Positions 1 through 64,000 of a stretch of 64,000 nt of DNA are shown piece by piece. The notes beneath the pieces are model-generated. The model had not been told where the DNA came from, made no database searches, and saw nothing but the letters and a program-made list of their open reading frames with translations. The position numbers and the translations under genes were made by a program. The stretch lies in the NCBI RefSeq assembly GCF_054482525.1, contig NZ_CM137006.1. The stretch is one strand, 5' to 3'. Within the stretch, counting starts at the first letter, position 1. Every line of letters begins with the position of its first letter.

Positions 1-620
1 GTGACCCGGACGCTAACCCGCGTCTGCGTGCAGCAATTGATAAAGCATTGTCTAACAACATGACCCGTGACACTCTGAACCGCGCAATCGCACGTGGTGT
101 GGGGGGGGATGATGATGCAAACATGGAAACCATCATCTACGAAGGTTACGGTCCTGGCGGCACGGCAATCATGATTGAATGTCTGTCTGACAACCGCAAC
201 CGTACCGTTGCTGAAGTGCGCCATGCATTCAGTAAATGTGGCGGTAACCTCGGTACTGATGGTTCCGTAGCTTATCTGTTCAGCAAAAAAGGCGTGATCT
301 CCTTCGAGAAAGGCGATGAAGACACCATCATGGAAGCAGCCCTGGAAGCAGGTGCTGAAGACGTTGTGACCTATGATGACGGCGCAATTGATGTCTACAC
401 TGCATGGGAAGAAATGGGTAAAGTGCGCGACGCTCTGGAAGCGGCAGGTCTGAAAGCAGACAGCGCGGAAGTTTCCATGATCCCGTCCACCAAAGCTGAT
501 ATGGATGCAGAAACCGCACCGAAACTGATGCGTCTGATCGATATGCTGGAAGATTGCGACGACGTGCAGGAAGTCTACCATAACGGTGAAATCTCTGATG
601 AGGTTGCAGCGACTCTCTGA
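1..620 (+). CDS. yebC: YebC/PmpR-family transcriptional regulator, 3' portion (5' end lies upstream of window)
   Basis: Open frame runs from window start to TGA at 618-620; translation (…[49 protein letters not shown]…) matches the YebC family; position immediately upstream of ruvC as in E. coli. Confidence 0.9.
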
Positions 621-654
621 TGGGGCCTGCTAAACAGCAAAACGGAGACGCGTG

Positions 655-1176
655 ATGGCTATTATTCTCGGCATTGACCCGGGTTCGCGCGTGACCGGCT
701 ATGGCGTCATCCGCCAGGTAGGCAGGCAATTGTCCTACCTGGGTAGCGGATGCATACGCACCAAAGTGGATGATTTACCGTCTCGTCTGAAGCTCATCTA
801 TGCGGGCGTGACGGAAATCATTACCCAGTTCCAGCCTGATTATTTCGCCATTGAACAAGTCTTTATGGCGAAGAACGCTGACTCAGCCCTGAAACTGGGG
901 CAGGCACGCGGCGTGGCGATTGTGGCGGCGGTGAATCAGGAATTGCCGGTATTTGAATATGCGGCACGTCAGGTAAAGCAAACGGTGGTAGGTATTGGTA
1001 GTGCTGAAAAAAGCCAGGTGCAGCATATGGTCCGCACCTTGCTGAAACTGCCCGCTAATCCACAGGCGGATGCTGCCGATGCATTAGCTATCGCGATTAC
1101 CCATTGTCACGTCAGTCAGAATGCGATGCAGATGAGCGAATCGCGGCTGAACCTGGCGAGAGGGCGACTGCGTTAA
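655..1176 (+). CDS. ruvC: Holliday junction resolvase RuvC
   Basis: ORF 652-1176; ATG at 655 gives [18 protein letters not shown]…, the RuvC N-terminus; 173 aa. Confidence 0.93.
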
Positions 1177-1177
1177 G

Positions 1178-1780
1178 TTATACCGCCTCGGTCAGTTCCG
1201 GCTGAGGCGTTTCCACTCCCTCCGCATGAATCAACACCAAACCCGGATGATGCCACAAACTGGCTGGCGTGACGGTTTTACGCTCCCACGGAATAGAACC
1301 TAAGAACCAGAATTTCCAGAAAGTGAGTTTTGCATTCGGATTGCTATTTAACAATTCTCCAAACGTCTCTATTTCACCCACCGGAATACATAGCGCCTTT
1401 TTATAAATATCAAAAACAAATTTTGAACAGAACTGGCGCGAAGATTCGTATTTAAAACCGGTGTGGTAAAGTTTGCGTAGCCGGGAGGGAACCTGTTCAA
1501 CAATTCGTTGTTTTTGTTGTTCTGTAAGCCCGGCGTCTAATCGCTTTATAGCATAGCGTTGATTAGAAGAACGTTTAATAAAACGAGATAGCGTGGTGAT
1601 GGTTGAAAGGGGAACCCGGCTTTCTGCAACCATGAAGTCTTCACCGTTATGACCGATAATGATCCCGACGTGATTACTCCAGCAATTTGATGCAGCTGAT
1701 ATTTGACCAAATAAGGCAGCACCTATACATGTAAAGACGATATCACCAATTTCATATTCAGCAGGATAATTAATATTCAC
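1178..1780 (-). CDS. yebB: YebB (DUF830-family protein)
   Basis: 200-aa ORF between ruvC and ruvA on the opposite strand; sequence and position match E. coli YebB as recalled. Confidence 0.8.
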
Positions 1781-1987
1781 ATTGTCATTCCATTGAAATA
1801 GATACGAATATACGTAATAGCATAAAAAATTTATTTTTTCAGGAGGCGCAATATGTATTTTTATTACGCATTTCTTCGCTGAATATGTAATATTTAAATA
1901 TTTGCTTCCAATATAACCTGTAGAATAAATTATACTGCGCCATTTTTCAGATCATCGGGACGCCTCGCAAGTTTTCTTCATCCTTCG

Positions 1988-2003
1988 CTGGATATCTATC
2001 CAG
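1988..2003. promoter_or_regulatory. LexA operator (SOS box) upstream of ruvAB
   Basis: CTGGATATCTATCCAG fits the CTG-N10-CAG palindromic LexA consensus; about 50 bp upstream of the ruvA start. Confidence 0.8.
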
Positions 2004-2054
2004 CATTTTTTTATCATACAGCATTATCTTTGATTCATTACGCAGGAGCGTCAT

Positions 2055-2666
2055 GTGATAGGCAGACTCAGAGGCATCATCATTGAAAAACAACCCCCGC
2101 TGGTGTTAATTGAAGTGGGCGGCGTAGGCTATGAAGTGCATATGCCGATGACCTGTTTTTATGAACTCCCTGAAGCGGGTCAGGAAGCGATCGTTTTCAC
2201 CCACTTTGTGGTGCGTGAAGACGCGCAACTGCTGTACGGTTTTAACAATAAACAAGAGCGCACGTTGTTCAAAGAGTTGATCAAAACCAACGGCGTCGGC
2301 CCGAAGTTGGCGCTGGCGATCCTCTCCGGAATGTCAGCGCAGCAGTTCGTTAATGCCGTTGAGCGTGAAGAAGTGGGGGCACTAGTGAAACTGCCGGGTA
2401 TTGGCAAAAAAACCGCCGAACGCTTGATTGTTGAAATGAAAGACCGATTTAAAGGTTTGCATGGCGATCTCTTTACGCCAGCCGCCGACCTGGTACTCAC
2501 ATCACCTGCCAGCCCGGCGACCGACGATGCTGAACAGGAAGCGGTTGCCGCGCTGGTGGCGCTGGGCTATAAACCACAAGAAGCAAGCCGCATGGTGAGC
2601 AAAATCGCTCGCCCTGACGCCAGCAGTGAAACATTAATTCGCGAAGCCCTACGCGCCGCGTTATGA
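2055..2666 (+). CDS. ruvA: Holliday junction branch-migration protein RuvA
   Basis: 203-aa ORF with GTG start; [31 protein letters not shown]… is the RuvA N-terminus. Confidence 0.93.
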
Positions 2667-2671
2667 GGTAA

Positions 2672-3685
<1,014 letters not shown>

Positions 3686-3689
3686 GTCG

Positions 3690-3830
3690 GATCGGTCGCT
3701 CGCGGCGCATCCGACACTGGCAGTGTTGCCTGATGCGCCGCTATTCGCGTCTTATCAGGCATATACCAGAGATAGCGAACCATAGGTCGGATAAGGCGCT
3801 CGCGCCGCATCCGACAAATGTGTTCAGCGA
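3690..3830. repeat. REP/BIME palindromic-unit cluster in the ruvB-znuB intergenic region
   Basis: Repeated GCCTGATGCGCCGC / GGTCGGATAAGGCGCTCGCGCCGCATCCGACA type imperfect palindromes typical of enterobacterial REP elements. Confidence 0.7.
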
Positions 3831-3834
3831 AAGA

Positions 3835-4620
3835 TTAGCTGGCCTGTTTTTTCATCATACTGAGAATAAATAACAGTGCCGCGCATAGCACCACCGACGG
3901 GCCTGCTGGTGTATCGTAAAATGCGGAAAAGGTTAAACCGCCAGTCACTGCCACCATTCCCACCAAAACAGCGACACCTGCCATCTGTTCCGGCGTGCGG
4001 GCAAAGCGACGTGCAGTAGCAGCAGGAATAATCAGCAACGAAGTAATAATCAACGCGCCGACAAATTTCATCGCTACACCAATCGTCAATGCCGTCACCA
4101 GCATCAACAACAATTTCACGCGCTGTAATTTCACACCATCAACAAACGCCAGATCCGGGCTAATCGTCATCGACAGCAAATTGCGCCATTGCCAGAACAA
4201 AATCGCCACCACGATGACCACGCCAATTGCAATAGAGATGAGATCTTCTGGCGTCACTGCCAGCAAATCACCGAACAGGTAAGCCATCAAATCAACACGA
4301 ATATTAGACATCAGACTAACGACCACCAGGCCCAGCGACAGGGCACTGTGCGCCATAATCCCTAATAACGTGTCGATCGCCAGCTGTGGACGCTTCTCCA
4401 GCCATACCAGACCGCCCGCCAGCAGCAGCGTAACTGCAATCACCGCATAGAATGGATTCACGTCCAGCAACAAACCAAACGCGACACCAAGTAATGAGGC
4501 ATGGGCCAGCGTATCACCGAAATAAGACATACGACGCCAGACCACAAACGAACCCAGCGGACCCGCGGCACAGGCGAGCATGATCCCGGCTAACCAACCG
4601 GGAAATAATAATTCAATCAT
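3835..4620 (-). CDS. znuB: Zinc ABC transporter permease ZnuB
   Basis: 261-aa hydrophobic ORF; 4-bp overlap with the ATPase gene upstream; matches ZnuB. Confidence 0.9.
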
Positions 4621-5372
4621 GAGCGATCATTTCCCCGACGCAAAACAATTCGTCCCTGTAAATCGTGACGATGATTATGATGATGGCGATAGATACCCAT
4701 TTGTTCAGCACCACGAGGACCAAACATAGAAATAAACTCCGGATGCAGGGAAACAACTTCCGGTGTACCGGAACAACAAATGTGGTGATTCAGGCAAAGC
4801 ACTTCATCGGTTTTTGCCATTACCAGATGCAGATCGTGAGAGACCATTAAAACGCCACAATCCAGTTCGCGACGCAACTGGTCAATAAGGTCATATAACG
4901 CCACCTGACCATTCACATCCACGCCCTGAGTGGGTTCATCCAGCACTAATAATTGCGGTCGATTTAACAATGCTCGCGCTAACAATACACGCTGTGTTTC
5001 GCCACCCGAGAGCTTTTGCATCGGTGCGTTAATCAGATGCCCGGCCTGGACACGTTTCAGTGCAGGCAAAATATCTTCTTTATGTGTGCCAGGGCGTAAG
5101 CGTAAAAAACGGTGTACGGTCAGTGGCAACGTGGTGTCGAGATACAGCTTCTGCGGTACATAGCCGATGCGCAGTTTTCCGTTGCGCTTGATAACCCCTT
5201 CATCGGGTGTTACCAGCCCGAGCACTACCCGTACCAGTGTCGACTTACCTGCGCCATTTGGCCCAAGTAAAGTCAAAATTTTTCCAGGTTTAAGTTCCAG
5301 CGACACATCAGAGAGGACGCGGCGTTGGCCAAAAGAAACCGAGACATTTTCCAGGGAAACCAGACTTGTCAT
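4617..5372 (-). CDS. znuC: Zinc ABC transporter ATP-binding protein ZnuC
   Basis: 251-aa ORF; Walker [13 protein letters not shown] signature LSGGETQR, Walker B LLVLDEP. Confidence 0.93.
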
Positions 5373-5396
5373 GTTAATTTTAGTCTTGCAGTAGTC

Positions 5397-5419
5397 ATGA
5401 AATGTTATAATATCACACT
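5397..5419. promoter_or_regulatory. Zur box in the divergent znuA / znuCB promoter region
   Basis: TGAAATGTTATAATATCACACTT, an AT-rich palindrome resembling the Zur operator consensus, sits between the divergent znuC and znuA starts. Confidence 0.7.
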
Positions 5420-5450
5420 TCTCATATTCATTACGATGATTGGTCGCATT

Positions 5451-6383
5451 ATGTTACATAAAAAAACGCTTCTTTTCGCAGCATTATCCGCCGCTCTCTG
5501 GGGCGGTGCAACACAGGCCGCAGATGCTGCCGTTGTCGCTTCGCTTAAACCCGTTGGGTTCATCGCTTCTGCCATTGCTGATGGGGTAACAGAAACGGAG
5601 GTTTTACTACCTGACGGCGCTTCAGAACATGATTATTCACTGCGTCCATCAGATGTAAAACGCTTACAGAACGCGGACTTAGTCGTTTGGGTTGGCCCGG
5701 AGATGGAAGCGTTCATGCAAAAACCGGTAAGTAAATTACCTGAAGCGAAACAGGTAACGATTGCGCAGCTAGAGAATGTGAAACCGCTGCTGATGAAAAG
5801 TATTCACGGCGATGATGATGATCACGACCACGCGGAAAAAAGTGACGAAGATCACCATCACGGCGATTTCAACATGCATCTTTGGCTTTCCCCAGAGATA
5901 GCGCGGGCTACAGCGGTTGCAATCCATGGAAAATTAGTGGAACTTATGCCGCAAAGTCGAGCCAAACTTGACGCCAACTTGAAGGATTTTGAGGCACAAT
6001 TAGCCTCAACCGAAAAGCAGGTTGGTAACGAGCTCGCGCCGCTCAAGGGGAAAGGTTATTTCGTTTTTCACGATGCTTACGGCTATTTCGAAAAACAGTT
6101 CGGACTGACACCGCTTGGTCATTTTACCGTTAACCCTGAGATTCAACCTGGCGCGCAGCGTTTACATGAAATAAGAACACAGTTGGTTGAGCAAAAAGCA
6201 ACCTGCGTTTTTGCTGAGCCACAGTTCAGGCCAGCGGTCGTTGAGAGCGTCGCACGAGGGACATCCGTTCGTATGGGAACGTTGGATCCCCTGGGGACGA
6301 ATATCAAACTGGGTAAAACAAGCTATTCAGAATTCCTGAATCAATTAGCCAACCAGTATGCGAGCTGCCTGAAAGGAGATTAA
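5451..6383 (+). CDS. znuA: Periplasmic zinc-binding protein ZnuA
   Basis: ATG at 5451 gives [23 protein letters not shown] (signal peptide); His/Asp-rich loop [19 protein letters not shown] typical of ZnuA; the track ORF 5325-6383 is an in-frame upstream extension. Confidence 0.9.
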
Positions 6384-6398
6384 TGAGGAAGTGATTAC

Positions 6399-7721
6399 GT
6401 GCAACAGATAGCCCGCTCTGTCGCCCTGGCGTTTAATAATTTACCGCGACCACACCGCGTTATGTTGGGGGCGCTCACCGTTCTTACTCTGGCCGTCGCT
6501 GTCTGGCGGCCCTATGTTTATCACCGCGATGCCACGCCAATTGTCAAAACCATTGAGCTGGAACAGAACGAAATTCGTTCGCTCTTACCTGAAGCCAGTG
6601 AGCCGATTGATCAAGCTGCACAAGAAGATGAAGCCATTCCCCAGGATGAACTGGATGACAAAATCGCCGGTGAAGCGGGCGTGCATGAATATGTTGTTTC
6701 CACTGGCGATACGCTAAGCAGCATTCTCAATCAGTATGGTATTGATATGGGTGATATCACCCAACTGGCTGCTGCCGACAAAGAATTGCGTAACCTGAAA
6801 ATCGGTCAACAACTCTCCTGGACATTAACCGCGGACGGCGAACTGCAGCGCCTCACCTGGGAAGTGTCTCGTCGTGAAACCCGAACCTATGACCGTACTG
6901 CCGCTAACGGTTTTAAAATGACCAGCGAAATGCAGCAAGGAGAGTGGGTCAACAATCTGCTGAAAGGTACCGTCGGGGGAAGCTTTGTTGCCAGCGCCAG
7001 AAACGCCGGTTTAACCAGCGCCGAAGTGAGCGCAGTGATTAAAGCCATGCAGTGGCAAATGGATTTCCGCAAACTGAAAAAAGGCGATGAATTTGCGGTG
7101 TTAATGTCACGAGAAATGCTTGATGGTAAACGTGAGCAAAGCCAGCTGCTGGGCGTACGTTTGCGTTCAGAAGGTAAAGATTATTACGCAATCCGCGCTG
7201 AAGATGGCAAATTCTACGATCGTAACGGTACTGGTCTGGCGAAAGGATTCTTGCGATTCCCGACGGCGAAACAGTTCCGTATCTCATCTAACTTTAACCC
7301 GCGTCGTACTAATCCGGTGACCGGTCGCGTTGCGCCACACAGAGGTGTTGATTTCGCAATGCCACAAGGTACGCCAGTGCTTTCAGTGGGTGACGGTGAA
7401 GTGGTGGTTGCCAAACGCAGTGGCGCAGCAGGTTATTATGTGGCTATTCGTCATGGTCGCAGCTACACCACGCGTTATATGCACTTGCGCAAGATTCTGG
7501 TGAAACCGGGACAGAAGGTGAAACGTGGCGACCGTATCGCGCTTTCCGGTAATACCGGACGTTCAACCGGGCCGCATCTGCACTATGAAGTATGGATAAA
7601 CCAGCAGGCCGTAAACCCGCTGACGGCAAAACTGCCGCGTACCGAAGGGCTGACCGGCTCCGATCGTCGCGAATTCCTGGCGCAGGCCAAAGAGATTGTG
7701 CCGCAGCTACGGTTTGATTAA
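6399..7721 (+). CDS. mepM: Murein DD-endopeptidase MepM (LysM + M23 peptidase)
   Basis: 440-aa ORF; C-terminal M23 motifs (HRGVDFA…, [15 protein letters not shown]); position downstream of znuA as for yebA/mepM. Confidence 0.9.
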
Positions 7722-7840
7722 TTAACATCCATTCGCAGCCGGTACGCAGTCAGTACCGGCTTTTTTTATTTGGTGCGGGGCAAGTTGCGCCGCTACACTA
7801 TCACCAGATTGATTTTTGCCTTATCCGAAACTGGAAAAGC

Positions 7841-8812
7841 ATGGAAACGAAAAAAAATAATAGCGAATACATTCCTGAGTTTGATAAATCCTTTCGCCAC
7901 CCGCGCTACTGGGGAGCATGGCTGGGCGTAGCAGCGATGGCGGGTATCGCTTTAACGCCGCCAAAGTTTCGCGACCCCATTCTGGCACGGCTGGGACGTT
8001 TTGCCGGACGCCTGGGAAAAAGCTCACGCCGTCGTGCGTTAATCAATTTGTCGCTCTGCTTTCCAGAACGTAGTGAAGCTGAACGCGAAGCGATTGTTGA
8101 TGAGATGTTTGCCACCGCGCCGCAAGCGATGGCAATGATGGCTGAGTTGGCAATACGCGGGCCGGAGAAAATTCAGCCGCGCGTTGACTGGCAAGGGCTG
8201 GAGATTATCGAAGAGATGCGACGTAATAACGAGAAAGTGATCTTTCTGGTGCCGCACGGTTGGGCCGTCGATATTCCTGCCATGCTGATGGCCTCGCAAG
8301 GGCAGAAAATGGCAGCGATGTTCCATAATCAGGGCAACCCGGTTTTTGATTATGTCTGGAACACGGTGCGTCGTCGTTTTGGCGGTCGTCTGCATGCGAG
8401 AAATGATGGTATTAAACCATTCATCCAGTCGGTACGTCAGGGCTACTGGGGATATTATTTACCCGATCAGGATCATGGCCCAGAGCACAGCGAATTTGTT
8501 GATTTCTTTGCCACCTATAAAGCGACGTTGCCCGCGATTGGTCGTTTGATGAAAGTGTGTCGTGCGCGCGTTGTACCGCTGTTTCCGATTTATGATGGCA
8601 AGACGCATCGCCTGACGATTCAGGTGCGCCCACCGATGGATGATCTGTTAGAGGCGGATGACCATACGATTGCGCGGCGGATGAATGAAGAAGTCGAGAT
8701 TTTTGTTGGTCCGCGACCAGAACAATACACCTGGATATTAAAATTGCTGAAAACTCGCAAACCGGGCGAAATCCAACCGTACAAGCGCAAAGATCTTTAT
8801 CCCATCAAATAA
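7841..8812 (+). CDS. lpxM: Lipid A biosynthesis myristoyltransferase LpxM (MsbB)
   Basis: 323-aa [30 protein letters not shown]…; lauroyl/myristoyl acyltransferase family; matches LpxM. Confidence 0.9.
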
Positions 8813-8964
8813 AAAAAGCCTCTCGCGAGGAGAGGCTTCCGCCGTGTGATAAGTTCAAGTTTGCTTCAGAAGATTCGAAATCTGTTGAACTATCATTGAA
8901 CTGTAGGCCGGATGAGGCGTTTTGAACTGCACCCCAAATGTTGGACATAATCTGACATCTGAAG

Positions 8965-9495
8965 GTGCAGTTTATGAAACATTCATTTGAAGTAAAACTT
9001 GCCGCTGTAAATCACTACCTGGCTGGTCATGCAGGCATCATTTCTACGGCAAAACTCTTTCAACTTTCTCACACCAGCCTCTCACACTGGATTAATCTTT
9101 TTCTTCTTCACGGTCCTCGGGCACTGGATTGCAGACACAAGCGTAGCTATTCTCCTGAAGATAAACTTTGCGTGGTTCTTTATGCTCTCGGGCATTCTGA
9201 GTCTCTACCCCGGGTAGCTGCCCGGTTTAACATTCCCAGCCACAACACGGTTAAAAACTGGATAAAAGGCTACCGCAAATCTGGTAATGAGGCCTTTATC
9301 AGGCGCAGGAAGGAGAAAAGCATGACCCGTTCTGATGATACCCATGAAAACGAGGCAAACATGACGCCGGAAGAGATGAAGAATGAGCTGCGTTATCTTC
9401 GCGCAGAAAATGCATATCTGAAAGCCATGCAGGAGCATCTCCTGGAAAAAAAGCGCCAGGAGCTGGAGAAAAAACGAAAGTCATCCGGAGCCTGA
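8965..9495 (+). CDS. IS3-family transposase OrfA (HTH DNA-binding, leucine-zipper region)
   Basis: 176-aa ORF; N-terminal region resembles IS150-group OrfA; contains the slippery heptamer A_AAA_AAG at 9447-9453 in frame. Confidence 0.85.
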   Translation: MQFMKHSFEVKLAAVNHYLAGHAGIISTAKLFQLSHTSLSHWINLFLLHGPRALDCRHKRSYSPEDKLCVVLYALGHSESLPRVAARFNIPSHNTVKNWIKGYRKSGNEAFIRRRKEKSMTRSDDTHENEANMTPEEMKNELRYLRAENAYLKAMQEHLLEKKRQELEKKRKSSGA

Positions 9496-9599
9496 GGTGC
9501 GGACACTGCCAGTCTGACCTGTTAAAGGCTGCAGGGCTGGCCAGAAGCACGCTGTACTACCAGCTGTCACTGCAGAAGGCTAAGGACAAGTATGCTGAT

Positions 9600-10354
<755 letters not shown>

Positions 10355-10379
10355 GTTTTCGCCGCATCCGGCAACGTAC

Positions 10380-11822
10380 TTACTCTACCGTTAAAATACG
10401 CGTGGTATTAGTAGAACCCACGGTACTCATCACGTCGCCCTGGGTGACAATCACCAGGTCACCAGACATCAAGTAACCTTTATCGCGCAGCAGATTAACC
10501 GCTTCGCTGGCAGCTGCTACGCCGTCATTAGCGCTATCAAAGTGCACCGGCGTAACGCCGCGATAGAGAGCAGTCAGGTTCAGCGTACGTTCATGGCGTG
10601 ACATGGCGAAAATTGGCAGACCAGAGCTGATACGGGAGGTCATCAGCGCCGTACGACCCGATTCGGTCATGGTGATGATCGCCGTAACGCCTTTCAGGTG
10701 GTTAGCCGCGTACATTGCTGACATGGCGATAGCTTCTTCCACATTGTCGAACTGAACGTCCAGACGGTGTTTAGAAACGTTGATGCTCGGGATTTTTTCC
10801 GCACCCAGGCAAACGCGCGCCATGGCTGCAACAGTTTCTGAAGGATACTGACCAGCAGCAGTTTCTGCAGAAAGCATCACAGCGTCAGTACCATCCAGAA
10901 CGGCGTTTGCTACGTCCATGACTTCTGCACGCGTCGGCATCGGGTTAGTAATCATTGACTCCATCATCTGGGTCGCCGTGATTACTGCGCGGTTAAGCTG
11001 ACGCGCACGACGGATCAACGCTTTCTGAATGCCGACCAGTTCCGGGTCGCCAATTTCCACACCGAGGTCGCCACGTGCAACCATTACCACGTCAGAGGCG
11101 AGGATGATGTCATCCATTGCATCCTGGCTGCAAACGGCTTCCGCACGTTCAACCTTGGCAACAATTTTCGCATCACAGCCTGCATCGCGTGCCAGGCGAC
11201 GGGCATAGTTCAGATCTTCGCCGCAGCGTGGGAAGGAGACAGCCAGGTAATCTACGCCAATTAACGCCGCAGTCTTAATGTCTGCTTTGTCTTTTTCGGT
11301 CAGCGCTTCAGCCGACAAACCGCCGCCAAGTTTGTTGATACCTTTATTGTTGGAGAGGGGACCACCGACGGTCACTTCGGTGAACACTTTCATGCCCTGA
11401 ACTTCCAGTACTTTTAACTGAACGCGACCATCGTCCAGCAGCAGGATGTCACCAGGCACGACGTCAGCAGGCAGGCCTTTGTAGTCGATACCGACTTTTT
11501 CTTTGTCGCCTTCACCTTTACCCAGGTTGGCGTCGAGCAGGAATTTATCCCCAATATTGAGGAAAACTTTGCCTTCTTTAAAGGTGGATACACGGATTTT
11601 GGGCCCCTGGAGGTCACCCAGAATAGCCACATGACGCCCCAGTTTTGCGGCAATCTCACGAACTTTATCCGCGCGCATTTTGTGATCTTCAGGCGAGCCG
11701 TGAGAAAAGTTCATACGTACAACGTTTGCACCCGCTGCGATAACTTTTTCAAGGTTATTATCGCGATCTGTTGCTGGGCCTAACGTGGTAACGATTTTAG
11801 TTCTGCGAAGCCTTCTGGACAT
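10380..11822 (-). CDS. pykA: Pyruvate kinase II
   Basis: ATG (complement 11820-11822) gives [43 protein letters not shown]…; 480 aa; the track ORF is an in-frame upstream extension. Confidence 0.93.
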
Positions 11823-11949
11823 GTAATACTCCGTTGACTGAAACAACCAGGTGTTGCTTGAACATGAAATCCGAATGAAATAACGCCGCGATGGCGATAA
11901 ATTAATCTCATTCGGATGTCGTATAAGATTAGGACAGTGACAGTCGTTT

Positions 11950-12819
11950 TTAGCGATCGTCACTTAAATTAAGTAACTGCTTATCAAAACGCGATTCCTT
12001 CAGCGCTTCCTTGACCCGCTTCAAGTTATCTCTGAATTTTGCACCGCGTCGCAAAGTAAATCCTGTCGCCAGCACATCTATCACGGTCAGCTGCGCAAGT
12101 CGAGAAACCATGGGCATATAAATGTCAGTATCTTCCGGTACGTCGAGGGTAATTGCCAGCGTTGCTTCCCGGGCGAGCGGGGTACCCGCAGAGGTGAGGG
12201 CAATCACCATGGCGTCGTTTTCGCGTGCCAGCTGCGCCAGCTCGACCAGATTTTTTGTTCTTCCCGTGTGAGAAATCAGCACCACCACGTCTCCGTCGCT
12301 ACAATTCATACAACTCATGCGTTGCAGCACAATATCATCGGAGTACACCACCGGAACATTAAAACGAAAGAACTTATTCATCGCATCGTGGGCAACGGCG
12401 GCTGAAGAGCCTAATCCGAAAAAGGCGATTTTTTTTGCCTGAGTGAGCAAGTCGACGGCGCGGTTGATGGCAGATTTATCCAGTGAATGACGGACATGAT
12501 CGAGCGTTGCCATTGCGGACTCAAATATTTTCCCCGTGTATGATTCAACGCTGTCATCTTCATTGACGTTGCGATTAACATAGGGAGTGCCATTCGCCAG
12601 ACTTTGTGCCAGATGAAGTTTAAAATCAGGAAAACCGCGCGTATCCATGCTGCGACAGAAACGATTCACCGTCGGTTCGCTAACATTGGCTTCCAGCGCC
12701 AGAGCAGCAATACTCGAATGGATCGCGTTATCGGGAGAAGCCAGAATGACCTCGGCAACTTTGCGCTCTGATTTGCTCAAATGTTCCAGCTGAGACTGGA
12801 TTTTTTCCAGCATATTCAT
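11950..12819 (-). CDS. hexR: RpiR-family transcriptional regulator HexR
   Basis: 289-aa ORF with N-terminal HTH and C-terminal SIS domain; divergent from zwf as in E. coli. Confidence 0.9.
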
Positions 12820-13156
12820 GATGTAAAGAGACTCACGGGTAATGACGATTTCCGCACTGAAAGAAATCGAAATGCAGTTTTGTCAGATATTACGCCTGTG
12901 TGCTGTGTTAATGACAAAAGCAGATAAAAAAGTTGTTATTTTTTTTCATAACATGATCAGTGTCAGATTTTTACCCAATGGAAAACGATGATTTTTTTAT
13001 CAGTTTTGCCGCACTTTGCGCGCTTTTACCGTAATCGCACGGGTGGATAAGCGTTTACAGTTTTCGCAAGCTCGTAAAAGCAGTACAGTGCACCGTAAGA
13101 AAATTACAAGTATACCCTGGCTTAAGTACCGGGATAGTTAACTTAAGGAGAATGAC

Positions 13157-14632
13157 ATGGCGGTAACGCAAACAGCCCAGGCCTGTGACCTGGTCATTTT
13201 CGGCGCGAAAGGCGACCTTGCGCGTCGTAAATTGCTGCCTTCCCTGTATCAACTGGAAAAAGCCGGTCAGCTCAACCCGGACACCCGGATTATCGGCGTA
13301 GGGCGTGCTGACTGGGATAAAGCGGCTTATACCAAAGTTGTCCGCGAGGCGCTCGAAACTTTCATGAAAGAAACCATTGATGAAGGTTTATGGGACACCC
13401 TGAGTGCACGTCTGGATTTTTGTAATCTCGATGTCAATGACACTGCTGCATTCAGCCGTCTCGGCGCGATGCTGGATCAAAAAAATCGTATCACCATTAA
13501 CTACTTTGCCATGCCGCCCAGCACTTTTGGCGCAATTTGCAAAGGGCTTGGCGAGGCAAAACTGAATGCTAAACCGGCACGCGTAGTCATGGAGAAACCG
13601 CTGGGGACGTCGCTGGCGACCTCGCAGGAAATCAATGATCAGGTTGGCGAATACTTCGAGGAGTGCCAGGTTTACCGTATCGACCACTATCTTGGTAAAG
13701 AAACGGTGCTGAACCTGTTGGCGCTGCGTTTTGCTAACTCCCTGTTTGTGAATAACTGGGACAATCGCACCATTGATCATGTTGAGATTACCGTGGCAGA
13801 AGAAGTGGGGATCGAAGGGCGCTGGGGCTATTTTGATAAAGCCGGTCAGATGCGCGACATGATCCAGAACCACCTGCTGCAAATTCTTTGCATGATTGCG
13901 ATGTCTCCGCCGTCTGACCTGAGTGCAGACAGCATCCGCGATGAAAAAGTGAAAGTACTGAAGTCTCTGCGCCGCATTGACCGCTCCAACGTGCGCGAAA
14001 AAACCGTACGCGGGCAATATACTGCGGGCTTCGCCCAGGGCAAAAAAGTGCCGGGATATCTGGAAGAAGAGGGCGCGAACAAGAGCAGCAATACAGAAAC
14101 CTTCGTGGCGATCCGCGTCGACATTGATAACTGGCGCTGGGCCGGTGTGCCATTCTACCTGCGTACTGGTAAACGTCTGCCGACCAAATGTTCTGAAGTC
14201 GTGGTCTATTTCAAAACACCTGAACTGAATCTGTTTAAAGAGTCGTGGCAGGATCTACCGCAAAATAAACTGACTATCCGTCTGCAACCTGATGAAGGCG
14301 TGGATATCCAGGTACTGAATAAAGTTCCTGGCCTTGACCACAAACATAACCTGCAAATCACCAAGCTGGACCTGAGCTATTCAGAAACCTTTAATCAGAC
14401 GCATCTGGCGGATGCCTATGAACGTCTGCTGCTGGAAACCATGCGTGGTATTCAGGCACTGTTTGTTCGTCGTGATGAAGTGGAAGAAGCCTGGAAATGG
14501 GTAGACTCCATTACTGAGGCGTGGGCGATGGACAATGATGCGCCGAAACCGTATCAGGCCGGAACCTGGGGACCCGTTGCCTCGGTGGCAATGATTACCC
14601 GTGATGGTCGTTCCTGGAATGAGTTTGAGTAA
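13157..14632 (+). CDS. zwf: Glucose-6-phosphate 1-dehydrogenase
   Basis: 491-aa ORF; [33 protein letters not shown]…; G6PD active-site region RIDHYLGKE. Confidence 0.95.
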
Positions 14633-14711
14633 TATCTGCGCTTATCCTTTATGGTTATTTTACCGGTAACATGATCTTGCACAGATTGTAGAACAATTTT
14701 TACACTTTCAG

Positions 14712-14744
14712 GCCTCGTGCGGATTCACCCACGAGGCTTTTTTT
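14712..14744 (+). terminator. Intrinsic terminator downstream of zwf
   Basis: GCCTCGTG…CACGAGGC hairpin followed by a T7 run. Confidence 0.7.
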
Positions 14745-14866
14745 ATTACACTGACTGAAACGTTTTTGCCCTATGAGCTCCGGTTACAGGCGTTTCAGTC
14801 ATAAATCCTCTGAATGAAGCGCGTTGTGAATCATCCTGCTCTGACAACTCAATTTCAGGAGCCTTT

Positions 14867-16678
14867 ATGAATCCACAATTGTTACGCGTAACAAATCGAA
14901 TCATTGAACGTTCGCGCGAGACTCGCTCTGCTTACCTCGCCCGGATAGAACAAGCGAAAACTTCGACCGTTCATCGTTCGCAGTTGGCATGTGGTAACCT
15001 GGCACACGGTTTCGCTGCCTGCCAGCCAGAAGACAAAGCCTCTTTGAAAAGCATGTTGCGTAACAATATCGCCATCATCACCTCCTATAACGACATGCTC
15101 TCCGCGCACCAGCCTTATGAACACTATCCAGAAATCATTCGTAAAGCCCTGCATGAAGCAAATGCGGTTGGTCAGGTTGCGGGCGGTGTTCCGGCGATGT
15201 GTGATGGTGTCACCCAGGGGCAGGATGGAATGGAATTGTCGCTGTTAAGCCGCGAAGTGATTGCGATGTCTGCGGCGGTGGGGTTGTCCCATAACATGTT
15301 TGATGGTGCGCTGTTCCTCGGAGTGTGCGACAAGATTGTTCCGGGTCTGACTATGGCAGCCCTGTCGTTTGGGCATTTGCCTGCGGTGTTTGTGCCGTCT
15401 GGACCGATGGCAAGCGGTTTGCCAAATAAAGAAAAAGTGCGTATTCGCCAGCTTTATGCCGAAGGTAAAGTGGACCGCATGGCATTACTGGAGTCAGAAG
15501 CCGCGTCTTATCATGCGCCGGGAACATGTACTTTCTACGGTACTGCCAACACCAACCAGATGGTGGTGGAGTTTATGGGGATGCAGTTGCCAGGCTCTTC
15601 TTTTGTTCATCCGGATTCTCCGCTGCGCGATGCTTTGACCGCAGCCGCTGCGCGCCAGGTTACACGCATGACCGGTAATGGTAATGAATGGATGCCGATC
15701 GGTAAGATGATAGATGAGAAAGTGGTGGTGAACGGTATCGTTGCACTGCTGGCGACCGGTGGTTCCACTAACCACACCATGCACCTGGTGGCGATGGCAC
15801 GCGCGGCCGGTATTCAGATTAACTGGGATGACTTCTCTGACCTTTCTGATGTTGTACCGCTGATGGCACGTCTCTACCCGAACGGTCCGGCCGATATTAA
15901 CCACTTCCAGGCGGCAGGTGGCGTACCGGTTCTGGTGCGTGAACTGCTCAAAGCAGGCCTGCTGCATGAAGATGTCAATACGGTGGCAGGCTTTGGTCTG
16001 TCTCGTTATACCCTTGAACCATGGCTGAATAATGGTGAACTGGACTGGCGGGAAGGGGCGGAAAAATCACTCGACAGCAATGTGATCGCTTCCTTCGAAC
16101 AACCTTTCTCTCATCATGGTGGGACAAAAGTGTTAAGCGGTAACCTGGGCCGTGCGGTTATGAAAACCTCTGCCGTGCCGGTTGAGAACCAGGTGATTGA
16201 AGCGCCTGCGGTTGTTTTTGAAAGCCAGCATGACGTTATGCCGGCCTTTGAAGCGGGTTTGCTGGACCGCGATTGTGTCGTTGTTGTCCGTCATCAGGGG
16301 CCAAAAGCGAACGGAATGCCAGAATTACATAAACTCATGCCGCCACTTGGTGTATTATTGGACCGGTGTTTCAAAATTGCGTTAGTTACTGATGGACGAC
16401 TCTCCGGCGCTTCAGGTAAAGTGCCGTCAGCTATCCACGTAACACCAGAAGCCTACGATGGCGGGCTGCTGGCAAAAGTGCGCGACGGGGACATCATTCG
16501 TGTGAATGGACAGACAGGCGAACTGACGCTGCTGGTAGACGAAGCGGAACTGGCTGCTCGCGAACCACACATTCCTGACCTGAGCGCGTCACGCGTGGGA
16601 ACAGGACGTGAATTATTCAGCGCCTTGCGTGAAAAACTGTCCGGTGCCGAACAGGGCGCAACCTGTATCACTTTTTAA
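14867..16678 (+). CDS. edd: Phosphogluconate dehydratase
   Basis: 603-aa ORF of the IlvD/Edd dehydratase family; followed directly by eda. Confidence 0.95.
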
Positions 16679-16714
16679 GACGACAAATTTGTAATCAGGC
16701 GAGAGAAAACTCTG

Positions 16715-17356
16715 ATGAAAAACTGGAAAACAAGTGCAGAATCAATCCTGACCACCGGCCCGGTTGTACCGGTTATCGTGGTAAAAAAACTGGAACACGC
16801 GGTGCCGATGGCAAAAGCGTTGGTTGCTGGTGGGGTGCGCGTTCTGGAAGTGACTCTGCGTACCGAGTGTGCAGTTGACGCTATCCGTGCTATCGCCAAA
16901 GAAGTGCCTGAAGCGATTGTGGGTGCCGGTACGGTGCTGAATCCACAGCAGCTGGCAGAAGTCACCGAAGCGGGTGCACAGTTCGCAATTAGCCCGGGGC
17001 TGACCGAGCCGCTGCTGAAGGCTGCTACCGAAGGGACTATTCCTCTGATTCCGGGGATCAGCACTGTTTCCGAACTGATGCTGGGTATGGACTACGGTTT
17101 GAAAGAGTTCAAATTCTTCCCGGCTGAAGCTAACGGCGGTGTGAAAGCCCTGCAGGCGATCGCGGGTCCGTTCTCCCAGGTCCGTTTCTGCCCGACGGGT
17201 GGTATTTCTCCGGCTAACTACCGTGACTACCTGGCGCTGAAAAGCGTGCTGTGCATCGGTGGTTCCTGGCTGGTTCCGGCAGATGCGCTGGAAGCGGGCG
17301 ATTACGACCGCATTACTAAGCTGGCGCGTGAAGCTGTAGAAGGCGCTAAGCTGTAA
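16715..17356 (+). CDS. eda: KDPG / KHG aldolase
   Basis: 213-aa [53 protein letters not shown]…; matches Eda. Confidence 0.95.
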
Positions 17357-17361
17357 AAGTC

Positions 17362-17391
17362 AAAATGCCCGATCGAGGATCGGGCATTTTT
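17362..17391. terminator. Bidirectional intrinsic terminator between convergent eda and purT
   Basis: ATGCCCGATC…GATCGGGCAT hairpin flanked by an A-run and a T-run. Confidence 0.75.
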
Positions 17392-17410
17392 GTAGCGTTT
17401 TTCGCCGGGG

Positions 17411-18589
17411 TTAAGCTTGTACTTTTATCTGTGCTGCGGCGTGCTTTGCGCGCTCAATCGCTTCATCAACACTCTCTGCAGTAGCCAGTGCCACCCCCAG
17501 ACGACGGCTGCCATCAATTTCCGGCTTACCAAATAAACGAATCTGTAGGCCTGCGCCTACGGCATTCTGCACATTATCAAACGTGACATTCTGACTGGTC
17601 AGTTGTGGCAGGATAACGGCAGAAGCTGCAGGACCATACTGACGGATCCCGCCAACCGGAAGTCCGAGGAAGGCACGTACATGCAGGGCAAACTCTGAGA
17701 GATCCTGAGAAATTAACGTCACCATCCCGGTATCATGTGGACGAGGGGAGACCTCACTGAAAATCACCTCATCACCACAGACAAACAGCTCGACACCAAA
17801 CAGACCATAACCGCCCAGTGCCAGCACCACTTTACGGGCAATCTCTTGCGCACGTTCAAGGGCAAGCTGGCTCATTTGCTGTGGTTGCCAGGATTCACGG
17901 TAGTCGCCATCTTCCTGGCGATGACCTACTGGTGCACAGAAATGGACGCCATCCACCGCGCTGACGGTTAGCAGGGTAATTTCGAAGTCAAACTTAACGA
18001 CGCCTTCAACAATTACGCGGCCCGCTCCGGCGCGACCGCCTTGCTGAGCGTACTCCCATGCATGAGCAAGTTGCTCTGCAGAACGAATAAACGTCTGCCC
18101 CTTGCCGGAGGAACTCATCACCGGTTTAACAATGCAGGGATAGCCGATTTCAGCAACCGCCTCGCGGAAAAGGTTTTCGTTATCGGCAAAACGATAAGTG
18201 GAAGTGGGCAGCTGCAGCTCTTCTGCCGCCAGGCGACGGATACCCTCGCGATTCATCGTTAATTTCGTTGCGCGCGCGCAGGGGACAACATTCAGTCCTT
18301 CCTCTTCAAGTTGGATCAGCATATCGGTGGCAATAGCTTCGATCTCCGGCACGATATAATGTGGTTTTTCCAGTTCAACCACACGGCGTAATGCATCACC
18401 ATCAAGCATATTAATGACATGGGAGCGATGCGCGACATGCATGGCTGGTGCGTCGGCATAGCGATCAACGGCAATCACTTCTACGCCGAGACGCTGACAC
18501 TCGATTGCCACTTCTTTACCCAGTTCACCGGAGCCTAATAACATCACGCGAGTTGCTGCCGGACGCAGCGCAGTGCCTAATAACGTCAT
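17411..18589 (-). CDS. purT: Formate-dependent phosphoribosylglycinamide formyltransferase (GAR transformylase 2)
   Basis: 392-aa ATP-grasp [47 protein letters not shown]…; matches PurT. Confidence 0.93.
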
Positions 18590-18626
18590 AACGAATATCC
18601 CCTGATTAATTCCGCGCGCAGTATAA

Positions 18627-18642
18627 ACGAAAACGTTTGCGC
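18627..18642. promoter_or_regulatory. PurR operator-like site upstream of purT
   Basis: ACGAAAACGTTTGCGC, a palindrome fitting the PurR box core AAACGTTT, about 40 bp upstream of the purT start on the opposite strand. Confidence 0.6.
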
Positions 18643-18687
18643 GTGTCTTTATTGCTGATGTTGATTTCCCAACCGAAAAGAAATATA

Positions 18688-18703
18688 CTGTATAAAATCA
18701 CAG
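18688..18703. promoter_or_regulatory. LexA operator (SOS box) upstream of yebG
   Basis: CTGTATAAAATCACAG matches CTGT-N8-ACAG; 20 bp upstream of the yebG start. Confidence 0.85.
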
Positions 18704-18722
18704 TTATTATGAGAGGCTGCAA

Positions 18723-19013
18723 ATGGCGGTTGAAGTTAAATACGTAGTCATTCGTGAGGGCGAAGAGAAAATGTCGTTTACCAGCAAAAAGGAAGCCGAT
18801 GCTTATGACAAAATGCTTGATACGGCGGATCTGCTTGACACCTGGCTGACAAATTCTCCAGTGCAAATGGAAGACGAGCAACGTGAAGCCCTTTCGCTAT
18901 GGCTGGCAGAACAAAAAGATGTGCTTAGCACCATTCTGAAAACCGGCAAATTACCGTCCCCACAGGTCGTCGGTGCTGAATCCGAAGAGGAAGATGCCTC
19001 ACACGCGGCCTGA
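18723..19013 (+). CDS. yebG: SOS-inducible protein YebG
   Basis: 96-aa ORF MAVEVKYVVIREGEEKMSFTSKKEADAYDKMLD…; LexA box upstream. Confidence 0.9.
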   Translation: MAVEVKYVVIREGEEKMSFTSKKEADAYDKMLDTADLLDTWLTNSPVQMEDEQREALSLWLAEQKDVLSTILKTGKLPSPQVVGAESEEEDASHAA

Positions 19014-19031
19014 AGCAACTTGCGCTCCTGA

Positions 19032-19436
<405 letters not shown>

Positions 19437-19762
19437 TGGCTTCTGATAATTCGATTGACCGTTGGCGGATGCGGCGCGAATGCCTTGTCCGCCCCACAAC
19501 GCACCACAATCGTAGGCCTGAGAAGACGCAACAGCGTCGCATCGGGCAATCAGCATCAAACAGTGCTACTCAAAACGTCAAACTACTTTCACCTAAAATA
19601 CCCTTATCACCTGATATACAGTGAACACCTTACCTGGCGCGAATTTCTTTGAATAACGGCCTACCGACCCGCTTATTTGCGCATCTTTTGTCTCGATATA
19701 CATTTTCTGACATCCTCATCCGCTATGCTACAGGCACTAAAAATGGTTATTGAGGAGCAAAT

Positions 19763-20422
19763 ATGGCTAACTGGTTAAATCAACTGCAATCCTTGCTTGG
19801 GCAAAGCAGTTCTTCTGCCTCCTCGTCTGCGGATCAGGGATTGGGCAAACTTTTAGTGCCAGGCGCATTAGGCGGACTGGCTGGGCTGCTGGTCGCAAAT
19901 AAATCAGCACGTAAACTTCTTACGAAATATGGCACCAACGCGTTACTGGTTGGCGGCGGAGCGGTCGCGGGTACGGTGCTGTGGAATAAATACAAAGATA
20001 AAATTCGCGCGGCGCATCAGGACGAACCGCAGTTTGGCGCGCAAAGTACGCCGCTGGATGAGCGTACGGAACGTTTGATCCTTGCGCTGGTCTTTGCCGC
20101 TAAAAGTGATGGTCATATTGATGCCAAAGAACGTGCGGCAATCGACCTGCAATTGCGTGAAGCCGGCGTGGAAGAACAGGGGCGTGTACTCATTGAGCAG
20201 GCAATCGAACAACCGCTGGATCCACAACGCCTGGCTACCGGGGTCCGCAATGAAGAAGAGGCGCTGGAAATCTATTTCCTGAGCTGCGCGGCTATTGATA
20301 TTGACCATTTTATGGAACGCAGTTACCTGAATGCACTGGGTGACGCGCTGAAAATCCCCCAGGATGTTCGTGACGGCATTGAACGCGATCTCGAACAGCA
20401 AAAACGTACTTTGGCGGAATAA
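19763..20422 (+). CDS. yebE: Inner-membrane protein YebE (DUF533)
   Basis: 219-aa [41 protein letters not shown]…; matches YebE. Confidence 0.88.
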
Positions 20423-20585
20423 TTCCGCTCTCTGGATAGCCTGAAGTTGACTATTTCGGGCTATCCAGAACCGCACAGCCATTTGAGCAGGCTGATTTTC
20501 TCTGTCTGCATAACATTCGATATCCGCGCCATTACCTGTCATCATGTGACTGCTCCCCGCCCTGTCGGGCGAGGCTTCCCACTTC

Positions 20586-21762
20586 TTAAGCCGCAACCGT
20601 CTGTGTGACGGATTTACGCTGGCCTCCATGGGCAGAAACGACGAGTCCCGCCGCTTGTAATTCCAGTATGCCCTTGCGTTTGATGTTGAGCGCCGCGTTG
20701 ATATCGCGGTCATGTTCAACTCCACACTCTGGACACTGCCAGATGCGCTTATGTAATGGCATCTCCGACATTTTGTGACAGCAGCAGTGGCAGGTCTTCG
20801 AACTGGCGAACCATTGATCCAGTTTCACCAGATGCACACCTTTCTCTGTTGCTTTGTATTCCAGTTTTGTGATGAATCCAGACCATCCAGCATCGCCTAT
20901 CGCACGAGCCAGATGGTGATTTTTCATCATATTTGCCGTTTTCAATGTCTCGACAATTACCGCTTGGTTTTCGTCAACAATTGCGCGAGATAACTTGTGC
21001 TGGAAATCGGCACGGGCACTGGCTACCCGTTCGTGAACGGCTGCAAGTTGTATTCTGGCTTTGCGCCTGTTTGCGCTCCCTTTTTTCTTACGGGACAGTG
21101 CTTCCTGCTTCCTGCTTCCGGCGCAGGTTGCGACTTGCATTGATTAGGTGGCGGGGACTGGCAATTTTATTGCCGTCCGATTTGATGACAAAATGCGCCA
21201 GCCCCATATCCAGCCCTGTCACATTTGATATCAGTGCGGGCTTTGCCGGCGCTTCCATCCCGTCGTCACAGAGTAACGACGCGTAGTATTTCCCGGTTGC
21301 GCTGCGGCTCAACGTGATACTTTTCAGCATTCCCGTAATTTCACGATGTAAACGCGCTTCAATCGGCAAGATTTTCGGTATTTTTATCGCACCATCAAGG
21401 ACTTTTATGCCAACACAATGATAGCTCGATTGTCTGCCGTGTTTACTTTTAAAGGTTGGTTTACCTGCTTTCAGTTTCGGATTGAAAAAGTTAGAAAAAG
21501 CCACGTCGAGGTTAATTACCGCCTGCTGCAACGCAATAGAATCATATTCTTTAAGCCATCCATACCGGCGGGATTTCTTCGCCACTGCAAGCAGTGGTTT
21601 GAGGTCTTTACGCGGGTTTAAATTTACGCGGTGCCGCTGGTAAGAATGTTTCTTGATATGCAGAGCTTTGTTGTACGCAAAACGCACTGCACCGAACTGG
21701 GCGTTGATAAATTCAGCCTGTTCTGGTGTCGGATAGATGCGTACTTTTGTTGCTCTTAACAT
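20586..21762 (-). pseudogene. tnpB: tnpB (OrfB_IS605 / RuvC-like RNA-guided nuclease family), frameshifted
   Basis: Two consecutive minus-strand ORFs in different frames (21088-21762 and 20586-21140). The N-terminal part has TnpB-like start MLRATKVRIYPTPEQAEFIN… and the RuvC-I motif GLDMGL; the C-terminal part has the RuvC-II region, a CxxC…CxxC zinc finger and RuvC-III. The frame break coincides with three tandem copies of TGCTTCC at 21099-21119. Confidence 0.8.
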
Positions 21763-21818
21763 AATCAGCGCTCATTGATATAATGCTTTTATTTTAACAC
21801 TTTAGGTGAATATATCAA

Positions 21819-22232
21819 TTGAGTAATCATGATGATTTACTGGCGGGATTTCTCCGCAAACGACACAGTGTCAGTAAGCTGGTTGTGCACCTTATTTTTA
21901 CGACAAAGTATCGACGCAAACTATTCGACAGTCAGATGATCGCTCAGTTGCGTGAGGCTTTTGGCTCCGCTGCGGCAAAGCTTGAATGCGAAATTATTGA
22001 GATGGACGGGGAGCCAGACCATGTACACCTGCTGGTTGCCTACCCGCCAAAACTGGCGGTCAGTGTGATGGTCAATAATTTAAAATCGGTATCATCACGT
22101 TTGCTACGCCAGCAGAACGCGCATTTACGTATGCAGAGTAAAACGGGGCTTTTGTGGTCGAGATCGTACTTTGTCTGTAGCACCGGAGAGGCAACGATTG
22201 AAACGCTCAGAGCCTACGTTCAGAGTCAGTAA
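21819..22232 (+). CDS. tnpA: IS200/IS605-family Y1 (HuH) transposase TnpA
   Basis: 137-aa ORF with HuH motif (…PDHVHLLVAYPPK…) and a C-terminal catalytic-Tyr region (…RSYFVCSTGEA…); divergent from tnpB. Confidence 0.8.
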   Translation: MSNHDDLLAGFLRKRHSVSKLVVHLIFTTKYRRKLFDSQMIAQLREAFGSAAAKLECEIIEMDGEPDHVHLLVAYPPKLAVSVMVNNLKSVSSRLLRQQNAHLRMQSKTGLLWSRSYFVCSTGEATIETLRAYVQSQ

Positions 22233-22373
22233 ACACCTGATTGATCTTTAAAGCCCTGCGGGCTTTTCGCCTTATATCCCCGCCCGCATTGGGCGAGGGT
22301 TTACGGCGTTTTTCGCTAAGCAATGACTACCCTGTTTCGCTTGCATCTCCGGTGAGTTTTGCCACCCTTATAA

Positions 22374-25120
<2,747 letters not shown>

Positions 25121-25143
25121 GGCATGCTCCAGGCCGAAAAAGC

Positions 25144-25800
25144 CTAGCGTAATGGAATGATATCGCCTTGCCAACCCTGTGATGAACGCTGACCGACTAA
25201 CAATAATGAACCACGATCGGCGCGAACGATGAGACGACCATGTTCATCCCATAGTGCACTGTTACCACGGGCATTTGCCATCAGCACGGCAATTGAGTAC
25301 TGATGTGAAAAAAATTGTAAGCGACGGGCCGACGCCAGCAGGTCGGGTTCTCCCAGACATTGCCCTGTCGTAAACAGTGAACAGGTCGGGTCCATATCCA
25401 TACCTTCCGGTTGTTCATCGACCACCGTGATGGTTCTGGAACGACGGCCCAGACATGCACCATGACTCTGATGGTAGATCCCTGGTGTTTTTCGCCACGG
25501 TGCGAACACCGCAATTCCACGAATAAAGCGATCGTTATATTCAACGGGAAGGCCGGCAATGATGGTCATTCGCCAGGTCGTTGCAGCATAACAAAGCGGG
25601 TCTAACAGCGAGAGATCGGGTGGGGCAGGAAGGGCACGTCGCGAATAATCACACCCCAGTAAAGAAAGCGATGGAAAAACTAACAGCTGACATTGTTGCC
25701 TGGCGGCGGCCCTCACAAACTCCAGATGATGAGCTACCTGTTCGGTCAGTGAGGTTTTACGAGGCTCATATTGCGCTGCTGCAACTTTCCAGAACGACAT
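25144..25800 (-). CDS. yobB: Carbon-nitrogen hydrolase family protein YobB
   Basis: 218-aa ORF MSFWKVAAAQYEPRKTSLTEQ…; position between exoX and holE. Confidence 0.8.
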   Translation of the reverse strand: MSFWKVAAAQYEPRKTSLTEQVAHHLEFVRAAARQQCQLLVFPSLSLLGCDYSRRALPAPPDLSLLDPLCYAATTWRMTIIAGLPVEYNDRFIRGIAVFAPWRKTPGIYHQSHGACLGRRSRTITVVDEQPEGMDMDPTCSLFTTGQCLGEPDLLASARRLQFFSHQYSIAVLMANARGNSALWDEHGRLIVRADRGSLLLVGQRSSQGWQGDIIPLR

Positions 25801-25901
25801 AATGACTTCCTTTTCAAAATGACTGCAAATTATGGGTGCGGTTTAGAAAATACTCATAATTTAGCAGGCGTTATGTAAGAAAGTGTAACTCTGTATAAGT
25901 T

Positions 25902-26132
25902 TTATTTAAGTTTGGGCTCGTAAGGTAAACGTGACAGATTGACCGAAGCCAAACGGTGGGCGATAAGCCGCTCGCGAAACCAGCTGCGCAAATGTTCAGG
26001 CTGTTCACGTTCAACCGCTTCAGCGATCACCGGCATATTGTAGCGTTCTTTAAATGCCACCCCGGCCGCCGCCAAATCGACATTCACTTTATCCATTTCT
26101 GTTTGATCCAGTTTAGCCAGATTCTTCAGCAT
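25902..26132 (-). CDS. holE: DNA polymerase III theta subunit
   Basis: ATG (complement 26130-26132) gives [52 protein letters not shown]…; 76 aa. Confidence 0.9.
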
Positions 26133-26270
26133 TCTTAATCTCCTCATCATTCGCGGGCAAAAGTTACTAAGAGTGAGCCTGGATGGCAAGCCGGAATTGA
26201 TGATCCTCGACTCAGACATTAGACAAGGTTATGCTCTGTAAAAAAGTTATTACAAAAAGGAATAGATAAT

Positions 26271-26645
26271 ATGACTTCAACTGCACGCTCCCTTCGCTAC
26301 GCGCTGGCAATCCTGACCACTTCGTTGGTGACACCTTCCGTCTGGGCACATGCGCATTTAACGCATCAGTATCCTGCGGCAAACGCGCAAGTGACAGCTG
26401 CCCCGCAGGCAATTACTTTAAACTTCTCGGAAGGCGTTGAAACAGGATTCAGTGGTGCAAAAATCACGGGGCCAAAAAACGAAAATATTAAAACATTACC
26501 GGCGAAGCGGAATGAGCAGGACCAAAAGCAACTGATTGTTCCACTGGCCGATTCGCTGAAACCCGGAACCTACACCGTTGACTGGCATGTTGTTTCGGTG
26601 GATGGGCATAAAACGAAAGGACACTACACCTTTAGCGTGAAATAA
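26271..26645 (+). CDS. yobA: Periplasmic copper-binding protein CopC homologue
   Basis: 124-aa ORF with signal peptide and a mature N-terminal HAHL motif; CopC family. Confidence 0.88.
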   Translation: MTSTARSLRYALAILTTSLVTPSVWAHAHLTHQYPAANAQVTAAPQAITLNFSEGVETGFSGAKITGPKNENIKTLPAKRNEQDQKQLIVPLADSLKPGTYTVDWHVVSVDGHKTKGHYTFSVK

Positions 26646-26648
26646 ATC

Positions 26649-27521
26649 ATGCTGGCGTTTACCTGGATCGCGCTGCGATTTATCCATTTCACCTCGCTGA
26701 TGCTGGTCTTTGGCTTCGCAATGTACGGTGCCTGGCTGGCACCCTTAACGATTCGTCGCTTGCTGACGAAGCGTTTTCTGCGTTTACAACAGCACGCTGC
26801 CGTCTGGAGTTTGATCAGTGCCACTGCAATGCTCGCCGTTCAGGGCGGGTTGATGGGAACGGGATGGACAGATGTATTTTCGCCAAATATTTGGCAGGCT
26901 GTTTTGCAAACGCAGTTTGGTGGCGTCTGGTTATGGCAAATTGTTCTCGCCCTCGTAACGTTGATCGTCGCCCTTATGCAACCGCGGAATATGCCACGTT
27001 TGCTGTTTATGCTCACTACCGCGCAATTTATTCTGCTGGCGGGAGTCGGGCATGCGACGCTGAATGAAGGGGTAACGGCGAAAATCCATCAGACTAATCA
27101 CGCGATTCACCTGATTTGTGCGGCGGCGTGGTTTGGGGGATTACTGCCGGTGCTCTGGTGTATGCAACTCATCAAAGGCCGTTGGCGACACCAGGCTATT
27201 CAGGCGCTGATGCGTTTTTCCTGGTGCGGGCATTTTGCGGTGATCGGCGTACTGGCAAGCGGCGTGCTTAATGCATTGTTGATTACCGGATTTCCCCCCA
27301 CGCTTACGACTTACTGGGGCCAACTCTTATTGCTCAAAGCCATCCTGGTGATGATTATGGTGGTCATCGCGCTGGCTAATCGTTATGTTCTTGTACCGCG
27401 CATGAGGCAGGATGAAGATCGTGCGGCTCCCTGGTTTGTGTGGATGACTAAACTCGAATGGGCGATAGGTGCGGTAGTGCTGGTGATCATCAGCCTGCTT
27501 GCGACTCTCGAACCTTTTTGA
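26649..27521 (+). CDS. yebZ: CopD-family inner-membrane protein
   Basis: 290-aa polytopic membrane ORF immediately downstream of the copC-like gene. Confidence 0.88.
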   Translation: MLAFTWIALRFIHFTSLMLVFGFAMYGAWLAPLTIRRLLTKRFLRLQQHAAVWSLISATAMLAVQGGLMGTGWTDVFSPNIWQAVLQTQFGGVWLWQIVLALVTLIVALMQPRNMPRLLFMLTTAQFILLAGVGHATLNEGVTAKIHQTNHAIHLICAAAWFGGLLPVLWCMQLIKGRWRHQAIQALMRFSWCGHFAVIGVLASGVLNALLITGFPPTLTTYWGQLLLLKAILVMIMVVIALANRYVLVPRMRQDEDRAAPWFVWMTKLEWAIGAVVLVIISLLATLEPF

Positions 27522-27533
27522 TGGATTACGAAA

Positions 27534-27875
27534 ATGATGAAAAAAAGTATTCTGGCGTTTCTGTTACTCACCAGTTCTGCAGCGGCGCTGGCGGCACCGC
27601 AGGTGATTACCGTCAGTCGTTTTGAAGTGGGTAAAGACAAATGGGCATTTAACCGCGAAGAGGTGATGCTGACTTGCCGACCGGGTAATGCTTTGTATGT
27701 CATTAACCCAAGTACTCTCGTGCAGTATCCGTTAAACGATATTGCACAAAAAGAAGTCGCCAGCGGGAAGACTAAAGCCCAGCCCATATCGGTGATTCAG
27801 ATTGATGATCCCAACAATCCCGGCGAAAAAATGAGTCTGGCACCGTTTATAGAACGAGCTGATAAACTCTGTTAA
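27534..27875 (+). CDS. yebY: DUF2511 periplasmic protein YebY
   Basis: 113-aa ORF with signal peptide [20 protein letters not shown]; third gene of the yobA-yebZ-yebY cluster. Confidence 0.85.
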
Positions 27876-27904
27876 TTACCTAAAATAGCCTTTTGATTTC
27901 CAAT

Positions 27905-27947
27905 AAAAAACCGCCTCAGTTCTTTCACCAGAACAGGCGGTTTTTAA
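27905..27947. terminator. Bidirectional intrinsic terminator (yebY and antisense sRNA RyeA)
   Basis: AAAAACCGCCTCAGTTCT…AGAACAGGCGGTTTTT: GC-rich imperfect hairpin flanked by an A-run and a T-run. Confidence 0.6.
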
Positions 27948-28032
27948 CATTTAAGCTAATGACCCCCACGCTTTTTATTGACCATTTTGCACGCAAACTG
28001 GAAAACCTGGCGTCGTCATCTATTCTTAAAGG

Positions 28033-28135
28033 GCAAGGCAACTAAGCCTGCATTAATGCCAACTTTTAGCGCACGGCTCTCTCCCAAGAGCCATTTCCCT
28101 GGACCGAATACAGGAATCGTGTTCGGTCTCTTTTT
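28033..28135 (+). ncRNA. sdsR: RpoS-dependent small RNA SdsR (RyeB)
   Basis: GCAAGGCAACTAAGCCTGCATTAATGCCAACTTTTAGCGCACGGCTCTCTCCCAAGAGCC… ending in a hairpin plus T5 matches the SdsR sequence as I recall it; it lies between yebY and pphA as in E. coli. Confidence 0.75.
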
Positions 28136-28269
28136 ATCTGTTAAAAGCCAGAAGCATTCCTTTCGCTGACTTTATAGTCAACCATAACACACACTCTACT
28201 GTCTGAGTCCAGCATTTTTTAACATTCCTGTTAAGATTATGTGATCTTTAGCGCGGGAGGAAAATATTG

Positions 28270-28926
28270 ATGAAACAGCCTGCGCCCGTTTATCAGAGAA
28301 TTGCGGGTCATCAATGGCGACATATCTGGCTTTCAGGCGATATACACGGTTGTCTTGAGCAGTTGCGCCGCAAATTATGGCATTGTCGTTTTGATCCGTG
28401 GCGAGATTTACTTATCTCAGTGGGAGACGTTATCGATCGTGGGCCGCAAAGTTTACGTTGCCTGCAGTTACTGGAACAACATTGGGTTCGTGCGGTAAGA
28501 GGCAATCATGAACAGATGGCGATGGATGCGCTGGCATCCCAGCAGATGTCTTTATGGTTGATGAATGGCGGCGACTGGTTTATTGCGCTGGCAGATAATC
28601 AACAGAAACAAGCGAAAGCGGCGCTGGAAAAATGTCAGCATTTGCCCTTTATTCTTGAAGTACACAGTCGCACCGGCAAACATGTTATTGCTCATGCCGA
28701 TTATCCAGATGATGTTTATGAATGGCAAAAGGACGTTGATTTGCATCAGGTCTTGTGGAGCCGCTCGCGATTAAGTGAACGCCAAAAAGTGCAGGGAATT
28801 ACAGGTGCTGATCATTTCTGGTTTGGTCATACACCGTTGCGCCATCGCGTGGATATTGGCAACCTGCATTATATTGATACAGGTGCTGTCTTTGGGGGCG
28901 AACTGACTGTTGTGCAATTGCAATAA
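28270..28926 (+). CDS. pphA: Serine/threonine protein phosphatase 1 (PPP-family metallophosphatase)
   Basis: ATG at 28270 gives MKQPAPVYQRIAGHQWRHIWLSGDIHGCLEQL… with GDIHG and GNHE metallophosphatase motifs; 218 aa. Confidence 0.9.
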   Translation: MKQPAPVYQRIAGHQWRHIWLSGDIHGCLEQLRRKLWHCRFDPWRDLLISVGDVIDRGPQSLRCLQLLEQHWVRAVRGNHEQMAMDALASQQMSLWLMNGGDWFIALADNQQKQAKAALEKCQHLPFILEVHSRTGKHVIAHADYPDDVYEWQKDVDLHQVLWSRSRLSERQKVQGITGADHFWFGHTPLRHRVDIGNLHYIDTGAVFGGELTVVQLQ

Positions 28927-29118
28927 TTAAAAATCACCGTACTCCTGTGCAGGTCGCCAGAAACCATCTATAAAATCCTCAATCGGAAAACAACCGCCAT
29001 GGCGGATCCGTTGATCGCTCATAGAATAAAGACACTGCTGTTCCGTGTTGTAGACATCCACAACAATATCTTCACAACCGCCATCCAGGTAGCAAACAAA
29101 AAGTACCAGCGCGAACAT
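28927..29118 (-). CDS. yebW: Small uncharacterised protein YebW
   Basis: ATG (complement 29116-29118) gives MFALVLFVCYLDGGCEDIVVDVYNTEQQCLYSMSDQRIRHGG…; 63 aa; the track ORF is a longer in-frame extension. Confidence 0.7.
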   Translation of the reverse strand: MFALVLFVCYLDGGCEDIVVDVYNTEQQCLYSMSDQRIRHGGCFPIEDFIDGFWRPAQEYGDF

Positions 29119-29222
29119 TTCATCCCCGAAGTGTGGTGCCGTACCGTTAAGTTTAGGAGAGATTTTACAACGGGGAAATAACCAGGACAAATAACCCGCC
29201 ATGCCGACGGGTTCTTTTTGGA

Positions 29223-29459
29223 TCAGGCAAGACGCATAATCCAGGCATCAGATTGTTGATCGTAACGGGTACGGTAAAGGACAGAGTGTTCGCCATTTAG
29301 CAGGGCGGGAATACTGGTTTCAGCATCCCAGGCATCCAGTTGCATACATAAATCGGGGTCTGATTTACAAGGAATGGTTAACGTTCGATCACCCGGCGAT
29401 TCGCCGTGTAATTCGCCGTCGTCGATTTCAAAAGCGCCTATGCGCACACTGGTTTTCAT
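29223..29459 (-). CDS. yebV: Small uncharacterised protein YebV
   Basis: ATG (complement 29457-29459) gives MKTSVRIGAFEIDDGELHGESPGDRTLTIPCKSDPDLCMQLDAWD…; 78 aa. Confidence 0.75.
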   Translation of the reverse strand: MKTSVRIGAFEIDDGELHGESPGDRTLTIPCKSDPDLCMQLDAWDAETSIPALLNGEHSVLYRTRYDQQSDAWIMRLA

Positions 29460-29576
29460 CTTCGTGCTCTCCATTTAGCTGCCGGTTGTGGTACGACCAG
29501 TCCGATCGCACCATTTTTCAGCCTAGTTGAGGCAGCCGAATGTGCCAGTCAAAAAGTGCGCTTTTTTTGTGCGCTG

Positions 29577-31016
29577 TCAGGCGTTACCGGTAAAAAGTTT
29601 CCCGTCTCGCACCAGTTCACGCGGGTAGCTGTTTTTCAGTCGCGAACCAATTCGTTTGGCTAAACCAATCGGCTGATGCTGGAAAGTTACCAATACATCA
29701 TCCGCTACTGGCGCGGCTTGCGGGTAAACATCGCGCCCGCGATACCACTCTTCCGCCTCCTGCGGTGTCAGTTCAAAAGCGTTCACATTGTCGGGGGAGG
29801 CAAGGGCAATAACCGCTTCATGCTGCCAGCGATAACCTTTGTTATGCGTTTCGGCAAGTTTAATCCCCAGGCGAGAAAATCGGACTTTACCGATCAGGGC
29901 TTCAATGCCTACCGGGAACAACCACAGTTCTTTGTCGCGTTGCCAGAGTCGCAGGTTTCCATCCCAGTTTAAGCCAACACTTGCAGCCGCCTGACAAATT
30001 TGTCCAGCTTCGCGATCTTTCACCGGGCTGAACGGGAAATTGCCCACTTTGTATTTTGGGGCGGGTAAGGCGGGAATCGCCTGAGTTTTACGCAGACGAG
30101 CAACGAAGAAGCCTTCGCAGTCGTAAATTTGTGGGAAAACATGCAAAAAGCCTTCTTCTGTCAGCGCCTTGTTTGCACCAGGGAAGAGATCGCCAAGCGG
30201 TAAAAACTCTACTGCGTCGGGGTAAGTCTCTTTCAGCCACAGGCAAACTGCTTCGTTTTCTTCCCTGTTTAAGGTACAGGTCGAGTAAACCAGCGTACCG
30301 CCAGGGCGTAATGCATGAAAGGCGCTGTCGATCAGTTCCCGTTGGGTAGCTGCGATTTCCTGATTGCTTTCTGGTGACCAGTTTTTTAGCGCATCGGGAT
30401 CTTTACGCACCACGCCTTCGCCGGAGCAGGGAGCGTCCAGCAAAATGGCATCGAACATTTCTGGCACTGCCGCACCAAATACACGGCCATCAAAATGCGT
30501 GAGCGCAACATTACGGATGCCACAGCGGCTGATATTGGCATGTAACACTTTTACTCGACTGGCGGAAAACTCATTGGCAAGGATCGCCCCTTCGTTATTC
30601 ATCCGCGCGGCAATTTGCGTCGTTTTGGAGCCTGGCGCAGCAGCGACATCCATCACCCGCTGTGGTGCATTACCGTCAGCAAACAAGGCGGCGACGGGCA
30701 ACATTGAACTGGCTTCCTGAATATAAAACAGGCCACTTAAATGCTCGGCGGTACTACCCAACGGCAATGCATCTTCATCGTCGCGTTCAATCCAGAAACC
30801 TCCTTCACTCCACGGAATTGGCGTAAGCGTCCAGCCATAAGGAGCGGTTAATTGCAGGAAATCAGCAACGGAGATTTTCAGCGTATTAACGCGAATGCTG
30901 CGGCGCAACGGGCGCTGACAGGCGGCAAGAAAATCATCAAAAGAGAGCGTCGAAGGCATCGCTTCGCGCATTTGCGTCAGAAAGGCGTCCGGGAAATAAA
31001 CGGTGTGTTGGGCCAC
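29577..31016 (-). CDS. rsmF: 16S rRNA m5C1407 methyltransferase RsmF
   Basis: 479-aa ORF (GTG start; an in-frame ATG lies 6 nt upstream) …[43 protein letters not shown]…; SAM-dependent RsmB/F family. Confidence 0.9.
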
Positions 31017-31095
31017 GAGCATATACCACTGGCAAAAAAACAGGCGCGCAGTTTAGCATAAACGCTCCGGCGCAGGCACGCCGGAGCAGTGGGCA

Positions 31096-33729
31096 TTATT
31101 TGGGAAGCGCAGTACCCCATTCACGCCACTCTTTCGGTTCACTTTCCTGCAACAGGAAGTGCTTGCCTTCCTGGGCTTTCGGTGCCAGCGGCGTACCCGG
31201 AGGCGTAGCGAAGGCGATGCCGCCACGGATAAACTGGTTAAAGGTGCCGGTTTTCACGACGCCGCCCGTCAGACCAAAGTCCAGACTGTAACCCGATGCC
31301 AACCAGAAGACGGAATTGTTACGCACCAGGTGTTGATAGCGTTTACTGATGCGCATCGCAATCATCACGCGATCTGACAATGTCCCCAGCGTCATTCCGG
31401 TAACCGTACCGACTTCCAGACCACGGAATAGCACAGGCGTACCGATGCCTAACGAACCGGCTTCCGGCGCTTCAACAATAATGCTTAAGCCATCCAGGTA
31501 ACGCGAATCAGTTATGGTGGCCTCTTGTAATTCAAAGTCGCGGCGAGGGTTGCCCCGTCCTGGTTCGACGTTGATATACGGCTGGAGGATAGTATCAAGA
31601 TGCTCAACGCCAGCTGCCGAAATTTGCGGTGTGACAACTGAGAAGCGCGTACCACCGCGAGCAAAGGTCTGGACATATTCCGGATAGAGCACCGCCTTTG
31701 CCTGTACTTCATTGCGCGCGGTAATCAGATCCAGCGTCTGGATTTGCCCGATATCAATACCGAGATAGCGAATTGGCATCCCGACCGCCAGTTTTCCGGC
31801 ATCGAAAGCGTGAAGCGTAATCTGCCCGCCAACCGCACGGGCTGCTGTTTCGGAAGCATACAGAATACGCTTGTCGCCTTTACGCTGACTGGCGCTGGCA
31901 CCGCTGAGGTTATCGAAGCTAATAGCCCCCTTTAATGCTCTGGAGAGCGGGGATGCCTGTACAGTCAGACCACTACCATTCAGCTGAACTTTCGCCCCAC
32001 CTTCTGCCCAGAACACGCTGTTGCTGGTCAGAAGGTTGCGATACTCCGGCTTAATATGCAGATCGATATCAAACGCGTTAGCTCGCGGACGCACGGTAAT
32101 AACTTCACCAACTTCAAATTTACGGTACAGCACTACCGATCCTGCCTGCACATCCGGCAGCGTCTCTGCACTCAAACTCACGGTTGTGGTGGGTAAATCG
32201 CTAAGGCTGTTCTCCAGCGCTTTTTCCAGATTGGCATACAGTGGATAGCTGGCTTTCATCTCGCCTTTATCGCCTGGCAGAATACGTATCCCGCCGTTAA
32301 TCCATTCTGAGGCGCTGGCACCGAGAAACTCAACGCCATCCAGCCCCACCTTCACGTCGACACGGCTGTTGACGACAAATTTGCTATCGCCTTTTACCAG
32401 TTCGCGATGCTGAGGCTCGATGGCGACGGTAAAGGTGACGCCTTTGCTGGTGAGTTTACGATCAATAACCTGGCCTACCTGCACGCCGTGAAGAATGAGC
32501 GGTTGACCAGCATCAATACCGTAACTTTCCGGCGCGGTCAGGGTCAGTGTCAGAACATCCGGCTCTTGCAGTAGGGCTTTTTCGCCTGGCACAACAACGA
32601 ACTCTTTGCGTGGCTCGCCATCGCCGGGCACCAACTCGAAGGTTTTGCCGGTCAGCAGGGCGCTGAGATTGGCATCGCTAAGGGATAATTTCGGATTACG
32701 TAATTCGATGCGGGTATTTTCACGAAGCAGGGTGACGACGCTGGGATCAACGGTCATTTCCCCAGTGACTTTACCACCAGGATTTAAATCCAGTTTAGTC
32801 AGCTGTCCGACTTCCAGCCCCTGATACATTAACGGCGTCGAGTCGGCGGTTAATCCGGCCCCACTCGGCAGTTCCAGTTTTATTATTACGCCACGCTGGC
32901 TGTGGGCGAGATCTTCATACAGACCAAAGGTATCTTCCGCCTCGGCAGGTTTCGACTCTTCAGGTGAATCGAAGGCAATCGCACCGTTAACCAGTGCCGC
33001 CAGACTTTCCAGTTTCACCTTCGCGCCACTGATACTGACGTTGGCATCAACGCCGGAAACGTTCCAGAAACGGCTACCTTTTTTCACCAGGTCGGTAAAA
33101 CGCCGCTCGATCAGGACATCAATCACCACGCCTTGCTTGTTGGGATTGATGGCATAGTCGTAGACTTTTCCGACCGGGATCTTGCGGAAATAGACCAATG
33201 AACCGCTGTTCAGCGAACCGAGATCGGGGGCTTGAAGGTGGATCATCAGATCGCCATTGTCCAGCCGATATTTCGGTTGGGTATCGAGTGCGACAAAGTG
33301 ATCCTGCTCTTTACCTTTACCCGGCATCATGCCGATATAGTTACCACCGACGAGGGCGTCCAGCCCGGAGACACCTGCCAGCGAGGCCTTTGGCGTCACC
33401 AGCCAGAACTGTGTCTCTTCGCGCAGCGCATCTTTCATATCAGACTTGATGCTGACCTTGACTTCAATCTTACGAAGATCGTCGCTCAGGCTGATATCCT
33501 GCACAGTTCCGACTTCAACGCCCTGATAACGAACAGGGGTGCGGCCCGGGACAATACCATCCGCCGACATAAAGTCGATGGTGACGGTATTACCCCGGTC
33601 CTGATAACTATCCCAAATCAGCCAACCGGCAATCATTAGCGCGATGAATGGCAGCAGCCAGAAAGGTGAGATACGGCGTTTATTTTTAATCTGCGCTTCA
33701 GTCGTCGAAGCGGGCGTTTCCTGACTCAT
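31096..33729 (-). CDS. letB: Lipophilic envelope-spanning tunnel protein LetB (YebT), multi-MCE domain
   Basis: ATG (complement 33727-33729) gives [39 protein letters not shown]…; 877 aa; repeated MCE-domain architecture. Confidence 0.9.
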
Positions 33730-34981
33730 GTGCATCCCAAAGTAAGCGGCTGTCCAGCCATTCCACAGCAAGAATAGTCAAAATTACCGCTGCGCCGAAA
33801 TAAAACGCAGCCGGTCCCATAGTAAAAGCGAGGATCTGATCGCGATTAATCAGCGACATGGTTAAAGATATGACAAACAGGTCGAGCATCGACCAGCGAC
33901 CAATCCAGGTCACCATCCGCAGTAACAGAATGCGTGTGCGTAAACCTTGCTGGCATTTAAAATGAATACTCAACAGTAAAGTGAACATGACGATCACTTT
34001 AGTAAACGGTACCAGAATACTGGCGATAAACACGATTCCGGCGACCGCAATGTTGCTACTTGCCAGCGACATAATCCCGGAAAGAATTGTATCTTCCTGC
34101 CGGCCACCATTCAGATAAATGATAGAAATAGGCAACAGGTTGGCAGGTAACAATAAAACGATTGACGCTAACAGCGCCGCCCAGCATTTTTGCAGACTAT
34201 GACGGCGACGCAGGCGTAGCGGGATATGGCAACGCGGGCAGCGACCACGCTGATCAGGATAGCCGGTAAAATGGCACCCAAGACAGACACGGAGTTTCTC
34301 GTCTCTACACGTAGCGGGGCGCTGTGGATAAAATCGCTCCCACAGTTCTTCGACATTGAGATGTGACAACGTCACCGTCGTTAAAATCACTAACGCCACA
34401 AAAGAGAACAAGCCGACACCCGCCTGGATATGGGCATAATCCTGTACCTTTATAGAAGCAACGCCAATGCCGACCAGGTAGATATCGAGCATTACCCACT
34501 CTTTCAGTCGCTCAAGCATCAGCAGTACCGGACGTAGATTCATTCCCAGTCGGTTACCAAACCATAAATAAGCTATGGAGGTCACCAGAATGAGGGGGGC
34601 ACCAATAACGCAGAAAAAGACCATTGATCCCGTTATCGCATCGCCCTGTTTGGTCATTTGCCAGATGCCTTGCATAACGTTGGCGTCAATACGAATGCCT
34701 AACAGCCAGATATGCAACAGCGGTTCGCCCCAGGCAAACGGCATAAGCAACAGCATGGTGAAGGCCATTGCCGCCAGGCGCGTTAGCGACCAGTCGCGCC
34801 CGTCACGAATTTTTGCCTGACAGCGCGGACAATAGGCACTTTGATGAGAATTTATCTCGGGCAGGCTAAACAGCATGTCACATTGCGGGCAACGTTGGTA
34901 ATCACCACGCGGCAGTTCCTCACCGATAGCCCTCACTGTTATCTTTTTTGTCGGCGTAATTTGTGGTGTGTTAAGAGCCAT
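33698..34981 (-). CDS. letA: Paraquat-inducible-A-like inner-membrane protein LetA (YebS)
   Basis: 427-aa ORF with paired Cys motifs (CPQCDM…CPRCQ; CLGCH…CPRCH) and transmembrane segments; 32-bp overlap with letB. Confidence 0.9.
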
Positions 34982-35110
34982 GACGTGCCAAATGTAATAA
35001 GAATTAACATTAATCTTAACCCATGATGGGAATGATCTTGAGCATTAACGCATTTAATGCTTATTTTAATAGGCTGGCAGTTCCTGGTAAGACAACCAAG
35101 TGATTATATA

Positions 35111-35608
35111 ATGAACAAAACAGAATTTTACGCGGATTTAAATCGCGACTTTAACGCGCTGATGGCAGGAGAAACCAGTTTTCTGGCAACGCTTGCGAAC
35201 ACCAGTGCGTTGTTATATGAGCGTCTCACTGACGTAAACTGGGCAGGTTTTTATTTGCTTGAGGACGATACACTGGTGCTCGGACCATTTCAGGGCAAAA
35301 TTGCCTGTGTCCGGATACCCGTCGGGCGCGGCGTGTGCGGCACTGCGGTTGCCCGCAATCAAGTGCAGCGTATCGAGGATGTTCATGCGTTTGACGGGCA
35401 TATTGCCTGTGATGCGACGAGTAATTCTGAAATTGTTCTGCCGCTGGTGGTGAAAAATCAGATTATTGGTGTTCTCGACATCGATAGTACCGTCTTCGGT
35501 CGCTTTACAGACGAGGACGAGCAAGGCTTACGTCAGCTTGTGGCACAGCTTGAAAAGGTGCTTGCAACGACGGATTACAAAAAATTCTTTGCGAGCGTCG
35601 CAGGATAA
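35111..35608 (+). CDS. msrC: Free methionine-(R)-sulfoxide reductase (GAF domain)
   Basis: ATG at 35111 gives MNKTEFYADLNRDFNALMAGETSFLATLANTSALLYERL…; 165 aa. Confidence 0.9.
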   Translation: MNKTEFYADLNRDFNALMAGETSFLATLANTSALLYERLTDVNWAGFYLLEDDTLVLGPFQGKIACVRIPVGRGVCGTAVARNQVQRIEDVHAFDGHIACDATSNSEIVLPLVVKNQIIGVLDIDSTVFGRFTDEDEQGLRQLVAQLEKVLATTDYKKFFASVAG

Positions 35609-35704
35609 TCAACGGATAACGTAGCATTTACTGATAGCGTCATTATAATGACGCCTGTTCATGCCTGCGCTTGTTGGCTACGTCCGTTGTAATCAGGAAA
35701 TTTC

Positions 35705-36403
35705 ATGGAAAATCAACCTAAGTTGAATAGCAGTAAAGAAGTAATCGCGTTTCTGGCCGAACGTTTTCCCCACTGTTTCAGTGCGGAAGGTGAAGCGCGT
35801 CCGCTGAAAATCGGTATTTTTCAGGATTTGGTCGATCGTGTTGCCGGGGAAATGAACCTGAGCAAAACGCAATTACGATCCGCTTTACGTCTCTACACTT
35901 CGAGCTGGCGTTATCTTTACGGTGTTAAACCCGGCGCAACGCGTGTCGATCTTGACGGCAACCCATGCGGTGAGCTGGACGAGCAACATGTAGAGCATGC
36001 TCGCAAGCAGCTTGAAGAAGCGAAAGCGCGTGTTCAGGCACAGCGTGCTGAACAGCAAGCGAAAAAACGCGAAGCTGCCGCAGCTGCTGGTGAGAAAGAA
36101 GACGCACCGCGACGCGAACGCAAGCCACGTCCGACCACGCCACGCCGCAAAGAAGGCGCTGAACGTAAACCTCGTGCGCAAAAGCCGGTAGAGAAAGCGC
36201 CAAAAACAGTAAAAGCACCTCGCGAAGAACAGCACACCCCGGTTTCTGACATTTCAGCTCTGACTGTCGGACAAGCCCTGAAGGTGAAAGCGGGTCAAAA
36301 CGCGATGGATGCCACCGTATTAGAAATCACCAAAGACGGCGTCCGCGTCCAGCTGAATTCGGGTATGTCTTTGATTGTGCGCGCAGAACACCTGGTGTTC
36401 TGA
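35705..36403 (+). CDS. proQ: RNA chaperone ProQ
   Basis: 232-aa [45 protein letters not shown]…; basic linker and C-terminal Tudor-like domain. Confidence 0.93.
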
Positions 36404-36422
36404 AACGGAGGCCGGGCCAGGC

Positions 36423-38471
36423 ATGAACATGTTTTTTAGGCTTACCGCGTTAGCTGGCCTGCTTGCAATAGCAGGCCAGACCTTCGCTGTAGAAGATATC
36501 ACGCGTGCTGATCAAATTCCGGTATTAAAGGAAGAGACGCAGCATGCGACGGTGAGTGAGCGCGTAACGTCGCGCTTCACCCGTTCTCATTATCGCCAGT
36601 TCGACCTCGATCAGGCATTTTCGGCCAAAATCTTTGACCGCTACCTGAATCTGCTCGATTACAGCCACAACGTGCTGCTGGCAAGTGATGTTGAACAGTT
36701 CGCGAAAAAGAAAACCGAGTTAGGCGATGAACTGCGTTCAGGAAAACTCGACGTTTTCTACGATCTCTACAATCTGGCGCAAAAGCGTCGTTTTGAACGT
36801 TACCAGTACGCTTTGTCGGTACTGGAAAAGCCGATGGATTTCACCGGCAACGACACTTATAACCTTGACCGCAGCAAAGCGCCCTGGCCGAAAAACGAGG
36901 CTGAGTTGAACGCGCTGTGGGACAGTAAAGTCAAATTCGACGAGTTAAGCCTGAAGCTGGCAGGAAAAACGGATAAAGAAATTCGTGAAACCCTGACTCG
37001 CCGCTACAAATTTGCCATTCGTCGTCTGGCGCAAACCAACAACGAAGATGTTTTCTCGCTGGCAATGACGGCGTTTGCACGTGAAATCGACCCGCATACC
37101 AACTATCTTTCCCCGCGTAATACCGAACAGTTCAACACTGAAATGAGTTTGTCGCTGGAAGGTATTGGCGCAGTGCTGCAAATGGATGATGACTACACCG
37201 TTATCAATTCGATGGTGGCAGGTGGCCCGGCAGCGAAGAGTAAAGCTATCAGCGTTGGTGACAAAATTGTCGGTGTTGGTCAAACAGGCAAGCCGATGGT
37301 TGACGTGATTGGCTGGCGTCTTGATGATGTGGTTGCCTTAATTAAAGGGCCGAAGGGCAGTAAAGTTCGTCTGGAAATTTTACCTGCTGGTAAAGGGACC
37401 AAGACCCGTACTGTAACGTTGACCCGTGAACGTATTCGCCTCGAAGACCGTGCGGTTAAAATGTCGGTGAAGACCGTCGGTAAAGAGAAAGTCGGCGTTC
37501 TGGATATTCCAGGTTTCTATGTGGGTTTGACAGACGATGTCAAAGTGCAGTTGCAGAAACTGGAAAAACAGAATGTCAGCAGTGTCATCATCGACCTGCG
37601 TAGCAATGGCGGTGGGGCGTTGACCGAAGCGGTATCGCTCTCCGGTCTGTTCATTCCATCCGGTCCGATTGTTCAGGTCCGTGATAACAACGGTAAAGTT
37701 CGTGAAGACAGCGATACCGATGGGCAGGTTTTCTATAAAGGCCCGCTGGTGGTGCTGGTTGACCGCTTCAGTGCTTCGGCTTCAGAAATCTTTGCCGCGG
37801 CAATGCAGGATTACGGTCGTGCGCTGGTTGTGGGTGAACCGACGTTTGGTAAAGGCACCGTTCAGCAATACCGTTCATTGAACCGTATTTACGATCAGAT
37901 GTTACGTCCTGAATGGCCAGCGCTGGGTTCTGTGCAGTACACGATCCAGAAATTCTATCGCGTTAACGGCGGCAGTACGCAACGTAAAGGCGTAACGCCA
38001 GACATCATCATGCCGACGGGTAATGAAGAAACGGAAACGGGTGAGAAATTCGAAGATAACGCGCTGCCGTGGGATAGCATCGATGCCGCGACCTATGTGA
38101 AATCGGGAGATTTGACGGCCTTTGGACCGGAGCTGCTGAAGGAACATAATGCGCGTATCGCGAAAGATCCAGAGTTCCAGAACATCATGAAGGATATCGC
38201 GCGCTTCAACGCTATGAAGGACAAGCGCAATATCGTTTCTCTGAATTACGCTGTGCGTGAGAAAGAGAATAATGAAGATGATGCGACGCGTCTGGCGCGT
38301 TTGAACGAACGCTTTAAGCGCGAAGGTAAACCGGAGTTGAAGAAACTGGATGATCTACCGAAAGATTACCAGGAGCCGGATCCTTATCTGGATGAGACGG
38401 TGAATATCGCACTCGATCTGGCAAAGCTTGAAAAAGCCAGACCCGCGGAACAACCCGCTCCCGTCAAGTAA
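36423..38471 (+). CDS. prc: Tail-specific (C-terminal processing) protease Prc
   Basis: ATG at 36423 gives MNMFFRLTALAGLLAIAGQTFAVEDITRADQIP…; 682 aa; the track ORF begins upstream in-frame inside proQ. Confidence 0.93.
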   Translation: MNMFFRLTALAGLLAIAGQTFAVEDITRADQIPVLKEETQHATVSERVTSRFTRSHYRQFDLDQAFSAKIFDRYLNLLDYSHNVLLASDVEQFAKKKTELGDELRSGKLDVFYDLYNLAQKRRFERYQYALSVLEKPMDFTGNDTYNLDRSKAPWPKNEAELNALWDSKVKFDELSLKLAGKTDKEIRETLTRRYKFAIRRLAQTNNEDVFSLAMTAFAREIDPHTNYLSPRNTEQFNTEMSLSLEGIGAVLQMDDDYTVINSMVAGGPAAKSKAISVGDKIVGVGQTGKPMVDVIGWRLDDVVALIKGPKGSKVRLEILPAGKGTKTRTVTLTRERIRLEDRAVKMSVKTVGKEKVGVLDIPGFYVGLTDDVKVQLQKLEKQNVSSVIIDLRSNGGGALTEAVSLSGLFIPSGPIVQVRDNNGKVREDSDTDGQVFYKGPLVVLVDRFSASASEIFAAAMQDYGRALVVGEPTFGKGTVQQYRSLNRIYDQMLRPEWPALGSVQYTIQKFYRVNGGSTQRKGVTPDIIMPTGNEETETGEKFEDNALPWDSIDAATYVKSGDLTAFGPELLKEHNARIAKDPEFQNIMKDIARFNAMKDKRNIVSLNYAVREKENNEDDATRLARLNERFKREGKPELKKLDDLPKDYQEPDPYLDETVNIALDLAKLEKARPAEQPAPVK

Positions 38472-38475
38472 TATC

Positions 38476-38507
38476 AATCAGGCACAAGAAATTGTGCCTG
38501 ATTTTTT
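38476..38507 (+). terminator. Intrinsic terminator downstream of prc
   Basis: AATCAGGCACAA-GAAA-TTGTGCCTGATT hairpin followed by a T6 run. Confidence 0.75.
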
Positions 38508-38662
38508 AACAGCGGCAAGATGCCGTAAATCAGATGCTACAAAATGTAAAGTTGTGTCTTTCTGGTGACTTACGCACTATCCAGACTTGAAAATAGTCGC
38601 GTAACCCATACGATGTGGGTATCGCATATTGCGTTTTGTTAAACTGAGGTAAAAAGAAAATT

Positions 38663-39544
38663 ATGATGCGAATCGCGCTCTTCCTGCTAACGAACCTGGC
38701 CGTAATGGTCGTTTTCGGGCTGGTACTGAGCCTGACAGGGATACAGTCGAGCAGCGTTCAGGGGCTGATGATCATGGCCTTGCTGTTCGGTTTTGGTGGT
38801 TCCTTCGTTTCGCTTCTGATGTCCAAATGGATGGCATTACGATCTGTTGGCGGGGAAGTGATCGAGCAACCGCGTAACGAAAGGGAACGTTGGCTGGTCA
38901 ATACTGTAGCAACCCAGGCTCGTCAGGCGGGGATCGCTATGCCGCAAGTGGCTATCTACCATGCGCCGGACATCAACGCTTTTGCAACCGGTGCGCGCCG
39001 TGATGCCTCTCTGGTTGCTGTCAGCACCGGTTTGCTGCAGAACATGAGCCCGGATGAAGCCGAGGCGGTAATTGCTCACGAAATCAGCCACATCGCCAAT
39101 GGTGATATGGTCACCATGACGCTGATTCAGGGCGTGGTGAACACCTTCGTTATCTTTATTTCCCGTATTCTGGCGCAGCTTGCCGCGGGTTTTATGGGCG
39201 GAAATCGTGATGAAGGTGAAGAGAGCAACGGCAACCCGCTGATCTACTTTGCGGTTGCAACGGTTCTGGAACTGGTGTTTGGTATTCTGGCGAGCATTAT
39301 CACCATGTGGTTCTCGCGTCATCGTGAATTCCACGCCGATGCGGGTTCAGCAAAACTGGTTGGTCGCGAGAAAATGATTGCTGCATTGCAGCGCCTGAAA
39401 ACCAGCTATGAACCGCAAGAAGCAACCAGCATGATGGCTTTCTGCATTAACGGTAAGTCGAAATCACTCAGTGAGTTGTTCATGACTCACCCGCCGCTGG
39501 ATAAACGTATTGAAGCTCTGCGTACGGGTGAATACCTGAAGTAA
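38663..39544 (+). CDS. htpX: Membrane zinc metalloprotease HtpX
   Basis: 293-aa ORF; HEISH zinc-binding motif; matches HtpX. Confidence 0.93.
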
Positions 39545-39559
39545 TATGAAGTAAATACT

Positions 39560-39591
39560 AAAAAGCGCGTCCTGATCGACGCGCTTTTTTT
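39560..39591 (+). terminator. Intrinsic terminator downstream of htpX
   Basis: GCGCGTC…GACGCGC hairpin followed by a T7 run. Confidence 0.7.
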
Positions 39592-39592
39592 G

Positions 39593-40270
39593 TGCACAGA
39601 AAACCCCCAGCTAGGCTGGGGGTTCCGGAAAGCTTTCAGCTTTGAGCCAGTTATTAAAACCCCTTTTGATTTGTTAAAACACCTTGCGGTCTGGCAACTG
39701 CAAGTGTCAAACAAGAAATCAAAAGGGGGTCCCAATGGGGAACGAAAAGAGCTTAGCGCACACCCGATGGAACTGTAAATATCACATAGTTTTTGCGCTA
39801 AAATACCGAAGACAGGTGTTCTACAGAGAGAAGCGTAGAGCAATAGGCAGTATTTTGAGAAAGCTGTGTGAGTGGAAAAGCGTACGGATTCTGGAAGCTG
39901 AATGCTGTGCAGATCATATCCATATGCTTGTGGAGATCCCGCCCAAAATGAGCGTATCCGGGTTTATGGGATATCTGAAAGGGAAAAGCAGTCTGATGCT
40001 TTACGAGCAGTTTGGTGATTTGAAATTCAAATACAGGAACAGGGAGTTCTGGTGCAGAGGGTACTACGTCGATACAGTGGGTAAGAACACGGCGAAGATA
40101 CAGGATTACATAAAGCACCAGCTTGAAGAGGATAAAATGGGAGAGCAGTTATCGATTCCCTATCCGGGCAGCCCGTTTACGGGCCGTAAGTAACGAAGTT
40201 GGATGCAAATGTCAGATCGTGTGCGCCTGTTAGGGCGCGGCTGGTAAGAGAGCCTTATAGGCGCATTTGA
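39593..40270 (+). mobile_element. IS200 insertion sequence (boundaries approximate)
   Basis: Contains an IS200 tnpA; left end carries the two characteristic stem-loops (CCCCCAGC-TAG-GCTGGGGG at 39604-39622, and an RBS-sequestering helix pairing 39660-39672 with 39716-39729 just before the ATG); IS200 lacks terminal inverted repeats, so the ends are estimated. Confidence 0.8.
39735..40193 (+). CDS. tnpA: IS200 transposase TnpA (HuH Y1 transposase)
   Basis: ATG at 39735 gives MGNEKSLAHTRWNCKYHIVFALKYRRQVFY…HIHMLVEIPPK…RGYYVDTVG…; 152 aa; near-identical to IS200 TnpA as recalled. Confidence 0.9.
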   Translation: MGNEKSLAHTRWNCKYHIVFALKYRRQVFYREKRRAIGSILRKLCEWKSVRILEAECCADHIHMLVEIPPKMSVSGFMGYLKGKSSLMLYEQFGDLKFKYRNREFWCRGYYVDTVGKNTAKIQDYIKHQLEEDKMGEQLSIPYPGSPFTGRK

Positions 40271-40300
40271 AAAACCTCCGGCTATGCCGGAGGATATTTA

Positions 40301-41674
40301 TTATGCCCTGGCTCGTGGCTGAGTGATACGTAAACCACTGACACAGGCAGCAATCACTGCCAGAATAGCCGCAGCCATCAGCGAGACGTGCGTACCATTA
40401 TCACCAAACTGATTTAGCATCAGCGCCACCAGTGCCGCGCCGCTACTCTGACCCAGTAGACGAGCCGTCCCTAACATGCCACTGGCTCCACCGCTACGTT
40501 CGCGAGGCGCGGAGGTAATAATGGTGTGGTTATTGGGTGACTGGAATAAGCCAAATCCAGCGCCACATAAGATCATCGGCCAGATAATATTGATATCCGC
40601 AGGTGACGCGGGCAGCAGAACCAGGGAAAAAAGCCCCGCAGCCATGATGAACAATCCTAAAGCACCCAGCAATCCTGCATGTACGCGTTCAATCAAATAG
40701 CCTGCCAGCGGAGCCATCACCATCGTTGCTAACGGCCACGGTGTCAGAAGTAAACCTGTTTCGACTTCACTACGCCCGAGCACGGTTTGCAGGTAAAAGG
40801 GCAGGGAAACCATTGCCAGCATTTGTGCGCAGAAAGAGCAAACAGATGTGCAAATAGAAAGTGAAAACAGCGGGATACGCAGTAAATCCACCGGTAGCAG
40901 CGGTACGGGAAGAAAAAGCTGGCGGCGAATAAAGAAAATACCAACGACAACCATTACCACCAGTTCCGCACCAATCAATGTCAGCGATTGCCCCTGAGCG
41001 AAACCACTCAACGCAGTGATAAGCAGGCCGAAGGTTAACGCGTTCATCACGGCGCTGGGCAGGTCGAAACGGGGTTTACTGGCGCGAGAACCATTGGGTG
41101 GCAGAAAACGCATCGCCAGAAGCAGGGCGATAATACCCAACGGTACGTTGATTAAAAATAACCATTTCCAGGATGCGATGGAGAGGATTGCTGCAGCAAT
41201 TGTCGGCCCGGCAGCAGAAGAAACGGCAACAATAAACGAGTTTATGCCCATCCCTCGACCCAGAAAACGTTGTGGATAGATCAGGCGGATAAGTGCGGTA
41301 TTAACGCTCATCAACGCTGCACCGCCGAAACCTTGTATGACACGCGCAAGGGTGAGCATTTGCAGCGAATCAGAAAGGGCGCAGAACAGTGAAGACAACA
41401 GAAAAACGACCAGACCGCATTTATAAATACGTCGATAGCCAAACATATCGCCCAGAAACGAAAATGAGAGCAGGGAGATGACAATGGCGATTTGATAGGC
41501 GTTCACTACCCAGATGGAACTGGCCGGTGTGGCATGAAGGTCCGTGGCGATTGTTGGCAAGGCGACGTTGGCGATTGCGCCGTCAAGGACAGCCATCGAA
41601 ATACCAATCACAATGGTTAATATCGCACCGTATCGCTGGGGCAACGGCAGGCCGTCGGCCTGAACTTTTGGCAT
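40301..41674 (-). CDS. yebQ: MFS transporter YebQ
   Basis: ATG (complement 41672-41674) gives MPKVQADGLPLPQRYGAILTIVIGISMAVLDGAIANVALP…; 457 aa, 14-TMS-type MFS. Confidence 0.88.
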   Translation of the reverse strand: MPKVQADGLPLPQRYGAILTIVIGISMAVLDGAIANVALPTIATDLHATPASSIWVVNAYQIAIVISLLSFSFLGDMFGYRRIYKCGLVVFLLSSLFCALSDSLQMLTLARVIQGFGGAALMSVNTALIRLIYPQRFLGRGMGINSFIVAVSSAAGPTIAAAILSIASWKWLFLINVPLGIIALLLAMRFLPPNGSRASKPRFDLPSAVMNALTFGLLITALSGFAQGQSLTLIGAELVVMVVVGIFFIRRQLFLPVPLLPVDLLRIPLFSLSICTSVCSFCAQMLAMVSLPFYLQTVLGRSEVETGLLLTPWPLATMVMAPLAGYLIERVHAGLLGALGLFIMAAGLFSLVLLPASPADINIIWPMILCGAGFGLFQSPNNHTIITSAPRERSGGASGMLGTARLLGQSSGAALVALMLNQFGDNGTHVSLMAAAILAVIAACVSGLRITQPRARA

Positions 41675-41850
41675 AGGAATTTTATATCTTTGGTGAATAA
41701 TCAACAGGGGTAAGATTCTAGCACTGATATTCACGGTGGATGTCGCAGAATTGTAACTAACCGGCAAAAGATGGATTGCGACCACCCAGGTGCGAAATTA
41801 TAATAAAAAACAGTTCTGATTTTTATAAAACACTCGCAATGAGGTGATAA

Positions 41851-42642
41851 ATGGCTAACGCAGATCTGGATAAACAGCCTGATTCTGTATCTTCCGTGCT
41901 AAAAGTTTTTGGCATTTTGCAGGCGCTGGGTGAAGAGCGCGAAATAGGGATAACCGAGCTGTCGCAGCGCGTCATGATGTCAAAAAGCACCGTTTATCGC
42001 TTTTTACAGACCATGAAAACCCTGGGTTATGTGGCGCAGGAAGGGGAGTCGGAGAAATATTCCCTGACCCTGAAATTGTTTGAACTGGGCGCTCGCGCGT
42101 TACAAAACGTCGATTTAATTCGTAGCGCAGATATCCAGATGCGTGAGATCTCCCGCCTGACCAAAGAAACTATCCACCTCGGCGCACTGGACGAAGACAG
42201 TATTGTTTACATTCACAAAATTGACTCTATGTACAATTTGCGCATGTATTCACGGATTGGGCGTCGTAATCCGCTGTACAGCACCGCGATTGGTAAGGTA
42301 CTGCTGGCATGGCGCGATCGCGATGAAGTGAAGCAAATTCTTGAGGGCGTGGAGTATAAACGCAGTACCGAACGGACCATCATCAGTACAGAAGCGTTAT
42401 TACCCGTTCTGGACCAGGTGCGCGAGCAGGGGTATGGCGAAGATAACGAAGAGCAGGAAGAAGGACTGCGTTGCATTGCGGTTCCGGTATTTGATCGCTT
42501 TGGCGTGGTCATTGCCGGTCTTAGCATCTCCTTCCCGACGTTGCGTTTCTCTGAAGAGCGTTTACAGGAATATGTCGCAATGTTGCATACCGCGGCGCGC
42601 AAAATTTCTGCCCAAATGGGTTATCACGACTATCCATTCTGA
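41851..42642 (+). CDS. kdgR: IclR-family transcriptional regulator KdgR
   Basis: 263-aa ORF MANADLDKQPDSVSSVLKVFGILQALGEEREIGITELSQRV…; divergent from yebQ. Confidence 0.92.
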   Translation: MANADLDKQPDSVSSVLKVFGILQALGEEREIGITELSQRVMMSKSTVYRFLQTMKTLGYVAQEGESEKYSLTLKLFELGARALQNVDLIRSADIQMREISRLTKETIHLGALDEDSIVYIHKIDSMYNLRMYSRIGRRNPLYSTAIGKVLLAWRDRDEVKQILEGVEYKRSTERTIISTEALLPVLDQVREQGYGEDNEEQEEGLRCIAVPVFDRFGVVIAGLSISFPTLRFSEERLQEYVAMLHTAARKISAQMGYHDYPF

Positions 42643-42785
42643 TGAGAGTAAGAACCTGTCTGAATATCAAACAGACAGGTTCTTTATTTAGCATGAGAAA
42701 AATAAAGTTGAAGGTGGCGTTATATTAAACGCACTTGCGATAAGAATATTTTACTCATGAGTGAGAATCTGGTTATTTATTACCC

Positions 42786-43025
42786 TTAACCATTATCGAC
42801 CACAATATTGCTTTTACGTAACAACGGGCAATCTGTTATCCCCAGAAAACCACTTTTAGTGTGCAGGTATTGTACCGTGCTGGTGCCTCTGGCGGTCAGA
42901 TAGGTACATTGCAAACCTAATCCCGCGGCATTCTCTTTGCTTCCAATCAAAACGCCATATCCGCTGAGTAATAATCCTATCCATACCAGTGCTATCAGCA
43001 TAACTGTGCGAATGATGAATCGCAT
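42786..43025 (-). CDS. yobH: Small membrane protein YobH
   Basis: 79-aa ORF MRFIIRTVMLIALVWIGLLLSGYGVLIGSKENAAGLGLQ…. Confidence 0.8.
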   Translation of the reverse strand: MRFIIRTVMLIALVWIGLLLSGYGVLIGSKENAAGLGLQCTYLTARGTSTVQYLHTKSGFLGITDCPLLRKSNIVVDNG

Positions 43026-43183
43026 TACAACCTCTTCTCTTTTTATGTTCGCTTAATCGTAGCGGCAATATGCGCTGAAGCAAGCGACTCATTCTGAAAA
43101 AGCACGAATATCGACATAGTTAGGCGCTGTTTAACTAACGCATGCTAGTTTAATGACATAAGGTAGGTGAAACGGAGATTGGA

Positions 43184-43327
43184 GTGAAAAAGTTTCGATG
43201 GGTCGTTCTGGTTGTCGTGGTGTTGGCTTGCTTGCTGCTTTGGGCGCAGGTATTCAACATGATGTGCGATCAGGATGTACAATTTTTCAGCGGAATTTGT
43301 GCCATTAACCAGTTTATCCCGTGGTGA
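43184..43327 (+). CDS. mgrB: PhoQ-inhibitory small membrane protein MgrB
   Basis: Read directly from DNA (below the 60-aa ORF-track cutoff): GTG at 43184 gives [47 protein letters not shown], 47 aa. Confidence 0.85.
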
Positions 43328-43401
43328 TATCATTTTTTCAGCACTAGATTTTCTTCCTCTCCAGCAGTGGTAGAATAGCGCCTCTACTCAGAGGTGGTGA
43401 A

Positions 43402-43689
43402 ATGAACGAAGTTGTAAATTCAGGCGTGATGAACATTGCGTCTTTGGTTGTATCGGTGGTGGTTCTTCTTATCGGGCTCATCTTGTGGTTTTTTATCAAT
43501 CGTGCCAGTTCACGGACTAACGAACAGATTGAACTGCTTGAGGCGTTGCTGGATCAGCAAAAACGTCAAAATGCACTGTTACGTCGTTTGTGCGAAGCAA
43601 ACGAACCAGAGAAAGCAGATAAAAAGACCGTTGAGAGTCAAAAATCGGTTGAAGACGAAGATATTATTCGTCTGGTCGCCGAACGATAA
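43402..43689 (+). CDS. yebO: Small membrane protein YebO
   Basis: 95-aa ORF MNEVVNSGVMNIASLVVSVVVLLIGLILWFFINRASSRTNEQIELLEALLDQQKRQN…. Confidence 0.82.
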   Translation: MNEVVNSGVMNIASLVVSVVVLLIGLILWFFINRASSRTNEQIELLEALLDQQKRQNALLRRLCEANEPEKADKKTVESQKSVEDEDIIRLVAER

Positions 43690-44358
43690 TCCTTCCTCAA
43701 TCTTGAGTAACCCCGTCGTTGAAGGGTTACTCAATTCATCCTGATTATACGCACTGCCATGGTGCAACTGCTTCAAATTAAAACTCTGGTCTGACTTCAA
43801 ATAATTATCATATTATTTATTTGCGTAACGGGATATCAGAAAAAGATATTTAGCCCATTAATTTATTAGGATGTTTACATCGGATTTATGATTAAGTGTG
43901 GTATTATTTATTAGCGAAACGTTTCTCTCTTGATTTTTTTGCGCATTCATCAATTTTTCTTATTTTAAATTTACAATACCTTTGGCGATTGAGTTCTCTT
44001 TGGGGTGATTGATAGCCGTTAACTGACTGTTTTATGAGAAAAAGTGATATAACTTTTTATTCATTGCATAGCAGAAAATGTGATATTGCACGCACTATGT
44101 AATAACTTCTCCCATTGGCCTGGAACAACTGAACTTATTGAACTATGTTAGAAAATACGTCAGTTTAAGTATCTGCCTGAACTGGCAAGGTTAAGCACAA
44201 TGATATATCGGCGCGTATTCCGTTGCATAAGTGTGCAAAAAAAGTGGAAGACGTATCGAGATTTGTGCGTCTGATCGAGACATGTTTAAAAATGGCTTGC
44301 CATAATTAACGTTGTATGTGATAACAGATTTCGGGTTAAACGAGGTACAGTTCTGTTT

Positions 44359-44502
44359 ATGTGTGGCATTTTCAGTAAAGAAGTCCTGAGTAAACACGTT
44401 GACGTTGAATACCGCTTCTCTGCCGAGCCTTATATTGGTGCCTCATGCAGTAATGTGTCAGTTTTATCTATGTTATGCCTGCGGGCGAAGAAAACAATCT
44501 AA
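44359..44502 (+). CDS. yobF: Small protein YobF (first gene of the yobF-cspC operon)
   Basis: Read directly from DNA: ATG at 44359 gives [47 protein letters not shown], 47 aa; ends 12 bp before cspC. Confidence 0.8.
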
Positions 44503-44514
44503 GGAATTTTTCAA

Positions 44515-44724
44515 ATGGCAAAGATTAAAGGTCAGGTTAAGTGGTTCAACGAGTCTAAAGGTTTTGGCTTCATTACTCCGGCTGATGGCAGCAAAGACGT
44601 GTTCGTACACTTCTCCGCTATCCAGGGTAATGGCTTCAAAACTCTGGCTGAAGGTCAGAACGTTGAGTTCGAAATTCAGGACGGCCAGAAAGGTCCGGCA
44701 GCTGTTAACGTAACAGCTATCTGA
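44515..44724 (+). CDS. cspC: Cold-shock-domain protein CspC
   Basis: 69-aa [72 protein letters not shown]; RNP1/RNP2 motifs. Confidence 0.95.
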
Positions 44725-44770
44725 TCGAATCCACTGATCTGAAGTGTGAATACGCTTCAATCTCGCTATA

Positions 44771-44797
44771 AAGCCTCGCCGAATGCGAGGCTTTTTA
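44771..44797 (+). terminator. Intrinsic terminator downstream of cspC
   Basis: AGCCTCGC-CGAAT-GCGAGGCT hairpin followed by a T5 run. Confidence 0.8.
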
Positions 44798-44889
44798 CTT
44801 TGCTTTATCTTCGCTCCTGGCGTTCGGATATTTGCCCGCCGCGTGATTCGCGTTACACTTGCGGCCTTTAGTATCCTGCCGGAGTTGTC

Positions 44890-45699
44890 ATGTCGTTTTC
44901 CTGTCCACTTTGCCATCAGCCTCTTTCGCGTGAAAAAAACAGCTATATCTGTCCCCAGCGACATCAGTTTGATATGGCGAAAGAAGGGTATGTCAATCTG
45001 CTGCCCGTTCAGCATAAACGGTCTCGTGATCCGGGCGACAGCGCGGAAATGATGCAAGCACGCCGCGCATTCTTAGATGCCGGACATTATCAGCCGCTGC
45101 GTGATGCAATTGTCGCCCAACTGCGGGAACGGCTTGATGAAAAGGCCACGGCGGTGCTGGATATTGGCTGTGGTGAAGGGTATTACACACACGCATTTGC
45201 CGATGCGCTGCCCGAAATCACCACGTTTGGCCTGGATGTCTCGAAGGTAGCGATAAAAGCGGCGGCGAAACGCTATCCGCAGGTCACTTTTTGTGTTGCT
45301 TCCAGCCACCGTTTGCCGTTTTCCGATACCAGTATGGACGCCATAATACGTATTTACGCGCCGTGTAAAGCAGAAGAATTAGCGCGAGTAGTGAAGCCTG
45401 GCGGTTGGGTCATTACTGCCACGCCGGGACCGCGACATTTGATGGAGCTGAAGGGGCTGATTTACAATGAAGTACATCTTCATGCACCTCATGCAGAACA
45501 ACTGGAAGGTTTTACATTACAGCAGAGTGATGAGTTGTGTTATCCGATGCGTCTTCGCGGTGACGAAGCCGTCGCATTATTGCAGATGACGCCGTTTGCC
45601 TGGCGTGCGAAGTCAGAAGTCTGGCAAACACTGGCAGCAAAAGAAGTGTTCGACTGCCAGACGGACTTTAATATTCACCTCTGGCAGCGTTCTTATTAA
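44890..45699 (+). CDS. rlmA: 23S rRNA m1G745 methyltransferase RlmA
   Basis: 269-aa ORF with N-terminal zinc-finger cysteines (CPLCHQ…CPQRH) and SAM-binding motif LDIGCGEG. Confidence 0.9.
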
Positions 45700-46262
45700 C
45701 CGTGGAAGTGCGTCCAGAGGATCTGGACGCCGATGCCGATCAGCACCAGCCCGCCGAGAATTTCCGCTTTTTTCCCAATAATTGAGCCGATAAAGCGACC
45801 AACCATCATCCCTAATGTCGACATAATCAAGGTTGCACAACCAATGGCCAATGCGGTCGCGATAATGTTGACCTGAAGGAAAGCAAGACCAACACCCACA
45901 GCCATGGCATCCAGGCTGGTGGCAATCGCGGTGGTTACCAGTAGCCAGAAACCGTGCCGACGGCGCGGCTCTTCATCTTCATCATCTGCGCCACGAAAAC
46001 CCTCAATAATCATTCGCCCGCCGAGGAATATCAGCAGCACAAACGCAATCCAGTGATTCCATTCAAGGACAAACCGGCTGGCTAACATGCCCATTCCCCA
46101 GCCGATCAGCGGTGTCAGGGTTTCGACGGCACCAAAAATAAGGCCGGTTCGCAACGCTTCAGAAAATTTCGGTTTATGGAGGGTGGCACCTTTACCGATT
46201 GATGCAGCAAATGCATCCATCGACATACCAAACGCAAGAAGAACAGTAGCAGTGATATTCAT
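45696..46262 (-). CDS. mntP: Manganese efflux pump MntP
   Basis: ATG (complement 46260-46262) gives [33 protein letters not shown]…; 188 aa; the track ORF 45696-46505 includes the leader in-frame. Confidence 0.9.
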
Positions 46263-46490
46263 GACAACGTCCTGACCGGGGTATCCATAAAACACATCAT
46301 CGCCCCCAGCAAACATGCATACATGAACAACAAGCCGCGATGGGTTTTCGCGTTCATGCAGGCATAGCGATTGATGTGCATATGGTCTCGCCTGACTGAA
46401 AGTGTTCAGTCCGTACGTGCCACGTTTTGCAACGAGTATGTTGACACGTACATTTCCGGAATCTGGAAATCGGCTACTCCCCAAATGAGG
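46263..46490 (-). promoter_or_regulatory. mntP 5' leader, expected to contain the Mn2+-responsive yybP-ykoY riboswitch (extent approximate)
   Basis: A roughly 230-nt untranslated leader precedes mntP; assignment relies on established knowledge of the E. coli mntP leader, not on a fold I could verify by eye. Confidence 0.5.
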
Positions 46491-46691
46491 GCGCAACCTT
46501 AACATATTTTGAGAATATAAAACAACTGTTGGAATATATTATTTCATTGCTTTATTGATAACGATTTTCATTTAGATTTATATATCAATGAAACGTTAAA
46601 ATAAATAACAAATAAGGGAAGAGGTAATATAGCCTTAGCTATGTCTGATTATTAAAAATACACTAAACATAGCTTTGGCTAAATTCATAAC

Positions 46692-47150
46692 TTATTGAGT
46701 TGAAACGAGAAGCTTATAAATTTTTTCCAGATCGTCGATATTTCGAACGCGGATTAACAGCCGACGCTGTTCTAATTGCATCACCAACACGCCATCTTCC
46801 GACAAGTTCATCGCTTTGATTCGGCTATATTCAATCCAGACATTGGCGAAGAAAAAACCTTTTTGTTTAAAGATGATCTTCGGAACGCGGATCCAGAATA
46901 TATAAAAACCCATCAGAGCCAGTGCACTTAATAACCATGTTGTTATTAGCGCGCCATGATTCGTGACGTTGTTATAGATAAGAATGACAATCAATCCGAC
47001 GAAGATAACGCTATCAATGCGACCACGCCGGAGCAAAGGAATTGCCAGCAGGGTGGGGCCGTTACGGCGGGGCATGATGAACTGATCGTAGATCGCGAAG
47101 GCCAGGAGTGCGGCGATGAAAAGAATCAGTACCAGGTCCGTGATTGTCAT
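46692..47150 (-). CDS. yobD: Inner-membrane protein YobD (DUF986)
   Basis: 152-aa hydrophobic [34 protein letters not shown]…. Confidence 0.85.
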
Positions 47151-47163
47151 TAATCCTCCAGAT

Positions 47164-47193
47164 AAAAAAACGGGGCCAAAAGGCCCCGGTAGT
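47164..47193. terminator. Bidirectional terminator between manZ and yobD
   Basis: AAAAAAACGGGGCCAAAAGGCCCCGG: GC hairpin with an A-run on the plus strand, i.e. a T-run on the minus strand, downstream of manZ. Confidence 0.7.
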
Positions 47194-47204
47194 GTACAAC
47201 AGTC

Positions 47205-48065
47205 TTACAGTCCCAGCAGGCCGCAAGCGTAACCAGCGATACCGATGACGAAGAAGCCAACGATGATCCACAGCGGGTTAACTTTTTTGCGCAGCAGCCA
47301 CATACAAGCAAAGGTCAGCAGCAGTGGTACCAGGCCTGGCATTAACTGGTCCAGAATAGTCTGGACAGTGGTAACGTGTTCTTTGCCCGTCTGGTCAGTA
47401 ATGCGAGAGACAACCAGCGGGATGTTGACATGCGTCCACTTGTTAACTAATGCCCCCATGACAAACAGGCCGAGGATAGACGCCCCTTCCGTCAGTTTTT
47501 GCAGGAAACCACCACCCATATCTTTAACGATATCGATACCTTTGGAGTAACCATATGCTACGCCGTAGTAACGGGTTGCCAGACGCACCAGGTTAAACAA
47601 GATGAAGAACAGCAGCGGACCTAACAGGCTGCCGCTCATTGCGATACCGGCACCCAGCGCTGCAAATACCGGTCGTACGGTTCCCCAGAAGATCGGGTCG
47701 CCTACACCAGCCAGCGGCCCCATCAAACCGACTTTGATACCGTTGATAGCACCGTCATCGATCTCTGCGCCATTAGCACGCTGTTCTTCCAGCGCCAGGG
47801 TTACGCCGAGAATCGGCGCAGCCACGAACGGCTGGGTGTTAAAGAACTCCAGGTGACGGCGAATAGCTTGTTTACGAGCTTCGTTGTTCTCAGGGTAGAG
47901 GCGACGAATTGCCGGTACCATAGAGAAGCAGAAACCCAGTGCCTGCATACGTTCGAAGTTCCATGAACCCTGGAAGAGGTTAGAACGCAGGAAGACGCCA
48001 CGAATATCACTTTGAGTGAGTTTTTTCTCGGTGGTAGTTTGAGTTGTATCAACCATTTCGCTCAC
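47205..48065 (-). CDS. manZ: Mannose PTS enzyme IID
   Basis: 286-aa ORF MSEMVDTTQTTTEKKLTQSDIRGVFLRSNLFQGSWNFERMQALGF…. Confidence 0.92.
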   Translation of the reverse strand: MSEMVDTTQTTTEKKLTQSDIRGVFLRSNLFQGSWNFERMQALGFCFSMVPAIRRLYPENNEARKQAIRRHLEFFNTQPFVAAPILGVTLALEEQRANGAEIDDGAINGIKVGLMGPLAGVGDPIFWGTVRPVFAALGAGIAMSGSLLGPLLFFILFNLVRLATRYYGVAYGYSKGIDIVKDMGGGFLQKLTEGASILGLFVMGALVNKWTHVNIPLVVSRITDQTGKEHVTTVQTILDQLMPGLVPLLLTFACMWLLRKKVNPLWIIVGFFVIGIAGYACGLLGL

Positions 48066-48068
48066 CTG

Positions 48069-48869
48069 TTAGTCCAGTTCGTTATCGAGATCGTTGTTAC
48101 CAGCTGCCTGAGCAGGCGCACCGGCTACGCGGTTGTATTTCGGGCTAAGTTGGATGTAGAGCACTGCCATAACAGTACCAATCACACCCAGAGCAACCAG
48201 GTTAAAGTTGGTGAATGCTGCGGTTACGAAGCCGAGGTAGAAGAACGGCATCAGGTAGCCAGCACGCATCATGTTGATAACCATCGCATAACCAACCACC
48301 ACGATCATGCCACCGGCGATATTCAGACCATTGGTCACCACTTCCGGAATCGCGTTCAGCATGTTCTGTACTTCGCTGGTACCAACAGACAGCGCAACGA
48401 TGACGGCCGGAATAGCCACACGCATTGCTTGCAGGAACAGAGAAGAAACGTGGATCCAGGAAATCGCTGTCAGGTTGCCGTTATCAGCAGCCTTATCCGC
48501 AGCGTGCTGGAAAGCAACGGTAATAGTACGAACGATGATGGTCAGTACCTGGCCCGCAGCGGCCAGAGGGATTGCCAGTGCGATACCTGCACCAATGCTC
48601 TGATGACCTGCGATAACCAGAATAGTAGAAATGATGGAAGCCAGAGCGGCGTCAGGCGCAACTGCAGCACCGATGTTCATCCAGCCCAGCGCGATCATTT
48701 CCAGCGTACCACCGATAATAATACCGGTTTTCATATCGCCAAGAACGATACCCACCAGGGTACACGCGATTAGCGGACGGTGAAACTGAAATTCATCGAG
48801 GATTGATCCCATACCTGCGATACAGGCTACGATAAATACCAGCACAATTTGAAGAGTGGTAATCTCCAT
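48069..48869 (-). CDS. manY: Mannose PTS enzyme IIC
   Basis: 266-aa membrane ORF MEITTLQIVLVFIVACIAGMGSILDEFQFHRPLIACTLVG…. Confidence 0.93.
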   Translation of the reverse strand: MEITTLQIVLVFIVACIAGMGSILDEFQFHRPLIACTLVGIVLGDMKTGIIIGGTLEMIALGWMNIGAAVAPDAALASIISTILVIAGHQSIGAGIALAIPLAAAGQVLTIIVRTITVAFQHAADKAADNGNLTAISWIHVSSLFLQAMRVAIPAVIVALSVGTSEVQNMLNAIPEVVTNGLNIAGGMIVVVGYAMVINMMRAGYLMPFFYLGFVTAAFTNFNLVALGVIGTVMAVLYIQLSPKYNRVAGAPAQAAGNNDLDNELD

Positions 48870-48931
48870 TGTACTTCTCCTGTTTACGTAAGACTTAAGT
48901 GTGAAAACTGAGTGATAATCAACACAATACG

Positions 48932-49903
48932 TTACTTATCGATTTTGCTGATCAGATCCATCATTTTCAGTTTCGGATCGGTGGAAACCTTACGGACTTC
49001 CAGCTCAATACCGCGCGCATTCAGTTTCTTGAACGCCTCGATATCTTTTTCATCAACCGAAACCGCGTTATTCACCTGGGTTTTACCCTGACGGAATGCC
49101 ATACCACCGACGTTAACAGAGGTGATTTTCACGCCGCCTTCAACGAGACGCTCTACATCTGTTGGGTTGGTAAATAACAGCATTACGCGTTCGCCAGCAT
49201 ATTTCGGGTTGTTGTAGACGCGAATCATTTTGGCAACATCAACTACGTGTGCTGTTACGCCCGGAGGTGCAACCTGGGTGAGCAGTGTCTTACGAACGGT
49301 ATCCGCAGCCACTTCATCACTAACAACAATAATACGGGAGACATTGGTTTCTTTGGTCCAGCGGGTGGCGACCTGACCGTGAATCAGACGGTCGTCGATA
49401 CGCGCAAGGCCAATAACCATGTAGTCGTTTGGTCCCATTGGTTTTGCCGGAGTTGGAGCCGCTTTTGGTGCTGCGGCAGCGGGTGCTGGCGCGGCTTTTT
49501 CAACCGGTTTGGCTTTCAGAGCTTTCACGCCTTCACGGCCTGTTTCTACTGCCAGCGCCACCAGTTCATCAAAGCTTGGGTCATCATCACGGGCCATTAA
49601 CGTTTCCACGAGCATTGGAATGTTAACGCCTGCAATGACTTCATAATGCTCTTTGTCGACGACAATGCGGCTGGCAGCATTGAACGGGCTGCCTCCCCAT
49701 GTATCAACGAGAAACAGCACGCCTTTAGTGGTGTCGAGTTTTGCCAACTGAGCGTTGTACTTTTCAATCAGCGTTTCGGCATTTTCACCTGGAACGAAAT
49801 CGATCCAGCCGACGTTTTCCTGCTCGCCTAACAGCATTTCTGCGGTTTTAAGCAACTGCTCTGCAGCCCAACCATGTGTGCCTATAACAATAGCAATGGT
49901 CAC
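48932..49903 (-). CDS. manX: Mannose PTS enzyme IIAB
   Basis: 323-aa ORF MTIAIVIGTHGWAAEQLLKTAEMLLGEQENVGWIDFVPGENAETLIEKY…; Ala/Pro-rich linker between the IIA and IIB domains. Confidence 0.93.
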   Translation of the reverse strand: MTIAIVIGTHGWAAEQLLKTAEMLLGEQENVGWIDFVPGENAETLIEKYNAQLAKLDTTKGVLFLVDTWGGSPFNAASRIVVDKEHYEVIAGVNIPMLVETLMARDDDPSFDELVALAVETGREGVKALKAKPVEKAAPAPAAAAPKAAPTPAKPMGPNDYMVIGLARIDDRLIHGQVATRWTKETNVSRIIVVSDEVAADTVRKTLLTQVAPPGVTAHVVDVAKMIRVYNNPKYAGERVMLLFTNPTDVERLVEGGVKITSVNVGGMAFRQGKTQVNNAVSVDEKDIEAFKKLNARGIELEVRKVSTDPKLKMMDLISKIDK

Positions 49904-50365
49904 TTGCTACCTCCTTTATTATCGTTAACACCTCAACGTGCCAGATGTATTTTTGAATCGTCGTCCACAATCGAATCGATTCAGATAAGGGCTACAACCA
50001 AAAACCCCTGCGTTTCGCGATTTATTTTAGATATCGAAAAAATTATTTTATGTGATGAAGATCCGTAATTTAACTTTCGATTAGCAGAAATTTCGAAAGG
50101 TAAAATATCCTTGTCACATTCGTTTGCAAAGGAAGGTAAATCTTTGCCAAATCAGAGGCGTCTCTGATATGTTTAACTCCCGTTTAACAACCATGGAGTA
50201 TAGGGCAGTAGCCCGCAGTATGGATCGTCACCGACGTCATTTCAGCATCAGGCCTTTTAACGCCTGTCTTTCTGGCACTCTATGCCGCACCTTTCGTTTG
50301 CATTTTGTCGTTACGCCTGCATTATTTCTGGCGTCGAATAGCTATTCCTTAAGCAGGAGCTTGTC

Positions 50366-51922
50366 ATGGAATTCTTAATGGACCCCTCAATTTGGGCGGG
50401 GCTACTCACGCTTGTTGTTCTCGAAATTGTGCTGGGTATCGATAACCTGGTCTTCATCGCCATTCTTGCTGACAAACTGCCGCCAAAACAACGCGATAAA
50501 GCGCGTTTGCTGGGATTATCACTGGCGCTGATTATGCGTCTGGGGCTGCTGTCGCTGATTTCATGGATGGTCACGCTGACCAAACCGCTATTTACCGTCA
50601 TGGATTTCTCCTTCTCCGGACGCGACCTGATTATGTTGTTCGGGGGGATATTCTTGCTGTTCAAAGCAACAACCGAACTGCATGAACGGCTGGAAAACCG
50701 CGATCATGATTCCGGCCACGGTAAAGGCTACGCCAGTTTCTGGGTGGTCGTCACACAGATTGTCATCCTTGACGCCGTCTTCTCATTGGATGCGGTAATT
50801 ACTGCAGTAGGGATGGTTAACCATCTGCCGGTGATGATGGCGGCGGTAGTGATTGCGATGGCGGTTATGCTGCTGGCATCGAAACCGCTGACGCGATTCG
50901 TTAACCAGCACCCCACGGTGGTGGTGCTCTGTCTGAGCTTCCTGTTAATGATTGGTCTGAGTCTGGTGGCAGAAGGTTTCGGTTTCCACATTCCGAAAGG
51001 TTACCTGTATGCCGCTATTGGCTTCTCGATCATCATCGAAGTGTTTAACCAGATTGCGCGTCGCAACTTTATTCGTCATCAGTCGACTTTGCCGCTGCGA
51101 GCGCGTACTGCCGATGCCATCCTGCGTTTGATGGGCGGGAAACGTCAGGCCAATGTTCAGCACGATGCCGATAACCCGATGCCGATGCCGATCCCGGAAG
51201 GTGCGTTTGCCGAAGAAGAACGTTACATGATTAACGGCGTATTGACGCTGGCGTCGCGTTCTCTGCGCGGGATCATGACGCCGCGCGGTGAAATAAGCTG
51301 GGTTGACGCTAATCTCGGGGTCGATGAAATCCGCGAGCAACTGCTCTCTTCACCGCACAGTCTGTTCCCGGTATGTCGCGGTGAACTGGATGAAATCATT
51401 GGTATCGTACGTGCTAAAGAACTGCTGGTGGCGCTGGAAGAGGGCGTTGATGTGGCGGCGATTGCTTCGGCGTCTCCGGCAATTATCGTTCCGGAAACCC
51501 TCGATCCGATCAACCTGTTGGGCGTTCTGCGTCGTGCTCGCGGGAGCTTTGTTATCGTGACCAACGAGTTTGGTGTGGTACAAGGCTTGGTCACGCCGCT
51601 GGATGTGCTGGAAGCCATTGCGGGTGAATTCCCGGACGCTGACGAAACGCCGGAAATCATTACTGATGGTGACGGCTGGCTGGTAAAAGGCGGTACAGAT
51701 TTGCATGCCTTGCAGCAGGCGCTTGATGTTGAGCACCTTGCCGATGACGATGATATCGCGACGGTCGCGGGCCTCGTGATCTCGGCAAATGGTCACATTC
51801 CCCGTGTGGGCGATGTGATTGATGTAGGGCCACTGCATATCACCATCATTGAAGCCAATGATTATCGTGTTGATCTGGTTCGCATTGTTAAAGAGCAACC
51901 GGCGCACGATGAAGATGAGTAA
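50366..51922 (+). CDS. yoaE: TerC-family membrane protein with C-terminal CBS / CorC-HlyC domains
   Basis: 518-aa [50 protein letters not shown]…. Confidence 0.88.
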
Positions 51923-51925
51923 GCG

Positions 51926-53524
51926 TTAACGTAACGGCATAATGGGCGTGATATGTCCATTATGCCGGGCGGGCGGCGGTTGGCTGCCCGCCAGCCATTT
52001 GGGAAAATCACGTAGCGGCATCGGCTGTGCGTACAAATACCCTTGCAAAATATGCACGCCATGACGGCGCAAATACTTCGCCTGTTCTTGCGTTTCCACG
52101 CCCTCCGCCACCAGTTCAATATTCAGTCTTTGCCCCAGCGCGATGATGATATCGGTCACCGTCGAGTTAACCGCGTCAGAACCTATAGCTGCGGTAAATG
52201 ACTTATCAATTTTCAGCACGTCAGGACGTAATGTTTCAAGCCAGGAAAACGAACTGTTGCCGGTGCCGAAGTCATCAATCGCCAGTTTGACGTTTTTACG
52301 ATGCAGCTCGCGGGCAATCCGATAATCAACATCCAGTAAGGCATCGCGTTCGGTGATTTCGAGGATCAGTTGCTGAATCGGGTGAGCGCTAAACCAGTAC
52401 TGATTGAGATCTTTTATCAGCACACCACGGCGAAAATGACTGGGTGCGACGTTAATGCCAACATGAAACTGACTACTCATTGGGAAAACATGCCGCTGAC
52501 GGATGGTTTCTGCCATCACATAGCGGGTCAGTGGCACAATTAAATGATGTTCTTCCGCGATAGGAATAAACACATCCGGTGAAATCCAGCCCTGACGTGG
52601 ATTGTTCCAGCGCAGCAAAATCTCTACACCAATACATTGCTGGCTGCGCGCATTAAGCAAAGGCTGGCAGAACAATTCGAACTCATGTTGCGCCAGGCCC
52701 AGATTGATTTCGCGGGAAAAACTCATCCGGTAAGCGGTCGCCAGCCAGGCGATATAGCCCACCAGTAAACTTAGCAGCACCGCCAGCGGTAATTGTGTTG
52801 GAAGATAGTGCCATGCCAGCGCCGTAGCCCCCGGACCATTAACGTTAATGGTAAAAGGAAAGCGTTGCGAAGAAACCTGATAGTTTTCATTGTCTTCAGG
52901 TTGCGGAAGGGAATCTACCAGCCCATTACCATAGAGCAAATGCCGTTTGTCCACCGTCAGGCTGGCGCTACTGATTTGCGGCAGTTGTGGCTCAAGGAGC
53001 ATTGCCGTCAGTAAGTCGATGTTAATCATCTCCATGACCCCAGCATTGCTACTGCCCGCTGCAGGTGTCCATTGAATCAAAACCGGACTGCCTTTAATCA
53101 GGGCACGGTCGATCGTCAGGCGTAAAAGTGGTTGCGGTGCAGGAAGTTCAGCCAGAATGTCCACGACGGGCACATTGCGATAACCAAAAATGCTGGAGCA
53201 ATAAAGTGTGCCGTCTTGCACCAGGCCAATGGATCGCACAGTTTGGAGTTTTGCCGCCTGTTTACGTAATGGCAAATGGGCGACAGAGCAGGGCAGACCA
53301 ATCAGCGGAAGCAAGACTTCGCTACCTGCCTGTAGGGGAAGCAGTACTTTATCTAATTCCTCTACAGTGTGATTGGCGAATTGTACTACCCGTTGTTGAT
53401 TTAAGTTACGCTGTGAAATAAATCGCACGCTCAGGGTCGAAGCGAGCGTAACGAGTGCGCAAATCGTACAAACAATCATTCGATTACGGCGATAGGTTTT
53501 AATGATCCGTTGTGCTTTTTGCAT
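51926..53524 (-). CDS. pdeD: c-di-GMP phosphodiesterase (CSS-motif sensor + EAL domain)
   Basis: ATG (complement 53522-53524) gives MQKAQRIIKTYRRNRMIVCTICALVTLAST…; 532 aa; C-terminal EAL-domain sequence; formerly yoaD. Confidence 0.85.
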   Translation of the reverse strand: MQKAQRIIKTYRRNRMIVCTICALVTLASTLSVRFISQRNLNQQRVVQFANHTVEELDKVLLPLQAGSEVLLPLIGLPCSVAHLPLRKQAAKLQTVRSIGLVQDGTLYCSSIFGYRNVPVVDILAELPAPQPLLRLTIDRALIKGSPVLIQWTPAAGSSNAGVMEMINIDLLTAMLLEPQLPQISSASLTVDKRHLLYGNGLVDSLPQPEDNENYQVSSQRFPFTINVNGPGATALAWHYLPTQLPLAVLLSLLVGYIAWLATAYRMSFSREINLGLAQHEFELFCQPLLNARSQQCIGVEILLRWNNPRQGWISPDVFIPIAEEHHLIVPLTRYVMAETIRQRHVFPMSSQFHVGINVAPSHFRRGVLIKDLNQYWFSAHPIQQLILEITERDALLDVDYRIARELHRKNVKLAIDDFGTGNSSFSWLETLRPDVLKIDKSFTAAIGSDAVNSTVTDIIIALGQRLNIELVAEGVETQEQAKYLRRHGVHILQGYLYAQPMPLRDFPKWLAGSQPPPARHNGHITPIMPLR

Positions 53525-53654
53525 GCGGGCCACCCTGTAAGCGTATGGCGACAAACGCCTGACGCAACAGTGGAAGTGTAGTGGGGAAAATTACAGCAGA
53601 CGAGAAAGCGGGGATAAATTCGCCCATCCGTTGCAGATGGGCGAGTAAGAAGTA

Positions 53655-55019
53655 TTAGTCACACTGGACTTTGATTGCCAGACCACCGCGTGAGGTTTCG
53701 CGGTATTTAGCGTTCATGTCCTTACCGGTTTCGTACATCGTTTCGATGACCTTATCCAGCGAGACGCGCGGTGCACTGGTGCGACGCAGGGCCATCCGCG
53801 CGGCGTTAATCGCCTTGACTGACGCAATGGCGTTACGTTCAATGCACGGCACCTGAACTTGCCCTGCAACAGGGTCACAGGTCAGACCGAGGTTGTGCTC
53901 CATGCCAATTTCCGCTGCCACACAAACCTGTTCCGGGCTACCGCCCAACAGCTCGGCAAGGCCCGCAGCAGCCATTGAACAGGCAACACCCACTTCGCCC
54001 TGGCAACCGACTTCCGCACCGGAAATAGAGGCGTTCATTTTATACAGTGCACCAATCGCGCCCGCTGCCATAAAGTAACGGGTATAGATGTCCGGGCTGA
54101 CCGATTCAATAAAGTGGTCATAGTAAGCCAGCACTGCCGGAACGATACCGCAGGCACCGTTGGTTGGCGCAGTTACCACACGACCACCGGCGGCGTTTTC
54201 TTCGTTAACTGCCAGCGCAAACATGTTTACCCAGTCAATGACATTCATCGGATCGTTAGACAGTTTATCGCTGGAAACTAACATCCGGCGCAGGGCAGAC
54301 GCACGACGTGGCACGCGCAGCGGGCCTGGCAGTACACCTTCGGTGTTCATCCCGCGATCGATACATGCCTGCATGGTTTGCCAGACATGCGCGAAATACT
54401 CGTCGATCTCTTTCTTGCTGTGCAGCGCCAGTTCGTTCTGCATAGCGAGACCAGACAGCGAATAGCCGGTTTCATTACAGTACGCGAGCAGTTCGGTGGC
54501 AGATTTGAACGGATACGGCACGCTCACTTCGTTGGCAGCATCCTGACCAAAGTGTTCTTCATCGACGATAAAACCGCCGCCGATGGAATAATAAGTTTTG
54601 CTGTAGATGACTTCATCGCCGTTATAGGCGTGGATTTGCATGCCGTTTTCATGCAGCGGCAGGTTGCCGTTATGAAAACGCATCCCGTTGTCGCGCGGGA
54701 AATCCACTTCATGCCGTCCCTGTGCCAGCAGCAGACGTTCGCGCTCTTCTACGTCGCGAATAAAACCGGGAATACTGTCGATATCCACGGTGGCAGGTTC
54801 GTTACCTGCAAGACCCATAATAATGGCGATATCGGTGTGGTGGCCTTTACCCGTCAGCGACAGTGAACCATAAACGTCCACGGCAACGCGAGTAACGCTA
54901 TCCAGTAAGCCTTTTTCGACCAGATCATCGACGAACTGTTTACCCGCCTTCATAGGCCCTACGGTATGGGAAGATGAGGGACCAATCCCCACCTTAAACA
55001 TGTCGAATAGACTAATCAC
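53655..55019 (-). CDS. sdaA: L-serine dehydratase 1 (Fe-S)
   Basis: 454-aa [36 protein letters not shown]…. Confidence 0.93.
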
Positions 55020-55202
55020 GATAATACTCCTGACAAGGTGACTGGACTTCCAGTAACGAACTAATAACAGCGCATAGTGTAAGAGGGAACGCGGCGACTG
55101 GCTTAACTATTCACATGAATTAAACTAATCAAAAACCGCGATTTAACTAATATTGCGATGATTGTCTCAGGTAGTGTTTTGTAGATGTAAAGATAAGTAT
55201 AG

Positions 55203-55781
55203 TCAGGGTTTCACACCAATTTGCAGCGCCAGTTCACGAATTATGCCTGCGGTCATTCCCCATACAAAATACTGTTCGTACCAGGACAGCCATACCCGAT
55301 GTGAATCGCCACGGCGGTAGATATCTAAAGGGTGATAACGACCCAGATGTAATGCCTGGGCGAGCGGCATTTCAAACACCGCCGAGACTTCATCTTCACT
55401 GGCGCGATACGGCAGATCGGGCGGGATAATGCCGACCACTGGGGTTACCTGGTAGCCAGTTACGCTATCGACGGGCGGCAGCACGCCGATAACTTCAACG
55501 GCGGAAGGCGGTATAGCGACCTCTTCTTCAGCTTCGCGCAGTGCGGCGGCGATAACTGATGCGTCCGTGTCATCGACTGCACCTCCAGGGAATGCCACTT
55601 GTCCAGCGTGTTTACGCAGATGAATTGAACGCTGAGTCAGCAACAACCCCGGTTGCGGTCGACGGACGATGGGGATTAACACGGCAGCCTGACGATGATT
55701 TAGGGTTTCCCGGTTAATTTGCGGGCGCAAAAGTTGAAAGCGCGATAAAAAATCATCAAGCGTCAGGCTACGGTATTCCAC
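55203..55781 (-). CDS. nudL: Nudix hydrolase NudL
   Basis: 192-aa ORF with Nudix box (…[26 protein letters not shown]…). Confidence 0.88.
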
Positions 55782-55784
55782 GTC

Positions 55785-57146
55785 TTACTTCTCCAGTTGG
55801 CGTAATATCTTATTAACTTTATCAAAAGTTTCCTGATATTCCGCTTCTTCCTGGCTATCGGCGACAATTCCACCGCCCGCAGAGCAGTATATTTGTCCGT
55901 TAATGGCAGTCAGCGTGCGGATAGTAATGCTGGTGTCCATATTGCCGCAAAAGCTCAAATAGCCAATGCTGCCGCACCAGGCATTGCGTCGGTGCGGTTC
56001 CAGTTCGTCGATAATTTCCATAGCCCGTACTTTCGGAGCCCCGGTTATTGAGCCACCAGGAAAAGCTGCGCGCAGCAGATCGCTGGCGTGTAACTGTTCT
56101 GGTAGCCGCGCCGTTATGGTGCTGACCAGATGATGCACGGCAGGGAAGGGTTCGACCACGAACAGCTCTGGTACTTTTACCGAACCAGCTACGGCAACGC
56201 GACCGATATCATTACGCATTAAATCAACAATCATCAGATTTTCAGCGCGATCTTTCGCTGAGTTCGCCAGTTTTTCTGCTTGTTTGCTATCTTCTTGGGG
56301 ATCGGGCAGGCGTGGTAGCGTGCCTTTAATCGGGCGGGTCTGGATTTCACTATTATCACAAAGGATAAACCGCTCTGGCGAAAGGCTTAAAATCGCGCCC
56401 TGTTCAAGACGTAAAAAAGCGCTAAATGGCGCGCGGTTGGCCTGATTAAGCTGAAGGAATGCCTGCCATTCATCGCCAGAATAGGCCGCATGAAAACGCT
56501 GGGCGAGATTCACCTGATAGCAATCACCGCTGTGCAGATATTCCTGTACCTGGCGAAATTTTTCGCCGTACTGCTCGCGGGTCATATTGGATTGCCAGTC
56601 GGAAGTGAGCGCGAAATCTTCCTGCGGGGAGAATTGCTGGTTTTCCAGCCAGGCCCGACGGGCATTGACATCATTATGACTCAGCAAAGAAACTGTTTGA
56701 CGCTGGTGGTCAACAACCAGCGCCCAGTCGTAGATACCCACTGCCATATCAGGCAGAACGATATCTTGCTGCGCAATTTCTGGCAGTGACTCAAAACGGC
56801 GGCCCAGATCGTAGCCAAACAACCCCAGCGCGCCGCCCTGAAATGGCAAATCTTCGTTATGCGCTGGGCGAATGTCTGCGCGATCCAGCACCTGCTGGAG
56901 CACCTGTAGCGGGTCATCAGTGGTCGTTGTGCGTTTTTCGCTTTCACAAACAACGGTTTCTTTACCGAAAGTGGTTAAAGTGCAAATCGGCTCGGCGACC
57001 ACAATATCAAAGCGGCTATACGGATGATCGGCATAGCCGGAGTGTAAAAGCATCGCCCACGGCAGGTGGCTTAAGCGGGTGAAATAAAATTCAGCGGCGT
57101 CCTGACGCCAGGGTAAAGTAATCACAGCGGGAGATAACGTCTTCAT
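55785..57146 (-). CDS. pabB: Aminodeoxychorismate synthase component I
   Basis: 453-aa ORF MKTLSPAVITLPWRQDAAEFYFTRLSHLPWAMLLHSGYADHPYSRFDIV…; chorismate-binding enzyme family. Confidence 0.93.
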   Translation of the reverse strand: MKTLSPAVITLPWRQDAAEFYFTRLSHLPWAMLLHSGYADHPYSRFDIVVAEPICTLTTFGKETVVCESEKRTTTTDDPLQVLQQVLDRADIRPAHNEDLPFQGGALGLFGYDLGRRFESLPEIAQQDIVLPDMAVGIYDWALVVDHQRQTVSLLSHNDVNARRAWLENQQFSPQEDFALTSDWQSNMTREQYGEKFRQVQEYLHSGDCYQVNLAQRFHAAYSGDEWQAFLQLNQANRAPFSAFLRLEQGAILSLSPERFILCDNSEIQTRPIKGTLPRLPDPQEDSKQAEKLANSAKDRAENLMIVDLMRNDIGRVAVAGSVKVPELFVVEPFPAVHHLVSTITARLPEQLHASDLLRAAFPGGSITGAPKVRAMEIIDELEPHRRNAWCGSIGYLSFCGNMDTSITIRTLTAINGQIYCSAGGGIVADSQEEAEYQETFDKVNKILRQLEK

Positions 57147-57219
57147 CAGTCCTGACTCTACTGGCTATGTGCCGGGTAGCATGAAATAATTAGCGCCAAC
57201 AATTTAGCAGGAGTTAACA

Positions 57220-57399
57220 ATGTTTGCAGGTTTACCTTCACTCACCCATGAACAGCAGCAAAAAGCCGTCGAGCGGATCCAGGAACTGATGGCACAAGGG
57301 ATGAGCAGCGGCCAGGCAATCGCGTTGGTGGCAGAAGAGCTGCGTGCCAACCATTCCGGCGAACGAATTGTGGCGCGTTTTGAGGATGAAGACGAGTAA
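57220..57399 (+). CDS. yoaH: UPF0181 small protein YoaH
   Basis: Read directly from DNA: ATG at 57220 gives [59 protein letters not shown], 59 aa. Confidence 0.8.
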
Positions 57400-57518
57400 C
57401 ACACTAATCCGTATCGCTTTCGTTATACAAGCCGATGGTTATTTGATTGTGAGAAAAAGGACGCTTTTCATATGTGATTAAAAGCGTCCTGACCCATTTA
57501 TGCTGATGTAAATTTAAC

Positions 57519-57818
57519 TTAGACCAGTGCTTTTAGTTCTTCCTGCATATATGTTGAAAAGTATTCAGGATTTTTAATCACAATGCGTTCACCAGACTCC
57601 ATTTTTTTTGCCCATCCAACCATTTTTTCCGTGAACCCCGGGTTCCAGCCTTCCTGGTCAGCTCGCGCCGTAATATCGGCGGCGCTCGCGGGTACTCCCA
57701 GTTCTTTTAAATATTTAAAGATTCCCTTTGCCGTGCTTTCATTCATCGAACTTGGTGTTGGCGCTGATACATCCATGGCACCAATGAAATCCAGGGCTTT
57801 ATCTATTACAGCAGGCAT
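57519..57818 (-). CDS. yoaC: DUF1889 protein YoaC
   Basis: ATG (complement 57816-57818) gives MPAVIDKALDFIGAMDVSAPTPSSMNESTAKGIFKYLKELGVPA…; 99 aa; the track ORF has a 20-codon in-frame extension. Confidence 0.78.
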   Translation of the reverse strand: MPAVIDKALDFIGAMDVSAPTPSSMNESTAKGIFKYLKELGVPASAADITARADQEGWNPGFTEKMVGWAKKMESGERIVIKNPEYFSTYMQEELKALV

Positions 57819-58239
57819 ATTCTTATCCTTAAAATTAACCATGTTATCGATAAGGCTATATATGACCTTAATTTGCATCTAATATCAAAGGGATTATAAC
57901 GATATGGCACGAGTTAACCTGTTGACATTCAGGTGTTTTAAAGGTAGCAGCTCATGGTGTGTTATCCAGTAAGAGGGAGAAAATTGACGGTCAGTTCTCA
58001 CGCTATAACCAAATTGTTCAGCTAAGAAAGAAAACCAGAGATGCTAATCGAAGGGCGAACACAACGGCATGGTTATGTTTATTTATATAGTTAGCTTTAT
58101 AGCTAAAATTGAAATTATAAAAATAAATAATGAATTAGCAGGAGCATCAACAGTAATATCTTAATCTCTGGTCGATTTATGTAAAACCGACCAGTATTAT
58201 CGATAAATTATCGTCTGACTTATTTTGCTTCGATAAAGC

Positions 58240-58584
58240 TTACACCGCAGCCACAATCTTAATTTCAACTTTATACTTCGGGTTCATCAAACCCGCTTGT
58301 ACCGTGCAGCGCACCGGCGCATGACCCGCGACAACCCAGGCATCCCACGCTTTATTCATCGCCGCGAAGTCGTTTTTATCGGCCAGGAAAATGGTGGCAT
58401 CCAGAATGCTCGATTTATTGCTGCCCTGTTTTTCCAGCACGGCGTCAATCTGCGCCAGCGTGTTGGCGGTTTGCTCAAAGGCATCGGCGTCGAGGTTTTC
58501 CGGTACACCAGTGTAGTAGAGCGTGTTGTTGTGGATTACTACATCAGACCAGCGGGCTTCAGCATCGATACGAACGATAGTCAT
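58240..58584 (-). CDS. yoaB: RidA/YjgF-family protein YoaB
   Basis: ATG (complement 58582-58584) gives MTIVRIDAEARWSDVVIHNNTLYYTGVPENLDADAFEQTANTLAQIDAVLEKQG…; 114 aa. Confidence 0.85.
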   Translation of the reverse strand: MTIVRIDAEARWSDVVIHNNTLYYTGVPENLDADAFEQTANTLAQIDAVLEKQGSNKSSILDATIFLADKNDFAAMNKAWDAWVVAGHAPVRCTVQAGLMNPKYKVEIKIVAAV

Positions 58585-58715
58585 CATTTTGTCCTCATTA
58601 TCCTTCCATTTTCGTGCTGCAAAGACTGCCACAATGTGAGGTCGCCGTCACCACTTCAACTGGCGAAAGCGCCCTCATCCTGACATAATCCCTGTTCAAA
58701 TCAACAGGGGGTAGT

Positions 58716-60626
58716 GTGACGGACGATTTTGCACCAGACGGTCAGTTGGCGAAAGCGATACCAGGCTTTAAGCCGCGAGAACCACAGCGACAGATGGCGG
58801 TAGCCGTCACCCAGGCGATAGAAAAAGGCCAGCCGCTGGTGGTGGAAGCCGGAACCGGTACGGGCAAAACCTACGCTTACCTGGCCCCTGCGCTGCGGGC
58901 GAAAAAGAAAGTCATTATCTCGACCGGTTCAAAAGCGTTGCAGGATCAGCTCTACAGCCGCGATTTGCCAACGGTTTCAAAGGCGTTGAAATATACGGGC
59001 AACGTGGCGTTGCTGAAAGGGCGCTCAAACTACCTCTGCCTCGAACGTCTTGAACAGCAGGCGCTGGCGGGGGGCGATCTGCCGGTACAAATCTTAAGCG
59101 ATGTGATCCTGCTGCGCTCCTGGTCTAATCAAACAGTCGATGGTGATATCAGCACCTGCGTCAGCGTGGCGGAAGATTCACAGGCGTGGCCGCTGGTCAC
59201 CAGCACCAACGACAACTGTCTTGGCAGCGACTGCCCGATGTATAAAGATTGCTTTGTGGTCAAAGCACGCAAAAAAGCGATGGACGCCGATGTGGTGGTG
59301 GTAAACCATCATCTCTTTCTGGCGGATATGGTGGTGAAAGAGAGTGGATTTGGCGAACTGATCCCGGAAGCGGACGTCATGATCTTTGACGAAGCCCATC
59401 AGCTGCCCGACATTGCCAGCCAGTATTTTGGTCAGTCACTCTCCAGTCGACAACTGCTCGACCTGGCAAAAGACATCACCATCGCCTACCGCACCGAATT
59501 AAAAGACACCCAGCAGTTACAAAAGTGCGCCGACCGCCTTGCCCAGAGCGCGCAGGATTTTCGCCTGCAATTAGGTGAGCCAGGTTATCGTGGCAACCTG
59601 CGCGAACTGTTAGCTAATCCGCAAATTCAGCGGGCGTTTTTACTGCTCGATGACACCCTGGAACTTTGTTATGACGTGGCGAAACTGTCGCTGGGGCGTT
59701 CCGCCTTGCTGGATGCAGCATTTGAGCGCGCCACGTTGTATCGCACGCGGCTGAAACGGCTAAAAGAGATCAATCAGCCGGGCTACAGCTACTGGTACGA
59801 ATGCACTTCGCGCCATTTTACTCTGGCGCTCACGCCGCTCAGCGTGGCGGATAAATTCAAAGAGTTAATGGCGCAAAAACTAGGTAGCTGGATCTTTACC
59901 TCAGCAACGCTGTCGGTGAATGACGATCTGCATCATTTCACCTCGCGGCTTGGCATTGAACAGGCAGAGTCGTTGCTGTTACCCAGCCCGTTTGATTACA
60001 GCCGCCAGGCGTTACTCTGTGTGCCGCGCAACCTGCCGCAAACTAATCAACCGGGTTCCGCACGGCAACTGGCGGCAATGCTGCGACCGATCATCGAAGC
60101 TAACAACGGTCGTTGTTTTATGCTTTGTACCTCGCACGCCATGATGCGCGATCTGGCTGAGCAGTTCCGCGCTACCATGACGCTTCCCGTTTTGTTGCAG
60201 GGGGAAACCAGCAAAGGGCAACTGTTGCAGCAATTTGTCAGCGCCGGTAACGCGCTTCTTGTGGCAACCAGCAGCTTCTGGGAAGGGGTGGATGTGCGTG
60301 GCGATACATTGTCGCTGGTGATTATCGACAAGTTGCCGTTTACCTCACCGGATGATCCACTATTAAAAGCGCGCATGGAAGATTGCCGTTTGCGCGGTGG
60401 CGACCCGTTCGATGAAGTACAACTACCGGATGCGGTGATTACTCTCAAGCAGGGGGTAGGGCGACTGATTCGCGACGCCGACGATCGCGGGGTTTTGGTG
60501 ATTTGTGACAATCGGCTGGTGATGCGCCCTTACGGCGCGACGTTTCTCGCCAGTCTGCCGCCCGCGCCGCGCACCCGTGACATTGCCCGTGCGGTTCGCT
60601 TCCTTGCGATACCATCCTCCAGGTAA
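58716..60626 (+). CDS. yoaA: DinG-family ATP-dependent DNA helicase YoaA
   Basis: 636-aa ORF; Walker A VVEAGTGTGKT, DEAH-type box (IFDEAHQLPD), cysteine cluster (CLGSDCPMYKDC) typical of Fe-S DinG/Rad3 helicases. Confidence 0.92.
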   Translation: MTDDFAPDGQLAKAIPGFKPREPQRQMAVAVTQAIEKGQPLVVEAGTGTGKTYAYLAPALRAKKKVIISTGSKALQDQLYSRDLPTVSKALKYTGNVALLKGRSNYLCLERLEQQALAGGDLPVQILSDVILLRSWSNQTVDGDISTCVSVAEDSQAWPLVTSTNDNCLGSDCPMYKDCFVVKARKKAMDADVVVVNHHLFLADMVVKESGFGELIPEADVMIFDEAHQLPDIASQYFGQSLSSRQLLDLAKDITIAYRTELKDTQQLQKCADRLAQSAQDFRLQLGEPGYRGNLRELLANPQIQRAFLLLDDTLELCYDVAKLSLGRSALLDAAFERATLYRTRLKRLKEINQPGYSYWYECTSRHFTLALTPLSVADKFKELMAQKLGSWIFTSATLSVNDDLHHFTSRLGIEQAESLLLPSPFDYSRQALLCVPRNLPQTNQPGSARQLAAMLRPIIEANNGRCFMLCTSHAMMRDLAEQFRATMTLPVLLQGETSKGQLLQQFVSAGNALLVATSSFWEGVDVRGDTLSLVIIDKLPFTSPDDPLLKARMEDCRLRGGDPFDEVQLPDAVITLKQGVGRLIRDADDRGVLVICDNRLVMRPYGATFLASLPPAPRTRDIARAVRFLAIPSSR

Positions 60627-60683
60627 TTTGTGATGGAGTATGGTATGATGCGCGCCTTTTTATTGATCTAAGCACGAAGACCC

Positions 60684-61379
60684 ATGCGAATTCTGGCTAT
60701 CGATACCGCGACAGAGGCCTGCTCTGTCGCCCTGTGGAACGACGGTACTGTCAACGCTCATTTTGAGCTTTGCCCTCGTGAACATACTCAACGAATCTTA
60801 CCGATGGTGCAGGATATCCTGACCACCAGCGGAACTTCCCTGACTGATATTAACGCTCTGGCTTACGGGCGCGGCCCCGGTAGCTTTACTGGCGTGCGCA
60901 TTGGTATTGGCATCGCGCAAGGGCTGGCGCTTGGCGCGGAATTACCGATGATTGGCGTCTCCACGCTAATGACGATGGCGCAAGGGGCGTGGCGCAAAAA
61001 CGGCGCAACACGCGTGCTGGCAGCCATTGACGCGCGAATGGGCGAAGTTTACTGGGCCGAATATCAGCGTGATGAAAACGGTATCTGGCACGGTGAAGAA
61101 ACCGAAGCCGTACTGAAACCCGAACTCGTTCATGAACGAATGCAACAGCTTTCCGGCGAATGGGTGACGGTAGGGACGGGCTGGCAAGCCTGGCCGGATC
61201 TCGGTAAAGAGAGCGGGCTGGTTTTGCGCGATGGCGAAGTGTTACTCCCCGCTGCAGAAGATATGCTGCCGATTGCTTGTCAGATGTTTGCCGAGGGTAA
61301 AACGGTGGCGGTGGAACATGCCGAACCGGTTTATTTACGTAACAACATCGCATGGAAGAAACTTCCGGGCAAAGAATGA
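60684..61379 (+). CDS. tsaB: tRNA t6A37 threonylcarbamoyladenosine biosynthesis protein TsaB
   Basis: 231-aa [26 protein letters not shown]…; formerly yeaZ. Confidence 0.93.
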
Positions 61380-61418
61380 ATCTTAAGAGTATGCCCTGAG
61401 AAAAAAAGGAGTCGCATC

Positions 61419-62000
61419 ATGGCGGTTCAAAAGAACGTTATCAAAGGCATACTGGCAGGTACGTTTGCGCTAATGCTGAGCGGTTGTGTCACTGTGCCGG
61501 ACGCCATTAAAGGCAGCAGTCCCACGCCGCAACAAGATTTAGTTCGGGTGATGAGTGCGCCGCAGCTGTACGTTGGTCAGGAGGCACGCTTTGGTGGCAA
61601 AGTGGTTGCGGTACAAAACCAGCAAGGGAAAACCCGCCTGGAAATTGCCACCGTACCACTGGACAGCGGAGCCAGACCGACGCTGGGAGAACCTTCTCGC
61701 GGTCGCATTTATGCTGATGTGAACGGTTTTCTGGACCCGGTCGATTTTCGTGGACAACTGGTTACGGTAGTCGGGCCAATTACCGGTGCGGTTGACGGCA
61801 AAATCGGCAACACGCCCTATAAATTTATGGTGATGCAGGTAACGGGTTACAAACGTTGGCATTTAACCCAGCAGGTGATTATGCCGCCTCAGCCGATTGA
61901 TCCATGGTTTTATGGTGGTCGTGGCTGGCCCTATGGCTACGGTGGATGGGGCTGGTATAATCCCGGCCCCGCGAGAGTACAAACTGTTGTAACTGAATAA
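61419..62000 (+). CDS. yeaY: Slp-family outer-membrane lipoprotein YeaY
   Basis: 193-aa ORF with lipoprotein signal (…LMLSGC); C-terminal Gly/Trp/Tyr-rich tail. Confidence 0.88.
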
Positions 62001-62115
62001 TTGCTTGTTTTTAAAGAAAAAGAAACAGCGGCTGGTCCGCTGTTTCTGCATTCTTACGGTAAAGATAAAAATAAATAGTGACGCGCTTCGCAACCTTTTC
62101 GTTGGGTAATTATCA

Positions 62116-62132
62116 AGCTGGTATGATGAGTT
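62116..62132. promoter_or_regulatory. FadR operator-like site in the fadD promoter
   Basis: AGCTGGTATGATGAGTT resembles the FadR consensus (ANCTGGTCNGACCAGTT-like) about 75 bp upstream of the fadD start. Confidence 0.55.
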
Positions 62133-62204
62133 AATATTATGTTAACGGCATGTATATCATTTGGGGTTGCGATGACGACGAACACGCATTTTAGAGGTGA
62201 AGAA

Positions 62205-63890
62205 TTGAAGAAGGTTTGGCTTAACCGTTATCCCGCGGACGTTCCGACGGAGATCAACCCTGACCGTTATCAATCTCTGGTAGATATGTTTGAGCAGTCG
62301 GTCGCGCGCTACGCCGATCAGCCTGCGTTTGTGAATATGGGGGAGGTAATGACCTTCCGCAAGCTGGAAGAACGCAGTCGCGCGTTTGCCGCTTATTTGC
62401 AACAAGGGTTGGGGCTGAAGAAAGGCGATCGCGTTGCGTTGATGATGCCTAACTTATTGCAATATCCGGTGGCGCTGTTTGGCATTTTGCGTGCCGGGAT
62501 GATCGTTGTAAACGTTAACCCGTTGTATACCCCGCGTGAACTTGAGCATCAGCTTAACGATAGCGGCGCATCGGCGATTGTTATCGTGTCTAACTTTGCC
62601 CACACTCTGGAAAAAGTGGTTGATAAAACCGCCGTTCAGCACGTAATTCTGACCCGTATGGGCGATCAGCTATCTACGGCAAAAGGCACGGTAGTCAATT
62701 TCGTTGTTAAATACATCAAGCGTCTGGTGCCGAAATACCATCTGCCAGATGCCATTTCATTTCGTAGCGCCCTGCACAACGGCTACCGGATGCAGTACGT
62801 CAAACCCGAACTGGTGCCGGAAGATTTAGCTTTCCTGCAATACACCGGCGGTACCACTGGTGTGGCGAAAGGCGCGATGCTGACTCACCGCAATATGCTG
62901 GCGAACCTGGAACAGGTTAACGCGACCTATGGTCCGCTGTTGCATCCGGGCAAAGAGCTGGTGGTGACGGCGCTGCCGCTGTATCACATTTTTGCCCTGA
63001 CCATTAACTGCCTGCTGTTTATCGAACTGGGTGGGCAGAACCTGCTTATCACTAACCCGCGCGATATTCCAGGGTTGGTAAAAGAGTTAGCGAAATATCC
63101 GTTTACCGCTATCACTGGCGTTAACACCTTGTTCAATGCGTTGCTGAACAATAAAGAGTTCCAGCAGCTGGATTTCTCCAGTCTGCATCTTTCCGCAGGC
63201 GGAGGGATGCCTGTTCAGCAAGTGGTGGCAGAACGTTGGGTGAAACTGACTGGACAGTATCTGCTGGAAGGTTATGGCCTGACCGAGTGTGCGCCGCTGG
63301 TCAGCGTTAACCCGTATGATATTGATTATCATAGCGGTAGCATCGGTTTGCCGGTGCCATCGACGGAAGCCAAACTGGTGGATGACGACGACAACGAAGT
63401 ACCACCGGGTCAACCGGGTGAGCTTTGTGTCAAAGGACCGCAGGTGATGCTGGGTTACTGGCAGCGTCCGGATGCTACCGATGAAATCATCAAAAATGGC
63501 TGGTTACACACCGGCGACATCGCGGTGATGGATGAAGAAGGATTCCTGCGTATTGTCGATCGCAAAAAAGACATGATTCTGGTTTCCGGTTTTAACGTCT
63601 ATCCCAACGAGATTGAAGATGTCGTCATGCAGCATCCTGGCGTACAGGAAGTCGCGGCTGTTGGCGTACCTTCTGGCTCCAGTGGTGAAGCGGTGAAAAT
63701 CTTCGTAGTGAAAAAAGATCCATCGCTTACCGAAGAGTCACTGGTGACCTTTTGCCGCCGTCAGCTCACGGGCTACAAAGTACCGAAGCTGGTGGAGTTT
63801 CGTGATGAGTTACCGAAATCTAACGTCGGAAAAATTTTGCGACGAGAATTACGTGACGAAGCGCGCGGCAAAGTGGACAATAAAGCCTGA
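62205..63890 (+). CDS. fadD: Long-chain fatty acid-CoA ligase FadD
   Basis: TTG at 62205 gives (M)[32 protein letters not shown]…; 561 aa; AMP-binding motif [14 protein letters not shown]; the track ORF extends upstream in-frame. Confidence 0.93.
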
Positions 63891-63906
63891 GCGTTAAGTC
63901 AGTCGT

Positions 63907-63935
63907 CAGACGCCGGTTAATCCGGCGTTTTTTTT
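63907..63935 (+). terminator. Intrinsic terminator downstream of fadD
   Basis: CGCCGG-TTAATC-CGGCG hairpin followed by a T8 run. Confidence 0.8.
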
Positions 63936-63959
63936 GACGCCCACTAAAGAGAATACAAT

Positions 63960-64000
63960 TTGAATTACCAAATGATTACCACGGACGATGCGCTGGCTTC
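63960..64000 (+). CDS. rnd: Ribonuclease D, first 13 codons only (continues beyond window)
   Basis: TTG AAT TAC CAA ATG ATT ACC ACG GAC GAT GCG CTG GCT reads (M)NYQMITTDDALA, the RNase D N-terminus; rnd is known to initiate at UUG. Confidence 0.7.
   Translation, partial: MNYQMITTDDALA

Follow-up and report, generated by a model that had tools for sequence, protein, structure and literature searches.

The AT-rich spacer between yoaB and yoaC in Escherichia coli is probably the non-coding upstream arm of a lineage-specific insertion

The AT-rich spacer between yoaB and yoaC in Escherichia coli is probably the non-coding upstream arm of an Escherichia-specific insertion, in which the end of the yoaB transcript, a stretch of neutral filler and the yoaC promoter follow one another. 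The spacer shows no sign of encoding a protein or a known RNA. Even in a genome as well studied as this one, a long AT-rich gap need not conceal a gene: here, neutral filler can be told apart from a promoter and 5' UTR module of 136 bp and from a hairpin of 27 nt, and the locus would make a clean, small example of a gene that brings its own promoter into a gap between convergent genes. The functional marks of the spacer are already present in published genome-wide datasets, which are mapped here onto a 64,000-nt stretch of genomic DNA (NZ_CM137006.1 of the assembly GCF_054482525.1), hereafter the window.

The yoaB-yoaC intergenic gap corresponds to positions 57819-58239 of the window (1893712-1894132 in K-12). 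The first-pass annotation of this DNA, made from the sequence alone, had placed both genes on the minus strand and described the gap between them as unusually long and AT-rich. Both statements are confirmed by the gene coordinates (Table 1) and by the composition of the spacer, which is 421 bp long and has a GC content of 0.335, compared with the mean of 0.502 for the 64-kb window. Only 0.38% of the 421-bp windows across the 64 kb are equally AT-rich, and the 62-nt tract that had been quoted as an example (58078-58139) has a GC content of 0.145, within the lowest 0.02%. The sole other stretches of the window that are as AT-rich as the spacer are 43640-44256, which maps to the long yobF-yebO intergenic region, and 46449-46950, which maps to the 3' end of yobD and the yobD-mntP intergenic region. 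Among 11 intergenic gaps in the surrounding 12 kb of K-12, the spacer is also the longest. It is found in 5411 of the 5426 complete E. coli genomes, mostly with 95-99% identity to the window, and is identical in strain 042. RefSeq contains no annotation inside the spacer in K-12 MG1655, 042 or CFT073, and none is present among the matches listed from two E. coli searches (80 rows). From yoaB to yoaC, the numbering of the locus tags leaves out one value in 042 (RS10480 to RS10490), CFT073 (RS10470 to RS10480) and SMS-3-5 (RS06975 to RS06985; records L001, L003 and L077), which suggests a former gene call in the spacer that was later withdrawn.

Table 1. Features of the yoaB-yoaC spacer and the adjacent DNA, in window coordinates
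Feature	Position	Strand	Description	Variable columns (11 E. coli)	Identity to other Escherichia
Escherichia-lineage insertion	57400-58239		~840 bp; spacer, yoaC and 119-bp 3' flank, between convergent yoaB and yoaH		
Bidirectional terminator hairpin	57458-57490	both	between yoaC and yoaH, in the 119-bp 3' flank		
yoaC	57519-57818	-	DUF1889 (Pfam), 99 aa		
Zone C, yoaC promoter and 5' UTR module	57819-57954	-	136 bp, conserved	3.7%	77-90%
5' UTR element GGTTAATTTTAAGGATAAGAAT	57819-57840	-	includes the SD AAGGA (57826-57830)		
Palindrome TTATCGATAA, proximal copy	57844-57853	-	zone C		
CATATA, candidate -10	57859-57864	-	TTGATA-N18-CATATA arrangement		
TTGATA, candidate -35	57883-57888	-	conserved across genera		
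Perfect TATAAT	57893-57898	-	invariant in Escherichia; no good -35		
C-rich, G-poor untranslated stretch	57902-58031	- (sense)	C/G 1.6-2.1 in 78-nt windows; spans the Rho peak		
YhaJ-box-like TTAAAACACCTGAATG	57926-57941	-	zone C		
Zone B	57955-58163		quoted tract, MEME YhaJ motif, TATAAT (58114-58119), promoter-like matches on both strands	18.7%	44-64%, many gaps
YhaJ ChIP-seq peak centre	58160-58178		CFT073 2045445 and 2045463, mapped via the CFT073 locus		
Zone A	58164-58239		yoaB 3' UTR; hairpin kept	7.9%	56-64% overall
RNA hairpin	58168-58194	-	CUGGUCGGUUU-UACAU-AAAUCGACCAG; 27 nt, about -15.5 kcal/mol, 11-bp stem		
yoaB 3' UTR AT-rich box	58195-58239	-	holds TCGATAAATT, TCGATAAA and TTATCGATAA		
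yoaB	58240-58584	-			
Third codon positions, yoaB / yoaC (comparison)				14.8% / 16%	63-79%

The yoaB and yoaH genes are convergent in Salmonella, Klebsiella and Enterobacter, with stop codons 0-5 bp apart and no islet DNA at the junction; the ~840 bp that separates the two genes in Escherichia is therefore an insertion of the Escherichia lineage, and this origin explains both the length and the AT-richness of the spacer. Scanning of the YoaC alignment against one genome per species yields 66 loci, and only those of Escherichia have yoaC between yoaB and yoaH. In the 61 non-Escherichia loci, yoaC is sited elsewhere, with yoaA, yoaB, yoaH and pabB all more than 3 kb away in Kluyvera, Buttiauxella, Citrobacter, Klebsiella, Raoultella, Atlantibacter and others. 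yoaC would thus have arrived together with its own promoter and separated yoaB from yoaH, which had abutted before.

The yoaB/yoaC/yoaH locus is an insertion hotspot. At the yoaB/yoaH junction of Kluyvera intermedia, an unrelated gene for a 350-aa protein (L072 2881-3933) is inserted in place of yoaC, and E. fergusonii as well as two cryptic-clade genomes carry additional genes within the islet. The 350-aa protein shows a faint match to DUF7716. A 150-aa ORF lies between yoaC and yoaH in L005 and L006 (3390-3842 in both), and the copy from L005, the one scanned, encodes a pentapeptide-repeat protein; the E. fergusonii islet (L074 3046-3945) encodes 257-aa and 40-aa proteins that lack a family match, and the yoaA-yoaB gap of the same genome (1311-1732) holds two genes, one with DUF4177 and another of 70 aa. 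The yoaC islet resembles other small islets at convergent-gene junctions in its precise placement between two convergent stop codons that are otherwise 0-5 bp apart, and in the variable content of the junction, which holds a different gene in K. intermedia and additional ones in both E. fergusonii and the cryptic clades. Unlike such islets, it has no terminal repeats, target-site duplication, integrase or IS element. A mobile-element origin was rejected given that there is no phage match and no true plasmid relative; the plasmid matches of the islet are mislabelled chromosomes or large Klebsiella replicons with yoaC homologues. Several E. coli chromosomes of 4.8-4.9 Mb are filed under plasmids in the plasmid collection (H81, H82 and H84). 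In E. coli D72 (L075), an IS1A insertion and the deletion next to it have eliminated most of the spacer together with the yoaC N-terminus; the islet is dispensable in this strain.

In alignments of nine Escherichia sequences and of eleven diverse E. coli, the spacer splits into three zones (Table 1). Zone C, the 136 bp nearest to yoaC, is 100% identical across 042, K-12 and CFT073 and ~4-fold less variable than synonymous sites; this part of the spacer is under strong constraint. Zone B is unconstrained and is wholly missing in E. fergusonii and Escherichia sp. MOD1-EC7003 (L004), which keep yoaC and zone C, and therefore behaves as neutral, dispensable DNA. The quoted AT-rich tract belongs to zone B, the least conserved part of the spacer, as does a sense-strand TATAAT that is specific to E. 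coli. The constraint on zone A is intermediate; the AT-rich box at its yoaB end survives only in part in other Escherichia, and E. fergusonii has lost it by deletion. The ~200 bp of AT-rich filler would be neutral, losable without consequence and, like other acquired AT-rich DNA, likely to offer degenerate sites for H-NS and LysR-type regulators.

The last ~136 bp of the spacer would be the actual control region of yoaC, consisting of a promoter and a short, nearly invariant 5' UTR with an SD. Zone C looks like a self-sufficient promoter, part of which travels with yoaC in other genera: its proximal ~90 nt align over 60 loci from many genera, other genera have a conserved counterpart of TTGATA-N18-CATATA (CTTTGATAT...CATAGTATA) ahead of yoaC, the longer order CTTTGATAT...CATAGTATA...GGTTAATTTTAAGGATAAGA is kept across genera as well, and TTGATA...CATAGT-like elements with the same reach are candidates for the -35 and -10 of a sigma-70 promoter. 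Zone C offers two candidate -10 elements, the perfect TATAAT and CATATA, and the Cappable-seq supplements contain no coordinates that match. The -35 elements are weak, so that the promoter is probably activator-dependent. Downstream of the promoter, GGTTAATTTTAAGGATAAGAAT is 92-100% identical in most of ~60 loci, compared with only ~70% identity among the YoaC proteins themselves, and the constraint beyond the SD possibly reflects a translational regulator or an sRNA target. A 5' UTR hairpin that sequesters the SD was rejected, with RNAalifold on 60 sequences giving -0.59 kcal/mol and no covariation.

The near-identity of the segment upstream of yoaC bears on the start of the protein as well. 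The 99-aa start agrees with RefSeq for 042 and K-12, and database entries with starts upstream of this ATG give YoaC 119 aa (P0002), 129 aa (P0024-P0028) or 107 aa (P0118), across 57819-57878 of the window. Such an N-terminal extension (MVNFKDKN...) was rejected, since other genera have 1-nt indels and have lost the upstream ATG. Across genera the segment remains nearly identical in nucleotides despite the frame-breaking indels; this stretch is non-coding and the 99-aa start is therefore correct, so that the 107-, 119- and 129-aa calls are probably over-extended into mis-annotated 5' UTR. Structures of a YoaC homologue are available (PDB 2es9 and 2jn8), and the yoaC deletion is among the most boric-acid-sensitive mutants of the Keio collection, with partial complementation (PMC11502571). 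Two loci labelled as Flavobacterium psychrophilum (L049, a MAG) and Chryseobacterium sp. (L066) contain an enterobacterial-type yoaC (65-68% identity) along with the conserved enterobacterial 5' UTR and are likely to represent assembly contamination or mislabelling.

At the opposite end of the spacer, an RNA hairpin 45-72 nt past the yoaB stop forms in nine of nine Escherichia sequences. In its alignment, paired cells make up 93.8%, and none of 500 shuffles reaches the covariation score (8 sequences, ~3 independent events), with compensatory changes in two pairs (G-C to A-U and C-G to U-A); two G.U wobbles are tolerated on the minus strand only. The stem-loop is G+C-rich, as in a canonical intrinsic terminator, but a U-tract is not found 3' of the stem, which is followed by AGAUUAAG with 2 U in 8 nt, and a terminator scan of 57400-58750 reports no canonical intrinsic terminator; assignment to this class was accordingly rejected. 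The yoaB transcript has its stable 3' end at this hairpin: in three of three growth conditions, Term-seq finds RNA that ends at K-12 1893787 (+) (Adams 2021, PMC7815308), which maps to position 58164 of the window, 4 nt beyond the stem. The same dataset contains a Rho-termination region with a peak at K-12 1894019 (+) after treatment with bicyclomycin (BCM) (score 3.15, significance 2.4e-6, class orphan; PMC7815308). The Rho score is computed over 800-nt windows, so that the position of this peak, ~57932 in the window and hence in zone C, is coarse. The peak lies within untranslated RNA that is C-rich and G-poor, with no supported ORF at 57902-58031; the C-richness of the sense strand begins in zone B toward yoaC and continues into zone C.

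The 3' ends of Rho-terminated transcripts can be trimmed back to a stable upstream stem-loop. By analogy, yoaB transcripts would enter untranslated RNA, AT-rich at first and C-rich thereafter, where Rho would halt them, and their 3' ends would then be trimmed back to the hairpin, the trimming step being deduced from what is generally known of Rho-dependent 3' ends; yoaC would thereby be insulated from yoaB read-through. The similarity to known Rho-dependent 3' ends with a protective stem-loop consists in the stable hairpin that lacks a U-tract, the RNA 3' end a few nucleotides beyond it, the bicyclomycin-sensitive read-through downstream and the C-rich, G-poor untranslated stretch, whereas the difference is that trimming here is only deduced and the Rho signal has a resolution of ~800 nt. 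Alternatively, the hairpin could act as a weak, non-canonical intrinsic terminator.

The absence of a supported ORF, stated in the first-pass annotation, holds for the spacer, whose ORFs are neither conserved nor constrained, and its suggestion that the interval might encode a small unannotated product is not borne out. It is very improbable that the spacer specifies such a product, be it a 31-aa toxin-like (type I) or membrane peptide or an sRNA that ends at the hairpin. A hydrophobic ORF of 31 aa on the plus strand (58069-58164, MVMFIYIVSFIAKIEIIKINNELAGASTVIS) is indeed present in 042 and CFT073 and, in an extended form, in K-12, where its stop codon is lost; however, its pN is about equal to its pS, with four amino-acid differences among the three strains, a properly spaced SD was not found upstream of it, and it is absent outside E. 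coli. The promoter-like match on the plus strand at 58082-58109, with the hairpin downstream, might seem to fit a small transcript, but this match sits inside the ORF, and the wobble pairs allow the hairpin to work on the minus strand only. The cryptic Escherichia clades have a sense-strand ORF of 33-51 aa in the homologous DNA (pN/pS 0.56-0.92), but in E. coli it is cut to 10 codons. A six-frame comparison of nine Escherichia spacers finds no open frame common to all, and a decayed gene was rejected on the same ground, the open frames being inconsistent across the nine sequences. Within the spacer, Term-seq detects no 3' end on the minus strand of K-12 (PMC7815308), a permissive Rfam scan of 57000-59000 gives no match in it, a search of one ribosome-profiling supplement on small ORFs retrieves nothing for yoaB, yoaC or 1893700-1894099, and the current K-12 annotation has no gene inside the spacer. 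The only Rfam match in 57000-59000 is to SpR14 (E = 0.42, below the gathering threshold), on the yoaC/yoaH terminator hairpin, and is attributable to chance.

The other proposal of the first-pass annotation, that the spacer is a regulatory region, is supported mainly by published data mapped here (YhaJ, YeiE, Term-seq and Rho) and, in addition, by the constraint on the 136 bp of zone C. The yoaC promoter would be regulated by LysR-type factors, namely YhaJ and YeiE, for both of which binding has been published. In ChIP-exo data, YeiE occupies DNA upstream of the yoaC promoter at which RNA polymerase is bound, and its effect is activating (Gao 2018, PMC6237786). YhaJ ChIP-seq peaks are found at yoaC in both EHEC and UPEC (Connolly 2019, PMC6765310, SI Tables S3/S4), and yoaC is called a known regulated gene of YhaJ in the same study; a paper on the YhaJ regulon does not mention yoaC (Palevsky 2016). 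The location of the peak is odd enough to be flagged: its centre is ~340-360 bp from the yoaC start codon and ~230 bp from the conserved promoter module, and the EHEC table gives the same geometry, with the peak at -305 and the motif 65 bp off centre (PMC6765310). Given this ~230-bp distance and a position outside TTAAAACACCTGAATG, YhaJ may act at a distal promoter or architecturally rather than as a classical -65/-35 activator. The YhaJ box is TCA-N7-TGA, of the T-N11-A type (Palevsky 2016). The MEME-predicted motif TTATAGATAAAATTGA corresponds to TTATAGCTAAAATTGA at 58097-58112 of the window, inside the quoted tract and 65-66 bp from the peak centre; on the sense strand (TCAATTTTAGCTATAA), its second half-site is poor, and the site is variable within E. 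coli. The best box-like sequence, TTAAAACACCTGAATG, has 1 mismatch, agrees at 13/16 positions with the site given for yhaJ itself, and lies outside the ChIP peak window; ~2 one-mismatch matches are expected by chance in 421 bp (an estimate). Like the other promoters of the YhaJ regulon (yqjF, ybiJ, yhaK and yhhW; Palevsky 2016, Connolly 2019), the spacer is enriched for YhaJ in vivo in both EHEC and UPEC, belongs to a gene listed among the known targets and contains T-N11-A-type sequences; unlike them, it has no clean TCA-N7-TGA box and its peak is unusually distant from the start codon.

Binding of the spacer by the nucleoid protein H-NS, which the first-pass annotation had considered, is plausible from the motif. 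The high-affinity H-NS consensus is tCGATAAATT (Lang 2007, PMC2094087), and an exact 10/10 match, TCGATAAATT, is located at 58200-58209 on the plus strand, the sole exact match in the 64 kb, with a second site, TCGATAAA, at 58230-58237; the consensus positions do not vary among 11 E. coli. The spacer accordingly resembles H-NS-bound acquired DNA (Lang 2007) in being AT-rich (0.335 vs 0.502) and lineage-specific and in having an exact tCGATAAATT amid poorer AT-rich matches, but differs in the tiny size of the islet (~840 bp) and in the expression of yoaC under standard conditions. On a stronger version of this reading, the spacer would serve mainly as a platform for H-NS nucleation and silencing that keeps the acquired yoaC quiet, with YhaJ and YeiE as counter-silencers rather than classical activators. 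The further TCGATAA copies that flank the consensus, the low GC content of the lineage-specific DNA and the YhaJ peak centre merely ~20-40 bp from the consensus are all in keeping with such a role; nevertheless, it is unlikely, given that a single 10-mer match is weak, that some Escherichia do not keep the box, which is deleted in E. fergusonii, and that Term-seq recovers the 3' end at the yoaC terminator in all three conditions. The latter observation implies that yoaC is expressed in standard growth. At this yoaC/yoaH terminator, 3' ends are seen on both strands, a very strong one at K-12 1894457 (-) and others at 1894497/8 (+), and a Rho region antisense to yoaC is reported at K-12 1894397 (-) (PMC7815308).

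The remaining alternative treats the spacer as a long regulated leader. YhaJ, bound at ~58160-58180, would activate the distal TATAAT of zone B, with a TSS near 58107, to produce a ~290-nt untranslated leader that is normally stopped by Rho near 57932, so that expression of yoaC would require both induction through YhaJ (by quinone-like or aromatic compounds) and escape from Rho. Several observations fit together in this scheme: relative to the putative distal TSS, YhaJ enrichment is centred ~60-65 bp upstream, where a LysR recognition site is classically found, the TATAAT is perfect (spacer positions 121-126), the orphan Rho signal lies between it and yoaC, and the sense strand downstream is C-rich. 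The scheme is nonetheless improbable. Only E. coli has the distal TATAAT, which is embedded in neutrally evolving DNA, has no recognisable -35 and is not reported by a promoter scan; zone B is missing in the genomes of E. fergusonii and MOD1-EC7003, which retain yoaC with zone C; zone C looks self-sufficient and travels with yoaC in other genera; and read-through from yoaB can account for the RNA upstream of the Rho site. A combination of the two schemes, in which the distal half of the spacer is an E. coli-specific add-on, with YhaJ bound beside the H-NS site and the hairpin and with the ~290-nt leader attenuated by Rho, such that counter-silencing is coupled to anti-termination, is likewise doubtful. 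If true, it would mean that yoaC, a gene for boric acid tolerance, is under two-layer control built de novo from inserted AT-rich DNA.

The perfect 10-bp palindrome TTATCGATAA, which may be either a chance repetition or a paired operator, occurs twice, at the two ends of the spacer (57844-57853 and 58197-58206), 353 bp apart. Both copies are perfect in E. coli only, and the distal copy reads TTATCGACAA in B2 strains.

Follow-up and report, generated by a model that had tools for sequence, protein, structure and literature searches.

The closest described system to the locus analysed here is the leader of the Escherichia coli K-12 rnd gene (Zhang and Deutscher, NAR 1988; J Biol Chem 264:18228, 1989; PNAS 89:2605, 1992). 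Both the UUG start codon of rnd and its U-rich leader are already known from publications of 1988-1992, and K-12 has a curated annotation for this locus. In its summary of Zhang and Deutscher (1992), PMC5934652 presents the U-rich run as an enhancer of rnd translation, and the passage of PMC7769764 that deals with rnd treats this mRNA, with its alternative initiator UUG, as a classic case in which translational enhancers were found. In the part of PMC3575828 that bears on such leaders, a run of eight U lying a short distance upstream of the Shine-Dalgarno (SD) sequence is described as enhancing ribosome attachment, and the U8 of a terminator, when located beside the ribosome-binding site of a reporter, is described as raising activity from 31 to 100 units. 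According to these literature summaries, the published translational enhancer of rnd is the U-run, and not the stem that precedes it. The initial annotation of this DNA had claimed that an upstream stem-loop is required for rnd expression; the UUG start and the existence of an upstream element hold, while the role of enhancer does not go to the stem-loop, since the citing papers name the U-run.

The present locus is the same one. It stands at the end of the window, by which we mean the whole stretch of 64,000 nucleotides that was analysed (contig NZ_CM137006.1 of RefSeq assembly GCF_054482525.1), and all features described below in this window are on its + strand. Over the 201 nt surrounding the rnd start, the window and K-12 MG1655 are one base apart, at position 63954 (T here, A in K-12), which falls in the spacer between the SD sequence and the start codon, and there is no substantive difference between the two leaders. 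We consider, with a probability of about 0.92, that what lies at the end of the window is the region where translation of rnd, the E. coli RNase D gene, is initiated, with a weak UUG start and a leader made of a hairpin and a U-run.

Identity of the rnd gene

Only the beginning of rnd lies within the window. Its first 13 codons plus two bases (63960-64000), i.e. TTG AAT TAC CAA ATG ATT ACC ACG GAC GAT GCG CTG GCT, encode (M)NYQMITTDDALA, and the gene then runs off the window end. The frame was extended by reading it in an E. coli genome that matches the window without a difference over 63400-64000, where it comprises 375 codons. This interval of the window is 100% identical to several E. coli chromosomes and occurs as a single copy, labelled fadD and rnd, in 5425 of 5426 complete E. 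coli genomes. Residues 1-375 of the extended ORF align with residues 1-375 of PDB entry 1yt3_A, "Ribonuclease D" (E = 2.5e-255), with one substitution (E/D at 288), and the same ORF reaches 751.4 bits against the NCBIfam equivalog NF008089 (ribonuclease D; cutoff 516), covering positions 1-375 of 375. It also matches TIGR01388, with 545 bits for a cutoff of 299; because this broader profile begins at residue 5, residues 1-4 of rnd are not family-wide. The DEDDy catalytic residues, identified by a count by hand as D28, E30, D85, Y151 and D155, are present in the translation, and all of them are located beyond the window end.

The gene had initially been named rnd, and this identity is borne out by the 1yt3 alignment and by the NF008089 score. 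Past the window end, no early in-frame stop interrupts the ORF, which continues to 375 codons, and similarity to RNase D is present in the extended product, over its full length with 1yt3 and at 751 bits with NF008089. The coordinates first proposed were correct to within 1-2 bases, and the peptide and the count of 13 codons were correct as well.

The fadD terminator, the SroD RNA and transcription into rnd

The gene upstream of rnd is fadD, which encodes an acyl-CoA synthetase. According to the RefSeq annotation of the identical genome (1306-2991 in that locus), its CDS occupies 62205-63890 of the window; it ends with ...AAT AAA GCC TGA, the stop codon being at 63888-63890. The annotated start of fadD is a TTG (62205-62207), with a good SD sequence, GAGGTG (62194-62199), 5 nt upstream, and is not the point at which the longest ORF opens, ATG 62139. 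The rare TTG start is used by both adjacent genes, fadD and rnd. Further upstream, a hairpin followed by T's (62018-62048; GAAACAGCGG-CTGGT-CCGCTGTTTC) comes directly after the stop codon of yeaY and is probably the terminator of that gene, upstream of the fadD promoter region.

Between fadD and rnd, pattern scanning, folding and covariation all identified a GC-rich stem-loop (63908-63930), which constitutes the intrinsic terminator hairpin of fadD/SroD and is located in the rnd 5' leader. Read from the sequence, it is GACGCCGG-UUAAU-CCGGCGUU at 63909-63929; the pattern scan delimits it at 63908-63930, with 9 pairs, 6 of them G-C, and a loop of 5, followed by a T-run. The eight T's of this run (63928-63935) share bases with the 3' arm of the stem; in the RNA, they form the tail of the terminator as well as the translational enhancer published for rnd. 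They are followed by GACGCCCAC, a TAA (63945-63947), the motif AGAGA (63948-63952), a 7-nt spacer and the TTG at 63960. The distance from the U-run to the TTG is 24 bases, and that from U8 to AGAGA is 12 nt. When folded, the 46-nt hairpin region was more stable than its shuffled counterparts (z = -4.3, 0 of 200 shuffles as good). The number of terminator-like sites, one in 500 bases for a shuffle mean of 0.6, is not exceptional alone.

The activity of this element is documented in the supplement of PMC7815308, a Term-seq map of RNA 3' ends in E. coli K-12. Three datasets have ends on the minus strand at 1888017, 1888018 and 1888020, which are attributed there to fadD/sroD as its primary 3' end, with the rnd ORF 27-29 nt downstream. 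Mapped onto the window, these ends correspond to 63934, 63933 and 63931, i.e. to the seventh, sixth and fourth U of the run. The hairpin is thus a working intrinsic terminator, with a stem-loop directly before a U-tract and in vivo RNA 3' ends within that tract. It had initially been described as a fadD terminator hairpin (63907-63935) with the TTG about 25 bp after it; the scan, the fold and the mapped 3' ends confirm the former, and the 24 bases counted from the end of the T-run agree with the latter.

Conservation was evaluated on the rnd locus of 79 further species of Enterobacteriaceae, 75-99% identical at the protein level (the best 80 of 216 loci), the alignment of which contains 67 distinct sequences drawn from the same best 80 of 216 loci. 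The whole arrangement is kept in the 79 species of this set, and chance therefore cannot explain it. Across the 67 distinct sequences (best 80 of 216 loci), 99.3% of the cells in the stem are paired, and compensatory changes were observed in the stem, from CG to UA in the Cedecea group and from GC to AU in Kluyvera. Among the same best 80 of 216 loci, the U-run has the form U8 in 29 and U6AU in 45 of the 79 species, so the exact U8 is not conserved, and 78 of 79 have 23-25 nt between the end of the run and the start codon of rnd. It should be noted that the run ends in AUG (UUUUUUAUGGGCGC) in 45 of the 79 loci (best 80 of 216), including L025-L029, L055, L060, L070 and L082. This AUG is in frame with rnd in Enterobacter and Dryocola and out of frame in Klebsiella and Kosakonia, and ORF finders could extend rnd to that codon. 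We also considered an ORF that would open within the U-run, upstream of rnd (at UUG 63934 in E. coli and at the AUG of the 45 species with UUUUUUAUG), and rejected it as a conserved element among the best 80 of 216 loci, because its distance to the rnd start, 25, 26 or 27 nt, shifts the frame from species to species and because no SD sequence precedes it.

The terminator hairpin is also the 3' end of a small RNA, SroD, which was missing from the initial annotation. A cmscan search matched SroD (Rfam RF00370) at 63849-63934, with 115.2 bits for a gathering score of 50 (E = 6.6e-25) and over model positions 1-86 of 86, an interval into which fall the fadD 3' end, the terminator hairpin and the greater part of the U-run. 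The same match was found at the same place in 12 of the 13 other species tested. This family is attributed to Vogel et al. (2003). Despite the unambiguous Rfam match, none of the four RefSeq records that we inspected, that of K-12 among them, carries an SroD annotation. SroD is described as encoded at the 3' end of fadD (PMC5874903), and as generated from a 3' UTR under FadR control, with an unknown function (PMC8313858). A candidate RNase E-like motif, GA/AUU, at 63846-63850 adjoins the 5' end of SroD. SroD and the rnd leader have in common the full-length match at 63849-63934 and the terminator hairpin; they differ in that SroD is a terminated or processed 3' fragment of fadD, whereas the rnd leader belongs to read-through transcripts encoding RNase D.

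With no more than 24 nt between the U-run and the start codon there is no room for a promoter, and any rnd mRNA must carry the hairpin and the U-run. A scan of 63500-64000 for promoters with at least 9 of 12 consensus matches returned none. Below this threshold, with 8 of 12 consensus positions, a candidate weak sigma-70 promoter for rnd (63853-63881) is located inside the last fadD codons and consists of GTGACG (63853-63858), a 17-nt spacer and GACAAT (63876-63881); judging from its position, transcription of rnd would start at about 63888-63890. This agrees with the transcription start that Zhang and Deutscher reportedly mapped about 70 nt upstream of the UUG. The combination GTGACG-17-GACAAT was the best match in 14 of 16 leaders (window included) and tied for best in two more (L007 and L064), while Dryocola (L082) had none; this conservation is confounded by fadD coding. 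A search of Cappable-seq supplements (transcription starts) for the rnd coordinates gave no match.

The relationship between the hairpin and its two neighbouring genes is further illustrated by relatives that carry extra hairpins. In Dryocola boscaweniae (L082), the fadD stop is directly followed by a hairpin of its own, AAAGCCGG-UACUA-CCGGCUUU, and two elements made of a hairpin plus a U-run are found between fadD and rnd (2301-2325 and 2449-2475 of that locus), about 125 nt apart, the second of them 25 nt before the rnd TTG. No SroD match was found in this species. Such a two-element layout looks like a duplication or an insertion splitting the two roles. In the Citrobacter amalonaticus group (L010, 2405-2436; also L012 and L019), an extra 13-bp purine/pyrimidine hairpin (AAAGAAGGAAGAA...UUUUUCCUUCUUU) lies between the fadD stop and the rnd hairpin. 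Taken together, the extra hairpins of Dryocola and Citrobacter indicate that the hairpin and the U-run stay with rnd even when other structure follows fadD; as judged from these leaders, the hairpin is tied to rnd, and not to fadD alone.

Initiation codon and role of the leader

An in-frame TAA (63945-63947), read from the sequence five codons upstream of the TTG, closes the frame, and the TTG at 63960-63962 is therefore the first possible start codon of rnd. The SD-like AGAGA (63948-63952), 7 nt before the TTG, is thermodynamically weak: the predicted duplex with the 3' end of 16S rRNA amounts to -2.9 kcal/mol at the TTG site, versus -0.9 kcal/mol for the 20 nt upstream of ATG 63972, and is weaker than that of the median random 20-mer in this window. 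This weak SD sequence, together with the weak UUG codon, fits a gene held at low expression. In a reporter, expression from UUG was 6-8 times less than from AUG or GUG (PMC3592434).

The initiation region was then compared between species, within the best 80 of 216 loci. In the 79 species, the codon aligned with 63960 is TTG in 75 and GTG in 4, and never ATG; the leucine synonyms TTA and CTN do not occur at this position in any of the 79, though neighbouring codons vary synonymously. From the start codon to codon 5, the changes seen in the 67 distinct sequences of these best 80 of 216 loci are almost all at third positions (columns 99, 102 and 105 of the alignment; AAT/AAC, TAC/TAT and CAA/CAG), the exceptions being TTG/GTG (column 94), a second-position change from N to T in 3 of 67 (column 98) and a single change from ATG to ATT at codon 5 (column 108). 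Just upstream, in the same 67 sequences (best 80 of 216 loci), the 7-nt spacer between AGAGA and the TTG varies at each of its positions, and AGAGA is invariant or nearly so (columns 82-86).

The start codon was the only point on which the results disagreed. The curated K-12 record gives rnd a CDS of 1128 nt, meaning a TTG start, whereas the RefSeq automatic annotation starts at the ATG of codon 5 (63972-63974) and yields a protein of 371 aa, in which case the TTG at 63960 and the next three codons would be untranslated leader. We regard this shorter form as extremely improbable, even if several observations go along with it: PGAP places the start at the position equal to 63972 in all three of the independent E. 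coli genomes sampled (3073 in L001, 1873 in L083 and 1873 in L084), the orthologue table of Kim (2012) gives K. pneumoniae KPN_02321 a length of 1116 nt and E. coli b1804 one of 1128 nt, the TIGR01388 profile covers the protein only from residue 5 onwards, and 78 of the 79 species (best 80 of 216 loci) keep the ATG of codon 5. Yet Enterobacter sp. RIT418 (L049) has ATT at this very codon, the 20 nt upstream of the ATG contain no SD-like sequence (-0.9 kcal/mol), and AGAGA, the last A of which is at 63952, stands 19 nt before 63972 and is therefore too far away to serve it. Moreover, the 12 nt from the TTG to the ATG display the period-3 variation of a coding sequence, unlike the freely varying spacer upstream of them, the upstream codon is only TTG or GTG in the 79 species (best 80 of 216 loci), and curated K-12, the 1yt3 sequence and the NF008089 profile all begin at the TTG codon. 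Mutagenesis by Zhang and Deutscher is also said to have confirmed the UUG start, which counts against the ATG, and replacement of this UUG by AUG reportedly raised expression in their work. Third-position variation, the fixed AGAGA, the codon restricted to TTG or GTG, the poor pairing ahead of the ATG and the ATT of L049 together show that rnd starts at the TTG and that its codons 2-4 are translated. The initial annotation, which had rnd start at TTG 63960, is in this respect upheld by the 1128-nt CDS of K-12 and by the comparative data, against the automatic RefSeq start. The RefSeq automatic annotation appears to begin rnd four codons too late in non-K-12 E. coli strains, which has the look of a systematic error, and the annotation of Klebsiella rnd is probably late by four codons likewise. 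This comparative evidence provides grounds to correct the automatic annotation of the rnd start. The N-terminal peptide expected from the TTG start is (f)MNYQMITTDDALA... (fMet-Asn-Tyr-Gln), and that from the ATG start is MITTDD...; the TRAINSPOTTER supplements (genome-wide initiation-site and N-terminal data) contained no rnd entry.

Concerning the leader, its hairpin and U-run could be the fadD terminator only, brought close to rnd by compact packing and playing no part in its expression. The element is indeed a textbook intrinsic terminator, with RNA 3' ends mapped in its U-run, and its conservation and covariation are those expected of any functional terminator. Such a restricted role is nevertheless very unlikely: being so close to the start codon (24 nt), the element must be present in every rnd mRNA, the published summaries give the U-run the role of an enhancer for this gene, and the fadD of Dryocola has a separate hairpin, yet a hairpin and a U-run are kept 25 nt upstream of its rnd. 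That 78 of the 79 species (best 80 of 216 loci) keep 23-25 nt between the U-run and the start codon points in the same direction, as a terminator alone would not need such spacing. Alternatively, the terminator could act mainly as a transcriptional attenuator, the output of rnd being set by read-through and some SroD-like RNA being a by-product. This would be in line with the strong 3' ends that three datasets place 27-29 nt before the rnd ORF, and with the fact that any rnd transcript must pass the terminator. We consider it unlikely, however, as no anti-terminator structure or ligand-binding element is evident and the Rfam search of the leader finds SroD only, as the 5' end of SroD (63849) is upstream of the candidate rnd promoter, and as SroD is described as processed from the 3' end of fadD. 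In the experiments of Zhang and Deutscher, removal of the region reportedly lowered RNase D protein and changed the mRNA little, the opposite of what relief of an attenuator predicts.

For the reading that we favour, that of a translation initiation region in which a weak UUG start is assisted by the U-run, a working scheme can be drawn up from what was observed here, namely the gene identity, the anatomy of the leader, the published in vivo 3' ends in the U-run and the conservation of every element. Transcripts of fadD would end at the hairpin (63908-63930) and U8 (63928-63935), and a stable 86-nt 3' fragment, SroD, would accumulate. The rnd mRNA would be transcribed through the terminator, from the weak promoter in the last fadD codons, by read-through from fadD, or by both. 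Translation from the UUG at 63960 would be helped only by the weak AGAGA 7 nt upstream, which would keep RNase D low, and the single-stranded U-run would act as an enhancer, or ribosome landing site, where binding of the 30S subunit and protein S1 would make initiation possible. In this scheme, we infer the position of the promoter, S1 as the binding partner and low expression as the purpose of the arrangement.

A larger structure may enclose the hairpin. A tentative outer helix (63904-63939) would pair CGUCA (63904-63908) with UGACG (63935-63939) and leave UUUUU (63930-63934) bulged out of the 3' strand; only read-through transcripts could adopt it. Minimum-energy folding gave, in 7 of 7 species, a pairing of 4-6 bases located 5' of the stem with G-rich bases located 3' of the U-run, and in these folds 4-6 mostly U bases are left as a bulge or internal loop. 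The predicted strands, given as 5' side/3' side, are CGUCA/UGACG in E. coli, CGCCCA/UGGGCG in Enterobacter, UGCC/GGCA in Kluyvera, CGUCC/GGGCG in Cedecea and GCGUUC/GGGCGC in Dryocola. In the 67 distinct sequences (best 80 of 216 loci), changes on both sides were observed at 3 of 3 outer pairs, with 85% of the cells paired, and two outer pairs follow paths from C-G to U.G to U-A, one in Escherichia and one in Kluyvera. However, shuffles of the C-rich 5' flank are often equally stabilising (p = 0.07 for the window, with a median of about 0.3 across 55 variants), and the Rfam consensus of SroD pairs the same CGUC with upstream bases instead. As the flank shuffles were not significant and the SroD consensus pairs differently, the outer helix was not accepted as an established structure, and a CGUCA/UGACG pairing that leaves the U-run as a bulge is at most suggestive. 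It is rather doubtful, albeit conceivable, that the terminator would be the core of a conserved two-tier structure in which a bulged, and not free, U-run would recruit 30S and S1 to AGAGA and the UUG. If this were true, a single sequence would be found in two RNAs, SroD when terminated and the rnd leader when read through, each with its own fold and role. To our knowledge, such an outer helix has no earlier description.

Comparison with other translational control systems

This locus offers a clean natural example of one hairpin and one U-run that both terminate transcription of the upstream gene and enhance translation of the downstream one. Such a dual role is relevant to the design of terminator-based riboswitches placed beside ribosome-binding sites (PMC3575828). 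Among the known cases of unusual initiation codons, that of infC, which encodes IF3 and starts with AUU, resembles rnd in that a non-AUG start tunes or holds down a housekeeping RNA or translation factor; it differs in that infC is autoregulated through the discrimination of IF3 against AUU, whereas rnd has no known feedback of this kind. The resemblance extends to A/U-rich enhancers and standby sites, such as the fepB leader, which has a GUG start, and boxA of rrnB (PMC2176067), where, too, an unstructured U-rich tract, upstream of a weak SD sequence and start codon, promotes the binding of 30S. What sets rnd apart from these A/U-rich enhancers is that its U-tract has a second function, as the tail of a working intrinsic terminator.
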